From a virus: a stretch of DNA of 64,000 nucleotides. Made by a program: the position numbers and the translations under genes. The notes beneath the pieces are model-generated. The model was not told the origin of the DNA. It did no database searches and saw only the letters and a list, made by a program, of their open reading frames with translations. Below, piece after piece: positions 1-64,000 of the stretch (position 1 is its first letter; the number at the start of each line of letters is the position of its first letter). Location: IMG/VR virus record IMGVR_UViG_3300047509_000088, positions 1 through 64,000 of that record; one strand, given 5' to 3'.

Positions 1-34
1 GGGCGTTCGCACGAGGCGGTATGATGCCCGCATC

Positions 35-619
35 GTGACCACTCCGGCGCCACCGGCGGCACCATTTGACTGGGATGCGCTTGGCCAGTACAAGGCGGCC
101 GGCGTGCTCCTGGCCGGCTACCCCTCGAACATGCGGACCTTCTACTCGCCGGTCGACAAGGTCCACGAAGTTCTCGTGGCTTTGATCGGTTCCGCTCGGC
201 ATTCCGTAGTTCTGAACCTTTTCGGCTACGACGACGACGAGCTGGACGCTTTGATCCGATCCAAGATGCTCGATTCCGGGGTGTACGTTCAGATGAGCCT
301 CGACTCCTCGCAGGCGGCCGGCGTACACGAGAAGGCGATCCTGGCCAAGTGGCCGATCGATTCCTTCGGGACCTCGGTTGCGGTCGGCCAGTCGATCAAG
401 CATGCGATCTCGCACCTCAAGATCGCGATCGTCGATGGCATATTCGTCGCTCGCGGCTCGACCAATTGGTCCCTCTCCGGCGAGCAGGCACAGGACAACG
501 AACTCACCCTAGTGAACGATCCCGTGGTGGCGGCCGAAACGAGGGCCATACTGGACGTCAATCACACTGAGATCCTGAAGCAGATGGCGGCCAAGTTGAA
601 GGTGGGGGTGCCGCAATGA
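35..619 (+). CDS. Phospholipase D-superfamily protein (single HKD, Nuc-like nuclease/phospholipase)
   Basis: SHLKIAIVDG...GSTNWS...DNE matches HxK(x4)D(x6)GSxN. Confidence 0.85.
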   Translation: MTTPAPPAAPFDWDALGQYKAAGVLLAGYPSNMRTFYSPVDKVHEVLVALIGSARHSVVLNLFGYDDDELDALIRSKMLDSGVYVQMSLDSSQAAGVHEKAILAKWPIDSFGTSVAVGQSIKHAISHLKIAIVDGIFVARGSTNWSLSGEQAQDNELTLVNDPVVAAETRAILDVNHTEILKQMAAKLKVGVPQ

Positions 620-702
620 GCCTCGAACAGTTCGTAATTCTTGCCTTGGTCGTGATCGTGGTTGTCTGGGTTATTCGCTGGATACTCCGGAGAGGCGCGT
701 AA
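616..702 (+). CDS. 28-aa single-TM peptide (MSLEQFVILALVVIVVVWVIRWILRRGA)
   Basis: ATGA overlap with the PLD stop; hydrophobic stretch then basic tail; ends just before the next ATG. Confidence 0.6.
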   Translation: MSLEQFVILALVVIVVVWVIRWILRRGA

Positions 703-703
703 A

Positions 704-1663
704 ATGGCATCCAATCCCGGATCGCCCGGATCGCCCGGAGGCGCGGGCGCAAGTCCTGGCCAGCCGATCTACGTCTCCCAGCCGACCGCTGGCCTGGTTC
801 CGGTCCCCGACCCGACACTCCTGACCACCCAGCTCGTCAGGGAGGCATTGGCCTCGTTCCGCGAGGTCATGGAAGCGCGTCTTGACGGGATGGACCGAGC
901 GACCAAGCTGTTGACAGACGACACGCTCAAGGCAAGCTATCGGGATATCGTCGAAGCCCGGCTGACGGCGATTGACAGGGCGACCGAGCTGTTGTCGGCG
1001 GAGTTGCTCAAGCTGCCCTATCGCGAGGTCGTCGACGCGCGTCTGACCGGGATGGACCAGGCCACGCTCGTTCTGGCTCGCGACCAGGCCAAGATCACGG
1101 CCGATCTGGCGGAGCAGCGCCAGCTTCTGCGAAACGAGCTGCATGCCGCCATACAGGCATTGGCCGACCTTCACGGCCAGATGATTGCTTCGCTGGAGAG
1201 GGTGGTGGGCGCGAAGATCAACGAGATCCAGTCAGTGACGAACGAGCGCTTCGCCGCGATCGACACTCGTTTCCAGGAGCGCGACACCCGGACCGAGCAG
1301 GCTGCCCAGGAGAGCAGGATTAGCCTGGATGCCGCGCTTGCCGCCGCCAAGGAAGCGGTCTCGCTCCAGAACGAGGCCAACAGCCAGGCGATCGGCAAGT
1401 CGGAAGCCGCCACGACCAAGGAGATCGACGCCGTCAAGACGGCCGCCACCCAGACGACCAAGACGCTGGATGACAAGATCGTCGCCTTAACTGCGCGAGT
1501 CGATCGCGGAGAGGGCTCCAGCGTCGGTCAAGACAAGGCCCAGGAGCGGCAGCAGTGGTCGACCGGTCTGGTCGTGACCGCCGTGATCGGAGCCACGGCC
1601 GTCGGGGTCACTGTCCTGGGGATCATCGTCTCGATCGGCCTCTATATCGCCCTGCACCACTGA
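704..1663 (+). CDS. Coiled-coil protein with C-terminal TM helix
   Basis: Three (F/Y)R(E/D)..(E/D)ARL.(G/A).D.AT repeats, long helical body, hydrophobic C-terminus; ATG at 704. Confidence 0.7.
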   Translation: MASNPGSPGSPGGAGASPGQPIYVSQPTAGLVPVPDPTLLTTQLVREALASFREVMEARLDGMDRATKLLTDDTLKASYRDIVEARLTAIDRATELLSAELLKLPYREVVDARLTGMDQATLVLARDQAKITADLAEQRQLLRNELHAAIQALADLHGQMIASLERVVGAKINEIQSVTNERFAAIDTRFQERDTRTEQAAQESRISLDAALAAAKEAVSLQNEANSQAIGKSEAATTKEIDAVKTAATQTTKTLDDKIVALTARVDRGEGSSVGQDKAQERQQWSTGLVVTAVIGATAVGVTVLGIIVSIGLYIALHH

Positions 1664-1675
1664 TCTAACCGTGGA

Positions 1676-1957
1676 TCAAGACCAGCTTCTTCCGGGATGG
1701 AGCCTGGCGTGACAGGACGAGCAGATCGAGGCCAGCCAGGCATCGGGCTCGTTCCCGTCAAACGCTCCGTACTTGAGGTGGTGGACCTGGGTCGCTGGCT
1801 GGCTGCATCCTCGACGTTCACAGGTCGGGTGAGCTGCCCGATATCGTCTAGACCTCGCCCGCCAGACGGCTGACTGGATATATCGGAGGTACTCGTCGGA
1901 CAGCCGGCGAGGTCGGGGTCGCCGCCGCTTTGAGGGAGGGGTTGCCTTGAGGGTCAT
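1676..1957 (-). CDS. HNH endonuclease (gp74/McrA-like)
   Basis: CERRGC..ATQVHH.KY.....E....L.SICSSCHARLH. Confidence 0.8.
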   Translation of the reverse strand: MTLKATPPSKRRRPRPRRLSDEYLRYIQSAVWRARSRRYRAAHPTCERRGCSQPATQVHHLKYGAFDGNEPDAWLASICSSCHARLHPGRSWS

Positions 1958-2068
1958 CTCGATCTTCCGGGTGGACGGGTGGTGTTCGGGTGGACGGCTG
2001 TTTTCCGTACGCTCTTAGTTCGTATGTTAGTGCAGATTAGTAACTTGTATGGTATATGTTATTCGTTT

Positions 2069-2533
2069 ATGCCCGGCAGAGGACCCGCACCCCAGCCCAC
2101 CGCCCTGAAGGTGTTGAACGGCAACCCCGGCAAGCGTGCCCTGCCGAAGGACGAGCCCAAGCCGGACCCGGCCGAGCCGTTCATGCCGCCGTTCCTTGAC
2201 CAGGACGCCCGCGCGGAGTGGCGGCGGATCGTGCCCATCCTGCTCAAGATGGGCGTGCTGACGGTGGCGGATGGCGCCGCTCTGGCCTCCTACTGCGAGA
2301 CGTACTCGACCTACACTCACGCGCTCAAGGTGATCGAGGAGGAGGGGATGTCCTTCCAGAGCCCCAAGACGATGGTCGAGCACCTTCGGCCCGAGGTGGG
2401 GATCGTCCAGCAGTGCCGGGTCCACATCAAGGCGTTCTGCCAGGAGTTCGGGATGACGCCGTCGGCGCGTTCGCGCATGACCGTGGCCAACAACGAGAAG
2501 GAGAAGGACGGCATGGAGGGCCTCCTCCAGTGA
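2069..2533 (+). CDS. terS: Terminase small subunit (P27 family)
   Basis: MPGRGPAPQPTALKVLNGNPGKR N-terminus and EFGMTPSARSR C-terminus; lies upstream of terL. Confidence 0.92.
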   Translation: MPGRGPAPQPTALKVLNGNPGKRALPKDEPKPDPAEPFMPPFLDQDARAEWRRIVPILLKMGVLTVADGAALASYCETYSTYTHALKVIEEEGMSFQSPKTMVEHLRPEVGIVQQCRVHIKAFCQEFGMTPSARSRMTVANNEKEKDGMEGLLQ

Positions 2534-2652
2534 CCGAGGAGGACGAGAAGCCGTCTGGCGGGATCGTCTGGTGGTACCTCGACGAGGACGACGACGACTA
2601 CGCGGGGACGGCGGTAGATCGACGTCGTCGGGTGTGGAAGTCGTCCGGGTAG
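2530..2652 (+). CDS. Small acidic hypothetical protein
   Basis: GTGA overlap with the terS stop; fills the gap to terL. Confidence 0.4.
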   Translation: MTEEDEKPSGGIVWWYLDEDDDDYAGTAVDRRRRVWKSSG

Positions 2653-2658
2653 ACCCGG

Positions 2659-4227
2659 ATGAGCTGGCAGCCTCGTAACGCGGCCGAGCGAGATGCCGCC
2701 GATCGCGCCGTCCAGTTCATCTCTCTCCTGACGCATACCAAGGGCAAGTGGGCGGGCAAGCCGTTTGATCTCCTTCCATGGCAAAGGGACATCATCCGTC
2801 CTGTGTTCGGCACGCTCAATCCGGACGGCTCACGGACTATTCGGACTGTGTATGTCGAGGTGCCCAGGAAGCAGGGTAAGTCGGAGTTAGCGGCAGCAGT
2901 TGCATTGAAGCTTCTGTTCGCGGACAAAGAGCCCGGCGGCGAAGTCTATGGCGCCGCAAACGACCGCGATCAGGCGTCGATTGTTTTCAACGTCGCCGGT
3001 CAGATGGTTAGAACCAATGCCGCCCTGCGTAGTCACTCGCGCGTGATCGACTATTCGAAGAGAGTGGTAGTGACCAAGGGCATCAGTGAGGGGTCTGTCT
3101 ACAGGGCAATCCCCGCCGATGCGGCCGGCTCTCACGGGTTTAACGCCTCTGGCGTGATCTTTGATGAGATCCACACTCAACCCAACAGGGATCTGTGGGA
3201 CGTCTTGACGACCGCCACCGCCGCGCGCAATCAGCCGTTGACATTCGGTATCACGACGGCTGGATACGACAGGAATTCGATCTGCTGGGAGCTGCATGAG
3301 AGGGCCCGCCAGATTATCGAGGGGGTGATCGTGGACCCCACCTGGTTCGCGGTGATCCACGCTGCTCCCGAGGAAGCCGACTGGCGCGACGAACAGGTCT
3401 GGCGGGATGCCAATCCGTCCTTTGGGATCACGGTGCCCAAGGAATACTTCGAGCAACAGGCGCAACAGGCGATCACGAGTCCTGCGTACGAGAACACGTT
3501 CAGAAGGTTGCATCTCAATCAATGGACGGCACAGCAGTCCCGGTTTATTCCGATGCGGGACTGGGACGCCTGTGCTGGTCCTGTAGTCGAGGCCAGTCTG
3601 ACGGGCAGGACGTGCTATGCCGGCGTCGACCTCGCCTCGACGACCGACCTGTCTGCATTGGCCCTTGTTTTTCCGCCGGCCGATCCGAATGTCGGCGAGT
3701 ACGAGGTCGTTATGCGTTTCTGGGCTCCGGAGAGTCGTCTGGAAGAGCGGGGGTCCAGGGATCGTGTGCCGTATAGGCACTGGGTCCAGACCGGTTTCTT
3801 GGAAGCGACCGAAGGCAATGTGATCGACTATGCCGCGATCGAGCGAGAGATCCAAAAAGCGTCCCTCAAATACCGACTACCCCAATTGGCGGTTGACAGA
3901 CTGTTCAACGCCGAGTATCTCGCCCAGCGGATCGACGACACCGGCATCGAGGTCGAGCGGCGCGGGATGGGCTTTCTCGACATGTCGTTCCCGACGAAGG
4001 AACTCCTTCGGCTGATCCTTCAGCGGCGGATTCGCCATGGCGGCCATCCGATTCTTCGCTGGATGGCCGATAATCTGATGGCGGAACAGGATGCGGCTGG
4101 AAACGTCAAGCCGTCCAAGGCCAAGTCCACGCAGAGGATTGACGGGATCGTCGCGTTGATCTTGGCCCTCGACCTCGCCCTGCGCCACCAGGATGACGAA
4201 TATGACGTCCTGGAAAGTGTGAAATGA
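2659..4227 (+). CDS. terL: Terminase large subunit
   Basis: VPRKQGKS Walker A, IFDEIH Walker B, ITTAG, GVDLASTTDL and RIDGIVA nuclease motifs. Confidence 0.97.
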   Translation: MSWQPRNAAERDAADRAVQFISLLTHTKGKWAGKPFDLLPWQRDIIRPVFGTLNPDGSRTIRTVYVEVPRKQGKSELAAAVALKLLFADKEPGGEVYGAANDRDQASIVFNVAGQMVRTNAALRSHSRVIDYSKRVVVTKGISEGSVYRAIPADAAGSHGFNASGVIFDEIHTQPNRDLWDVLTTATAARNQPLTFGITTAGYDRNSICWELHERARQIIEGVIVDPTWFAVIHAAPEEADWRDEQVWRDANPSFGITVPKEYFEQQAQQAITSPAYENTFRRLHLNQWTAQQSRFIPMRDWDACAGPVVEASLTGRTCYAGVDLASTTDLSALALVFPPADPNVGEYEVVMRFWAPESRLEERGSRDRVPYRHWVQTGFLEATEGNVIDYAAIEREIQKASLKYRLPQLAVDRLFNAEYLAQRIDDTGIEVERRGMGFLDMSFPTKELLRLILQRRIRHGGHPILRWMADNLMAEQDAAGNVKPSKAKSTQRIDGIVALILALDLALRHQDDEYDVLESVK

Positions 4228-4243
4228 CTGGTAGGATGGGCTG

Positions 4244-5701
4244 ATGGGCTGGCGTGATCGTTTGCTAGGCGGATCTAGTAGGCAGCGGGTCGAGGAGCTG
4301 GAGGGCCGCGTCCGGGATCTCTCTGAGTTGAGGTCAATCGACACGCTCCCGTGGAATGTCGGCGCCGACGCGCCGACCCGGACGCCATCCGCCGAGCGTG
4401 CGATGCGCCTGGCGCCGGTCTACGCGGCTGTCTCGCTGATCGCCCGGAACGTCTCGACCCAGCCACTTCACGCCTACCGGAAGGCCGGCACGGGCAGCCC
4501 GGTGACCCGCATGCCCTATCTGCCCCAGTTGTTCCAGAGTCCGTCGATCCATGGCGGCCTGGTGGCGTGGCTGCATCGTCTTCTGACCAGCCTGCTACTG
4601 GACGGCAACGCCTATGGTCTGATCACACAGAGAGACGGGTACGGTTTCCCGACCATGATCGAATGGCTCAATCCGGCCCAGGTCTATGTTTGGGACGAGA
4701 GCCAGTGGGGAAGGGGGTCGTACTGGGATCCAATCTACTACTGGCGCGGGCGAGAGGTCGATAGAGAGAATCTCGTTCACATCCCCTTCTTCGCGGTCCC
4801 GTTCCGGGTCAGGGGACTCAGTCCAATGGGTGCGTTCGCGTCGGCGGTTGACATCGGTCTCGAAGGTCAGAAGTACGCTTCCGACTGGTACCGAGCTGGC
4901 GGAGTGCCGCCGGGCACGTTCAAGAATGCGAACAAGACAATCAACGACACCGAGGCTACCGCCGTCAAGGGTCGGTTGGTCGACTCGATCCGGACACATC
5001 AGCCGCTCGTGTATGGCGCCGACTGGGACTACTCGCCGATTGCGATCAATCCTCGTGACGCGATCTTCGTGGAAACCCACCAGATGTCGGCGACCGACAT
5101 CGCGTCTGTCTACGGGATCTATCCGCCGGAGAGGATCGGCGGCAACACGGGCGGAAGATCCGTCGTGTACGCGAATGTCGAGCAGGAACAGATCCAGTTT
5201 ATTCAGTTGACGTTGTTGCCGTATGTCGCCACCCTCGAATCGACCTTTTTCGATCTGCTGCCCGAGCCTCAGTACGTCAAGTTCAATCTCGACGCTCAGA
5301 TTCGGACCGACACCAAGACCCGGCACGAGGTTCATCAGATCGACCGTGAGATCGGCCTTAAGAATATCGACGAGATCCGTGAGGTCGAAGACATGGCGCC
5401 GCTGCCGAACGGAGAGGGCAAGGTCTACGACCCGCTGATCGTGGTCAGGGAGACGATCAAGGCCACCGCTCAGTCTCAATTCAATCCGAACCAGCCCAAC
5501 TTCCAGACCGCGCCCGCGCCGGTCACCGAACCCGGTCAGCCGGCTGCACCTGGTCAGCCGGCGGCGGCACCGGCCTCGTCAAATGGATCAACCGGCTCAA
5601 ACGGAACCAATGGCCGATTCACCGGCAGCCTGGACGAGCTGGCGGTCGCCGGCCCGGCCGGACGGTCGCGAGGAGAGGATAGTGACTTCCCGCCTTTCTG
5701 A
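4244..5701 (+). CDS. Portal protein (HK97 family)
   Basis: VYAAVSLIA, LLLDGNAY, GLSP, YANVEQ, NIDEIREVEDMAPLPNG; follows terL. Confidence 0.95.
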   Translation: MGWRDRLLGGSSRQRVEELEGRVRDLSELRSIDTLPWNVGADAPTRTPSAERAMRLAPVYAAVSLIARNVSTQPLHAYRKAGTGSPVTRMPYLPQLFQSPSIHGGLVAWLHRLLTSLLLDGNAYGLITQRDGYGFPTMIEWLNPAQVYVWDESQWGRGSYWDPIYYWRGREVDRENLVHIPFFAVPFRVRGLSPMGAFASAVDIGLEGQKYASDWYRAGGVPPGTFKNANKTINDTEATAVKGRLVDSIRTHQPLVYGADWDYSPIAINPRDAIFVETHQMSATDIASVYGIYPPERIGGNTGGRSVVYANVEQEQIQFIQLTLLPYVATLESTFFDLLPEPQYVKFNLDAQIRTDTKTRHEVHQIDREIGLKNIDEIREVEDMAPLPNGEGKVYDPLIVVRETIKATAQSQFNPNQPNFQTAPAPVTEPGQPAAPGQPAAAPASSNGSTGSNGTNGRFTGSLDELAVAGPAGRSRGEDSDFPPF

Positions 5702-6437
5702 TTCGTCTGACGCCGAAGAGAGGATCGGTTCATCCAATCAGTCCCATGATTCGTCTGGCAAGTTCGGCGCCGGCAACGTCCCCGGGACGGTATCAGGCCA
5801 CGGCAAGAAGGGCGGACCCTACGCCCAGAAACATTCCCCGGGCGGACCAAGCGCGGGAGGGGGAGGCGGCGAGTCCGATCCGACCAGCGGCGAGTCGAGC
5901 GGCGGGACCAATCGCCCCGGCAAGAAGGAGACGATCACCTCGTCTGGCCAGTCGGCTGCCGTGCAAGCGTGGCTGGGGCCATCTCAGGCAGCGATCAACG
6001 CTGAAGCGATCAGTGGCCAGCCGGGGCAGTACGCGACGACCATCGCCGCGCTCGACGCCGAGATCAAGTCGTCCAAGCCGCACACCGCCGACCTGGTCGT
6101 CTATCGGGAGATCTCTGGGGCGGAGACGCTGACGATCGGTGGTACAGTGACAACCAAAGGATTCATGGCTACGTCGCCAACTCCACTCTCTGCGACGGCG
6201 TCCAGGATCACGATCCCGGCCGGGGCACATGCCCTGACTCTGCCGGGCGAGGTGCTCCTACCAAGAGGCACCCAGCTTCGAGTAGATGGCCCGAGACAAT
6301 TCACTGTCCAACTCGCGTCGAACGGAGGCCGTCACCTCGCGTACTACCGGCTGCTGTGGATGCAATCGGATACTCCGGAGCAGCGAGCCGAGATTCTTGC
6401 CGCAGTCAACCGCATTCAGGGCGGAATGCGCCCATAA
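5682..6437 (+). CDS. Putative head-associated ADP-ribosyltransferase-like protein (VIP2/ART-like, degenerate motifs)
   Basis: VVYRE...KGFMATS...GEVLLPRG resembles the R-STS-E ART motifs; N-terminal NQSHDSSGKF motif; GTG start after AGGAGAGGA. Confidence 0.65.
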   Translation: MTSRLSDSSDAEERIGSSNQSHDSSGKFGAGNVPGTVSGHGKKGGPYAQKHSPGGPSAGGGGGESDPTSGESSGGTNRPGKKETITSSGQSAAVQAWLGPSQAAINAEAISGQPGQYATTIAALDAEIKSSKPHTADLVVYREISGAETLTIGGTVTTKGFMATSPTPLSATASRITIPAGAHALTLPGEVLLPRGTQLRVDGPRQFTVQLASNGGRHLAYYRLLWMQSDTPEQRAEILAAVNRIQGGMRP

Positions 6438-6457
6438 TGTGCTAGGAGGTTTACCTG

Positions 6458-7522
6458 ATGGGCGCAATTCGACATACGCAGACCGCGACCAGCGACACTG
6501 CGTGGGACGAGACCGATCACGAGCAGCGGCTCGGCGGGAGGAAGCGAACGCCCGGCCAGTTGGGGGCCGCCTATGGCTGGGTCGACACTGGCGGGGACGC
6601 ATCGTCCAAGGCGAGCTATCGCTACCTGCACCACCTGGTCGACGCTTCCAGCGGTTCGATCGGCGCGGCCTCGACCCGTGCCTGTCTGGCGGGGATCGCC
6701 AAGCTGAACGGGGCCGGCGGCGTCGACACCGGCATCCCCGAGGGCGACCGTGCCGCTGTCTACGAGCACCTGGCGCGACACCTCACGGACGCCGGCATGA
6801 ACGCGCCCAAGCTCAGGACGATCGATCCCGAGGTGGACTTCGCGCCCACTGTGGAGCGCCGGTTCACCATGGTGCCGGTCGAGATGCGCCAAGGCGATGG
6901 CGACAACCCGGTCATCGCCGGCTACGCGGCCGTCTTCGATCGGACCTCCCACAACCTCGGCGGCTTCGTGGAGCGGGTCGCGCCCAGCTTCTTCAACGAA
7001 GCCCGGCTGGCCGGCTGGCCGGATGTGCTGGCCCGGTTCAACCACGAAGACAACATGCTCCTGGGGACCAGCTCCGCCCGGACGCTTCGGCTTCGGACGG
7101 ACAACACCGGCCTGCACTACGAGATCGATCCGCCCAAGTCTCGGGCGGACGTGGTCGAGTTGATCCAGCGCGGCGACGTCAGGCAGTCATCCTTCGCCTT
7201 CCGGGCGGCCAAGGATGAGTGGACCCTTTCGGACGAGGGATACCCGCTCAGGATTCTGCACAGCGGTCAGATCATGGACATCGCTCCGGTCACTCGCGCC
7301 GCCTACCCGGACACGACCTCGGCCATTCGCAGCCTGTCAGAGCAGATGGGCGCCGATCCAGAGGAGATCCGGCACATGGCGGCGGCTGACGAGCTGCGGA
7401 GCCTGTGGGTTCGGTCCAAGGGCAACAAGCCGGCGGCGAAGCCGTCAGAGCCCAAGCGCCTGTTCGGTCCTGCCGCCATGATGCTGCTCGACCAGCTTCG
7501 GGAGGGGCCGGAAGAGGGATAG
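6458..7522 (+). CDS. Prohead protease (HK97/U35 family) with extra N-terminal domain
   Basis: IAGYAAVF, FNH, QSSFAF, PVTRAAYPDT; about 120-aa N-terminal extension. Confidence 0.93.
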   Translation: MGAIRHTQTATSDTAWDETDHEQRLGGRKRTPGQLGAAYGWVDTGGDASSKASYRYLHHLVDASSGSIGAASTRACLAGIAKLNGAGGVDTGIPEGDRAAVYEHLARHLTDAGMNAPKLRTIDPEVDFAPTVERRFTMVPVEMRQGDGDNPVIAGYAAVFDRTSHNLGGFVERVAPSFFNEARLAGWPDVLARFNHEDNMLLGTSSARTLRLRTDNTGLHYEIDPPKSRADVVELIQRGDVRQSSFAFRAAKDEWTLSDEGYPLRILHSGQIMDIAPVTRAAYPDTTSAIRSLSEQMGADPEEIRHMAAADELRSLWVRSKGNKPAAKPSEPKRLFGPAAMMLLDQLREGPEEG

Positions 7523-7659
7523 CCACCCTTCTTTCAGACGGTTAGTTCGATCTGCCGGTGGCTCCCGGCAGGCCCGTCCACCTTCCGGTAGGCGGGCTAG
7601 AGAACCAGCGGAACGCAGAGGCCAGCGGTCCGTCATTCAAAGGGAACAAGGAGGTCCCA

Positions 7660-8928
7660 ATGTCTGACGAGATCGTCAAGCGTCTCAAGGATCGGCGGCA
7701 CCAGGTCTGGGAGCAGGCCAAGGAGATCGCCTCCAGGGCGGCTGACGAGAACCGCGCCTTTTCGGCGGAAGAGCAGGGCCAGTGGGATGGGCTGAACTCC
7801 GAGCTGACCGACCTGGACAAGCGCATGAAGGCGGCCCTGGACGTCGCCCAGCGCGGGAAGGACGCCAACGACGCCTTCGACAAGCTCTACAAGAAGCCGG
7901 AGGACCGCCGGGGCGGGCCCAGCCTCTCCGAGAGCGAGGCCGAGCTTCGCGCGTTCTGCCGGGGCGATGCCGGGGCTCCCCGCGTCTACGAGGTCAAGCC
8001 GCCGCCGGGCAGCCGGATCGAGCTGCGCAACACCCTGACCAAGGGTTCCGCGACGGCCGGCGGCGACACCGTTCCGACCGCGTTCTACGACCGGCTGATC
8101 GCTCACCTGATCCAGGTCTCGGGCCTGCTCCAGGCGGGCGTCACGGTCCTCAACACGTCCTCGGGCGAGCAGATCCAGGTGCCCAAGACGACCGCCCATT
8201 CGGCGGCCCTGCTGACTGCCGAGGCGGGGACCATCACGGCCTCCGATCCGGTCTTCGGTCAGGCCACCCTCGGCGCCTTCAAGTACGGCATCCTGGTCCA
8301 GGTCGCCCGCGAGCTGGTCGATGACACTGGGGTCGACCTGGAGGGCTACCTGGCCATGCAGGCGGGACGGGCTCTGGGCAACGCGCTCGGCGCCGACCTG
8401 ATCACCGGCACCGGCACCGGGCAGCCGACCGGCCTCATGACCTCGACCACGACCGGCGTGACGTCGACGACCGGCGTGAGCGGCGGCTTTGGCGCTCAGG
8501 GGACGGCTGGGCAGGGCGGCGACGCCCTGATCAACCTGTTCTATTCGGTCATCGCGCCGTACCGTTCGTCTGCAAGCTGCGCCTGGCTGATGCGTGACGC
8601 GACCATGGCCAAGGTCCGCACGATCCAGGACACCACCGGGCAGTACCTCTTCCAGCCGTCGCTGGTGGCGGGCACCCCGGACACGCTGATGGGCAAGCCG
8701 CTCTACAGCGACCCCTTCATGCCGGCGATGGCGACCGGCGCCAAGTCGGTGGCGTTCGGCGACCTCAGCCAGTATTTCGTGCGACTGGCGGGCGGGGTCC
8801 GCTTCGAGCGCTCGGACGAGTTCGCCTTCGGCAACGACCTGATCACGTTCCGCGCTCTGCTCAGGGGCGACGGCGTGCTGGTCGATCAGACCGGGGCTGT
8901 CAAGCACTTCGCGGGCGCAACCACGTAG
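7660..8928 (+). CDS. Major capsid protein (HK97 fold with delta domain)
   Basis: Coiled-coil N-terminus, GGDTVP, VARELVDD, GTGTGQPTG, TLMGKP, VAFGDLS; RBS AAGGAGG before ATG 7660. Confidence 0.96.
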   Translation: MSDEIVKRLKDRRHQVWEQAKEIASRAADENRAFSAEEQGQWDGLNSELTDLDKRMKAALDVAQRGKDANDAFDKLYKKPEDRRGGPSLSESEAELRAFCRGDAGAPRVYEVKPPPGSRIELRNTLTKGSATAGGDTVPTAFYDRLIAHLIQVSGLLQAGVTVLNTSSGEQIQVPKTTAHSAALLTAEAGTITASDPVFGQATLGAFKYGILVQVARELVDDTGVDLEGYLAMQAGRALGNALGADLITGTGTGQPTGLMTSTTTGVTSTTGVSGGFGAQGTAGQGGDALINLFYSVIAPYRSSASCAWLMRDATMAKVRTIQDTTGQYLFQPSLVAGTPDTLMGKPLYSDPFMPAMATGAKSVAFGDLSQYFVRLAGGVRFERSDEFAFGNDLITFRALLRGDGVLVDQTGAVKHFAGATT

Positions 8929-8959
8929 GACTATGGGCTGGTAGTAAGGAGAATAGCCC

Positions 8960-9355
8960 ATGGCGAGAATCCACGGTCGAGGCTCAAAGGTCTATCTCGG
9001 CGTAGGGGTAGCGGTCCCTTTGTCGAACGCGGCCGACTGGACGCTCGACCTGGCGTTCGACAGCGTCGATGTGTCCCAGCTCGGCGACGACTGGAAGCAG
9101 ACACTCCGTGGCCAGGGCGGTTGGTCGGGTACGATCAACGGCCCGCTGGAGACGACCACGGGGACGGTCTGGGCGGCGACCACGTCCGGCGTGACGTGCC
9201 CGCTCTACATCTATCCCAACTGGCGGGTGGATGGCGGCGCCACGTACTACTACGGGACCGCGTGGTTCGAGGCGTCAGTCAAGGGCGGTGTGACCACCGC
9301 AGTTACGTTCACCGGAAAGGTGGTCGGACTCGGACCGCTGACCTCGTACCCGTAG
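8960..9355 (+). CDS. Putative tail tube (major tail) protein
   Basis: MARIHGRGSKVY, W.LD...D.VDVSQLGD.WK..L.G..GWSGTI, YYYGTA, G.GPLT pattern of siphoviral tube proteins. Confidence 0.7.
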   Translation: MARIHGRGSKVYLGVGVAVPLSNAADWTLDLAFDSVDVSQLGDDWKQTLRGQGGWSGTINGPLETTTGTVWAATTSGVTCPLYIYPNWRVDGGATYYYGTAWFEASVKGGVTTAVTFTGKVVGLGPLTSYP

Positions 9356-9425
9356 CTCGATGACAATCTGGACGGCTGGTCGCTTGAAGGGGCGATCAGC
9401 CGTTCTCAATTAGGAGGTGGTGCCG

Positions 9426-9887
9426 ATGCCGATCACCAGCGCGAGCTTTAGGGGACAGTCCCCCGAATCGGCTGAACCCGAGGAGCGGGCCGCCGGCAAG
9501 AAGGTGACGATCAAGACTGGCAAGGGCAGTCCAAATATCACCTTCAAGAAGGGCGGCCTGCATCAATCGCTGAACGTGCCGGCGGATGAGACCATCCCGC
9601 CCGACAAGATGGCCGCCGCATTGGCCGGCGCACACGGCCCGCTGGCGAAGAAGCAGGCGGCACTGGCCAAGACCCTCTCTGGGATGAGAGACGATACTTC
9701 GCCCGAGATGCCGGCATCCCTGGCCAAGCTGCCGCCGGCATTGCGCGTGAAGGCGCTCGCCAAGAAACAGGCGGCTGCCAAGAAAGGGCCTGCGGCACGT
9801 ACACTGGGCGCAACGGCCGGCGCCATTCTGGTGCCGACGGCGGTTCTCGGAAGCAACAAGAAGAAGCGACAAGGAGGAACCAAGTGA
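9426..9887 (+). CDS. Basic Ala/Lys-rich putative internal head protein 1
   Basis: RBS AGGAGG; leader MPITSASFRG...EERA; KKGGLHQSLNVP...IP...AALAKTL basic motif. Confidence 0.65.
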   Translation: MPITSASFRGQSPESAEPEERAAGKKVTIKTGKGSPNITFKKGGLHQSLNVPADETIPPDKMAAALAGAHGPLAKKQAALAKTLSGMRDDTSPEMPASLAKLPPALRVKALAKKQAAAKKGPAARTLGATAGAILVPTAVLGSNKKKRQGGTK

Positions 9888-10222
9888 CGATCAAGAAGAG
9901 CGATTTCAAGGGCAAGCCCGAAGAGAGGGGCTGGTCGCCGGATGGCGGCGACGGCTCCGCAGGCAGCTCGACCGAAGATCTCCTCAAGGGCCTGGCGGCC
10001 GAGATGAACGACCCGGCGGCCAAGGGCGGCAACAACGCTCAGGGCGCGGTCGGCGACGGTTCCGGGAGCCCCCGGCGACACGGCGCGGCGCAGGCGGTTC
10101 CGGCCGGGAACGACGCCTCGACCGGCGCGGCTGGTCCGTTTCCAAAGGGCCCCGCCAATCAGCCTGGACCCTCGACGACGGGCGCCGGCTCGGGCAGCGC
10201 GACGGTCAAGAAGTACGGATGA
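9884..10222 (+). CDS. Gly-rich putative internal head protein 2
   Basis: GTGA overlap, RBS AAGGAGG; leader MTIKKSDFKG..EER. Confidence 0.65.
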   Translation: MTIKKSDFKGKPEERGWSPDGGDGSAGSSTEDLLKGLAAEMNDPAAKGGNNAQGAVGDGSGSPRRHGAAQAVPAGNDASTGAAGPFPKGPANQPGPSTTGAGSGSATVKKYG

Positions 10223-10461
10223 CCATCACGAAGTCGTCGTTCAGGGGACGGCGGCCAGTCGAGCAGCGGGCCGCGAACTCGGCCTCGACCGGAGCTGGCG
10301 GCGCCTTTCCGGGCAAGATGCCGGGTGAGCCGGGCGACGAAACAACCGGCGCCGGCAAGGGCAAGCGGACCCTCGAGAAGTACGCCGGCAAGGTCGCGGG
10401 CGCACCGCCAACCTTGACGACGCCCGGCGGCGCTCTGGGGAAGACCGGCGGGGGTCCGTGA
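10219..10461 (+). CDS. Gly-rich putative internal head protein 3
   Basis: ATGA overlap; leader MTITKSSFRG....EQR; shares ASTGA.G.FP and TTGAG.G..T..KY with the previous ORF. Confidence 0.65.
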   Translation: MTITKSSFRGRRPVEQRAANSASTGAGGAFPGKMPGEPGDETTGAGKGKRTLEKYAGKVAGAPPTLTTPGGALGKTGGGP

Positions 10462-10625
10462 TGTCGATCAAGACCGTCTGGTGGAGGCTCGCCTGGCGGT
10501 TGCCGGGGACGGGGTGGGCCAGGTTTGGTCGGATCGGAAGAACTCGCTGGCTGTATCCGCTCGATCTGCGAACCCTGGCGTTCAAGGGTCCGCTGGTCGA
10601 CGGCAGTCGGAGGTTGACCGGGTAG
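10461..10625 (+). CDS. Small Trp/Arg-rich hypothetical protein
   Basis: TGATG coupling; 54-aa ORF read manually. Confidence 0.4.
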   Translation: MSIKTVWWRLAWRLPGTGWARFGRIGRTRWLYPLDLRTLAFKGPLVDGSRRLTG

Positions 10626-10879
10626 TGGCCAAGCGGACCCCACCCCCAGCGACCCATCCTCATTTCCCTGTGGCCAAGCCGAAGGTCAGCCGGCAGGCTG
10701 GGCCGCCCCCGCCTTCAGTCAGCTCGTCACTTATCGCCGGCTGGCCAGGTGCTTCCAGTCAACTGGGCTCGTCCAGCGCGCCCGGTCAGCCGCCGCCCGT
10801 TCCGCCGGCCGCGAGCCAGATCTCCGGTCAGCCGGCCGAGCCCGGCAAGCAGCCCCCGCCGCGACCTCGACCCGGGTAA
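10625..10879 (+). CDS. Pro-rich hypothetical protein
   Basis: TAGTG coupling; low-complexity ORF. Confidence 0.4.
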   Translation: MAKRTPPPATHPHFPVAKPKVSRQAGPPPPSVSSSLIAGWPGASSQLGSSSAPGQPPPVPPAASQISGQPAEPGKQPPPRPRPG

Positions 10880-10882
10880 GAG

Positions 10883-11113
10883 ATGCCCTTCCCGGAGTTG
10901 GTCTCGATCCCGAACCCGGGTGAGCCGGCGGAATGCTCGATCCCGGAATGCCCGCGCTGTCGGGCGGAGGGTCGGGGGAGCCAGCCGCTATGGATGCCAA
11001 CCTACTCCGGGATGGGGCACGCGGCCTGTCGAAGGTGTAGGTTGATCGTCAGCGATGACGGTTTCTATTGGTGGAATGGCCAGGTCGGCGCCTGGCGTCT
11101 GATCGGGAGATAG
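10883..11113 (+). CDS. Small Cys-rich (Zn-ribbon-like) protein
   Basis: CPRC and CRRC pairs. Confidence 0.5.
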   Translation: MPFPELVSIPNPGEPAECSIPECPRCRAEGRGSQPLWMPTYSGMGHAACRRCRLIVSDDGFYWWNGQVGAWRLIGR

Positions 11114-11118
11114 GGGAT

Positions 11119-11289
11119 ATGTGGACAGCAAGCGTGGTGTTCATGGCGATTTCGGCGGTCCTGCTCTTGCTTGCGGCACTGGCGACCATCTGGCCCCACT
11201 CGAAGCAGCCGGTCGCGGGCTGGTTCGGGTTGTTCTTCCTGTCCCTGTCACTTCTGGTCCAGATGGCGCATCCGTTCGGCTGGGTCTGA
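11119..11289 (+). CDS. Small two-TM membrane protein
   Basis: Two hydrophobic segments. Confidence 0.55.
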   Translation: MWTASVVFMAISAVLLLLAALATIWPHSKQPVAGWFGLFFLSLSLLVQMAHPFGWV

Positions 11290-11292
11290 TCG

Positions 11293-11460
11293 ATGGCGGA
11301 TTCGGTCGTCTTCACCTCCGATCTGACCGGAGCGACATTTGACTGCGCCACGCATACGCGAACCGAGTGGCCGGACCGGGCGACCGGCCAGACGATCTCG
11401 GTGACCGAGGCACAGGCCACGGAGTTGATCGCGATTGGATTGGCGACTGACGCCTCGTAA
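11293..11460 (+). CDS. Small virion-associated protein (GQTISV..AQA..LI..G.A motif)
   Basis: 55-aa ORF read manually; motif shared with the ORFs at 13681 and 14112. Confidence 0.55.
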   Translation: MADSVVFTSDLTGATFDCATHTRTEWPDRATGQTISVTEAQATELIAIGLATDAS

Positions 11461-11463
11461 GGC

Positions 11464-11994
11464 GTGAAGCACCTCCAGTGGCAGCCTAAGTCGGTTGACG
11501 GCGTCGGTCCGCCCATCCGGACGTCTATAACCGATACCGAGGCATCCCGTCTGCGTGATCTGGCTCGCGACGGGCACGTCCTGGAGATCGGTTCGGCCTT
11601 CGGGTATTCGACCGTCGTGATGGCCCAAACTGCAATTGATGTGACGTCGATTGATCCGCACATTGCGCTGGAGAGCCGGGAGATCCTCCGCAGTAACCTC
11701 CAACTGTATGGCGTTGCCCACAAGGTTACGTGTGTGGTCCACTATTCATGGGACATACTGCCCCTCCTACCTCCGGGATTGTTCGACCTCGTGTTCATCG
11801 ACGGCGACCACTCCGAGGCGGCGGTCTGGCGGGACATCGCGTTATCGCTTCCGCTGATCAAGCTGGGCGGTCATATCGCCTGCCACGACTACGACGAGGA
11901 CACCTGTCCAGGCATTAAGCCGCCCTGCGATCAGCTCTTGCCGGGCGGGGTTCTGACGGATACCCTCTGGGCCTGGAGGCGAGATGCAGGCTAG
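11464..11994 (+). CDS. Class I SAM-dependent methyltransferase (Methyltransf_24-like)
   Basis: VLEIGSAFGYST, FDLVFIDGDH, GG.IACHDY. Confidence 0.9.
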   Translation: MKHLQWQPKSVDGVGPPIRTSITDTEASRLRDLARDGHVLEIGSAFGYSTVVMAQTAIDVTSIDPHIALESREILRSNLQLYGVAHKVTCVVHYSWDILPLLPPGLFDLVFIDGDHSEAAVWRDIALSLPLIKLGGHIACHDYDEDTCPGIKPPCDQLLPGGVLTDTLWAWRRDAG

Positions 11995-12580
11995 GCCCCT
12001 TGTCTCGGTTATAACACCCACCTGGAATAGACACCATCTACTATTGGAGAGGTGTATACCGTCTGTCGAGAACCAGACCTATCTGACGTGGGAACATATA
12101 GTCATCTCGGACGGTCCCGATCCAGAGCTTGAGATGATCCTCCGGCAGAAGTCGATGGTCATGTTCAATCAGATGTCGTACCACGACCCGGGTGTTTTGT
12201 GGGGTAACCGTGCCCGGATCAAGGGCGAGGAGATGGCGATGGGTGAGATCATCGCCCACCTCGATGACGACAATTCGTGGAGACCTCAGCACCTTGAGCT
12301 GCTGGTCGACAAGCTCATGGACACCGGAGCCGACTTCGTTTATTCGAGGATGGTCCGTCACCCGAATGAAGATGAGATCGGCGCCTCGCCTCCCAGGTAT
12401 GCGCAATTGGACACGTCGCTGCTGGTACACAGGCGCGAACTCCTGATTTTGGCGGACTGGATTCCTCATCCTGAGCGCCGAGATCCGGACTGGGAGCTGG
12501 TCGAGAGGTGGATCAACGGCGGCGCGACCTGGGCGTACGTCCCACAAGTGACGGTCGATTACTACATGCCAGGATACTGA
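11984..12580 (+). CDS. Glycosyltransferase family 2
   Basis: LVSVITPTWNR, IVISDG, IAHLDDD, DWEL. Confidence 0.9.
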   Translation: MQARPLVSVITPTWNRHHLLLERCIPSVENQTYLTWEHIVISDGPDPELEMILRQKSMVMFNQMSYHDPGVLWGNRARIKGEEMAMGEIIAHLDDDNSWRPQHLELLVDKLMDTGADFVYSRMVRHPNEDEIGASPPRYAQLDTSLLVHRRELLILADWIPHPERRDPDWELVERWINGGATWAYVPQVTVDYYMPGY

Positions 12581-12588
12581 TTGTGGAC

Positions 12589-12675
12589 ATGACGTGCGGT
12601 TCCTGCCAGGGCGGAGATCATCAGTGTGATCATGACGGTTGTTCGTGCGTGAAGTGCAATCCGGAGAAGTTGTAA
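12589..12675 (+). CDS. 28-aa Cys/His-rich micropeptide (MTCGSCQGGDHQCDHDGCSCVKCNPEKL)
   Basis: Fills the gap between two GT genes; 6 Cys and 2 His. Confidence 0.5.
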   Translation: MTCGSCQGGDHQCDHDGCSCVKCNPEKL

Positions 12676-12676
12676 C

Positions 12677-13672
12677 TTGAGATTACACTTGCTTTGGGAT
12701 GGGGCCGCCTGCGGTCGTATCCGTATTCTCCAGCCGGCCGAGCAATTGAAGCTGCACGGCCATGACGTGACGACGTCGGTTGACTGGGAATCCGGCAAGG
12801 AGAACATCCTTTCGTCGAAGATCCTGGTCGGCCAGCGATTGTCCCGATTAGAGGGCGCCGAACTCTGGCGATCCCTTAAGCCGGGTCGTCAATTGGTGTA
12901 CGAATTGGACGACGACTTCTGGCATATCGATCCATCGAACCTGGGCGCCTATTTACGGCATGGCGTCACTCATCAGTTCGCGATGGAAACCATAATCGAA
13001 CAATCCGACCTGGTAACCGTCTCGACTTATCCACTGGCCGAGGTCGTACGGCCCCACAACTCGAATGTCCGCGTCCTGCCGAACTGTATAGACGGTCGAA
13101 TTCTCGATATGGTCAGGCCCCGCCATCCCGACAAGATTGTCATAGGCTGGGCTGGCGGGGATTCGCACGTCCGTGATTTGGCGCTCGTCATCCCAACGCT
13201 CCGCCGTTTGCTCAATCAGAATAGAAACGTCGAGTTTCACACGATCGGCGCCGACTTTTTAACGCTGTTCAAGGTCCCGGGCAGGCATACGCCCTGGCAA
13301 GAGGATCTGTTTGATCTTTACAGGGCGATGGATTTCGATATCGCAATTGCCCCGTTGACGAATACGATCTTCAATCAGTCAAAATCGGGGATCAAGGCGA
13401 TGGAAGCAATGGCGCTCGGGATTCCGGTAGTAGCGTCAGACGTCGAACCCTACCGGGGCGTAGTGAAGGACGGCATAACTGGCTTCCTCGTCCGTGAACG
13501 CCACAAGTGGATGGGCAAGCTCCGCGAACTGATCAACGACCCTGATCTGCGCGAACGAATGGGCCAAGCCGGCAAGCGGGCCGCAGGCAAGATGACCATT
13601 CAGACTGGCTGGAAGGGGTGGGAGGACGCATACGCAAGTCTTTTCACCAAGTCGGAATCGGGTGTAGTCTAG
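12677..13672 (+). CDS. Glycosyltransferase family 4 (GT-B)
   Basis: YELDDD, IGWAG, DIAIAPL..TIFN.SKS.IK.MEAMALGIPVVAS. Confidence 0.9.
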   Translation: MRLHLLWDGAACGRIRILQPAEQLKLHGHDVTTSVDWESGKENILSSKILVGQRLSRLEGAELWRSLKPGRQLVYELDDDFWHIDPSNLGAYLRHGVTHQFAMETIIEQSDLVTVSTYPLAEVVRPHNSNVRVLPNCIDGRILDMVRPRHPDKIVIGWAGGDSHVRDLALVIPTLRRLLNQNRNVEFHTIGADFLTLFKVPGRHTPWQEDLFDLYRAMDFDIAIAPLTNTIFNQSKSGIKAMEAMALGIPVVASDVEPYRGVVKDGITGFLVRERHKWMGKLRELINDPDLRERMGQAGKRAAGKMTIQTGWKGWEDAYASLFTKSESGVV

Positions 13673-13680
13673 GGGTCATC

Positions 13681-14115
13681 ATGCTTTGTAGGATGGTAGT
13701 AGACATCCAAGGGTTCACGGTTCGAAGTGACGGCTCGACGTTCGAGTATCCGAAGCGCGGCCAGACGGTCGATCTGCCGTACGAGGATGCGGTCGGCCTG
13801 ATCGCTCAGGGATATGCCGTCCCGGTACCGACCCGGAACGTGGCCGAGACCACCCGTCGGCCGGCGGACGACGCTGAATACCGGATGGTCTCCGCAGCCC
13901 AGGTGATCGCACGGCCCGAGCATCAGGAGCCGGTCGCGATCCCGTCCAAGCCGGCCGAGCCACCCGTTCAGCCGATCGAGTCGGCTGCGTCCATTCAGCC
14001 GGCTGTTCAGCCGGCCGCTCAAGTCGCGGCTCCAGTCCAACCAGTTGAACCCGAGGCCAGACGTGGGCCCGGCCGCCCGCGCAAGTATCCAAGACCAGGA
14101 GAGATGGGGCGATGA
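13681..14115 (+). CDS. Virion-associated protein with C-terminal AT-hook-like motif
   Basis: GQTVDLP.EDA..LIAQGYA; RRGPGRPRK. Confidence 0.6.
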   Translation: MLCRMVVDIQGFTVRSDGSTFEYPKRGQTVDLPYEDAVGLIAQGYAVPVPTRNVAETTRRPADDAEYRMVSAAQVIARPEHQEPVAIPSKPAEPPVQPIESAASIQPAVQPAAQVAAPVQPVEPEARRGPGRPRKYPRPGEMGR

Positions 14116-14327
14116 CGAAGGTACGTATGGCAACCGATCTCATGGGCCACTGGGCTGACGAGAATGGCGCTCACCACGAGTGGCCGGCGCATGGCTCAGA
14201 GGTCACTCTTCCTGACGACCTGGCGGATGAGGTGATCCGGCTGGGGCACGCGGTCAAGGTCCGGCCACCGCAGCACGCGAAGGCCGTCGCCGCTGATCCG
14301 GTCAAGAAGGTTGTCGACAAGGCGTGA
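14112..14327 (+). CDS. Small virion-associated protein
   Basis: GSEVTLPDDLA..VIRLGHA motif; ATGA overlap. Confidence 0.6.
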   Translation: MTKVRMATDLMGHWADENGAHHEWPAHGSEVTLPDDLADEVIRLGHAVKVRPPQHAKAVAADPVKKVVDKA

Positions 14328-14935
14328 TGGGCGGTCTGGCCCTGTTCGCGGCCCCGCTCGTCGAACCGGTGTCGCTGGACGATCTTAAGGATCATCTCCG
14401 TATAACCGATTCGTCCGAGGATGAGCTGGTCACGGGCTATGGAGTCTCGGCCCGACAGACCCTTGAGGCGGACCGCTACCCCGGTCTCGGGATCTCCCTG
14501 ATCACGCAGACCTGGGATCTGTTCCTCGACTCGTGGCCGTCAGGCGTCGATCCGATCATCTTTCCCAAGCCGCCGCTCCAGACCGTCACGTCTGTGAGCT
14601 GGTTCGATTTGGCCAACAATGAAACTGTTCTCGACGTCTCGACCTACCGGGTGGACAATACCGTTCAGCCGGGCGAGGGCGTGAGCATGGCCAGGATCTT
14701 TCCGGTATCAGGGTGGCCGGGCGTCTCCTTGAGACAGGCGAATGGGGTCAAGGTTCGCGGTGTGGCTGGTTTCGGGGATGTACCGACCACCGTTCCGATG
14801 TCGCTGGTCCTGGCGATCAAGATGTTGACCGGAACGTTCTACGAGTTTCGTGAGGCGTCGTCCGAGGTGGCGGCCAAGTGTCTGCCGTACAGTTTCGACA
14901 CCTTGACCGGGCTGTATCGCCGAGATGGTACGTGA
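14327..14935 (+). CDS. Head-tail connector (gp6/gp15-like adaptor)
   Basis: EPVSLDDLKDHLRI, LITQTW, PLQTVTSV, VP..L.LAIKML....YE.RE. Confidence 0.9.
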   Translation: MGGLALFAAPLVEPVSLDDLKDHLRITDSSEDELVTGYGVSARQTLEADRYPGLGISLITQTWDLFLDSWPSGVDPIIFPKPPLQTVTSVSWFDLANNETVLDVSTYRVDNTVQPGEGVSMARIFPVSGWPGVSLRQANGVKVRGVAGFGDVPTTVPMSLVLAIKMLTGTFYEFREASSEVAAKCLPYSFDTLTGLYRRDGT

Positions 14936-15291
14936 TGGCAGTCCAGGCCGGCAAGTACAGGCATCTGGTGCGATTGCAAAAGCAGGTGTTCACGCCAGAC
15001 AACCAGGGCGGCTACACGAACGCTTGGACGGAGATCGATGAGGTCCACGCTGAGGTCATACAGGGCGGTGGCACCGAGATCCTGCACGCCGGCCAGTTGG
15101 AGACGGTCGGCACCTATCAGGTCAAGATGCGGTGGCGGAAAGACTTCACGCCGGCACAGCGCCTTATCTGGGAAGATGGCGACGAGTCCCGAATCCTCGA
15201 TGTGACCTCGGCTAGCTCGGACGGGAAACGCCGCGAGTTGACGCTGGGCTGTATAGAAAGGACGCCGGGGCCGGGGCCGGTCGGGTCGTAG
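14935..15291 (+). CDS. Head-tail adaptor/stopper (SPP1 gp16-like)
   Basis: AGKYRHLVRLQ, D.QGGY...W, ELTLGC. Confidence 0.85.
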   Translation: MAVQAGKYRHLVRLQKQVFTPDNQGGYTNAWTEIDEVHAEVIQGGGTEILHAGQLETVGTYQVKMRWRKDFTPAQRLIWEDGDESRILDVTSASSDGKRRELTLGCIERTPGPGPVGS

Positions 15292-15292
15292 G

Positions 15293-15535
15293 ATGAAGCC
15301 GATCAGAACCGTCAAATCGAACATGACCTACATCGGCCCGACGCCGAACATTGGCGATTTGCCGTGCGAGCGCGTCCCGCCGGATGAGGTCAACTCGACC
15401 TGGGCATTCGACGCCAAAGAGCGGGACGCGATTGCGCGCGGCGCCAATTTGGAGCTATCGATCCTGGGCGAGCCGATCCCGCCGGTTGGGCTGCGTCTCA
15501 CCTGGGATAGAGAGATAGTTGAAGGACAGCGATGA
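15293..15535 (+). CDS. Hypothetical protein
   Basis: GDLP...S.W....ER.AIA.GA...L.ILG...PPV; tightly packed in the operon. Confidence 0.6.
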   Translation: MKPIRTVKSNMTYIGPTPNIGDLPCERVPPDEVNSTWAFDAKERDAIARGANLELSILGEPIPPVGLRLTWDREIVEGQR

Positions 15536-15768
15536 ATGCAATACGACGGTCGAGAGAGGTCTGGGTCGCCACGGAGGTGGTCGAACAATTCCTGGAGTCC
15601 GACGGATTCAAGCCGCCGCATCGCGTTGTCAGTGGAATCGACCCTGAGGCCAGGATCATTGGAGTTCGGATGGTCAACAAGGATATGATCGCCGTGGTGT
15701 ACGACCGCCCCGTCCATGAGCCGAGCTTCGAGATGATCAACCACTGGCCGGTAGCGGATGTCGTCTGA
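15532..15768 (+). CDS. Hypothetical protein
   Basis: ATGA-coupled ORF. Confidence 0.5.
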   Translation: MNAIRRSREVWVATEVVEQFLESDGFKPPHRVVSGIDPEARIIGVRMVNKDMIAVVYDRPVHEPSFEMINHWPVADVV

Positions 15769-16186
15769 CCGGTCCGCCATTGGCGTCGTGCAGGCGTCGG
15801 TCTATCAGTACCTCCACGCCGACACGACCCTGATGGCGCTGGCGCCGGTATTCGATCAGGTTCCCCAGGGTCAACCCTACCCGTACCTGGAGATCACCGA
15901 CTTGGTCGAGACTTTGGACGATACGATCGGCGAGCAGGGGAGATCGATCACGGTCACCATCTCGGCCTGGGACCAGACGCCCGGCTACAAATTGCTCGAA
16001 CAGATCCTCGACAATCTCATAAGGTTGCTGGACGAGGGCCTCATCCCGACCGTCTCCGGCTCAGGCTGGACAATTTGGAACAACATCTACGTCCGGGGGG
16101 AAGTGAGCAAACTACCAGACGGGATCACCCGACAGGTGATGACCGAGACACAGATCATGGTCACCAAGGACGACCTGAGTGAATAA
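15758..16186 (+). CDS. Tail terminator/completion protein (DUF3168-like)
   Basis: Q.SVY..L..D..L, VFDQVP..QPYPY, DGITR. Confidence 0.8.
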   Translation: MSSDRSAIGVVQASVYQYLHADTTLMALAPVFDQVPQGQPYPYLEITDLVETLDDTIGEQGRSITVTISAWDQTPGYKLLEQILDNLIRLLDEGLIPTVSGSGWTIWNNIYVRGEVSKLPDGITRQVMTETQIMVTKDDLSE

Positions 16187-16562
16187 TCAACTGCCCGACC
16201 TGAGCGATCACATCGTCAGCGTCGACCTCGATCTCGGGGATGGCCACTATCTTGCCTGGACAACTCAGGCTTTGTATGACGATACGGGCAAGGTAAAGGA
16301 GGATGAAGACGGACAGAGGATCACGGACGAAAGAGGTCCGATCGGTGCCATTATTTGTCATCGCCGCCCGTCGGGCGGTTGGTGCGCGGCTGGCATTACG
16401 TTCGATGTCTCGTACCTACATGAAGGGTACCGGACCCGAGGCGGACAGCCGGTCCCGCTTTGGAAGATCGAGTCCCTGGACCCGCTGACCTTGAGTCCGA
16501 GCCTGCTTTGTCACTGCCGTGACCACGGATTCATTAAAGAGGGCAGGTGGATTCGTGCTTGA
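16179..16562 (+). CDS. DUF6527-like Cys/His protein, paralog 1
   Basis: PLTLSPSLLC..CRDHGFIKEGRW. Confidence 0.6.
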   Translation: MNNQLPDLSDHIVSVDLDLGDGHYLAWTTQALYDDTGKVKEDEDGQRITDERGPIGAIICHRRPSGGWCAAGITFDVSYLHEGYRTRGGQPVPLWKIESLDPLTLSPSLLCHCRDHGFIKEGRWIRA

Positions 16563-16833
16563 GAACTATCCCGAGAACCTGCCTGGCGTGATTGACCTGG
16601 GCGACCGTCACTTCGCGCTTCTGGTTCAGAACGATTCAACGATGACCTTCCTCTGGTGGCATGACTGCCCGGTCGACCAGACCTGGAACTGGATCGGCCA
16701 GGTGGGTGCGATGCAGTCGGGCCACGTTATCCGATATAACGATCCACTTTCCGTAGAAGGGTCACTGCTCTGTCCAAGAGGCTGCGGGGATCATGGATTC
16801 ATAACTGTGGGAAGATGGGTGGCGGCGGCATGA
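16555..16833 (+). CDS. DUF6527-like Cys/His protein, paralog 2
   Basis: PLSVEGSLLC...CGDHGFITVGRW; shares DLGD.H with paralog 1. Confidence 0.6.
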   Translation: MLENYPENLPGVIDLGDRHFALLVQNDSTMTFLWWHDCPVDQTWNWIGQVGAMQSGHVIRYNDPLSVEGSLLCPRGCGDHGFITVGRWVAAA

Positions 16834-16930
16834 ATCCCTGGGCGGTCGTCGGGCTTGTGGCTGGCGGGGTTGCGCTAGGATTCATCGGCTGCTATGCCTG
16901 GCTTGGCTGGACGTTTCGGAATATATTGAG

Positions 16931-17167
16931 ATGACCGGCCGGTACGAGCTAATCGACGATCAGCCGCCCGAGCATCAGTGTCATCTTCCGGGCTGGTTCA
17001 GCAGACGGTGGCATTCCGCCGGAGTCGGATCAATCTGGCGGTGCGGCGTCTGCGGCCGGCGGTACATGTGGCGGGTTCCACATCTCGGCGTGACGCCGGA
17101 GTGGTGGGACATGAACTCGCACAACTTCCTCCACTATGGCCCCTATTCGCAGAGGATCGTACCGTGA
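16931..17167 (+). CDS. Small Zn-finger-like protein
   Basis: HQC.LP...GSIWRC.VCG. Confidence 0.5.
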   Translation: MTGRYELIDDQPPEHQCHLPGWFSRRWHSAGVGSIWRCGVCGRRYMWRVPHLGVTPEWWDMNSHNFLHYGPYSQRIVP

Positions 17168-17376
17168 ACGAGACGAGAGAGACGACAACCAAGACGATCA
17201 CTGTCAGTCGGTCAGCGATCAATGGTCATCACCTGGTCGTAGCCGATATCCTGGGCTTCGCGGACGAACTCAAGAAAGCCGGTGTCCCGGGGAACGAGAT
17301 AGTCGTGGTGGAGACGTCGTTCGAGACGCTACACCCAATCAGGCTTCGTGTGCGTTGGGCCGAGGACGTATCGTGA
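17164..17376 (+). CDS. Hypothetical protein
   Basis: GTGA-coupled ORF. Confidence 0.45.
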   Translation: MNETRETTTKTITVSRSAINGHHLVVADILGFADELKKAGVPGNEIVVVETSFETLHPIRLRVRWAEDVS

Positions 17377-18374
17377 GCAAGCTCCGGATTCTGTTCGTCG
17401 ATACAGCCGTCGAGATCTCAATCGCCGACTCGGCTCGCGGCTATCTGGCCGCCCTGAAGAGGCAGGGTCACGACGTCCACCACTTCAAGACGTCCTCACG
17501 GATTCGGTTCGCGGCCACTGCCCTCCAACATGGCCCTCAACCCGACCTGGTGAAGGACTTCGGTCTGATATCCCAGTTGGCCAGCGAGATGATCGTCGTT
17601 GAAGCCCTCAAACATCGGGCCGACTTGATAATCGTTCCCTCCGGGCTGGGTCTGCACCAGAACGGTCTTGAGCTGGCGACTCGGGCGGGGTTCCCGATCG
17701 TCCTGATCCTCACAGAAAGTCCGTACGAAGACGGCCACCAGGAGAAGGCAGCCCGACACTCAGCGCATGTCTTTACGAACGACCTTTCATCTGCGATGAC
17801 CCACCCGGACTGGAGATATCTCGCATCTGCGTATGATCCGGAGTATCACCATCCCTATCCGGTTGATCCGGATAGTCAGGCGGATGTCCTGTTCGTCGGC
17901 ACCGGCTGGCCAGAGCGTCAGGCCCTACTGGAGGGTGTGGACTGGACCGGAATCAATCTCCGTCTGATGGGCACCTGGCCTAACCTGACTGATGAGAGTC
18001 CACTCTGGCCCTTTTTCGAAGACGTCCAGGTCAACAACTCTGAAACTTCCCGACTTTACTCTTCAACAAAAGTAGCAGTCAACCATCATCGATCTGACCC
18101 GAAAGCCATGTCCCTCAACCCCCGAGGATATGAGTTGGGAGGGTGCGGCGTCTTTCAGATATCGGACTGGCGGCCGGAGATCGAGGACGTCTATCGAGAC
18201 GCCGTTCCGATCTATCACGACTCAAAGAGCCTTGAGCAGACGATTCGATTTGCGCTCGACAATCCCCGAGCCAGGACGCGAACGGCCAATCGTCAAAGGG
18301 AACGCCTACTTGAGGGCAGGCATACCTTCGATGATCGTGCCGCTCAGTTGATAGACCAACTTGTGACGGCATGA
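17373..18374 (+). CDS. CgeB-like glycosyltransferase (Glyco_trans_1_2)
   Basis: TESPYED, DVLFVGT.WPER, LNPR.YE.GGCG.FQISD.R.E, HTF.DRA. Confidence 0.85.
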   Translation: MSKLRILFVDTAVEISIADSARGYLAALKRQGHDVHHFKTSSRIRFAATALQHGPQPDLVKDFGLISQLASEMIVVEALKHRADLIIVPSGLGLHQNGLELATRAGFPIVLILTESPYEDGHQEKAARHSAHVFTNDLSSAMTHPDWRYLASAYDPEYHHPYPVDPDSQADVLFVGTGWPERQALLEGVDWTGINLRLMGTWPNLTDESPLWPFFEDVQVNNSETSRLYSSTKVAVNHHRSDPKAMSLNPRGYELGGCGVFQISDWRPEIEDVYRDAVPIYHDSKSLEQTIRFALDNPRARTRTANRQRERLLEGRHTFDDRAAQLIDQLVTA

Positions 18375-18403
18375 TCCGTCTATCTGGTTATGAGGTCTAG
18401 CCG

Positions 18404-18697
18404 ATGAAAGCCGAGGGGATCGGCGGCGAGCTGTTGGTTGGCGGGTATCAGCATGCAGCCTATCTCGGACCGTGGCGACTGGGGCCATCCGACTCGGGGC
18501 CGGACCACTGGAAGATCGTGGCTCAGCTTGTTCATGTGGATTCGTACTGGATCACCCAGTCTCCGGTCCGGGTAGTTCTGCGGCTGGGCGATCTCGAATG
18601 GTCCTGGGATGACGTACAATTCGATCCTGACAACCCGTCGGCGTCGATCGTCTCAGGTATGCCCCGGGAAGGAGTCCGGGTAGTGAGGGGCGGCTAG
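18404..18697 (+). CDS. Hypothetical virion protein (possibly tube-like beta fold)
   Basis: G.GGELLVG...A.LG.W pattern. Confidence 0.45.
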   Translation: MKAEGIGGELLVGGYQHAAYLGPWRLGPSDSGPDHWKIVAQLVHVDSYWITQSPVRVVLRLGDLEWSWDDVQFDPDNPSASIVSGMPREGVRVVRGG

Positions 18698-19102
18698 GTG
18701 GACATCAAGATCAAGTCGGAGATCACTGGAGTGGATCGGTCGATCGATCAGCTTCGGCGTCTTCGCCGCGAGCTGCCCAGCGCGCCCAAGGAGGCGATCT
18801 CGGCCGGTGCCCGGACCATCATGGCCGCCACCGACTCGATCATCGCCCGCCGGACCGGAGCCCTGATGGCATCTGGCGAGGTGGAGATCTGGTCCCAGGG
18901 TGACTCCCACGGAGCGACCGTCACATATGGCCGTGGTATCTCGTACGCGGTCTATGCGATGTTCCAGAGGCGCAACTACAAGCGCACCCCGCCCGGTGAG
19001 GTCGATGCTTTGTTCAAGGCCGCCAGATTCCTGGGGCCGGGGATTCAGTTCAACATGAGGCTGGCGGTGGACGCGCTGGTGAGGAGAATCGAGAGTGGCT
19101 AG
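18698..19102 (+). CDS. HK97 gp10-like neck/tail completion protein
   Basis: RTGAL.ASG, V.YG....YAVY. Confidence 0.7.
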   Translation: MDIKIKSEITGVDRSIDQLRRLRRELPSAPKEAISAGARTIMAATDSIIARRTGALMASGEVEIWSQGDSHGATVTYGRGISYAVYAMFQRRNYKRTPPGEVDALFKAARFLGPGIQFNMRLAVDALVRRIESG

Positions 19103-19532
19103 GTTCGAGGCTTTCGCGCAACCCGGCATCGTCCGGCTCTGGCTGATCGACCACGAGGACGGCACGCCGGACGAAGACGGGCCCTGGGTCGAGGTCAAGG
19201 CCGAGATCGGCGACAGGGACCAGCGAAAGATCGACTCGGCCCTACTGCGCGGCGCCCAACAGGTCACTCCAGAGGGCGGCGATCCCAATACAGTCGAGCT
19301 GAAGCTGGACGGCGCCGGAGTGGCGGGTGTCAAGTTTCGAACCTATCTCGTAGCGTGGAGTTTCATGGACCGGAACGACAAGCCAGTCAAGCTGAACGCG
19401 GACTCGATCGCGGCCTTGAAGCCGCATGTCGCTGACCGCATTCTCGAAAAGCTGAACGCCTATATCGACGCTCAGGCGGAGGAGCGGGCATCAGACCCTT
19501 TCAAGAGCAGCTCGGAACGAGAGTCCGCGTGA
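19095..19532 (+). CDS. Tail assembly chaperone (gpG-like)
   Basis: YLVAWSF.D...PV; upstream of the tape measure gene; slippery site near the 3' end. Confidence 0.8.
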   Translation: MARFEAFAQPGIVRLWLIDHEDGTPDEDGPWVEVKAEIGDRDQRKIDSALLRGAQQVTPEGGDPNTVELKLDGAGVAGVKFRTYLVAWSFMDRNDKPVKLNADSIAALKPHVADRILEKLNAYIDAQAEERASDPFKSSSERESA

Positions 19533-19651
19533 TGAAGCGGATGCACTGGACCTGGGACGAGCTGGGCAACACTCCTCGGTACGTGATAGACAAGGTGATC
19601 GAAGTCCTCCAGGAAGAGTCGGACGACATCGAGGACGAGCTGGAAGGGTAA
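19095..19651 (+). CDS. Tail assembly chaperone frameshift product (gpGT-like)
   Basis: -1 frame after CCCTTTC stays open: QEQLGTRVRVMKRMHWTWDELGNTP...EDELEG, stop at 19649-19651. Confidence 0.75.
19496..19502 (+). promoter_or_regulatory. -1 programmed ribosomal frameshift heptamer C CCT TTC
   Basis: X XXY YYZ in the correct phase at the end of the chaperone gene. Confidence 0.8.
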
Positions 19652-19660
19652 GTTAGGGAT

Positions 19661-22600
19661 ATGGCCGATATTCGCGTAAGGATCATCAACGAGGTCTCGG
19701 GCGCATCCGAGATCGACAGGCAGATCGTACGCGAGCAGGCGCTTCGAGCCGAGACTGAAAAGCTGGGCACCGCTCATCTCCAGTTGGGCCAGCGGATGGA
19801 ACTCTCTCGCGCAGAGTCTCAGAAGCTCGGCGAGATCATGCGCCTCCAGGGGTCATCGATGAGCGACGCCAAGGCCGCCACCGCCGCGCTGGGTCAGATT
19901 ATGGGATTGACCGCAAATGAGTCAGCCAGGGCTGGACAGACTTTCAAGAATGTCGTGACGCCGGCCGTCGCTGAGTTGAATCGCGGCTTTGGTGATATGG
20001 CCAAGGTCCAGAAGTTGCTCGGCGGCGGCGGTGGTCTGTTTGGTGAAGCGCTGAAGCCGTTTGCGTCTGACATGAAGGGTGCCGGTCAAGCGGTCGAGGA
20101 ATCGTCGAGGTCGTTCGGGAAAATGACGACGGTCGCCGACCAGATGGTCAAGAAGCTGTCCGGCGAGGAGCTGAAAGCCCTGCCGAACGTGATGCACGCC
20201 GCCAAGGTTGGCGCCGAGGAAACCGAAAGGGCCTTCGGCGACCTGGCCAAGGTCGGCGAGCAGATGGGCGTTCAATTGACTGGCGGCGCATTGAAGGATC
20301 TGCCGTCTGTTCTTAAGAATACGGAAAAGGCGATCACCGACGTCACAACCGAAGCCGTGCGTGGTTTCGGCGATATGGCCAAGGTCGGCGAGCTGATGAG
20401 CGTCAAGTTGATCGGTGGCGCACTGAAAGATCTGCCAAACGCGATGCAGGCCGCCAGAGCGGGCGCCGACGAAACAGCCAGGTCATTCGGTGACATGGCC
20501 AAGGTTGGCGAACAGATGGGCGTCAGGTTGACAGGCGGTGCGTTAAAGGATCTGCCGTCGATCATGGAGAAAACCGGCACGTCTATTCGGTCGATGAACA
20601 GGGACTTCGCCGACGCCCGTGCGGTTTCGGCGGCGCTTGGATCGACCCTGGGGGTCACCGGCCGCGAGTTCGAGAAGATCGCCGCCGAGGCGGTCAATGT
20701 CGCCGGGGGAGCTGATTCGACGGCTAGGTCAGGCGGGTTCCTGTCCAATATCTTCAGTACACTAACATCAAATTCGACCGGCCTGAACAAAGCCCTCACC
20801 CAGATGGGAGGGGGCGGAGGTGGGGGCGGAGGTGGTGGCGGTGGTGTGGTGGGCGCGCTTGGCGGCGCGTTCGGAGGACTGACCACGGTCCTCGGCGCCC
20901 TGCCACTGCCGGTCCTGATTCCCGTGCTTCTGGGGGTGGCCATGGCGGCTGCCTCACTGCTGACCCAGCTCGCCGGCCTTCTGTTCGTGATCGGGGCCAT
21001 GACGACCGCCCTGGTACTGGCGACCACCGTCCTGGTGACCTTCGCGGCGACGGCGTTCGGCGCCTTCGCCATACTCGGATTGGCAATCGCGCCGATCATT
21101 GCCATCGCGGTCGCTCTGGGGACCATGTCGGCCGCTCAAGCCAAGGCCAGTCAGACCGCGACTGCTGGAATGGTATCGGCTACCACCGCATATCAAAATG
21201 CTCAGAAGGCACTAGCTTCAGCACAGCAAACTTCTCCCGCCCTGGCGAACGCTCAGACCGCCGCCGGTATAACAGCCGGTCAGTTGCAGGTCGCACAACA
21301 GAATGTGGCTGCTCGGCCAACATCAATCGGTGCTCAGGGGGCGCTGTCCGCAGCTCAGGCCGCGAACCAGGGCGCGCAACAGACCCTCCTTCAGCAGCAA
21401 CAGGCACAGACCGACAAATTGGCCGCTGCCCAGGCCGCCCTCAAAACGGCAACCGACAACCTTGCTACAGCCCAGCAGGCGGTCGCTGCGACATCGGGTG
21501 TTCAGACCTCTGCGTTTCAGGGCTTGACGGATGGGATGTCGAAGATGACTCAGGTCTGGGTTGCGGCGGCGCTGCCGGCGCTGACTCAGATCAATGACTG
21601 GCTGGTCAAGAAGATCCTGCCATCAGTAACAGATCTCGGACTGGGCGTGATCAAGTGGTTCAGTAATGTGATCGGACCCACCCTCAAGGCGCTATCGCCG
21701 TTCTTCGACGCTCTTATCGTTGTCCTGAACAAGAGCGGTGGTCTCTTTGCGGATTTCTTCCAGAAGATGCTGGCACGGATGCCAGAGATACTGCCAATCT
21801 TCATTAGGCTCGGCGACATAGGTCTGCGTGCATTTTCGTGGCTGCTCGACGCCGGCATTCGATTCCTTGATTGGTTCATCAAGGAAGAGCCCGGACTGGA
21901 AAAGACAGCCAACAAGATCATGGATACGCTTGGCGGCGCTTTCGGCCAGGTACTAAAGGACGTCGATCATTTCATTACGTGGCTCGTTATAAACTGGCCC
22001 TCGATCCAACCCACGTTTCAGAGAACGGTTGACTTCATCGCTCAACAGATCGATAGACTGATCGGACCAGGCGGTGCGCTGGAGGGGTTTATCATATGGA
22101 TCGAGGACCCCAAGAATTTCGCCGATGCCATGAAGAACGCGGGCGATTTCATGCACGAGCTGGGGGATGCGGTCAATGGGCTGAACCAGGCTTTCCAGAC
22201 ACTGAATTCGATTGTCAACTCGCAAGGGTTCAAGGATACCATCAAGACCCTACAGACACTCGCAAGCGTGGTCAAGCTTCTCCATGACCTTGGCTCTGAG
22301 ACCAGCCCCGGAGCAAACCTTCAAAGGTTCGCCGAGAACCCGTCGGGAAGCAGTGGGCTCGGAGATGGAGGTGGAGGCGGGTCATCTGGTCCGGGCGTGT
22401 TTGGCAAGGGCGGTAAGCAGTTCGGCGGGGTTGTGACTGGTCCTGGCGGAATCGATAACGTCCTTACTCGTCTAACCGCAGGCGAGGGGATCGTGACAAC
22501 CTCGGGTATGAGTCGGATCGGGGCGTCCGGTCTGGCCGCGATCAACTCGGGCGCCAATCTGTCCGGAGGTGGCAGCATGGCGCGGGTTGAGGCGCTTCTC

Positions 22601-22726
22601 CAGCAGTTGATCTCGGCCCAGTCTGGCGGCGGTCTGGTCGTGAACGCTACGGCGATGGACCATAGGTCGCTGGCAGTCGAGATCGAGAAGCAGCGCCAAT
22701 TCAGCGTAGCGGCGGGTAGGGCATGA
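19661..22726 (+). CDS. Tape measure protein
   Basis: 1021 aa, Ala/Gly-rich helical, about 40-aa FGDMAKVGEQM repeats, hydrophobic block, C-terminal FGG.V.GPGG.D.V..RLT.GE. Confidence 0.92.
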   Translation: MADIRVRIINEVSGASEIDRQIVREQALRAETEKLGTAHLQLGQRMELSRAESQKLGEIMRLQGSSMSDAKAATAALGQIMGLTANESARAGQTFKNVVTPAVAELNRGFGDMAKVQKLLGGGGGLFGEALKPFASDMKGAGQAVEESSRSFGKMTTVADQMVKKLSGEELKALPNVMHAAKVGAEETERAFGDLAKVGEQMGVQLTGGALKDLPSVLKNTEKAITDVTTEAVRGFGDMAKVGELMSVKLIGGALKDLPNAMQAARAGADETARSFGDMAKVGEQMGVRLTGGALKDLPSIMEKTGTSIRSMNRDFADARAVSAALGSTLGVTGREFEKIAAEAVNVAGGADSTARSGGFLSNIFSTLTSNSTGLNKALTQMGGGGGGGGGGGGGVVGALGGAFGGLTTVLGALPLPVLIPVLLGVAMAAASLLTQLAGLLFVIGAMTTALVLATTVLVTFAATAFGAFAILGLAIAPIIAIAVALGTMSAAQAKASQTATAGMVSATTAYQNAQKALASAQQTSPALANAQTAAGITAGQLQVAQQNVAARPTSIGAQGALSAAQAANQGAQQTLLQQQQAQTDKLAAAQAALKTATDNLATAQQAVAATSGVQTSAFQGLTDGMSKMTQVWVAAALPALTQINDWLVKKILPSVTDLGLGVIKWFSNVIGPTLKALSPFFDALIVVLNKSGGLFADFFQKMLARMPEILPIFIRLGDIGLRAFSWLLDAGIRFLDWFIKEEPGLEKTANKIMDTLGGAFGQVLKDVDHFITWLVINWPSIQPTFQRTVDFIAQQIDRLIGPGGALEGFIIWIEDPKNFADAMKNAGDFMHELGDAVNGLNQAFQTLNSIVNSQGFKDTIKTLQTLASVVKLLHDLGSETSPGANLQRFAENPSGSSGLGDGGGGGSSGPGVFGKGGKQFGGVVTGPGGIDNVLTRLTAGEGIVTTSGMSRIGASGLAAINSGANLSGGGSMARVEALLQQLISAQSGGGLVVNATAMDHRSLAVEIEKQRQFSVAAGRA

Positions 22727-23475
22727 GTATTCCTTTTGAAGCCGGGAGTTACGGCGGCGTCAGTTGGGGCTATCCGGGAGATCCGTATCGGATTCAGGCG
22801 GCAACTGGCTTCCGGGATTTGCCTCAATTGAGGCGTCGGGTTACGCCCCACAGTCAGGCAGACGGCGCCGCGAGGTCGAAGTACCGCTTGGATGAACATA
22901 TTCTTCAACTAACATTCCATATCATCCCGATCCTCGGTCAAACGGTCGATACCTCATGTCGGCTGCTCGAAGCCGCCACCCCCCGGAACGCCGGCCTGCC
23001 GGGCGTTCTGTTGTTTGACAACTCGACCAAGCGAGCAACCTGCTTCGTCGCCAACCGGGCAATTACGCCGGGCGCGAAAGACAACTACGCTTCGGCGGTC
23101 GTCCAGTTCGAGCTGTCCGATCCGAAGATCTATTCGGACCCGGCAACCACCCAAACCGGAACCATCCCCACGACAATCTCGGTAACCAACTCGGGGAACG
23201 ATCGAGCCGGCTGGGTCGCGACCATCACTGGGGCGTGCGTCAACCCGGCGATCACGTACGGATCAGCCATCGTGAGGATTCCGAGGACGATGTCTGGCGG
23301 GGACGTCCTGATCGTGGATGCGTATCAATTGACCTGTACCTTGAACGGCACCCGTGTGTCAGAGACCCCGGCATCAGACTGGTTCCTGATCGACCCGGGT
23401 ACGAGTCCCGTCGTCTTCTCGGCCGACAGCGGCACTCCGACCGTTTCGCTGGTCACCAGGTCAGCGTGGGCCTGA
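22723..23475 (+). CDS. Distal tail protein (Dit)
   Basis: Follows the TMP; F...DPKIYS, VTNSGN, G...NP.I, WF.I.PG. Confidence 0.8.
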   Translation: MSIPFEAGSYGGVSWGYPGDPYRIQAATGFRDLPQLRRRVTPHSQADGAARSKYRLDEHILQLTFHIIPILGQTVDTSCRLLEAATPRNAGLPGVLLFDNSTKRATCFVANRAITPGAKDNYASAVVQFELSDPKIYSDPATTQTGTIPTTISVTNSGNDRAGWVATITGACVNPAITYGSAIVRIPRTMSGGDVLIVDAYQLTCTLNGTRVSETPASDWFLIDPGTSPVVFSADSGTPTVSLVTRSAWA

Positions 23476-23478
23476 CGG

Positions 23479-26400
23479 ATGTCGTATGACAGCACGATTC
23501 TTGCTGACGGCCCAATTGGATTCTGGAAACTCTCAGAATCAATAGGCGCGACCAGCTTCGCCGACTCATCCGGGAACGGTCTGACCGGGACAGTTGACGT
23601 AGCCTCAACTGCTCCCGTCTTTGGTTCTACGGGCGTCCTACCCAACTCGTCCGATACGGCCGTTCACTTTGCCGGCCGAGCGGCAGGGTTGTCAATCCTG
23701 CGAGTCGCGGGCGTAGGTGCATTCATAGACGATACAGCCGGGCAGTCCCTTGAGTTCTGGACCCACATCTCGGCCGACTCTGACGGCGGTATTTGGTCAT
23801 GGTTCCAGTATGGCCCATCCGGCGTGGTGCCGTACAACGGCGCCTATCGGTCAAGCCACTGTCAGTACCCCTGTTTCAGTGAAACCGCTCGCCATGACAC
23901 CTTCGATGGCGAACCATTGAACGTAGACGGTGAGCTGCACCACGTCGTCTACACGCGACTGACTGGCGGCAACTTCAAATACTACGTAGACGGCATTCTT
24001 GTCGGGACGGTCGCTGCCGGGACGTATAGTCACACGGCGAACCTACTGATTGGCGGCGACGACGTCTCCGGTGACCCTCGCGAGTTCACGGGCGAGCTGG
24101 GGCGGGTATCGCTCTGGAACAAGGAGCTGTCTCAAGCCCAAGTCACGGCGCACTACCTGGCTGGTCTGACGCCGTATCGGGCGGCTGTTATGGCAGATAG
24201 CCCCTGGGCGTTTTACCCGATGGCGGCCGATTTTACTGATGTCTCCGGAAACGAACGCGACCTATCTGTTGCATCGGGAACCGTCACAACCGGCAACACC
24301 AACCTCTGTCCCGGCGATACTGGCGGAGCGTCGGCACATTTTGACGGCTCCAGCTACCTCGGCTTCGCGACATCCTCCAATCCGGGAATGACTCTTGAGT
24401 ATTGGGTTGAGCAGTCCGCCCATACCGACTACACGATAGCGGGCGATTACCCGGACTACAGCTTCGGGGTTTCGTCCGCGTATGCCACGTCGGCTCCATA
24501 TGCGATAGCCACGGGCGGCTCGTCGACCGGCGCGGTCTATGGGTCGTCTGGTCCAAATATCTCGGACGGCTCACCACACCACGTGGTCATGGCCTGGGCG
24601 GACGCTGATACGGTCGTGATCTACGTCGATGGGTCGGCCATCTCCCAGACAGGGACAATGCACCGGGTTCATGGTGGCGGCGGGTCGTTCGGCGGATTCG
24701 GCGGGACGCCCTGGCTAACTGGTAATATTCAGAACCTTGCGATCTATGACGGCCAGTTGTCGGCTGCTCGGGTCCTAGCGCACTACGACGCCGGGACCGG
24801 TGCCGGCGGGGTCAACCTGGTTCGTACTGCCGCTGACGGTCTATCCGAAGTAGCTGATTCCTCCGGCCGATTAATGGCGCTTGGACGGGCGTTTGGGGAC
24901 TTACTGTCAGCGATCGCTGATTTCGCGGTCAACTTCGGAACAAACGTCTCCCTCACCCGGACGGCTGTCGATACGACTCCGGTTATCACGGATGCTGCCG
25001 CTGGGACCGTAACCACCGGCGTCGCTCTCGTGCGGACCGCTCACGACACCATCCCTATCATCTCGGATACGGCTCGACGGGTCGTGATCGAATCCCTTCA
25101 GGCGCAATTTCACCCCGAGATTGTGTTCAAGTCGTTTGATCTGAATACACTTGAATACTTTGGAACGCTGCCGCTGGACGGCGTAACGTTTCAGTGCCGA
25201 TATAATTCGTTGATAGGAACCTTGCAAGGAACCCTGGCACTTGATCCGGCACCGAACCCCCTTCCCCGCCCAGAGGCCATCCGGCTGCGTAGGATGCTCA
25301 TAGTCGAGATCAACGAATGGCCAGCATGGGTGGGTGTGATTGATAGGTTGAACTGGGACAGCGATTCGAGTCTTTACCAATTCAGAGCATCTGAACTCTG
25401 GGGGCTGTTTGACGCTTGGCCGCTCGTGAACGACAGAGTATATCCGGATATTGAGCAAATAGCGATCTACCAAGATTTGATGAACAACGACGTCGCGCCA
25501 TTTGTTCTGCCGTCTGGATGTGCTGAATGGTTTGTCACGTCCGATATTCATCGAAACGAAGCAATCATCGGGTCGGCCAACATGCTCTTCGGGAACTTCG
25601 TTCGCGCGCACGGTATCTCAATTTTCGACGGCTACCAGATTCGCGGTCCAAGGGTCGTGTATCTGGACGCCAGCCAGACTCCCTATCTGGTACTAGAAGC
25701 CGCTTCACCGACGCTCGGGCATCGATATGACGGGATCAACACCCCGAGATTCAGATATCTTCCCCAGGGCGGCGAGATCATCAAGGTCACCTGGGCGGAT
25801 GATGCCGCCGTCGGCGCCGGGTATGCGACCACTATCTTCGGGACGTCTATTCTTTCGGGGAACCCGGCGCCTGCTCCACTGACGGCTGTGTCTGAGAATA
25901 CGGCCCTGATATCGGCTGGCTGGCCGAGGGTTGCGTATGTTCTGCCGGCTGTCCAGGACTATACGCAAGGAGAACTCCAGGCCCGGTGCGACGCCGAGAA
26001 GTGGCGGCGAGCACTTGTGTACGGTGCCCCGTCAGTAACGATTACCCTCGCGGCATACTGGCAATCTCGATTGCTGCCGGGGGATGACGCCGTCTTGGTC
26101 CTCCAGGATAATCTGCGTTGGCCAGTCAAAACGACCCTCGTCTATCGTGTGACTGAGATTGAAGTTGACGTCGAAGCTGAAACGGCGACCTTGACCTTTG
26201 ATCCATCGTCAGTAGCCATTCTGACGGCATATGGTCCCGAGCTGGCCGATGAAGCTCTGACTCAGATGCCCGGCACCACAAACCAGAACCCGTCAAACGG
26301 CCCCGGTCAGGATACGGGTGGTTCGTATTATCCGCCCATTATCATAGGCCCTCCGAATCTGCCGATTGGATATCCGCCTCCTCCTACGACCCCGCCGCCG

Positions 26401-26829
26401 TTCACTGCTCTGCTGTACCGTGCCAACCAGGATAGTTTGGCCGGTTCGACGGTCTCATTCGGCAGTCCGACCTACTCAGGTTCGGGTACAGGTCTGGTCG
26501 CAAGGCTTCCGGGTGCAACCCAGGTGGCAGGGCAGTCGATCTGGTTCAACACGGACTGGTCGGGGTCGATCATGGGTACAGATATCCCGGTCACGCTCGA
26601 CCTGGTCTGGACGTCATCCATCCTCGGCGTGGTGGCGCGAACACGGGTCACGGTCGAGGCTCGGTCGGACGGCCCTTCTGAATTTTCGCTTGCGGTCTCG
26701 TATTCGGCCTGGTCATACAATCCGCTCGTGGGAGATATGGTTCCCTCGTTGGAGGTTGCGGCGGCGGCGGGCTCCTGGACGATCACTCACCTTGACGCCG
26801 AGTTCCTGATATCCACTCTGGCCCAGTAG
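23479..26829 (+). CDS. Tail tip protein: two N-terminal LamG/ConA-like domains fused to a minor tail/hub domain
   Basis: Two Y...(I/V).AD.P..F....HHVV....YVDG...LS.A.V.AHY.AG units; L.RTA.D linker repeats; C-terminal W.GVI and PGD...V.EI.V. Confidence 0.75.
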   Translation: MSYDSTILADGPIGFWKLSESIGATSFADSSGNGLTGTVDVASTAPVFGSTGVLPNSSDTAVHFAGRAAGLSILRVAGVGAFIDDTAGQSLEFWTHISADSDGGIWSWFQYGPSGVVPYNGAYRSSHCQYPCFSETARHDTFDGEPLNVDGELHHVVYTRLTGGNFKYYVDGILVGTVAAGTYSHTANLLIGGDDVSGDPREFTGELGRVSLWNKELSQAQVTAHYLAGLTPYRAAVMADSPWAFYPMAADFTDVSGNERDLSVASGTVTTGNTNLCPGDTGGASAHFDGSSYLGFATSSNPGMTLEYWVEQSAHTDYTIAGDYPDYSFGVSSAYATSAPYAIATGGSSTGAVYGSSGPNISDGSPHHVVMAWADADTVVIYVDGSAISQTGTMHRVHGGGGSFGGFGGTPWLTGNIQNLAIYDGQLSAARVLAHYDAGTGAGGVNLVRTAADGLSEVADSSGRLMALGRAFGDLLSAIADFAVNFGTNVSLTRTAVDTTPVITDAAAGTVTTGVALVRTAHDTIPIISDTARRVVIESLQAQFHPEIVFKSFDLNTLEYFGTLPLDGVTFQCRYNSLIGTLQGTLALDPAPNPLPRPEAIRLRRMLIVEINEWPAWVGVIDRLNWDSDSSLYQFRASELWGLFDAWPLVNDRVYPDIEQIAIYQDLMNNDVAPFVLPSGCAEWFVTSDIHRNEAIIGSANMLFGNFVRAHGISIFDGYQIRGPRVVYLDASQTPYLVLEAASPTLGHRYDGINTPRFRYLPQGGEIIKVTWADDAAVGAGYATTIFGTSILSGNPAPAPLTAVSENTALISAGWPRVAYVLPAVQDYTQGELQARCDAEKWRRALVYGAPSVTITLAAYWQSRLLPGDDAVLVLQDNLRWPVKTTLVYRVTEIEVDVEAETATLTFDPSSVAILTAYGPELADEALTQMPGTTNQNPSNGPGQDTGGSYYPPIIIGPPNLPIGYPPPPTTPPPFTALLYRANQDSLAGSTVSFGSPTYSGSGTGLVARLPGATQVAGQSIWFNTDWSGSIMGTDIPVTLDLVWTSSILGVVARTRVTVEARSDGPSEFSLAVSYSAWSYNPLVGDMVPSLEVAAAAGSWTITHLDAEFLISTLAQ

Positions 26830-26848
26830 GGAGGCTATACTACCTGGC

Positions 26849-27220
26849 ATGAGCGTGAATCCCGAGAGCGGCGGCGCCTGGTTCCTCTCCGGGGGGCTGT
26901 TTCAGGCGCTCAACAACTACACGGCGGCGCTCCAGGCCAACACCGCCGCCGTCCAGGCGAACTCGGTCCTTCTTCAGCAGTTGATCGACAAGGAGACACT
27001 TCTGATGGCAGATTTGACCGCACTCACGGCGATTGTGACGACCCTCGCGTCCGACGAGTCGACCCTGGCCACGAACATCGCGGCCGTCGAGACCGAGCTG
27101 GCGGCGGCAAAGGCGGCCGGCTTCACGCCCGCCAATCAGGCAGCCCTGGACGCCGCCATTGCCGCCCTGACGGCGACCCACACCCAGCTCCAGGCGGACG
27201 CAGCAGCGGCCGTCCCGTAA
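26849..27220 (+). CDS. Small coiled-coil protein
   Basis: Ala/Leu heptads; RBS GGAGG; possible internal start at MADL. Confidence 0.55.
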   Translation: MSVNPESGGAWFLSGGLFQALNNYTAALQANTAAVQANSVLLQQLIDKETLLMADLTALTAIVTTLASDESTLATNIAAVETELAAAKAAGFTPANQAALDAAIAALTATHTQLQADAAAAVP

Positions 27221-27243
27221 CAGATATCCTCAAGGGGAGGGGT

Positions 27244-29349
27244 ATGCGCGTCCTGGTTACCGGAGCCGCTGGGTTCCTTGGACATCATTTTGTGGAGCAT
27301 GTCCTTCGGACTCAGCCAGACTGGGAGGTGGTGGGGCTGGCGAGCTTCGCTCATAGGGGCTGTCCGCTCCGGTTGAAACACCTCGTGGACAATCCCCGGT
27401 TCGAGCTGGTCCCGAAGGTCGACCTGGCGGCGCCGATCACTTATCGGATCGCGAACGTAATCGGCCCGATTGATGCGATCGTCAACTACGCGGCTGAGAG
27501 TCACGTGGATAGATCAATCGAAGACCCGAGGCCGTTCGTGTCGAATAACGTCGAGCTGACCATGACCATTCTGGAGTACGCCAGAATGGTCAAGCCGAAG
27601 TGCGTGATCCAGGTCTCGACTGACGAAGTGTACGGCCCCGCCAAGTTCGGACAAAGACACGCGGAGTGGAGTCCGATCCTCCCGTCCAATCCATATTGTC
27701 TGCCTCCAACCTCCCGGATCGTGACGACTCGCGGTCTTCGACCGATTAGCGAGTTTGATCCATGGACGGAAAACGCGGTATCCCGAAACCATGGACGCAT
27801 TTGTGGCGAACAGTCGGTTGCAGCTAAGTATACCAAGCAGTTTAAGGGTGAACTGCTCAGGATCGAAACCGAGCACGGGTCACTAGAGGTAACCCCTGAA
27901 CACACGCTCTTCAAGCGTGGGACTGGATACTCTGGTGCTCCTGTGCAAGTTTTCGGAGGCACTTGGCTACCGGGACGTCCACACCATCAGATCGACGAGA
28001 TCCAAGCCATGGACGTTGCAGTCGGCCAGCATCTCATGTTGGCTCGCCGAATCCCGGCCCCCTGCGACGCAAGGGAAGTGCCTCTTGCACTGGCCCGTTT
28101 TCTTGGCTACTTTGTAGGAGACGGATCATATTCAAAGCGTAGTCGATACGTGAGGCTTGCGGATCAGAACGTGGAACGACTGGATCGATACCGCCAGTGG
28201 CTGAAAGTCGAACTTGGACCAAGCCTGAAGTCAGTGACTGGCGCGTTTGGTACGATCTATAAGCATGGCTCCAAGGATTGCCATTACCTTCAGTTCGCAT
28301 CGGAATCGCTTAGATGTCGAATCGATCTGGAGCGACCAAAATCCGAACTGGCCTGGACGTTAGCAGATACAACGGACGAGGTTGTGGGCGCCTACATCGC
28401 CGGGTTCTTTGACGCCGAGGCCCACTACCAATACAAAGATGGTCGACTTGTAAATGTCACCGTCTTTCAGGCCGACAAGACAATCCTGGAGGCGGCGCAA
28501 TTCTATCTGCGTCGCCTAGGAATCGTGGCCAAGATTATGCCCCATCGAAGGGGCTATCGGCTATCAATTCACGAGAATCTCTCTAGACGTAGGGCGCTGG
28601 GAATCTGCACAGACAAAGCCATACCCGACGCCGGCCTGAGCAAGGCGCAGCAACGGGGCTGGGCAAAAAGTTCAGACCACATGTGGACAAGAGTCAGCAA
28701 AGTGACCAAGGTTTTCTATGAAGGGCCTGTCTATGATCTGGAGATGAGTGGCCTACATCCAAACTTCATAGCAGACTACTTCGTTGTCCACAACAGCGCC
28801 TCCAAGGCCGCACAGGAAGCAATTGCGATCTCATGGTGGCGGACGTACGGCGTACCGGTCGTAATCGTCAATTCGATGAACCTGATCGGTGAAAGACAGG
28901 ACGGCGAGAAGTTCCTCCCTCTCCTGATCAGACACATCTCGCAAAACGAGGTGGTTCCGATTCACGGTCAAGCCGTCGGGATCGGGACAGATCATATCTT
29001 CGGCTCGCGGATGTACCTGCATGCCCGGAACCTCGCTGATGCTCTGATCTGGTTATTAAAAAGACCGGTCAATAAGTATCCGGACACGGACCGGCCGGAC
29101 AGGTGGAACGTCGTCGGTGAGCGGGAGATCTCGAACCTCGAACTCGCGCAGATGGTGGCAGCCATCTTGGAAAAGAGGCTCCGTTATAAGGTGATCGACT
29201 TTCATGACGCACGGCCCGGTCATGATAGACGGTATGCCTTGGACGGGACCGCGATCCGGGAAGCCGGATGGGAGCAGCCTATTGATTTTATGGAGTCGTT
29301 AGAGCGGACTGTTCGCTGGACAATTCGTAATCCCGAGTGGGTCAAATAG
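27244..29349 (+). CDS. rfbB: dTDP-glucose 4,6-dehydratase (NAD-dependent epimerase/dehydratase), intein-containing
   Basis: TGAAGFLG, AAESHVDRSI, VSTDEVYG, PSNPY|SASK, RPGHDRRYALD. Confidence 0.93.
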   Translation: MRVLVTGAAGFLGHHFVEHVLRTQPDWEVVGLASFAHRGCPLRLKHLVDNPRFELVPKVDLAAPITYRIANVIGPIDAIVNYAAESHVDRSIEDPRPFVSNNVELTMTILEYARMVKPKCVIQVSTDEVYGPAKFGQRHAEWSPILPSNPYCLPPTSRIVTTRGLRPISEFDPWTENAVSRNHGRICGEQSVAAKYTKQFKGELLRIETEHGSLEVTPEHTLFKRGTGYSGAPVQVFGGTWLPGRPHHQIDEIQAMDVAVGQHLMLARRIPAPCDAREVPLALARFLGYFVGDGSYSKRSRYVRLADQNVERLDRYRQWLKVELGPSLKSVTGAFGTIYKHGSKDCHYLQFASESLRCRIDLERPKSELAWTLADTTDEVVGAYIAGFFDAEAHYQYKDGRLVNVTVFQADKTILEAAQFYLRRLGIVAKIMPHRRGYRLSIHENLSRRRALGICTDKAIPDAGLSKAQQRGWAKSSDHMWTRVSKVTKVFYEGPVYDLEMSGLHPNFIADYFVVHNSASKAAQEAIAISWWRTYGVPVVIVNSMNLIGERQDGEKFLPLLIRHISQNEVVPIHGQAVGIGTDHIFGSRMYLHARNLADALIWLLKRPVNKYPDTDRPDRWNVVGEREISNLELAQMVAAILEKRLRYKVIDFHDARPGHDRRYALDGTAIREAGWEQPIDFMESLERTVRWTIRNPEWVK
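27697..28794 (+). mobile_element. Intein (366 aa) with in-frame LAGLIDADG endonuclease
   Basis: Starts CLPPTS, block B VTPEH, LGYFVGDGS and IAGFFDAEA, ends VYDL...VVHN with +1 Ser. Confidence 0.93.
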
Positions 29350-29360
29350 GAGGAACTCGA

Positions 29361-29732
29361 TTGAGTCGATACTGGAAGGCGATCATCGCCGTGGTCGTGA
29401 CGGTGTTGACGGCGCTGGTGCCGTACCTCAGCAACTCGAACCATCTGACCAGTGCTGAGTGGGTCAATGTCGTCATCGTGGGTCTGGGCGCCATCACCGT
29501 CTACCTGGCTCCGAACCTACCGGGGTCATGGTCGATCTACACGAAGGCGATCGTCGCCGCCCTGACCACCGCCGCCACGTTACTGGTTTCCGCGATCGGC
29601 GCCGGCTCGTTCGGGTCGGTACCAAGCGCCGAATGGATACAGATCATCCTGGCTGCCCTAGGGACGCTGGGAGTCTACGGAGTGCCGAACGCCGCGCCAG
29701 CGGCCGTGGCTCGTTCGGCTCCTTCGATCTAA
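29361..29732 (+). CDS. Putative holin (4 TM, internal duplication)
   Basis: Two Y.KAI.A...SAEW......LG...VY..PN units; last gene of the late operon; TTG after GGAGG. Confidence 0.7.
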   Translation: MSRYWKAIIAVVVTVLTALVPYLSNSNHLTSAEWVNVVIVGLGAITVYLAPNLPGSWSIYTKAIVAALTTAATLLVSAIGAGSFGSVPSAEWIQIILAALGTLGVYGVPNAAPAAVARSAPSI

Positions 29733-29772
29733 CCGGCCAAGTCAACCTCGAACTCCCTCCCCCCTCAACTCG

Positions 29773-29822
29773 GGGCCCCTCGACCGGCCGGTTAATCCGG
29801 TTTGGTCGGGGGGTCCTTCCTA
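29773..29822 (+). terminator. Hairpin at the convergence of the two arms
   Basis: GGGCCCCTCGACC-GGCCGG ttaat CCGGTT-T-GGTCGGGGGGTCC with G-U pairs on the + strand. Confidence 0.55.
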
Positions 29823-29823
29823 G

Positions 29824-30096
29824 TTAAGGGCTGTCCTCTGGATCTGATTCGAACTCTCCGGTCAGACGGTCCTGTTTGCGAATCTCCCTCAGGACGCGAT
29901 CCTGGAGCTTGAAGACGATCTCGGATGGATTCAGGTTTGCAACGTTAACCCCCTCCATATCCGATATCGCGTGAACCAGGCTGACGACCTCCTCGGGGCA
30001 TGGAACCTCATGGCAGTTGGCTTTCTCGATCTGCTCGTGGATTCGATCTAAATATACGAGCCTCTCGTGGTGGGTCATGCTGGTCCATTCATTCAT
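29824..30096 (-). CDS. Hypothetical protein
   Basis: Last ORF of the leftward arm. Confidence 0.5.
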   Translation of the reverse strand: MNEWTSMTHHERLVYLDRIHEQIEKANCHEVPCPEEVVSLVHAISDMEGVNVANLNPSEIVFKLQDRVLREIRKQDRLTGEFESDPEDSP

Positions 30097-30103
30097 TTCC
30101 GTC

Positions 30104-30171
30104 TTTATCCCCGGTTATCCGGTCTAGTCGGTTAGTCGGTTTATCCGTTTATCCGATTAGTCGGTTAGTCG
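30104..30171. repeat. Degenerate 8-9 bp tandem repeat (TTATCCG / TTAGTCGG)
   Basis: About 8 units, intergenic. Confidence 0.65.
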
Positions 30172-30413
30172 TACGGAGACGCCATCACCCGGAGAATCGA
30201 CTTCCGAAAAACCTTGATCGACAATGGCGCCCATACGCCTAAGTGCCGGACGTGGCCGGTCCGCATCAACTGGACCTCGACCATCTCGCCTCCGTCATCC
30301 CGGACAACCCTGGCGGTCCGGGTGGTGACCTGGTTGTTGGCGCCTAGCTCGGCATACGGCTCTTTGATCCGAACGATCGTCCCAGCCGGATAGACCTTAA
30401 CCGGCTCAGTCAC
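30165..30413 (-). CDS. Small beta-rich (SH3-like) hypothetical protein
   Basis: Y.AGTIVRI...ARVV.D.G..V.V. Confidence 0.45.
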   Translation of the reverse strand: MTEPVKVYPAGTIVRIKEPYAELGANNQVTTRTARVVRDDGGEMVEVQLMRTGHVRHLGVWAPLSIKVFRKSILRVMASPYD

Positions 30414-30853
30414 GACTCCAGTTCCCTGAGTCTCTTGTCGACCTCGACCGATCGCCACGATCTGAGTGTCAAAAGATTGACGGTCGCCTCGGGTGAATCG
30501 AAGATCAACCGGAGGGGTATGCCGATGGTGACCATGTAGCCGTCCGGTCGCCAGTGTTGGAATTGAAGCTCATTCCCTTCGTTGTCCGGGTGGTACGTGA
30601 ACGACCAATTCCCTTCCAGCTTCGAGATGACAGCCTGAACCCCGGCCCAGGTCTCGCTGGCCGAATAGTCGACTTTAACCGGCTTATTCACGACAGCTCG
30701 CCCAACTCCTGAAGGATCAATCAACAGCCGATAGGCGGCCGTTGCCGACGATAGACGGCGGATCTCCTTACGCGCCTCGGCCAGCTCCCCCTCCAGCCGG
30801 CGGATCTCGACGGCGGCGTTGGTCAATTTCAGATGGATCTCGTTCTCCCTCAT
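30410..30853 (-). CDS. Hypothetical protein with N-terminal coiled coil
   Basis: Coupled ORF. Confidence 0.5.
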   Translation of the reverse strand: MRENEIHLKLTNAAVEIRRLEGELAEARKEIRRLSSATAAYRLLIDPSGVGRAVVNKPVKVDYSASETWAGVQAVISKLEGNWSFTYHPDNEGNELQFQHWRPDGYMVTIGIPLRLIFDSPEATVNLLTLRSWRSVEVDKRLRELES

Positions 30854-31350
30854 CCCGGGTTCGACCTGACATACGATTGATCGTGCAGGTCAATCGCCAA
30901 GCTCAATAGGCCAGGCATCGATATCCTGAGCATCGAACTCGGGGGAGGCTGCCACCCCTCCTCACGGCCAGTTTCAGCGAGGATCGCCGCCAGGGCTTGC
31001 GAGAGCGCCATGCCTAGCCCCACCACGACCCAGGCATCGCAGTGTCTCAGCTCAAGCCGTAGGGCCTCCAGCCGGCCTTCCGCATCTGTCAGGTCGGCCT
31101 CGGACATGTCGACGGGAATCCTCTGGGCGATCATAGATCTGATTCGGTTAATCTGCGTCTCGCCATTCAGGACGCGCTTACGCAGTTCGGCGGCACGGTC
31201 CTCGGCCTTGTGGATCTGAGGCAGGAAACGCCGGAACACCGCCCGTACGCCTTCCGCGTCCAAGGGCTGCGGGTTGCCGGCGTCGATATTCGGCTTGTCG
31301 GAGATGGAGGGATCGGAACCAGCCGGATAAGTCATATCCGGATTACCCAT
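30850..31350 (-). CDS. Hypothetical helical protein
   Basis: Coupled ORF. Confidence 0.5.
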   Translation of the reverse strand: MGNPDMTYPAGSDPSISDKPNIDAGNPQPLDAEGVRAVFRRFLPQIHKAEDRAAELRKRVLNGETQINRIRSMIAQRIPVDMSEADLTDAEGRLEALRLELRHCDAWVVVGLGMALSQALAAILAETGREEGWQPPPSSMLRISMPGLLSLAIDLHDQSYVRSNPG

Positions 31351-31762
31351 CCCGCGCTTCCAGGCCGGGTGACGGCGCCTCGAAGCCTTGATCGAACTGC
31401 CGGGCGATGATCATCTCCAGTTCGGGCGGAGACCAGTCCGGCCCCTTCAGGAGCTTGCCGTCCGCTCGAACTGGACCGCCGGCCTTGGTCATGTTGGACC
31501 TGTGGACCTCCGCGAAGATCGGCTCCAGGTCGAGTCCCCATGCCTCGCCTGCACCATATACGACATACAGTAGGTCCGCGAGCGCGTCCGCGACCCCCAC
31601 GACGTCTCCGCTGTCCGATGCTTCGCAGAACTCCTCCCACTCCTCAAGGATCAATCGCTTGCGGAGGGTGCGGATGCCGGTCGTCGGGGCGGACGGGCGG
31701 TCGGCCGAGTAGGCGCCGATCAGACGGTGAAAGCTTCTGACCGAGGACTGTTCTTTGTTCAT
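31343..31762 (-). CDS. MazG-like/PRA-PH nucleotide pyrophosphohydrolase
   Basis: LILEEWEE, VADALADLLYV.YG, EVHRSNMTK, R.DGKLLK. Confidence 0.88.
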   Translation of the reverse strand: MNKEQSSVRSFHRLIGAYSADRPSAPTTGIRTLRKRLILEEWEEFCEASDSGDVVGVADALADLLYVVYGAGEAWGLDLEPIFAEVHRSNMTKAGGPVRADGKLLKGPDWSPPELEMIIARQFDQGFEAPSPGLEARDG

Positions 31763-31766
31763 TTCG

Positions 31767-34712
31767 CTAAATCCTATACCCCTGATGCCCTTCCGCAATC
31801 CAGATGAGCGTCTTCTTGGCGCGGGTGGCGGCGACATAAAAGACCCGATTTTCGCCGTCTGGATTGTCGTTATATTCCTGGTAGGTTCGGCGGGTCATAC
31901 TAACTGAGGTGGCGACGTGGTCGGCCTCCTCGCCCTTGGCGCCGTGAATAGTCGAGATCTCCACTCGCGGCTTCTCGGATAGACTAGCCAGACCGAACCG
32001 CTTGACAATCCGTTTGAGGTATTTCCGCTCATACGGCTCCATCCGGATTGCCTCAAGGGGATCATTCCAGAGCTGTTCGGTTAGACGAGAAGAGGCGCCG
32101 GCCTTCATCAGGTCGGGAAGACCATACAGGTGCGACCACTGCGTCCTGTCCACTTCCCACTGATCGGGATAGATCTGGCGCATTAGTTGCTTGAGGCGGC
32201 CCTGTCGAACCAGCCGACCCGAATTGAGTTCGGCGGCAACCTTGATCGCCAAGCCTCGATCCCGAGTCGGATCGGGGATTCCCTGGCTGGACGTTCTGTC
32301 TTTGAACGGTATACCCCCCTCTACGAGCATCCCCCGGGCGACTTCGGCAAACACCCGATTCCTGACCAGGAGCAGCCACGAGTCATCCGCCGTCGCCGCG
32401 ATCCTCTCGGCCAGCCCCATCCCCCCCTCCGGCTTGTCGGCCCAGCCGAACAGACGGTCGACCTCCCCGCCTTCGTAGTGGGGCTCGAAGCCGCCCGGGG
32501 CTCGCTCGGCAACGGGAACTCGATTGATGATCGACAATGCTTCGGCGTGAACGACGGACGGCAGCCGGTATGAATGCGAGAGGTACATCTGGTGGCCGGG
32601 ACGCTCCCAGACCTCAGACGGGATGGCGCCGCTGAAGGCAAAGATGCACTGATTCACATCACCAAAGGCCATGAGATAGTCCGCGTCCTCTTTCCACATG
32701 TCGACTACCCGCCACTGACACGGCGTCAAGTCCTGGCAGTTCTTTACGAGGATTCCATTGGCGAAGAAGTTGTGGTTGTCCTCTACGTCGAGGCAATAAA
32801 CTGACCCATCGAGTTGCGCTGCCTTCGACTGAAGTCGCGGGGCCCCGATGTTTTCCAGCTCAAGTCTGCTTGGCACTGGTCGCTGCATGTTCGAGGAAGA
32901 GGATGACCCAGCGCCTTCCTGGTAGTGCTGAACTGATCGCCACAGATCACGCAGATTCCGGTTATTGTCTCTAGTTTGGCGGGGTGGCGCAATCGAGATT
33001 GTGCCGTCATCAACCTGAATCGTGCTAGCTCGCATTCCCTGGAGTCGCAGATTCGCCACGTTCCGCGATTGCTGATTTGGCGTCCACAGATATCGCAGAA
33101 TCGAGGTGGCGGCTCCATTTTGATCGTTACTTCCGGAAGGGTTGGCCTTAGATCGCCTCGAAGCTTGTAGATGAGAGAGGGATGAATGTATGGTCGAAAT
33201 CGCCTGCGCAATTCGTTGACGTAAGCTGAGGGAAAGTAGATCACCGGACCCTTCTTGGTTTCGTGGATGTGACATCCCAGCCCCATCGATATCAGATGAT
33301 CCCGGACGAACTTCACCTCTTCGCGCGAACGACTGCTCACTGTTATACACATGCTTCTGTCGCGTGATGATCCATCGTCCATGAACCAAACCGCCAAGGC
33401 CAGGTTGTCCACCCACGATAGGAGCTGAGGGGTGATAATCTTGGGGCCATTGGGTCGAGCTATTCGATGAATCTCGGTGAAGACTGGATGGCTCTTGGTG
33501 GAGAAGCTGTAGACAGAGCCGCCGAAAGAGGTGGGGGATGGACCTCTTATGGGGGATGACCACCGAACCAGCATGTCGTGTTTCCACCGAAGGTATCCGA
33601 GTTGTGCTTGCCCCTGAACGAATCGAACTCGTGCGTTCCCCCGTGGACCGGGGCTCAAGCTGATCGAGGCGTCTCCAAGTAGCGATCCGACCACGATTGA
33701 TCGCTCCGACGGTGAGAGCTTCTCCGAGGGGTCGTATGTTTTCACTGGTCAATTGTAGCACGCGGTCCAAGATCTGACACCGCTCCAGTGGAACGTATCC
33801 CTTTCCCAGTACGAGAAGAGGATGGTTGCCCGTGGCTGTGAGCGGTCCCGCCTGGTACAGCGAACGTCCGCGCAACGGATTCATATGCCAGCCAGTAACT
33901 CGTTTGGGTTCGATTGAATCGGTGGCGGGGTTGTAACTGAGGACCGATACTGACAGTCGGCGCTCGACGATCTCTCGGATAGGCATCTGGCTGCCGTTCG
34001 CCAGCGTAACCATCGAATCACCGGGAAGGCACTCGTCAGTGAATATCCATTTGACGGGTGGGCGAAGGCGTTCGCGGAGGACAATTTCAAGCATGTCCGC
34101 GAAATCAAACAGGCCGGAGGATTGCTTCCACTCATGGTACGTATCCGAGAACTTCGCGGCGTCCCTCTCGCCCCAGGGGGTGTCCGTCGGATTCTTGAGG
34201 CGCATCATTCGAACTATCTCAGGGATGGTCTTGACCAGCGCCCGTCTAAGTTCTTCGGCGACGTAGCACCAGTCCCCGAAGGTGACAATCGATCCCACGG
34301 CATACGGATCGTCAACCGACCTTTGATTCAATACGCCCTGGAACTTGTAGCCAGACGACTCGCCGAACTCCCGGAGGCCGGACATGGTCACAACCTGCTC
34401 GGATCTGAGTTGAAGCAATTGAAAGCACGTCGAGTGAATCGTCCTGACCCAGGGCATCTCGTTATCGGTCAGACCGTATTCGGTTGACAGGCGGCGTCTT
34501 AGTTCCTGAGTAGCGTTTCGGGTGAAGGCGTTCACGAGCATTTGGTCGGACGGCAATCCCGCCTTGAGGTGGGCGTCGAGGATCACACCCAGGCTTCGCG
34601 TCTTGCCGCACCCGGGGCTTCCGTAGATCATCACCTCGCGGTCATTGTCGACTTCGCGGTGCAGCTTGAGATCTGGAAGCAGCTCAAGCAGGCGGGCGGT
34701 CAGGGCGCTCAT
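31767..34712 (-). CDS. UvrD/REP-family helicase, intein-containing
   Basis: GSPGCGKT, AFTR.A, TIHS, DE|CQD, GD.NQ.IF.F.GA, SYRLP, STIHGAKG.E.D, YVAATRAK. Confidence 0.93.
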   Translation of the reverse strand: MSALTARLLELLPDLKLHREVDNDREVMIYGSPGCGKTRSLGVILDAHLKAGLPSDQMLVNAFTRNATQELRRRLSTEYGLTDNEMPWVRTIHSTCFQLLQLRSEQVVTMSGLREFGESSGYKFQGVLNQRSVDDPYAVGSIVTFGDWCYVAEELRRALVKTIPEIVRMMRLKNPTDTPWGERDAAKFSDTYHEWKQSSGLFDFADMLEIVLRERLRPPVKWIFTDECLPGDSMVTLANGSQMPIREIVERRLSVSVLSYNPATDSIEPKRVTGWHMNPLRGRSLYQAGPLTATGNHPLLVLGKGYVPLERCQILDRVLQLTSENIRPLGEALTVGAINRGRIATWRRLDQLEPRSTGERTSSIRSGASTTRIPSVETRHAGSVVIPHKRSIPHLFRRLCLQLLHQEPSSLHRDSSNSSTQWPQDYHPSAPIVGGQPGLGGLVHGRWIITRQKHVYNSEQSFARRGEVRPGSSDIDGAGMSHPRNQEGSGDLLSLSLRQRIAQAISTIHSSLSHLQASRRSKANPSGSNDQNGAATSILRYLWTPNQQSRNVANLRLQGMRASTIQVDDGTISIAPPRQTRDNNRNLRDLWRSVQHYQEGAGSSSSSNMQRPVPSRLELENIGAPRLQSKAAQLDGSVYCLDVEDNHNFFANGILVKNCQDLTPCQWRVVDMWKEDADYLMAFGDVNQCIFAFSGAIPSEVWERPGHQMYLSHSYRLPSVVHAEALSIINRVPVAERAPGGFEPHYEGGEVDRLFGWADKPEGGMGLAERIAATADDSWLLLVRNRVFAEVARGMLVEGGIPFKDRTSSQGIPDPTRDRGLAIKVAAELNSGRLVRQGRLKQLMRQIYPDQWEVDRTQWSHLYGLPDLMKAGASSRLTEQLWNDPLEAIRMEPYERKYLKRIVKRFGLASLSEKPRVEISTIHGAKGEEADHVATSVSMTRRTYQEYNDNPDGENRVFYVAATRAKKTLIWIAEGHQGYRI
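32783..33745 (-). CDS. LAGLIDADG homing endonuclease with C-terminal Zn fingers, overprinted inside the intein
   Basis: VVGSLLGDASI and LAVWFMDDGS, YL.WK, PYIHPSL.YKL, CDICG/CVICG; different frame from the helicase. Confidence 0.88.
   Translation of the reverse strand: MKTYDPSEKLSPSERSIVVGSLLGDASISLSPGPRGNARVRFVQGQAQLGYLRWKHDMLVRWSSPIRGPSPTSFGGSVYSFSTKSHPVFTEIHRIARPNGPKIITPQLLSWVDNLALAVWFMDDGSSRDRSMCITVSSRSREEVKFVRDHLISMGLGCHIHETKKGPVIYFPSAYVNELRRRFRPYIHPSLIYKLRGDLRPTLPEVTIKMEPPPRFCDICGRQISNRGTWRICDSRECELARFRLMTAQSRLRHPAKLETITGICVICGDQFSTTRKALGHPLPRTCSDQCQADLSWKTSGPRDFSRRQRNSMGQFIAST
33752..33780 (-). promoter_or_regulatory. Putative promoter for a leaderless HEN transcript
   Basis: GTGTCA-17bp-TACAAT with extended TG, 6 nt before GTG 33745. 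Confidence 0.6.
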
Positions 34713-35017
34713 CTTCCGTCCAGCACAGCCCGCTCGATCGCCTCCCAGCGTTCTACCTGAGTCGGCAGGTTCAGCTCATCAAACGATTCATCAGCCTGCC
34801 ATCTCCGCCACAACATGTGATAGTACGGCATTCGCTCATACGGTTCCAGATCAGACCAACAGTCCTCGCACAAAGGAAAGCAACCTCCCCCCTCCCGAGG
34901 ATACGTGACGTGTCCGTGAACAAACGCCCAGGGCATCCCGCACCTCAAACACTGTCCGTAGCCGTGCGAGAACCACCGAGCGAAGGGTGCAAGTAATCGG
35001 CGGGTCCGGTAGGTCAC
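34709..35017 (-). CDS. Zn-finger hypothetical protein
   Basis: CLRCG, CFPLCEDCW. Confidence 0.55.
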   Translation of the reverse strand: MTYRTRRLLAPFARWFSHGYGQCLRCGMPWAFVHGHVTYPREGGGCFPLCEDCWSDLEPYERMPYYHMLWRRWQADESFDELNLPTQVERWEAIERAVLDGR

Positions 35018-35232
35018 CTTCCGCAGTCCATGCAGAGATGCAGATCCCGGAACCTGACGGCGCCCTGGATCAGTAGGCCGTGAGCTTGGACCCATTCACG
35101 CGGCCAGGTTGGATGGGGGACCGCCTCGATATCGAGCGGCGGTGGCATCCAGGTCGGGCGGTTTCGGAGGTGGGGGCAGTCCGGCCTCAGATGGGCGGTC
35201 TTTGAGGTTCGATTAGCGAGCCAGACGATCAT
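35014..35232 (-). CDS. Small Zn-binding protein
   Basis: H.RPDC.HL...LCMDC. Confidence 0.5.
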   Translation of the reverse strand: MIVWLANRTSKTAHLRPDCPHLRNRPTWMPPPLDIEAVPHPTWPREWVQAHGLLIQGAVRFRDLHLCMDCGR

Positions 35233-35429
35233 CTCCCGTACCGGACATACGCATAGATCCCGGCGCCGGGCAGGTAGTACCAGTCCGAGTCCAGTTGGGT
35301 CAAGGTTCGATAGTATCCTCCGAACTCGACCGCTTGTGCCTTGAGCTTGATGCGGTGTTTCGCCAGATCGAACAACCTGATGTCCAAAAACGTGAACGTC
35401 CCCCAGAATGCGAACATGATCCAGGTCAT
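35229..35429 (-). CDS. Hypothetical protein (leaderless)
   Basis: ATG 6 nt after a -10 box. Confidence 0.55.
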   Translation of the reverse strand: MTWIMFAFWGTFTFLDIRLFDLAKHRIKLKAQAVEFGGYYRTLTQLDSDWYYLPGAGIYAYVRYGR

Positions 35430-35435
35430 CTGGCG

Positions 35436-35464
35436 AGGATATCACCTGGGAGCGTACAAGTCAA
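35436..35464 (-). promoter_or_regulatory. Sigma70-like promoter TTGACT-17-TATCCT with TGTACGC box
   Basis: Read directly from the sequence. Confidence 0.7.
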
Positions 35465-35487
35465 ACCCCGCCTAATCGATAGACCGT

Positions 35488-36096
35488 CTAGCTGGAAGAT
35501 CGCGGCTGGATGCGCTCAACCCAGACAGCCGGCGGCTGGCCGGGTAAGGCGGTCAGTCGGGAGACACCAAGCAATCTTAATTTAGCCTTGTAGCGTTTCT
35601 TCGCTGCTTTGGCGCAGATTGAACACCATCGCTCACCGCTTGTTTTGCGTCGATCGAACGGATGACCTCTAGGGCAGACAGTTTTTCGAGCGTTGATAGC
35701 GGCCGGACCTTCTCCGCGAAGTGTATTCTCTCGTTCCGTGACCGGTTCCCCGCAGCAAGGATTGACACACCACGGATTCCGACAGAGATGATCAAGGTCT
35801 AACCCAGTAGGGATCGGGCCAATCATTTTCTCGTAGAGGAATCTATGCAGCAGGACTTGTTTACCCTGAGACGCAATGACAGCATAACGGTCATCGTTTG
35901 ATCTCTTACTATTTGAGCGACTCTTACGAAGCCTCCAGCATCCGTTATTGAGAGGTTCGATCCTCGACATTGCGCGATCAAAAGCAGAAGCCGATTGAGC
36001 CTCGCGTTGAACCCTCCTTCCAAAGGGAAGTTGGTGGCCGTTTACGAATCGTTTGCCCGGGTTCGGAGATTCACCACACCCGCATTCACAGCTCAT
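35488..36096 (-). CDS. Free-standing HNH homing endonuclease
   Basis: CECGCG, GCW, HR..YE...GPIP.GL.LDHLCRN..CVNP...VT.REN, KT.CPRGH; lower GC than flanks. Confidence 0.88.
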   Translation of the reverse strand: MSCECGCGESPNPGKRFVNGHQLPFGRRVQREAQSASAFDRAMSRIEPLNNGCWRLRKSRSNSKRSNDDRYAVIASQGKQVLLHRFLYEKMIGPIPTGLDLDHLCRNPWCVNPCCGEPVTERENTLRGEGPAAINARKTVCPRGHPFDRRKTSGERWCSICAKAAKKRYKAKLRLLGVSRLTALPGQPPAVWVERIQPRSSS

Positions 36097-36584
36097 ATTC
36101 TTTCTACCCATACTTGGGGCGGAAGGCCAGGTAAGGCAACCACGACTTTGCCGGATAGCTTCATAGCTTTCCGGATTGTGTCGGCGGTTCCGTTTGACTC
36201 GCCGTTCCAAAACGCGACTATCACGTCAGACGCCAGGACGATTACGGTATTCCGCTCAAACAGGGTTCGGACATATCGCTCACCCTGGGCGGTGACCTCG
36301 ATAACGTCTCGGCGGTACGTCTGGGCCTTGAGGCGAGCTTCCCGGTCGACCCCCCGAGCGCCTCCAGATATCACATATGCGTCGGGATGAAGCAGTTGTA
36401 TGAGCTTGCCGACCCGGTCAAGCTCGGGATAGTTCCGCGAACCGACGATTCCCACCCGTCTGGCGTCCTTCAAAATGTCAATTGAGGTCTTGATCGAAAA
36501 ACACCCCGCCTCGTCCGCGACCTCGGCGCCGACCTTGTTCATCGCCAGAGCGGGGTTGACCAATCCGGTATTGACGTCGGTCAT
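36093..36584 (-). CDS. SLOG/DprA-like Rossmann-fold protein
   Basis: GIVGSR, ISGGARGVD, RN..IV..SD..VAFWNG.S.GT..TI. Confidence 0.85.
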   Translation of the reverse strand: MTDVNTGLVNPALAMNKVGAEVADEAGCFSIKTSIDILKDARRVGIVGSRNYPELDRVGKLIQLLHPDAYVISGGARGVDREARLKAQTYRRDVIEVTAQGERYVRTLFERNTVIVLASDVIVAFWNGESNGTADTIRKAMKLSGKVVVALPGLPPQVWVERI

Positions 36585-36780
36585 GCTTTCCCATCTCTCA
36601 GGCGGATGATCTCTTGGTACATCTCTTCGATCAGATTTGCGCAGTCGAGCAGGTATTGACCGTCCCCTCGACTGTACGGCGGATTCATCCATCGAACAAT
36701 CAAAGCCCTGCGCCGGAGCCCTTCAATTGTGCGATGAACCTTCTTACCGAACCTGGCTGACCCCGGGGCTGGATACACGG

Positions 36781-37653
36781 TCACGCTATGTGATCCCCGG
36801 CCCCGAAAAAGCAGAAATACCACCATGGGCAGTATTTTTCATGGCATGATCGACTCGACGGTTTGGCCGGGAAAATGCCTGCCTCGACCTGGTCGACCTT
36901 TCGGCGAACGACGGCATCGATATATCGCTGTATCTTGCTCGGATCAAACGGGATCTCCCACTCCTGGATCTCATCCTTTCCGAACACTCGTGGTATGACC
37001 AGAAATTTGAAGGTCGGGATTCGATCGTAATGGGCGAAGTATGCACCCATATAGAGGTTGGCCTGGAGATCGTATTTGTCCGGGTTGTCCCATGGCTCCG
37101 TCGTTGACTTGAGGTCCGCGATCAGGTCACCCTCACACTCAAGGTCCAATTTAGCCTCGAAAGCCCAACTGTCCCTCCAGCTCGACTTGGGCGTGAGCGG
37201 GACGAAGATCGAGTGCTCCGTCCTCAATATCCGGATGGAACCGTACTTCTTGATGTAGACGGGAATCTGGCGTTCGAGCCAGTACACCGCCACCTCGCGG
37301 CACCACAACTTGCCGTAGTTGCCTCTGGCTTTGCTGATTGAGCCGTCTTTGTTCAGGTCGGGTGGGTCATCCCAGGTTAATGGGAACTTCTTTCGGTTCG
37401 GTGAGTTGATCTCTCGGTCGAGAAATGCAATTGCCGCCCGAACCGCTTCGGACGAATTGCGTGCCTCGCCCTTGTTGTGCGCCTCGATTCCGCGATGGAT
37501 CGCTGAGCCGTAGATTACGAAGATCCCAATCCCGGAGCGGGGAATTCTTTGTCTGTGATAGGAGAGCGCCAGGTCACAGTCATGGTTGAGCTGGCTAAAG
37601 CTGATCGAATTGCCGACCGGCCGGCTGACGGTACGTTCTACGGTAAGTGGCAA
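36781..37653 (-). CDS. PD-(D/E)XK nuclease (RecB/Cas4-like)
   Basis: SFSQL, GSAIH, E...KLD....IADLKS, Q..LY, C-terminal C...C.WW..C. Confidence 0.85.
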   Translation of the reverse strand: MPLTVERTVSRPVGNSISFSQLNHDCDLALSYHRQRIPRSGIGIFVIYGSAIHRGIEAHNKGEARNSSEAVRAAIAFLDREINSPNRKKFPLTWDDPPDLNKDGSISKARGNYGKLWCREVAVYWLERQIPVYIKKYGSIRILRTEHSIFVPLTPKSSWRDSWAFEAKLDLECEGDLIADLKSTTEPWDNPDKYDLQANLYMGAYFAHYDRIPTFKFLVIPRVFGKDEIQEWEIPFDPSKIQRYIDAVVRRKVDQVEAGIFPAKPSSRSCHEKYCPWWYFCFFGAGDHIA

Positions 37654-37654
37654 T

Positions 37655-37843
37655 TCAGCCTCGAAGCCACCACTTCACCAGGCCGCGAAGTGTACCGTAC
37701 ACAAGCCGATAGTCCTCGCGGTCTGCGGACCCCACGTCAATACGCATCTCGCTGATTCGACGTTCATTCTCGGGGGTGCGCGGGAAGGACATCGCCATGA
37801 TCTCGGCGATATACTCGGACTCGATGCGATGTTGATCTCTCAA
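37655..37843 (-). CDS. Hypothetical protein
   Basis: Packed ORF. Confidence 0.4.
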   Translation of the reverse strand: MRDQHRIESEYIAEIMAMSFPRTPENERRISEMRIDVGSADREDYRLVYGTLRGLVKWWLRG

Positions 37844-37922
37844 ATTCGATTCTTCAGTCTAGCGGTTTGAGGGCTGCCGGCCGAGATGACCGGCAGCCCG
37901 TCACGTGGGGTGTGAAAGTCCT

Positions 37923-38750
37923 CTAGAAGGTGATCTTGGGGGCCGCCGGCTGACCAGCCGGCTGACCACCGGGTACCGGCGGGAGGGGTGGCGGGGCGGG
38001 GGGAGCGACCGGCGGCGGAGCGACGGCGGCGGCCGGAGGTGGTGGCGGGACGGGCGGTGCGGTGGGGATCGGGGCCCACTCGTACGCGGAGCCGTTCAGC
38101 CAGAGGCCGTGGCCGTTCTCGATCCTCTCGAAGGGCTGGCCGTTCGGCGCCAGGGGAACCGCAGCCTGGCCGTTCCCGGGGGTCGGGAGGGGTGGAGCCG
38201 CCTGGGTCGGCTGGACGGCCGCAGGCGGCGGCTGAGCGGCTTGAGGAGGCTGGAAGGCGGATGCAGCGGGTGCGCCGGGGGTCGCAATCGGAACCCCGAC
38301 CTGGCCCGGGACGTACCTCGACCAGCCGATCGGCTTGAGGCGGAGCACCTCGGCATTCGGGTTGGCGTAGTTGCCGACGAATACGACCCGCTGCCCGACC
38401 AGGGCCTCCAGGTCGATCGCGTACGCCTGGTCGTCGGTGATCGGGCCGTAGATCGCCTCGACGAACTGCCGGAGCATCGACTTCTGACCGGACGTGGTGG
38501 CGGACATGGTGAGGTTCATGAAGACCATCAGTTGACCCGGGACGGCCTTCGGCATGTTCGTCAACGGGTCGGTGATCGTGATCTGACTGTACGGACCCTC
38601 GAACACCTTGAAGTGGATCTTGACCTGGTCGTTGCCGAACTTGGGTCCCTTGTCGGCCTTCGGGGCTTCGGCGACCTCGACCGGAAGTGGGGTCATCGGA
38701 GGCAGCGGCGGCCACTGTTCCCTCGCCTTCGGATTTGCCTTCAGCGGCAT
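37923..38750 (-). CDS. Putative ssDNA-binding (OB-fold-like) protein with Pro-rich tail
   Basis: KFG..Q.KI.F, S.LRQFVEA, DLEALVG; flexible tail ending in F; next to nuclease/helicase. Confidence 0.5.
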   Translation of the reverse strand: MPLKANPKAREQWPPLPPMTPLPVEVAEAPKADKGPKFGNDQVKIHFKVFEGPYSQITITDPLTNMPKAVPGQLMVFMNLTMSATTSGQKSMLRQFVEAIYGPITDDQAYAIDLEALVGQRVVFVGNYANPNAEVLRLKPIGWSRYVPGQVGVPIATPGAPAASAFQPPQAAQPPPAAVQPTQAAPPLPTPGNGQAAVPLAPNGQPFERIENGHGLWLNGSAYEWAPIPTAPPVPPPPPAAAVAPPPVAPPAPPPLPPVPGGQPAGQPAAPKITF

Positions 38751-38796
38751 TAATTGTCTATCTCCTTGAACTGACGAACAGACGGGTGGGCAAAGA

Positions 38797-38985
38797 TCAG
38801 ACCAGCTCGACGAGCCCCTTCTCGATGATCTGGGTGACGGCGCGATGGATCTCACGGACGGCGTTGTCGTAGTTCACCGTGCCCTTCATCGGGACGAACT
38901 CCAGCAGTCGGCGGGCGGCGGTCTCCAGTTCGCGGTAGGACTGTCGCTCCGAATCGAGCCTGGCCCTGTCTGCGTCAGTCACCAT
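38797..38985 (-). CDS. Hypothetical protein
   Basis: RBS GGGAGG. Confidence 0.45.
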   Translation of the reverse strand: MVTDADRARLDSERQSYRELETAARRLLEFVPMKGTVNYDNAVREIHRAVTQIIEKGLVELV

Positions 38986-39080
38986 TGACGGCCCTCCCTT
39001 TGATTCTATGTGTGACGAACCAGATGACCGCCAGCGCGATCAGGAACTCGCGAAATAGCCGGTTCATCAGATCAGACGAC

Positions 39081-39479
39081 CTATCCCTTCCCGAGCTTGG
39101 CGACCGCAGCGCGGTATTGCGTCATCAGGTAGGCGCCCATGTCCATCCCCGGGTCGTGCCACAGGTCACGATTGAACTCCAGCTTGACGCCGGTTCCGTC
39201 GGGCGACTGAAAGGTCACCACGTAGGACTCAGGGTGGGTGGTCGCCGTCGGGACCGGGTCCGGGCCGTGAGCGAATCCGGATATCGGGGTGCCGTCTGTA
39301 TAGCGTCCGCGTTTGGTCGGATCGGCATGCTCCCGATACCGCATCCAGAGGTAGCCGCCCACATCGACCCCGGAATCCTCGAACAGCTCACGGCTGAGCT
39401 GTATCAGGCAGTCCGTGGTTGTATCGGGCGACTCGAAGGTCACTGCGTAGAACATGCCTCCGTTGGTCAAATCTACCAT
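39081..39479 (-). CDS. Hypothetical protein with internal duplication
   Basis: Y.VTF.SPD...R.L..D.G.D.G.YL...YR occurs twice. Confidence 0.55.
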   Translation of the reverse strand: MVDLTNGGMFYAVTFESPDTTTDCLIQLSRELFEDSGVDVGGYLWMRYREHADPTKRGRYTDGTPISGFAHGPDPVPTATTHPESYVVTFQSPDGTGVKLEFNRDLWHDPGMDMGAYLMTQYRAAVAKLGKG

Positions 39480-39483
39480 CAGG

Positions 39484-40452
39484 TCATCCCTTCCCGAGCT
39501 TGATCTCGCGGCCCACCTCGTCCGCAACCTGATTCACCTGCCAGACGACCAGCCCGATCAGACCGGAGATGTTGGTCATCATCGTATGTCTCGGATCAGG
39601 CTCGGCCTGGATGTGCGCCTGGACCTCGAAGCTCTCATAGGCGCCGACGTTGACGACCCGCTTGGCGGTCGCGTGAAGCGCGAAGACGTCCGGCCGGAAG
39701 GGTGCGTCGGGATCGAGGTCGACCTTTGGGCGGTTCCGACTGCCGACCGGCCGACCGCGCCTGGGTCTCGGGGTGTCGACCGTCCGACCGTCCTCCCCCG
39801 GACCAGCCGGCTGATCATCCGCCGTCTGGTTGGGCGGGATCTCGTCGATTGGTACCGTGACGACCTCGCCGTTCGACATCATCACTCCGGCCTCGACGAT
39901 CGTCCGGGTGTTCGCGGCTTCGGCCGTCAGGTCGGTCAGAGGTGGCGGCTCGGCAGCGGCCGGCGGTGGCGGTACGTGTGGCCCCGGCTCGGGGGCTGGC
40001 CTGGTGGCGGCCGTCTGACCGGCTGTCTGAACAACCGGCTGTTCGGCCGTCAGATCAACCGTCTGAACAACCGTCTGGCCGATTGGAGGCGGGAGCGGAG
40101 GAGGTGGCGGCGGTCCAGCCGTCTGTTGTCCGGCCACCTGGACAGGCGGCGGCGGTGGCGGCGGGACGGGTGGACTGGCCGGAGCCGGAGGCGGGGTCGC
40201 CTTCGGGACAGATCGAGCGCGGGGGGCCATTCGCAATCTCCTTAACTTAATATGCCAGCAGTCGGGAGCGGTTTCGAGGCCCCCAGCGCGACATTCACAC
40301 GTGATTGTTCCGTCAGATAATCCTACCTGACGGTATCGGGTTTGTCCATCCCGGCTGATAATTCGGGTTGTGTTTGGATCAAGAGTTCGATAGACCCGAC
40401 GAACGCGAGCGATCTCTTCAATTGACGCCGAACGACTAAAGAGTTTTGCCAC
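39484..40452 (-). CDS. SWIM Zn-finger / Pro-rich / AT-hook protein
   Basis: ITCEC...CWHI; RPRRGRP.GSRNRPK; internal RBS plus ATG at 40230. Confidence 0.6.
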   Translation of the reverse strand: MAKLFSRSASIEEIARVRRVYRTLDPNTTRIISRDGQTRYRQVGLSDGTITCECRAGGLETAPDCWHIKLRRLRMAPRARSVPKATPPPAPASPPVPPPPPPPVQVAGQQTAGPPPPPPLPPPIGQTVVQTVDLTAEQPVVQTAGQTAATRPAPEPGPHVPPPPAAAEPPPLTDLTAEAANTRTIVEAGVMMSNGEVVTVPIDEIPPNQTADDQPAGPGEDGRTVDTPRPRRGRPVGSRNRPKVDLDPDAPFRPDVFALHATAKRVVNVGAYESFEVQAHIQAEPDPRHTMMTNISGLIGLVVWQVNQVADEVGREIKLGKG

Positions 40453-40468
40453 TTGGTTGGCGGACTGA

Positions 40469-41383
40469 TCAAGAGGTGAATGCGGTCTTGATCCTGGTCC
40501 AGAGGGTTTCTAGGGCGGTGACCCGGCCGGTCAGAGCGGAGTCGTCGTATGCCGGTCCGGCCGGTCCAGTCGGGTAGGTCATGGCGACAGCCGCCTTGGC
40601 CGCCGTCCAGTCCTGCTCGACCTTGCCCGAGAGGTTGACGACCTTGTAGTAGACCTGTTGACTGCCGACGCCCACCACGCGGACCATGAAGTGCTGTCCG
40701 TCCGGGGACCAGTCGGTCCGCTCGGTACCGGGGACGCCGACTCCTCCCCAGTCCTCCAGGGTGACATTCGCCGGGTTGCCGTCTGGCGTGACCATGTGAT
40801 AGATGTGGCCATTGCCGCCGACCACAGCGTCATCCCAGCGTCCATTTCCGGACGGGTGATACATTGAGTTTCCCTCCCTTGTGGGTGGCGGTCCTGGATC
40901 AGGCGCGGGTGCGGGCCCCAGACCGAGACTTGCCATCCAGCCGGGGTCCGTGATGTTCGAGACGTCGTAGTGGCCGCCGGCACCCATCGCCGGATCAGCG
41001 TACTGCACGGCCGCCGCACCCGGGATGCTGTGCGGACGTCCCGTGTAGTGTGCGATCCAGAGCGAGTAATTGAGCCCCGCGCATGCAGCCTGGACGGCCA
41101 TCATGGTACTGAGGTTGCAGTAGATACAGGGTTTCGCCAGACCGGCGGCCTGGCGCATCCTGATCCAGCCGGGACATTCGCCGGGGGTGGCGTCTCCGGT
41201 CTCGCAGTCGAGCACATGGCCGCCGTTCCACCCGGCCGAGACCGAGATGACCAGCTTGTACGGCGTGCTGAACCGGTCCCAGTCGGCCTGTGACCAGCGA
41301 TAGATCCCGTTCCCGTATCCGCCGACGGCCGGAGCATCAGCCGGGATATCTCGGGCCGTGACCGAATCGTACAAGTCAGCCAT
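40469..41383 (-). CDS. Endolysin/muramidase (GH25/DUF1906-like TIM barrel)
   Basis: YDSV...VGGY, VLDCETGDATP, P.IYCN, LWIAHYTG, AVQY, YDVS; Pro linker and C-terminal binding domain. Confidence 0.75.
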   Translation of the reverse strand: MADLYDSVTARDIPADAPAVGGYGNGIYRWSQADWDRFSTPYKLVISVSAGWNGGHVLDCETGDATPGECPGWIRMRQAAGLAKPCIYCNLSTMMAVQAACAGLNYSLWIAHYTGRPHSIPGAAAVQYADPAMGAGGHYDVSNITDPGWMASLGLGPAPAPDPGPPPTREGNSMYHPSGNGRWDDAVVGGNGHIYHMVTPDGNPANVTLEDWGGVGVPGTERTDWSPDGQHFMVRVVGVGSQQVYYKVVNLSGKVEQDWTAAKAAVAMTYPTGPAGPAYDDSALTGRVTALETLWTRIKTAFTS

Positions 41384-41724
41384 CAGTCCTCCTTCGGATA
41401 GACGAGCCGCATGATCGGCTTCGGATGGTGCCAGACGATTCTGGGATGACGAGCGTTCGGCAGGCCGTCCCGGCATTCGACACGACCCTCCCCCCGTCCC
41501 CTCCGAAACCACTCCTTCTTGGCCCAGATCGGCCACATCGACCAGGGCATCATGTCGAACATCAGCTCGACCGACACCGGGGTCAAGGCGCCGTATACCT
41601 GAGCTTGAACCATGAAGTCGTGAGTGGGTCGAGGGTCCTGGAGAAGCTCGTCCGACATCACCGGATCAGTCAGCGCCGGGAGATGGGCGGCGAGATAGTC
41701 CTCCAGGTGGTCGCCAAGCGTCAT
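41383..41724 (-). CDS. Hypothetical protein
   Basis: Coupled ORF. Confidence 0.45.
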   Translation of the reverse strand: MTLGDHLEDYLAAHLPALTDPVMSDELLQDPRPTHDFMVQAQVYGALTPVSVELMFDMMPWSMWPIWAKKEWFRRGRGEGRVECRDGLPNARHPRIVWHHPKPIMRLVYPKED

Positions 41725-42197
41725 CCCGGGAGCGGCGCTTCCATGGTGTTGGCCGGCGGCGCCAGCGGCGGGACAGACGGCCCCACGGGCTGTCCGATCT
41801 TCGGCTTCCGGACCCGCTTCGGCTTTGACGCGGTCTGTTCGGTCGCGGCCGGGACGTCGGCGGTCGAGGTGCCATTGCCGGCCTCACGCTTGGCGGCGCG
41901 AGCTGCACGTGCCTTGGCGAGCGCCGCACGCTTCCGGGCGAGGACTTCGGGGTCGGTGATCGGCCGGCGCGTCTTCTTGACCGGCTGATCGACCGTCTGA
42001 CCGCCGGGCGGACGGCCGCGCCGCTTGCCGCCGGTTGAACCGATTGAACCGGGAACCGTGCCGAGCGCGGAGTGGACCTCGTCCAGCTCTGCCTTCAGGG
42101 TCGAGTTCTCGGCCTCCAGCTCGGCGTTTCGTGCGACCAGCGCGGCGATTGAGCCGGCGGCGCTTCCGGTGGTCCGTGTCTTCTTTCGGGGTGCCAT
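41721..42197 (-). CDS. Basic coiled-coil/AT-hook DNA-binding protein
   Basis: Coiled coil, KRRGRPP, KR-rich helix; leaderless promoter. Confidence 0.6.
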   Translation of the reverse strand: MAPRKKTRTTGSAAGSIAALVARNAELEAENSTLKAELDEVHSALGTVPGSIGSTGGKRRGRPPGGQTVDQPVKKTRRPITDPEVLARKRAALAKARAARAAKREAGNGTSTADVPAATEQTASKPKRVRKPKIGQPVGPSVPPLAPPANTMEAPLPG

Positions 42198-42203
42198 TTC
42201 GCG

Positions 42204-42232
42204 AGGATACACTTTCTATCGGGCGATGTCAC
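42204..42232 (-). promoter_or_regulatory. Promoter GTGACA-17-TATCCT, leaderless
   Basis: 6 nt before ATG 42197. Confidence 0.6.
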
Positions 42233-42523
42233 CAGAATTTCGAGATGAAGTGGGCGACGACATAGACGATCAAGCCGATCAAACCGATTGCGACCAACGC
42301 GACGAAGACGAACCAAGCGACGAAGCATCCAGAGCTGGGTCCGGGTATGGACGGGCCGGTCATGAGATCACCACGCCATCCGGGTCCAGCTCGACCTTGG
42401 TGACCTCGACCAGATCTTTCGCGTCGGCTGGCTCGCCGGCCTCGATCCGAAGGGGTTCAACCTGCATGAAAACGTCCACGCTCGGCGGCAGCTTCGATAG
42501 GAGGTTCTGTAGGCGCCAGTTCT

Positions 42524-42928
42524 TCACGATCCTTTCTCCAGCAGCTTCTTCGCGCGGCGTTCCAGCCGGCCGACCCAATCCGTCTGGCGCCGGGACGGAG
42601 CCATGACCACCCGCCCCAATTTGGCTTCCTGTCTGCGGAGCGCCTTGATCTGACTGGACAGGTGCTCGACATGGGCCCGTCCTTTCTCGAATCGGTCGGT
42701 CGGATCGACGTCGCCCAGGGCGTCCGCGATCTCCAGCTTGAGTGGCTTGTTCTCGGTCAGGCCGCCAGATCCGGACGGTCGAGACATCGGGTTTCGCATC
42801 TTCGCCTCACTGACGGCTGGCAGAATATACGTCCTGTGCCACCATTCCTGCTCCTGTATGAGCTTACCGATCTCCTTCAGGAGCATCATGCGTTGTAGCC
42901 GGACGTCTTTGTCTGCCTGTTTGGTCAT
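42524..42928 (-). CDS. Hypothetical helical protein
   Basis: ORF in operon. Confidence 0.5.
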   Translation of the reverse strand: MTKQADKDVRLQRMMLLKEIGKLIQEQEWWHRTYILPAVSEAKMRNPMSRPSGSGGLTENKPLKLEIADALGDVDPTDRFEKGRAHVEHLSSQIKALRRQEAKLGRVVMAPSRRQTDWVGRLERRAKKLLEKGS

Positions 42929-42933
42929 ATCGG

Positions 42934-43266
42934 TTACTGAAGTCTTGCCGTGTCGGGATCAAGCTCGGATCGCCCCTTCGCGATGGGCGGGTTGAAGTGG
43001 ATGTGCGATCGGTTCCGGGCCCAGACCCAGACCGGCCCGGCATGGATGCCGGGCGACCCTATCCGGCAAACAACCGGCGTCTCCTCGCCGATGACCATCC
43101 GCTTCCGCTCCGGGTCGGCCAGGACAATACAGGTCCCATCGTCTGTCTGCGCGGACCAGTAGTGCGCGCCCGTACCGGGATAGTTGGGGTCCTCGTGGTA
43201 GCCCATGTCCTCGACCACGGTTGCTGTTCGGGTAGTTCCTCCAAATGGCGTCGGCTTCCAACCCAT
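42934..43266 (-). CDS. Hypothetical protein (leaderless)
   Basis: TGA-TATACT 6 nt before ATG. Confidence 0.55.
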   Translation of the reverse strand: MGWKPTPFGGTTRTATVVEDMGYHEDPNYPGTGAHYWSAQTDDGTCIVLADPERKRMVIGEETPVVCRIGSPGIHAGPVWVWARNRSHIHFNPPIAKGRSELDPDTARLQ

Positions 43267-43272
43267 CCCAGG

Positions 43273-43295
43273 AGTATATCAGGTTCGAGCGTCCA
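43273..43295 (-). promoter_or_regulatory. Phage promoter TGGACGC-N7-TGA-TATACT
   Basis: Member of a 5-copy motif family. Confidence 0.65.
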
Positions 43296-43351
43296 GCCGA
43301 TCAGCCGGTTTAGCCGGTTAGCCGGTTAGCCGGTTTAGCCGGTTAGACGGT
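43296..43351. repeat. (AGCCGGTT)n 8-bp tandem repeat
   Basis: Five near-perfect units plus degenerate flanks. Confidence 0.85.
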
Positions 43352-43573
43352 CAATCTCTTACGCGGTGGCGGATAGACACGGATGGCTCGCTGGCAACAC
43401 CACGTCTCGACCCGGTCATGCGAGTGCCGGACGTCCACCCCGAGATCGTCCTTCTCGTAACGCGTTTCGACGCCATGACGAATGATCGTCACCACTCGGT
43501 TCATGTGATGACAGAGGCATCGACAGGACTGAAGGTCGTCGTTCGGGGGTAGTCTGTCATACTCAACTGTCAT
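43343..43573 (-). CDS. Small Cys-rich protein
   Basis: CRCLCH...WCC. Confidence 0.45.
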   Translation of the reverse strand: MTVEYDRLPPNDDLQSCRCLCHHMNRVVTIIRHGVETRYEKDDLGVDVRHSHDRVETWCCQRAIRVYPPPRKRLTV

Positions 43574-45030
43574 CCCAGTACACTCTCCAGACTGATTGAC
43601 GTGAACAATGAAGCCTTGTGGGTATCGTCGCCGATGATCTCGCTTATCCGTTCATCAAAGGTATTCTCGGCTTCGAGAATAATGACGGATAGATGATCAT
43701 GTCGGGTAGTCAGGCGGTAGTTCCTGTCCAGGGATTGCAGGACCGCTTCCGTATCCGGAGTTCTAGAATGATAAATCATAACGCTGGCTTCCGGCAGGTT
43801 GAGACCGGCACTACCCTTCGCAAGGGTGCTAACAAACACATCCGACTTACCTGACTTGAATGAGTCATGCGCAGCCAGGTTGATGCTGTCCCGACTGGGT
43901 CCGGAGCCGTAGTAAGCAACCGCCTTATACCCGGCTTGAACGAGTAGGTCGGTAACCCTCTGGCATTCCGGCCTGAACGCGGTCCAGACAATCGCCTTCT
44001 CGCTCTCGATCTCGGGCATGATCACGTCTATCAGGTGACGGGTCTTGGCATTATCGTCATGCCACTGCCATCTATCCGTATCAATTGCCTCGAACCCGGC
44101 TGTCACTTGACATAACCTGAGCATCTCCGTCAGCCGGGAGGTGATCGCCCCTTCTACAATTCGGCCGGTCTCGGGGTCGGTCAGACGGACTTTCAATTCT
44201 CGCCGGATGTAGTTGTACGATTTCCTCTGCCAGTCCGGCAGCGTCAGTCGGTCATACCGAAACGTCCTGGGGATATTCAACACGGCCGACTTGGGGACCT
44301 GGTATCTAACCGAATCCAAAAGGCGGTTCAATCCGGCTGGGTCTTTGACGACCAGCTCCTTGCCGCGACCATCTACTACGAGAAATCGATCGATAAATTC
44401 CTGTTTGTTCCCGGGCTTCAAGGAGCCGTCTGGGCGCTGAACGGTCCAGGCGCCGAGCCAGCGAAGTATCGGATAAAGGTCGGTCGTATTCTTGATCATC
44501 GGCAAACCGGACATGGCCAACTTGAAGTCGGCGTCTAATCGGGGCTGGTGATAATTGGTCAACAACTTGGTTCGAGCGGCCGAGGCGGTTCGGAAGCCGG
44601 CGCACTCGTCGATCACGATCATGTCCCACTCGTACCCGGCCAAGATCTTGCCGAATGCTGGCAGATCTTCGCGGTCGTGGACCCATACGGTCGCCTCGTC
44701 AGGCGGGGTTTCTTCGAGCAACCTTTGTCGCTTTACACGCGGACAATCCAGGATCACATATTTGAGGTTAGGGGCGTGGGTTCGTAGTTGATCTTGCCAG
44801 ACTGTCCGGAGGTTGGAGTGTCTTGCCAGGACGAGGACTTGACAGGTTGGTCTGTGGACTGTCAGCTCAAGAATCTCTTCAATCGCTGATAGAGATTTCC
44901 CCAAACCTAACCCCGCCTCCAATAGGCAATTTTCATGCAGTTGACCGTCGACCTGGCCGCGCCTGAACTGTTTGAACTGATATTGATGCCAATGCGGTTT
45001 GGTCGGCGATCTCCACTTAATTTGGGTCAT
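43570..45030 (-). CDS. SNF2-family helicase
   Basis: GLGLGKS, IVIDEC, MSG.P, L.Q.TAG, G.AGLNL, Q..DR.YR. Confidence 0.9.
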   Translation of the reverse strand: MTQIKWRSPTKPHWHQYQFKQFRRGQVDGQLHENCLLEAGLGLGKSLSAIEEILELTVHRPTCQVLVLARHSNLRTVWQDQLRTHAPNLKYVILDCPRVKRQRLLEETPPDEATVWVHDREDLPAFGKILAGYEWDMIVIDECAGFRTASAARTKLLTNYHQPRLDADFKLAMSGLPMIKNTTDLYPILRWLGAWTVQRPDGSLKPGNKQEFIDRFLVVDGRGKELVVKDPAGLNRLLDSVRYQVPKSAVLNIPRTFRYDRLTLPDWQRKSYNYIRRELKVRLTDPETGRIVEGAITSRLTEMLRLCQVTAGFEAIDTDRWQWHDDNAKTRHLIDVIMPEIESEKAIVWTAFRPECQRVTDLLVQAGYKAVAYYGSGPSRDSINLAAHDSFKSGKSDVFVSTLAKGSAGLNLPEASVMIYHSRTPDTEAVLQSLDRNYRLTTRHDHLSVIILEAENTFDERISEIIGDDTHKASLFTSISLESVLG

Positions 45031-45036
45031 GACTTC

Positions 45037-45351
45037 TCATGACTTCTCTTGGGCGCGGCGCTTCTCGATATCGGCGATCACCTCCGAGAACGACTTACCG
45101 GTCCTCTGCTCCCAGGCGGCGGTCATCTCCGGGGTTATGTAGTCGTCGTCCGATTCGTACACCAATCGAGGGTGGGTCGGATAGGTCTGGTTCTCGGCGT
45201 CGATCATGGACCCGCAGACGGCGTGCTTCTCGAACCAGGCGTCGAGCTTGGCTTCGAGGTCCGGCTTGGTGGCCCAGGGCTTCACGAAGTGCTTGGCGAG
45301 CATGAAGTCGTCACCACAGACACACCGTAAATACATGCGGTCGTTAGCCAT
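45037..45351 (-). CDS. Hypothetical Zn-binding protein
   Basis: MAN.RMYLRC.CG...WFEKH..C. Confidence 0.5.
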   Translation of the reverse strand: MANDRMYLRCVCGDDFMLAKHFVKPWATKPDLEAKLDAWFEKHAVCGSMIDAENQTYPTHPRLVYESDDDYITPEMTAAWEQRTGKSFSEVIADIEKRRAQEKS

Positions 45352-45463
45352 TATCTCGCGAGTATCTCCCACCACATCATCAGGACCAGAGTCGTCTCGA
45401 TCCAGAGGATAAGCGCCATGATGCGATTGACGATCTCCCAGGTTGATTGATTAGATTGGTCGG

Positions 45464-45631
45464 TCATTGGTTCGAGTCTGGGTCGTACATCTGAGTCGGC
45501 CAGATTGTGTAATGAGCCCACTCGTGTAAACGGGAAATCCACTGCCAGTCAACTCGCCGATTCCAGATCAGCCAATTCGTGAACTGCCAGATCCACCAGA
45601 GCGGATACCGGAGTGGATTCCTCGGGTTCAC
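45464..45631 (-). CDS. 55-aa Trp-rich protein (leaderless)
   Basis: GTG 6 nt after TGATATACT; read manually. Confidence 0.5.
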   Translation of the reverse strand: MNPRNPLRYPLWWIWQFTNWLIWNRRVDWQWISRLHEWAHYTIWPTQMYDPDSNQ

Positions 45632-45637
45632 GGCCGG

Positions 45638-54475: not shown

Positions 54476-55561
54476 TCATATCGGAGCTGGCCAATTCGAC
54501 CTGGTCAGATCGTCCGGATCATCAGGGTTGAAACCGATAGACGGTTGTGACGGCGGGTCGAGGTCGTGCTTCCAGGCGGTCGCCGTCAAATTGGACGGCG
54601 TCAAATTGGACGACGGACCGGCCTCCCCCCGGAGCCGGCTGGCGAGAACGTCATGGGCCAGCCGGAGCTTGTCCAGGTTGTCGCGGGCTTGATTCCGCTC
54701 CTCGATCAGGCGGGTGTAATCCAGACGTGCCTGGTCGCGCTCCTTGGTTCGACTGTCTCGCTCGACCCGGGCGCGATTTCGCTCACCCTCTATCCGGACC
54801 AGGTTGTCGAGGAGGGTCTGTTGGCGCGCTTCGGCGCCGGCCGTCTCGCGCCGCTGACCCTCAAGCACTTCACGGGTGGCGCGGAGATCGCTCTCCAGAT
54901 TGACGATCGTCTGACGGAGAGATTCGTTCAGCCGGCCGATCGACTTGACCTGGTCCCGGGCTGCCGTGAGCTTCTCCTCCAGTTCGACGACCTCCTCCCC
55001 TCGGGCGCGGATCGTCTGAACCTGATTGGCGTTCATCTGTTTGAATTGGCTGACCTGATCCTTGAGATAAGCGGTTTCGAGCGCGCGGACGTTGGCCTCT
55101 CGGAGGGACTGGATCGTCTTCTCCAATTTGGCGCGGACGTCATCGCGTTCATGTATGAGCTGATGGCGCTGTTTGCGGAGGTCGTCGTCCGACTCGGATA
55201 GCGATATGTCATGAGGCGGCCGATCGTCAGGCGGCTGGACGAGGTAGTTGACCGGCTTGAGCATCGCCCAGGCGTGCATGATCTCGTTCCGGGTCGAGAC
55301 GCCGATGTACCCGCCCGGGTTGATCACATAGACCTCATCTGACATGTCGATCTTCTGACGGTGGAGTTCGTCCAGGCGGGACTTCTCGTCCCTTGACACA
55401 TCAAGCCAGACGCCCGGTCCGATTACTATCGTGCCCTTGAGGGTCAGGTCGCTGGTGACTTTCTCGAACTCAGACTTGAACCGCCTTGACCCGACCAGAC
55501 AGACGATTGTCGGATGACCCGGTTGAACAGGATTCATGTTCTCAGTCAGACGGCCAGACAT
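54476..55561 (-). CDS. Nucleoside deoxyribosyltransferase-like (DUF4406-like) domain fused to a long coiled coil
   Basis: IVCL.GS.RF, LDELH..KID.SD.VYVIN.GGYIG.ST..EI..A, then heptad repeats. Confidence 0.65.
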   Translation of the reverse strand: MSGRLTENMNPVQPGHPTIVCLVGSRRFKSEFEKVTSDLTLKGTIVIGPGVWLDVSRDEKSRLDELHRQKIDMSDEVYVINPGGYIGVSTRNEIMHAWAMLKPVNYLVQPPDDRPPHDISLSESDDDLRKQRHQLIHERDDVRAKLEKTIQSLREANVRALETAYLKDQVSQFKQMNANQVQTIRARGEEVVELEEKLTAARDQVKSIGRLNESLRQTIVNLESDLRATREVLEGQRRETAGAEARQQTLLDNLVRIEGERNRARVERDSRTKERDQARLDYTRLIEERNQARDNLDKLRLAHDVLASRLRGEAGPSSNLTPSNLTATAWKHDLDPPSQPSIGFNPDDPDDLTRSNWPAPI

Positions 55562-56504
55562 CGGCTCCCTCCCTTCCATTCAGTGCCGGCTGGTTATCGA
55601 GGTAGTAGGCGCCGCCGTAATACCCGGACTCGGGGACGATCCCCTTTGATTCGAGGTAGGCCCGCGCTTCGATCAGATGGGTGGCCACGAAGTCGGCATG
55701 GCCGTGAACCATGATCGAGTAAGCTTCGCAGTCCATCACGAGGCACATGAGAAGGAGGTCCGATTTGGTCATCTGGCTTGCGAGGGAGACATGTCTGTCG
55801 AACCCGGGTATGGGCGGGAGCTTCTCGCGCTCTGCTGTTCGGCGGCTGTACTCTTCGACGGTCATCCTTCAACCTCGCCAGCCGGCTCCGGACTGACGCC
55901 GGCCGTCTGACCAGCCGGCTGACCGGCCGGTTGGTCAGATAGTTCGTTCTCGATCTCGAAGATCGCGTTGGCGGCCGCGATCATGTCCTGACTCGCCTTC
56001 CGCCGGATGTCTCGGAGCTTCGCCAGGCCCGATACAAGCGCCTCCTTCCGGGTCGGGTAGGCGCGTTCCTCCAGCCGAGAGCGACTCTGCCTCGGATCGT
56101 GAGGCGAGAAGCCGTTTGCCTGGTGAAGGGTCCGCTCGTCCGACTGGCCGTTGACGGCGGTAACCCGATACACAACCAGGGTTGATCCGCCGCCTGTCAC
56201 GACGCACCTTTCGAGTCGGGGGACCTGGAGGATTGTGTCGTATCGTCTGACGTATATGAGCCAGAACTCGTCGCCAGTCTGTAGGTTCATATAGTTAGTT
56301 CTCCTTTATCGAATGGTCATACACGACCATCCCAAGCCAGCCGCCCGTATAGCCGATCACGAGCCCGCCGACGAATATCATGAGATCGCCGGTCAGGTCG
56401 GTCGGGTGGACGTATATCAGAAGGAACGGAATCCACAGAACAATCGCCACCGCCCAGCCGGCCAGTTGAGCCCACGCCCTGGGGGATGGCGGTCTAGGCA
56501 TCAT
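55542..56504 (-). other. Three hypothetical ORFs (55542-55865, 55862-56290, 56295-56504 TM)
   Basis: Coupled ORFs. Confidence 0.45.
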
Positions 56505-57044
56505 CTGGCTGGTCGTCGTCTGACCGGTCAGACGGAGGCTGGTCGCCAGACGGTCTATCGCCGTCAGGTTGGTCGTTAGACGGAGGTTGGTCGAGGATTG
56601 GCTGGATCTTGTTCCACCTGTCCGCCACCAGTTTGAGGCGACGGCGGCCCTCCTTCTCCTCGGCTTCGGAATCGTCCCAAGCGGATAGGCGGATTATCGC
56701 AACGATGAAGGACGTGCTCGCCAGGATTCAGCGGTCCCCAGACAAGCTGCCAGGCAACTACGTGTGTAAGCTGCGGCACATCGAAGATTGCACGAGCGTT
56801 GACTTGACCATAGCCGAATCGAGTATGACTGCCACCAGTCCAGGGCCAACATCCGCCAGCGTCCGAGAAATCGACCCGCTCCCAGAAACGATCGATGAAC
56901 TCATCGACAGTCATCGGCCGCCGACCGCGCTTACCCAAGGTCGTATCCCTGGGCGGCGTAGTCGGCGATGATCCGATTTGCCTGATAGATCGTCTCCAGG
57001 GCGGCTTGACGGAAGTTCTTCTTCTCGTATCGGATCAGGGGCAT
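56494..57044 (-). pseudogene. Disrupted gene (N-terminal and C-terminal remnants) containing a truncated HNH
   Basis: 57044-56931 MPLIRYEKKNF...AAQGYDL; HNH from 56914 breaks off at HRCDNPP; another frame resumes WDDSEAEEKEGRRRL..VADRW. Confidence 0.55.
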
Positions 57045-57045
57045 A

Positions 57046-59120
57046 TCAGCCAGTCGGGTCCGATTTGACCATGATCATCGCGGCATCTTCCGGTATGCAC
57101 TCGGCCAGCTCACGGAGTTCGTCCGCCAGGTCGCCATAGTACCCGAGGTCTGATAGTAGATCGTCAAGCTTGTCGAGCTTGGTCCGGAAGGCGCCCATAA
57201 GGGTCGTCATGTTCCGGGGATTGGGGGTCAGGTTCTCTCCGGTTAGGTTCGGCATATCAGTCGATCTCCCTCATCAGATTCAATCGCTCGGATATCCGTC
57301 TGACCTGGCCGATGTTCGGATAGGCGTCGTAGAATCCCCGGCAAATCGGGTCTTCGAGGTTGATCTCGACCAAACCTTCCGAGTCGGTATTGCGGGTCAG
57401 ACGGTCATGACACGGGATGTGAACGTCATGCGTTATGCACGCCTGGACCATCCCCTTGACCCGGCCGGGACGCAGGAGCATCTTGTTTCCCGGCCTGAAT
57501 ATGCAAGTTGGGCACATCTCGCGAAGGACTTTCATTCAGGCGCGCTCGCGGCCTGGTTCTCGGCCAGCGTTTCCACTCCGACTCGAATACACTCCTCGAC
57601 GGTCATACGGATGATCGAGCTGTCGTGGCTGTTCCTTTCACGGATAACAAGGCCGTTGTTCCGTCCGAGGATCGACATCCGCCTGTCTCGCATGTCCACG
57701 AGATAGTCCTCGACCGCCCTGCGGGCGCGCTCGTAATCCTCGTCCGTCAGCTTATCGAGATCGAGGATCACCTCACCCCCGCTTCCACAAGCCGACCGCG
57801 TAGACCCCGAGCAGGAAGGACGCCATGTGATCGTCGTCCGGCAGGGTCACCATGAACGGCGCCCCTCCCCGGATTGTCCGTAGGCCGACCGTCCAGCTCA
57901 ACCCCAAAGGGTCCGTGGGCAGGACGTATGCGATCACGCCCAGCTCGGCTAGTACTCTGAGGTTCGCGAGGATCTCCTGGGAGGTCATGAGGCCGGCTGA
58001 TCATCTCAGGATTGACGACCGACCGGAATGGGACTCTCCGGGCCGGACCCGTGACTGACCGGCAGGCGACCGTCTGACCGGCTACCACCTCGCCATGCCC
58101 GCCGAGAGGTAGTAGTACGCGAGCAGGGCCCCAACCAGGATCAGGACCATGAACGTCCAGAGTCGGCCAAGGCGCCTCTCGGCTCGGCGGCTGATGTAGT
58201 TAACTGGCCTGTAGTTCATCTCTCTTCCTCGGATTGATCGGTTAGACGGGTTGATCGGTTAGACGGATTGGTCGGGCTGATCGGATTGAGAATGTCGGGC
58301 GGTGATTATCGCAATTTGGGCGCGGATTCGGGCTATGTCCGATAGGTAATTCGCGTCATGCAGATAAACGACCTTGTCAGACGGGAAGTCCATCCCCAAG
58401 AGCTGCTCGTATCGCCAGACGTGACGGAAGTCCTTCCGGGCGATCCTGTGCTCGCGTGTGTAGTTGGCAGCCGCCCTGGTTCCGCCGATTAGGATCTTGG
58501 GCCGACGGGGTCTATCCGGCTGAGGCGGCGTCTCCTTCGGAGCCGTCATCAGAAGATCACCTTCTTCATCCTGTTTAACCGATCCTGCTCTTTCTCTTGG
58601 GCCGAATAGTTTGGGGTCGGAACCCCGCCAGGACCCTGAACGGGCCGGAGGGTTACTTGATCGACGACTACGTAACGGTAGTCGCCTCGCCCGACTTGAT
58701 CCGCAATTACAACCTTGAACCGTCCGAATGGATAGTCCGCTGTCCTGGTCGGGGTCGCCCTCCGCTTTCTGTCCATCAGCTTGATCTCCAGCCGGTCCAG
58801 GCGCTCCTCCTCGGTTTCAGCCGGCCTGATTTCAGCCGGCTTGGCCAGGCGGACAGTCACCAGCCGAAGGAACTCCTCACATTCAGCCTGGGTCATCATC
58901 AGTCCTCCCGCCTCTGCCACTTGGAGATGGTCACGGCCGACACCCCGGCGAGCTTGGCGACGGCTCTTGTGGAGTGGCCATACTGAATCGCCAGGTCGGC
59001 CGAAGCCTCGATCAGATCGTCCGTAACGACCGCCAGCTCATTCTTGAGGCGAGTGCGCTCGGCGCCGAGTAGTCGGACCTTCTTCTCGGCGACGTCTCGC
59101 GCGGCGTAATAATTGTCCAT
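57046..59120 (-). other. Run of small hypothetical ORFs including a Cys-rich ORF (57257-57535) and an HTH ORF (58899-59120)
   Basis: CPTCIFR..CH..CRG; S.RAVAKLAGVS..TISKW. Confidence 0.55.
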
Positions 59121-59461
59121 CAGGCGGGATCTCCATTTCGTCGAATGTCAGTCGGGTCTATTCCCACCCGGCCGGATATGACCTTCGACTCGACCTCTTG
59201 GCCTATAAGCTGTTCGAGATCCAGTTCCCAGGCTTGCTCGTCTGGCATGGGCCCGTACACCGCTTCCACCAGCCGTCTGAGCGCGGAACGGTTCGGTCGG
59301 CCGTCCGGCAGCGGGTCGGGGCGAGGATTCATGGTCGGGATGTAGACCTTCCAGAAGTCCACCCGGCCCGACTTGGCGGACGGGCGGCTGGTCGGCCGGA
59401 ACTGGACCTCGATCAGACCGGTCTGCGGGTTGAGTCGGACGGCGATGATCTTGAAGGTCAT
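59120..59461 (-). CDS. Short paralog of the putative SSB-like protein
   Basis: SALRRLVEAVYGPMPDEQAWELDLEQLIGQ versus SMLRQFVEAIYGPITDDQAYAIDLEALVGQ. Confidence 0.6.
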   Translation of the reverse strand: MTFKIIAVRLNPQTGLIEVQFRPTSRPSAKSGRVDFWKVYIPTMNPRPDPLPDGRPNRSALRRLVEAVYGPMPDEQAWELDLEQLIGQEVESKVISGRVGIDPTDIRRNGDPA

Positions 59462-59897
59462 CGGTCAAACGGCCTTTCGGTCTGACGGCCGGCTGAACCG
59501 ATCCAGTACCAGATTGACGAGTCGGACCGCCGAGACGGTCAGACGAGGAATCGGCTGGATATGAGCGGTTGTTCCAGTCGCCCGGATTGCAATACCCGGA
59601 CGACCCTTGATCCAGACGATGCCCCTCGGCTTGACGGCACCTGGAGCGGTCGTGATCTGAATGGTCATACCGACAGGTCGACCTTTGATCCGAGGTGGAT
59701 CGACGCGCCCAGGACCCGAAGCTCTTTGATCGTCCGAATCGGCGGGTCCTCCGCGAACTCCTCCCGGAGCGCGGTGAACTCCCAACCGGCGTACAGGTTG
59801 GGGCTTGGATAGACGGATTGATCGGGTGCGGGGCATGTGATTCTCTCTTTCCTTTTCCGGATTGATTAGGCGGATAGACGGTCAGACGGCTAGACGG

Positions 59898-60092
59898 TTA
59901 GGCGGCGAGTCCGGCTCGACGCAACTGCGCGCAGGTTCGCTTGTAGGCGGAGTGGTTGTCGATCTGGAGGTTCCGGGGGAGGATCGCGACCAACTTGCCC
60001 TGATACGTGAGCTTCAGGTGGGAACCGCCGTTCGAAGTCTCGACGCCCTGACGGCGGAGGCTCTTGATCAAGTCGGGAAGGGGACTTGCCAT
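59898..60092 (-). CDS. HicA-like protein
   Basis: LIK.L..QG......GSHLK......V.ILP...QLRRAG; 64 aa. Confidence 0.65.
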   Translation of the reverse strand: MASPLPDLIKSLRRQGVETSNGGSHLKLTYQGKLVAILPRNLQIDNHSAYKRTCAQLRRAGLAA

Positions 60093-60105
60093 TTCTTCAA
60101 ACCGG

Positions 60106-60134
60106 AGTATATCAGGGTAGGGCGTACATGTCAA
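60106..60134 (-). promoter_or_regulatory. Near-consensus promoter TTGACA-17-TATACT with TGTACGC box
   Basis: Read directly from the sequence. Confidence 0.8.
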
Positions 60135-60573
60135 GCTGGTTTACTGGCTTGTCTTCCTTCTTCTGATGCGCTGCTTCTCGCGGGCGATCCATTCGTCAGT
60201 TTGGCGCAACTCGTTCCGCCACTTTTGCTCCCGGCGTTCCCACTGGACCGTCATTCGACCACCCTTGCGATACCTACGCGTGGTCGGCAACCTGAAGCTC
60301 CCCCAGCTCGAACCAAAGCCTCCCGTTCGGCGAGTCGATCCACGCCCCGTCAGGATCGACCTCGGAGACCGTCCCCTCCAACCCGTCAAACATCCCGTCC
60401 GGGTCCACGACTTTGACGGTCTGGCCGATCTTGAACTTCTTGCTCATCCTCATCTCTCCCGGATAGACGGTCTGACGGATAAAACGGTCTGACGGATAAG
60501 TCGTGGCGGAGCGACCACCCTCTCCGGTAATGCCCCGCCACCGCTATTCACTTCGTCTGATCATAACACCCGG

Positions 60574-60969
60574 TTAAAGAGATCCATCAAGGATCGTGTG
60601 GAACGTCTGTTTGGTAATCTGGCGACCGCCGGTCATATCGAGAGATCCGCGAGCGGGGGTCGGGTCTGGGCGGAAAGCGGTGATCGTTCTAAATTGCTCG
60701 TACTGGACCAACAAGACGTAATGACCGCCGGCTCGAACGACCCTGGCGAGAGATTGTCTTTGTTGAGGGGTCCATCTTGACAGGGGAAAGGTCGAACCAG
60801 TAGCAACGGACTTGCACTCAATCGCAGTAAACACCCCACCCGTTAGAACGAGGAAGTCGGCCGGCGCCCAGATCTTGAAGTGCCCCGAATAGTCCGGGGG
60901 ATGATAAGCGAAGTAGCTCGGGTCCGACAGCCAGGCCGCGATCTTGTTCTCAAAGGGGTTGTTTGACAC
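60574..60969 (-). CDS. RecU/Hjc-like Holliday junction resolvase
   Basis: FE..I, PADF....G...AIECKS, Q...L.....AGG. Confidence 0.75.
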   Translation of the reverse strand: MSNNPFENKIAAWLSDPSYFAYHPPDYSGHFKIWAPADFLVLTGGVFTAIECKSVATGSTFPLSRWTPQQRQSLARVVRAGGHYVLLVQYEQFRTITAFRPDPTPARGSLDMTGGRQITKQTFHTILDGSL

Positions 60970-61142
60970 TTCCTCCCTCCGATTTGGTTCGCTTCAACCT
61001 CGCCTCCCGGATTCGATTCACGGCCAATTCTGCATACTCGGCTGACAGCTCGATTCTGGGATCAATCGCAATTGGTCGATCACGTGCCCTACCAATATGA
61101 CGCCTGACTGGCCGGGCGGTATCAGGTCGACAGCCGGCTGGA

Positions 61143-61601
61143 TCATCTTTTCAGGTCGTCTAGCGACGACACATTCAAGACGTCATACCGCTCCGCCAGA
61201 TCAGACGCGTTATAAAGGGCCGTGATCTGGGCGTACTCGCATCTCAGGCCGGTCTGATGTTCGATCATACGGCCCCAGACCTGGACGGACCCGATCACGT
61301 GCCTGACCGGGGGGTCGTAATCAATGGTGGCCGCCTGAACCATCTGAGATCTGACGAAGTGCATCCATGTCAGGGCTTGGGTTGATAAGTATTCCAGGAC
61401 ATCATTTACGGACGGTAGAACCCAGATCCCGCAGGAACACTTTTCGAGCGGGGCCGGGTGATCCTCGGATGGCATCGGCGGCCAGGCCAGGTGCTCAGCC
61501 TGATTGACGCCAGGACTCCACTTGTGGCGGGTGAAGGTCAGAGAGTTGAGAGTCGTCCTATCCGGAGAGACGGCCACGAGCCAGGCCCTATACCCGGTCA
61601 T
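61143..61601 (-). CDS. GYRAW/CxCG family paralog 1
   Basis: MTGYRAW, W.PG.N.A, CSCGIW, WGRMIEH..G.RCEYAQI. Confidence 0.75.
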   Translation of the reverse strand: MTGYRAWLVAVSPDRTTLNSLTFTRHKWSPGVNQAEHLAWPPMPSEDHPAPLEKCSCGIWVLPSVNDVLEYLSTQALTWMHFVRSQMVQAATIDYDPPVRHVIGSVQVWGRMIEHQTGLRCEYAQITALYNASDLAERYDVLNVSSLDDLKR

Positions 61602-61619
61602 TTCTATACCCGGTCATAC

Positions 61620-62063
61620 TCATCCCTTCCAGGGGGCAGGCAGTTCCTCGGGCATCTTGTAGGTCAAGACCGGGCAATCATACCGTTCGGCAAGACGGTG
61701 GGTCCGCTCGGCGTCCGGCGACTTCCAGATCACCAGGCCAGTGACGGCTGCTCGCTCGGCTCTGTTCCCGAGCTGGTGTTCGATCACCTTGCCCCATGCC
61801 CTGACCTGGCCGATCACGTAGTTGGACGGATTGAAGTCGTTCCACACCAGATAGCTGATTGTCTCTTCAAGACTTTCTAACAACCAGAAGCCGCAGTGGC
61901 ATCCCTCATCCGGCGCCTCATGACGGCTATCGCGGCCGAGCGGCAGGATGTTGCGCCAATTGTCGCAAGCCGAGATGTTAGGACCAGGGTGCCAGACATA
62001 CGGATAGAAGAGACCTCTCAATTCCGACTTGCCGGACAGTCGCCAAGCCCTATAGCCGGTCAT
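61620..62063 (-). CDS. GYRAW/CxCG family paralog 2
   Basis: Same motifs (CHCGFW). Confidence 0.75.
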   Translation of the reverse strand: MTGYRAWRLSGKSELRGLFYPYVWHPGPNISACDNWRNILPLGRDSRHEAPDEGCHCGFWLLESLEETISYLVWNDFNPSNYVIGQVRAWGKVIEHQLGNRAERAAVTGLVIWKSPDAERTHRLAERYDCPVLTYKMPEELPAPWKG

Positions 62064-62091
62064 ACGAATATCCGATCAGACGAATGGTCGG

Positions 62092-62574
62092 TCATACCAA
62101 TTCATGTGAGAAGTCCGCCAGCAAGAGGTCGTCCGGCGGGTCAAGTAAGGGGACGTCATATACCTTAGAGAGATGTTTGGCGGTTTCGGTAAAGGCGCCG
62201 AGGAACGTCTGAAAATCGCGGATATATCTGAATGACGCCGTCTGTATTCGCCTTGGGTCATACAGGCCGGTCACCTGACCGTACTCGGATCTGAACCCAC
62301 GCTCGTGTTCGATCATCTTCCCCCAGGCCAAGATCGTTCCGTATACGAAATAGGGAGGATGGTGGAGGTACTCGACTGCCTCTTTGAGGGTTTGGAGCGA
62401 CCAGATACCGCATTGACATCTTATGCCGGGGATGTGGGGGCCATGTAGCCTGTCGACCGGTTCGATCGTCAGGTTCGAACACTCTGCGTGGTTGACCCCC
62501 GGCGACCACTCGTATGCCCGGCTGACGGCGAACAGCCGATTGGTTCCCGGCCGCCAGGCCCTATAACCGGTCAT
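62092..62574 (-). CDS. GYRAW/CxCG family paralog 3
   Basis: Same motifs (CQCGIW). Confidence 0.75.
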   Translation of the reverse strand: MTGYRAWRPGTNRLFAVSRAYEWSPGVNHAECSNLTIEPVDRLHGPHIPGIRCQCGIWSLQTLKEAVEYLHHPPYFVYGTILAWGKMIEHERGFRSEYGQVTGLYDPRRIQTASFRYIRDFQTFLGAFTETAKHLSKVYDVPLLDPPDDLLLADFSHELV

Positions 62575-63218
62575 CCAGGCCGCCGGCCAGGTCGGACAGG
62601 TTGGATCGATATGACGTCATCTGACCGATGATCATCCGGAGACTGGTGGTATGACTCGGCGAAGGCAATTAAGTCGTTTGGGATATTGAACATGGGAACG
62701 TCAAACCGCTGGCCGATTGACTGTATATCCGTATCCAGCCGCCGCCAGATCGCGACGTTCTCGGATCGGGAGGACGTAAAGAACACACGACCGGTCAGGT
62801 GGACATCCGGGTTTGGAAAGTGACGAACCACGATCTCTTTGACTTCAATTCCCGCCAGAAGGGCGATCACCTGAGCGTATTCGCATCTAAAGCCATTCGC
62901 GTGTTCGATTATCCGACCCCAAGCCTGGACCGCGCCGAAGATGAAGAGGTGGCGGGGCTGGACGTAATCACGAACCTCGCGTAAGGATGACCTTATCCAC
63001 AATCCGCAATCGCACAGGGGAGCAGGCGCGGAGTGATACTGTTCGTGACTGGCGCGATTGATGCCCGGCTTCCAGGGTCCGTCGCCGCGAACGATCGACC
63101 AGAGGTCAGGGGAAGCGGTCGACCAGAGGTCAGGGGAAGCGGGGGACGGTGGCAACGTATAGCCCAGGAGATGTGTCAATCGCCAGTCGTACGGCGACCA
63201 GGCGCGGTATCCGATCAT
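62571..63218 (-). CDS. GYRAW/CxCG family paralog 4
   Basis: Same motifs (CDCGLW); internal ASPDLWS duplication. Confidence 0.75.
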   Translation of the reverse strand: MIGYRAWSPYDWRLTHLLGYTLPPSPASPDLWSTASPDLWSIVRGDGPWKPGINRASHEQYHSAPAPLCDCGLWIRSSLREVRDYVQPRHLFIFGAVQAWGRIIEHANGFRCEYAQVIALLAGIEVKEIVVRHFPNPDVHLTGRVFFTSSRSENVAIWRRLDTDIQSIGQRFDVPMFNIPNDLIAFAESYHQSPDDHRSDDVISIQPVRPGRRPG

Positions 63219-63742
63219 ATCGATATCAATCCGAGCTTGCTCTTGCCGAATACCCGGGCGTAGGTATTGATCGGTTCGGGTAGGTCGGCCGTCTCAACTG
63301 GAACGTCATATCGCTCGGCATATACCTCGATTCGTCGCTGCTCCCATTCGGTGAAGTTTGGGGAGGTATAGAGGGCGGTAATTTGCGCGAACTCAGACCG
63401 GAATCCGAAGGTGTGTTCGACGATCTTGCCCCAGGACTCGACCTGGCCATAGATTGCCGACGGCAGAAGGTTGAAGCGGCCGGTATAGGCAGGGACCTCC
63501 TCCAAAGTTGGGAGCGACCACAGACCGCACTGACCATGGTCATGTGGTATCTCGTCTGAGTGAAGCATTCTGTTCAAACCGGATCGGCCGGAAGGTATAC
63601 CGGATTGGTCGCATGTTGCGCGGTTGATTCCGGGCTGCCAGACGAACTGCCAAAAGAGGCCGCGAAGCCCAAACTGGAGGTTGGTCGATTCGCCGGCCGG
63701 GACAGGAAAGCCGATTGGCAACCAGGCACGATAGCCTAACAC
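63215..63742 (-). CDS. GYRAW/CxCG family paralog 5
   Basis: Same motifs (GQCGLW). Confidence 0.75.
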   Translation of the reverse strand: MLGYRAWLPIGFPVPAGESTNLQFGLRGLFWQFVWQPGINRATCDQSGIPSGRSGLNRMLHSDEIPHDHGQCGLWSLPTLEEVPAYTGRFNLLPSAIYGQVESWGKIVEHTFGFRSEFAQITALYTSPNFTEWEQRRIEVYAERYDVPVETADLPEPINTYARVFGKSKLGLISI

Positions 63743-63800
63743 TTCGATCCAACCCTCAAGCCGTTAATCCTCATACCCACTTCGTGGGCATTCGAGCCAG

Positions 63801-64000
63801 TCATACCGGCCAGTCGGTCATGACGACTTGACCAGACAAATCGTATGACTCGGCAAACTCGATCAGGTCGTACGAATGATCGAACAAGGGCACGTCAAAC
63901 TGTCGTCCAATCTTACGGCCGACCCGACCAGAGGACTTCATGTCCCATCTAATTGAACCGGGTAGGCCATCTGAACCCTGGATCTTTTGGGCGACCTGAC
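63801..64000 (-). CDS. GYRAW family paralog 6 (C-terminal part, truncated by window edge)
   Basis: IGRQFDVPLF....DLIEFAESY matches paralog 4 IGQRFDVPMF....DLIAFAESY. Confidence 0.6.
   Translation of the reverse strand, partial: QVAQKIQGSDGLPGSIRWDMKSSGRVGRKIGRQFDVPLFDHSYDLIEFAESYDLSGQVVMTDWPV

What the first reader, a model, noticed from the sequence alone, without database searches (positions are those of the whole stretch)
32739..34031. Intein whose homing endonuclease is overprinted in an alternative frame and has its own internal promoter
Seen: the UvrD intein (CLPGDS...VKN/C) has normal splicing blocks, but its middle is an unrecognisable S/R-rich linker. The same DNA in another frame (33745-32783) encodes a complete 320-aa LAGLIDADG endonuclease with Zn fingers that overlaps block F. 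Both frames stay open for about 960 nt. Upstream of the HEN GTG lies GTGTCA-17-TACAAT with extended TG and a 6-nt gap, the same geometry as other leaderless promoters here, and TGCTACAAT recurs at 51669-51677. Established: intein HENs are normally in frame. Inference: HEN expression is decoupled from helicase translation and splicing. I cannot check whether this architecture has precedent.
Basis: partly seen in the sequence, partly recalled or inferred. Interest (0 to 1): 0.85.

Follow-up and report, generated by a model that had tools for sequence, protein, structure and literature searches.

The report
Helicase intein with out-of-frame homing endonuclease
A soil phage's helicase gene carries a self-splicing protein insert (intein) whose DNA, read one base out of step, also encodes a separate DNA-cutting "homing" enzyme; the two-frame layout is real and kept by selection, but this kind of element has already been described.

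Summary
A 431-residue class-1 intein (window 34031..32739, minus strand) interrupts motif II (DE^CQD) of a 981-aa UvrD-like helicase. A 320-codon LAGLIDADG_2 gene (33745..32783) lies inside it in the +1 frame. Both frames are stop-free; the third frame has 18 stops.

It is not an indel artefact:
- A second soil metagenome covers both frame junctions without indels.
- Seven diverged loci (25-48% HEN identity) have the same +1 layout.

Selection acts on both frames. Synonymous shuffles of the HEN predict 3-23 host-frame stops and none is seen. Conservation follows HEN codon positions. The host-frame middle models as disordered, and the HEN models as an I-SceI/I-WcaI-like fold.

The closest helicase homologues (60-85% identical, 541-554 aa) lack the intein, and two of them read DE-CQD at the empty site.

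The internal leaderless promoter is plausible but unproven. The geometry "TGnTAnnnT, 6 nt, start codon" marks ORF starts in this genome (p about 1e-5). It is not conserved across the family.

The architecture has precedent: Gorbalenya 1998, the cyanobacterial dnaX intein (+2 frame), and actinophage non-canonical inteins. This scan has also reported it many times on other DNA. Verdict: a new member of a known, rare kind.

The parts
31767..34712 (-). Helicase precursor ORF (981 aa): UvrD-like SF1 helicase with the intein inserted in frame
   Evidence: UvrD-helicase E 7e-22, UvrD_C E 6e-11, Intein_splicing spanning residues 236-658.
34032..34712 (-). N-extein (residues 1-227), ending ...FTDE (Walker B / motif II)
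   Evidence: Homologues 60-85% identical to this part are 541-554 aa and have no Intein_splicing domain on record.
32739..34031 (-). Class-1 intein, 431 aa, from Cys1 (CLPGDS) to terminal Asn (ILVKN), followed by Cys+1
   Evidence: C1, T67, H70, H420, N421, F422, F423 and N431 are invariant across 6 family members.
33746..34031 (-). N-terminal splicing (Hint) subdomain, blocks A and B, intein residues 1-~95
   Evidence: AF2 pLDDT 71-92 over residues 1-90. TGNH block B.
32783..33745 (-). Homing endonuclease gene in the +1 frame: GTG start, 320 codons plus TAG stop inside block F
   Evidence: AF2 mean pLDDT 88.6. Best PDB matches I-WcaI 6x1j and I-SceI 1r7m, TM 0.73.
33218..33703 (-). LAGLIDADG_2 nuclease core (HEN residues 15-176) with both motifs (LLGDAS, AVWFMDDGS)
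   Evidence: Pfam PF03161, 118.7 bits. D123, D124 and G125 invariant, G24 and D25 nearly invariant in 40 homologues.
32846..33133 (-). C-terminal tail of the HEN with two CxxC...C...C zinc-ribbon-like units; copy number varies among relatives
   Evidence: Alignment (C265 and C268 invariant, TCSxxC conserved). pLDDT 77-92. Weak match to a phage HNH-endonuclease PHROG, E 7e-4.
32805..33745 (-). Host-frame read-through linker (intein residues ~96-409): stop-free, S/R-rich, predicted disordered. It is the off-frame translation of the HEN gene.
   Evidence: pLDDT below 50 for residues 100-407. Composition. Host-frame identity to relatives is only 14-21%.
32739..32804 (-). C-terminal splicing subdomain, blocks F and G (VYCLDVEDNHNFFANGILVKN)
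   Evidence: pLDDT 85-91. 71% identical to the dnaX intein blocks F/G.
33752..33780 (-). Promoter-like element GTGTCA-17-TG-c-TACAAT, 6 nt upstream of the HEN GTG (candidate leaderless promoter)
   Evidence: Empirical p 0.0012 against all positions in 10 kb. The same extended -10 / 6-nt / start geometry is seen at four other sites in the genome, three of them first start codons of ORFs of 60 aa or more.
31767..32738 (-). C-extein (CQDLTP... to the stop): remainder of helicase motif II and the UvrD_C domain

Best explanation
This is a mobile class-1 intein in motif II (DE^CQD) of a soil phage's UvrD-like helicase. Its homing endonuclease is a nested, separately translated gene in the +1 frame, not an in-frame domain.

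The helicase ribosome reads straight through. It produces a precursor in which the two Hint halves are joined by a ~310-residue disordered linker, the off-frame translation of the HEN gene. The intein then splices out to give a ~550-aa helicase (splicing is inferred).

The HEN is an I-SceI-like double-motif LAGLIDADG_2 enzyme with a zinc-ribbon tail. It starts at its own GTG (33745) in an AT-rich, unstructured, Shine-Dalgarno-less context. In this phage the transcript is probably a leaderless mRNA fired from an extended -10 promoter 6 nt upstream (about 50% likely). Otherwise initiation is internal on the helicase mRNA.

The HEN is inferred to cut intein-less DE-CQD helicase alleles in co-infecting relatives, so that repair copies the element in.

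Selection keeps the host frame open cheaply. HEN codons that begin AA, AG or GA are never preceded by a codon ending in T.
For: Layout and statistics:
- 0 stops in both the HEN and host frames, 18 in the third frame.
- Synonymous shuffles predict 3.4-23 host-frame stops across 7 loci; 0 are observed in all.
- None of 463 AA/AG/GA-initial codons follows an NNT codon, against 15-35% for other codons.

Not an artefact:
- A Logan contig of the source sample spans the region with 0 differences.
- A second study's contigs cover 33557-33792 (HEN start) and 32737-32957 (HEN stop / block F) with 0 differences and no indels.
- The same +1 layout occurs in L002-L006, L027 and L082.

Selection on the HEN frame:
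- Amino-acid identity is 25-45% in the HEN frame against 14-21% in the host frame on the same DNA.
- Nucleotide identity by HEN codon position is 0.52 / 0.60 / 0.33.

Folds:
- HEN pLDDT 88.6, matching I-WcaI and I-SceI.
- The intein flanks are confident, and residues 100-407 have pLDDT below 50.
- The splicing residues are invariant.

Mobility:
- The nearest helicase homologues (60-85% identity) are 541-554 aa without an intein.
- Two of them carry the empty site FTDE-CQDLTP / FLDE-CQDLTP.
- Members sit in UvrD helicases, terminases and a DEAD helicase.

Expression:
- A start codon is conserved, with a HEN-frame stop just upstream and no Shine-Dalgarno sequence.
- The start region is AT-rich and unstructured (Fisher p 4e-5 and 0.0075 over 7 loci).
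- Promoter score p 0.0012.
- The geometry "extended -10, 6 nt, start" hits first start codons of ORFs of 60 aa or more in 4 of 5 occurrences genome-wide, against a 4% background (p 1.3e-5).
Against: - No transcript, protein, splicing or cleavage data exist for this uncultured phage.
- Pfam's Intein_splicing score (27.6) is below its gathering cut-off of 35.8.
- The penultimate intein residue is Lys rather than the usual His, so splicing efficiency is unknown.
- The promoter-like element is one of 2 found in 3.7 kb where about 1.5 are expected by chance.
- Promoter-like boxes are absent at the HEN start in L004, L005, L006 and L082.
- A crude profile using first start codons of all ORFs showed no strong genome-wide leaderless peak.
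- The phage also uses leadered genes with a Shine-Dalgarno sequence.
Confidence: 0.88

Rival explanations
1. The layout is the same, but the HEN has no promoter of its own. It is translated by Shine-Dalgarno-independent internal initiation on the helicase mRNA, at an unstructured AT-rich start region.
For: AT-richness and weak folding at the HEN start are shared across the family. Sigma-70-like boxes are significant only in the window and L002, marginal in L003 and absent in four others. The dnaX-intein preprint and the ShiLan paper also propose initiation from the host transcript.
Against: In this genome the exact extended -10 / 6-nt / start geometry is strongly associated with ORF starts. 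It includes a textbook TTGACT-17-TATCCT-6-ATG example. AT-richness is equally expected for a -10 box.
Confidence: 0.42
2. It is a sequencing or assembly artefact. Two compensating indels hide a canonical in-frame LAGLIDADG intein.
For: The record is a metagenome assembly.
Against: A shifted frame would carry about 11 stops, and it has none. A second soil study shows no indels at either junction. Seven diverged loci share the same +1 offset, a conserved HEN start and a stop in block F. A HEN-frame stop lies 2 codons before the GTG.
Confidence: 0.01
3. The HEN ORF is a decaying relic and the element is effectively a mini-intein with a junk linker. There would be no active homing.
For: No activity data exist. 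Degenerate HENs are common in the intein life cycle (established knowledge).
Against: The ORF is intact in all 8 loci. Catalytic Asp and Gly residues are invariant or nearly so. Conservation follows HEN codon positions. The model is confident. The intein is absent from the closest helicase homologues, so acquisition is recent.
Confidence: 0.06
4. The HEN is joined to the intein by two programmed ribosomal frameshifts (+1, then -1), recreating a canonical bifunctional intein protein.
For: None directly. It would reconcile the layout with the textbook architecture.
Against: Selection keeps the host frame stop-free for about 320 codons, which would be unnecessary under this model. A HEN-frame stop lies immediately upstream of a conserved start codon. 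No slippery motif was noticed when reading the sequence, though none was searched for systematically. The I-SceI-like fold is that of free-standing or intron-encoded enzymes rather than intein-type enzymes.
Confidence: 0.02

Closest known systems
Cyanobacterial DnaX (DNA pol III gamma/tau) intein with an out-of-frame LAGLIDADG endonuclease (Gorbalenya 1998, as cited; Phillips, DeSimone & Gogarten, bioRxiv 10.64898/2026.09.14.751524)
   Same: - A same-strand LAGLIDADG gene is nested in the intein's middle.
- The in-frame segment is predicted disordered.
- Purifying selection acts on the HE frame.
- The HE resembles I-WcaI (6X1J).
- Insertion is right after the Walker-B DE of a P-loop NTPase.
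- I found these dnaX loci myself. Their HEN is a distant homologue of this one (24-31% identity).
   Different: - The frame offset is +2 in dnaX and +1 here.
- The two HEN groups fall in separate clades (SH-aLRT 100 and 98).
- In the dnaX loci the HEN match reached only query residues 1-205, so the zinc-ribbon tail was not detected there.
- The host is a cellular replication gene rather than a phage helicase.
- Hint-domain similarity is only generic (28% over the N-terminal half).
Non-canonical actinobacteriophage inteins (Gosselin, Arsenault & Gogarten, bioRxiv 10.1101/2025.01.02.630785)
   Same: [quoted passage not shown]
- The in-frame middle is unstructured.
- The authors hypothesise that a free-standing HEG invaded an intein.
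- They show evidence of continued spread.
   Different: The types reported there are a frame-3 endonuclease VII-like HEN, and antisense LAGLIDADG and antisense VSR-like HENs. These sit in polymerase, capsid, terminase and thymidylate synthase genes. A same-strand +1 LAGLIDADG_2 in a UvrD-like helicase is not among them.
Fractured genes: split inteins with a free-standing endonuclease gene between the halves (Dassa et al. 2009, PMC2677866)
   Same: A free-standing-type HEG sits at the HEN position of an intein. The HEN 3' end overlaps the C-terminal intein coding region.
   Different: There the host gene is broken into two ORFs and relies on trans-splicing. Here the host frame is continuous and kept stop-free.
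ShiLan-type out-of-frame HNH insertions in mycobacteriophage methylases (PMC11855218)
   Same: An out-of-frame endonuclease with a GTG start and zinc fingers lies inside an insertion that reads through in the host frame. Leaderless-type initiation is proposed.
   Different: That element has no splicing domain and an HNH nuclease. Here intact Hint blocks flank the overlap.
Canonical bifunctional inteins (PI-SceI / VMA1, PI-PfuI)
   Same: They combine a class-1 Hint splicing domain with a LAGLIDADG nuclease at the same insertion point between blocks B and F.
   Different: In canonical inteins the nuclease is an in-frame domain of the same polypeptide. These structures are only weak matches to the HEN model (1jva TMq 0.39 / TMt 0.30, 1dq3 TMq 0.41 / TMt 0.30), against TMq 0.52-0.53 / TMt 0.73 for I-SceI and I-WcaI.

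Membership tests
Class-1 intein (Hint splicing domain) | N-terminal Cys/Ser nucleophile and block B TxxH | tested here: met
   C1, T67 and H70 are invariant in 6 members. CLPGDS and TGNH are present in the window.
Class-1 intein (Hint splicing domain) | C-terminal blocks F/G ending in Asn, followed by a Cys/Ser/Thr +1 extein residue | tested here: met
   VYCLDVEDNHNFFANGILVKN followed by C. N431 is invariant. The penultimate residue is Lys instead of the common His; relatives have His.
Class-1 intein (Hint splicing domain) | Recognised by the curated family model above threshold | tested here: inconclusive
   PF14890 scores 27.6 bits against a cut-off of 35.8. Relatives score 30.9-83.4 bits. 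The AF2 model gives confident Hint flanks.
Class-1 intein (Hint splicing domain) | Protein splicing activity | not testable with these tools
   Inferred only from intact catalytic residues and from the 550-aa intein-less homologues.
LAGLIDADG_2 / I-SceI-like homing endonuclease | Family model hit above threshold | tested here: met
   PF03161 scores 118.7 bits against a cut-off of 25, E 3.2e-34. phrog_11023 E 1.3e-12.
LAGLIDADG_2 / I-SceI-like homing endonuclease | Two LAGLIDADG helices, each ending in a catalytic acidic residue (monomeric double-motif enzyme) | tested here: met
   LLGD25 and FMDD123-124G. D123, D124 and G125 are invariant, and G24 and D25 nearly invariant, in 40 sequences.
LAGLIDADG_2 / I-SceI-like homing endonuclease | Fold match to solved members | tested here: met
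   6x1j E 4e-16 with TMt 0.73; 1r7m E 1e-13 with TMt 0.73.
LAGLIDADG_2 / I-SceI-like homing endonuclease | Site-specific cleavage of the intein-less allele | not testable with these tools
   Candidate target alleles exist (P0047 and P0049, FTDE-CQD / FLDE-CQD).
Non-canonical inteins with a same-strand out-of-frame HEN | Complete HEN ORF inside the intein coding region in another frame of the same strand, with a continuous host frame | tested here: met
Non-canonical inteins with a same-strand out-of-frame HEN | Frame-dependent selection: HEN frame constrained, host frame only kept open | tested here: met
   Codon-position identities 0.52 / 0.60 / 0.33. Identity of 25-45% against 14-21%. Stop avoidance. 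Formal dN/dS was not computed, because no close variants were available.
Non-canonical inteins with a same-strand out-of-frame HEN | Same lineage and frame as the described dnaX example (+2) | tested here: not met
   The offset here is +1. The dnaX loci are +2 and form a separate HEN clade.
Fractured gene / split intein with free-standing HEN | Host gene split into two ORFs by stop and restart around the HEN | tested here: not met
   The host ORF is a single 981-codon frame.

The most novel reading that the evidence does not exclude
The intein carries a complete autonomous transcription unit: an extended -10 promoter firing a leaderless GTG-initiated HEN mRNA from inside its own coding sequence. 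Nuclease timing would then be set independently of the helicase gene. The +1 lineage, whose sister in the HEN tree is a free-standing HEG, would be a stable contiguous intermediate between mini-inteins invaded by free-standing HEGs and the split-intein 'fractured genes'.
Probability: 0.4. Interest if true: 0.5.

Novelty: new member of a known kind. Interest (0 to 1): 0.3.

Why it matters
It adds a well-documented case to a class of element that annotation pipelines miss, because gene callers report only the long host ORF. The case comes with an empty-site allele and a family of at least 39 clusters at 50% identity.

It shows how cheaply two frames can coexist: one synonymous rule suffices (no NNT codon before an AA, AG or GA codon). 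It also shows that out-of-frame LAGLIDADG inteins fall into at least two separate HEN clades with different frame offsets (+1 here, +2 in dnaX).

The promoter geometry gives a concrete, testable hypothesis for how such hidden nucleases are expressed. It does not change the general picture drawn in the 1998, 2025 and 2026 papers.

Tried and rejected
- Megablast of the helicase gene against GenBank phages: no match.
- tblastn of the HEN against phages: only distant hits below 31% identity.
- N-extein pattern search in viral contigs: no relative found.
- Gorbalenya 1998 (PMC147447): not held, so it is cited only through later papers.
The +1 HEN in the 39 census proteins could therefore not be checked at DNA level. 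It is inferred from similarity of the host-frame linker and from split Intein_splicing hits.
- RNA evidence: no RNA holder listed.
- Crude profile of TAnnnT spacing before the first start codon of 110 long ORFs: no clear leaderless peak. It was replaced by the motif-anchored test.
- Formal dN/dS: not run. Relatives are 25-48% identical (synonymous sites saturated), and the only near-identical population shows no differences in the intein.
- Literature search for 'alternative reading frame' plus intein: nothing found until the term 'out-of-frame' was used.
Full report
**What is there**

On the minus strand, ORF 31767..34712 encodes a 981-aa protein. It has UvrD-helicase, AAA_19 and UvrD_C domains, and an Intein_splicing hit spanning residues 236-658. 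The intein runs from Cys228 (CLPGDS) to Asn658 (ILVKN) and is followed by Cys.

A second ORF lies at 33745..32783. It has a GTG start and 320 codons, and is shifted +1 relative to the helicase frame. It matches LAGLIDADG_2 with E 3.2e-34. Across its 963 nt, its own frame and the helicase frame contain no internal stops, while the remaining frame has 18. Its TAG stop lies within the D-V-E codons of intein block F. A HEN-frame TGA lies two codons upstream of its GTG.

**It is not chance and not an artefact**

- Shuffling synonymous codons of the HEN 2000 times gave a mean of 10.8 and a minimum of 3 stops in the helicase frame. The observed number is 0.
- A Logan contig from the probable source soil sample spans the region without differences.
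- Short contigs from a second soil study cover both junctions (33557-33792 and 32737-32957) with no differences or indels.
- The window is an IMG/VR virus record of 95,370 bases, estimated 92% complete.

**The layout is a conserved family trait**

The closest HEN relatives share the layout. They are the viral contigs L002-L006 and L027 and the Nostoc MAG contig L082, at 25-48% identity. In each, the HEN ORF lies entirely inside a 2.6-3.7 kb ORF at the same +1 offset. All seven loci tested (the window, L002-L006 and L027) have 0 host-frame stops where 3.4-23 are expected. In total, 463 HEN codons beginning AA, AG or GA are never preceded by a codon ending in T, the only way to create a host-frame stop. 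Other codons follow NNT 15-35% of the time.

The HEN start codon and the stop in block F are positionally conserved.

Host genes are mostly UvrD-like helicases cut at DE^CQD. They also include T4-type terminases, a DEAD helicase and unassigned proteins.

A profile built only from the host-frame linker found 39 representatives of 50%-identity clusters at E ≤ 1e-3, 22 of them at ≤ 1e-10. The search covered 1.84 billion proteins. All nine representatives examined have a split Intein_splicing hit, and seven of the nine also have UvrD-helicase domains.

**Which frame is under selection**

On the same DNA, identity to the window is 25-45% in the HEN frame and 14-21% in the host frame. Nucleotide identity by HEN codon position is 0.52 / 0.60 / 0.33 in the nuclease core. 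That is the signature of purifying selection on the HEN protein. It is the reverse of what protein-level selection on the host frame would give. The host frame is therefore constrained only to stay open.

**Structures**

The HEN models with mean pLDDT 88.6, and above 93 across the core. Its best matches are I-WcaI (6x1j, E 4e-16) and I-SceI (1r7m), both with TM 0.73. Intein-type PI-SceI and PI-PfuI are weak matches. The acidic residues ending both LAGLIDADG helices are conserved.

The C-terminal ~110 residues carry two CxxC...C...C units. Their copy number varies among relatives. They weakly resemble a module of phage HNH endonucleases.

Read in the host frame, intein residues 1-~95 and 410-431 model confidently. 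Residues 100-407 have pLDDT below 50. All class-1 splicing residues are invariant across members. The window has Lys, not His, before the terminal Asn.

**Mobility**

The nearest homologues of the N-extein are 60-85% identical and 541-554 aa long, with no Intein_splicing domain on record. This matches 981 - 431 = 550. P0047 and P0049 read FTDE-CQDLTP and FLDE-CQDLTP at the empty site. The predicted homing target, with its native Cys, therefore exists in nature. The intein's own relatives sit in far more distant helicases and terminases. The distribution is sporadic, as expected for an active or recently active homing element.

In a tree of 149 HEN homologues, seven of the eight +1 members form a clade (SH-aLRT 98). 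Its sister is a free-standing HEN, L013 (support 92). The thirteen dnaX-intein HENs form a separate clade (support 100). This fits invasion of an intein by a free-standing HEG and separate +1 and +2 lineages. The tree is unrooted, however, and L006 falls outside the clade.

**How the HEN is expressed**

None of the loci has a Shine-Dalgarno sequence before the HEN start. The start region is unusually AT-rich and weakly folded. In the window, ΔG is -2.4 against a mean of -11.3 kcal/mol, and AT is 63% against 42%. Fisher p over 7 loci is 0.0075 for folding and 4e-5 for AT content.

Its score is reached at only 0.12% of positions in 10 kb. L002 (p 0.0017) and L003 (p 0.04) have comparable boxes. 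L004, L005, L006 and L082 do not.

Within this phage genome, TGnTAnnnT followed by exactly 6 nt and an A/GTG occurs five times. Four of those are the first start codon of an ORF of 60 aa or more, against a 4% background (p 1.3e-5). At the 13 other gaps tested (0-5 and 9-15 nt), 0 of 21 occurrences are. One of the four is TTGACT-17-TATCCT-6-ATG.

The recurrence of TGCTACAAT at 51677..51669 lies in front of a leadered gene with a Shine-Dalgarno sequence. I rate a functional internal leaderless promoter at about even odds. No RNA run was available.

**Comparison with what is known**

The architecture has precedent.
- Gorbalenya 1998 is cited as reporting an alternative-ORF endonuclease in the Synechocystis DnaX intein.
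- A September 2026 preprint shows a '+2 ORF' LAGLIDADG HE in cyanobacterial dnaX inteins. It reports a disordered in-frame region and low omega in the HE frame.
- A 2025 preprint reports actinophage inteins with frame-3 EndoVII-like HENs and antisense LAGLIDADG or VSR HENs.
- A 2025 paper describes out-of-frame HNH insertions in methylases.

I recovered the dnaX loci in 16 of 301 cyanobacterial genomes. Their HEN is a distant homologue (24-31% identity), but it sits at offset +2.

This scan has also logged more than 60 similar findings on other DNA. They include a +1 LAGLIDADG_2 helicase intein in a probable cyanophage. I did not test those notes.

**Verdict**

The element is a new member of a known, rare kind: a +1-frame, zinc-ribbon-tailed LAGLIDADG_2 lineage.

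Noticed in passing
window 4244(+), 43266(-), 35429(-), 45631(-), 47762(-): Extended -10 boxes (TGnTAnnnT) lie exactly 6 nt (7 at 47762) before an ATG/GTG that is usually the first start codon of an ORF. This suggests the phage makes several leaderless mRNAs. 35429 has a full TTGACT-17-TATCCT promoter.
   Followed up: partly
window 32071-32682 vs 32737-33792: The second soil metagenome (X2) shows 7 differences in 762 extein bases and 0 in 759 intein bases. This fits recent spread of the intein or extra constraint from dual coding. Depth is only 2.4-3.8x, so it is a weak hint.
   Followed up: no
window 32742-32744 (intein residue 430): The penultimate intein residue is Lys (VKN) where all viral relatives have His (VHN/SHN/ISN). 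P0002 also has KN. The effect on Asn cyclisation is unknown.
   Followed up: no
window 35488-36210 (-): A 240-aa ORF with an HNH-like motif (DLDHLCRNPWCVNP) lies just upstream of the helicase region and overlaps the end of the neighbouring 199-aa gene (36093-36692). It is a second homing-type nuclease nearby.
   Followed up: no
L006:1440-4982 and L027:2-2578: Both host proteins (a terminase and a UvrD-like helicase) appear to carry a second intein in the same ORF, in addition to the +1-overprinted one. This was read from the translations only (CLSRDSQV...VHNC in L006, CSPPDELILT...VVHN in L027).
   Followed up: no
L013:2977-4111: The free-standing sister of the +1 clade (209-aa LAGLIDADG, no zinc tail) sits in tandem with a GIY-YIG-like ORF, between a 53-aa ORF and a 368-aa ORF that I did not identify. 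It may be an intron or a fractured gene.
   Followed up: no
window 51620-51700 (-): The identical TGCTACAAT box precedes a ~55-nt leader and a strong AGGAAAGAGGAAAGAG Shine-Dalgarno region before an ATG. The phage therefore uses both leadered and apparently leaderless starts.
   Followed up: partly
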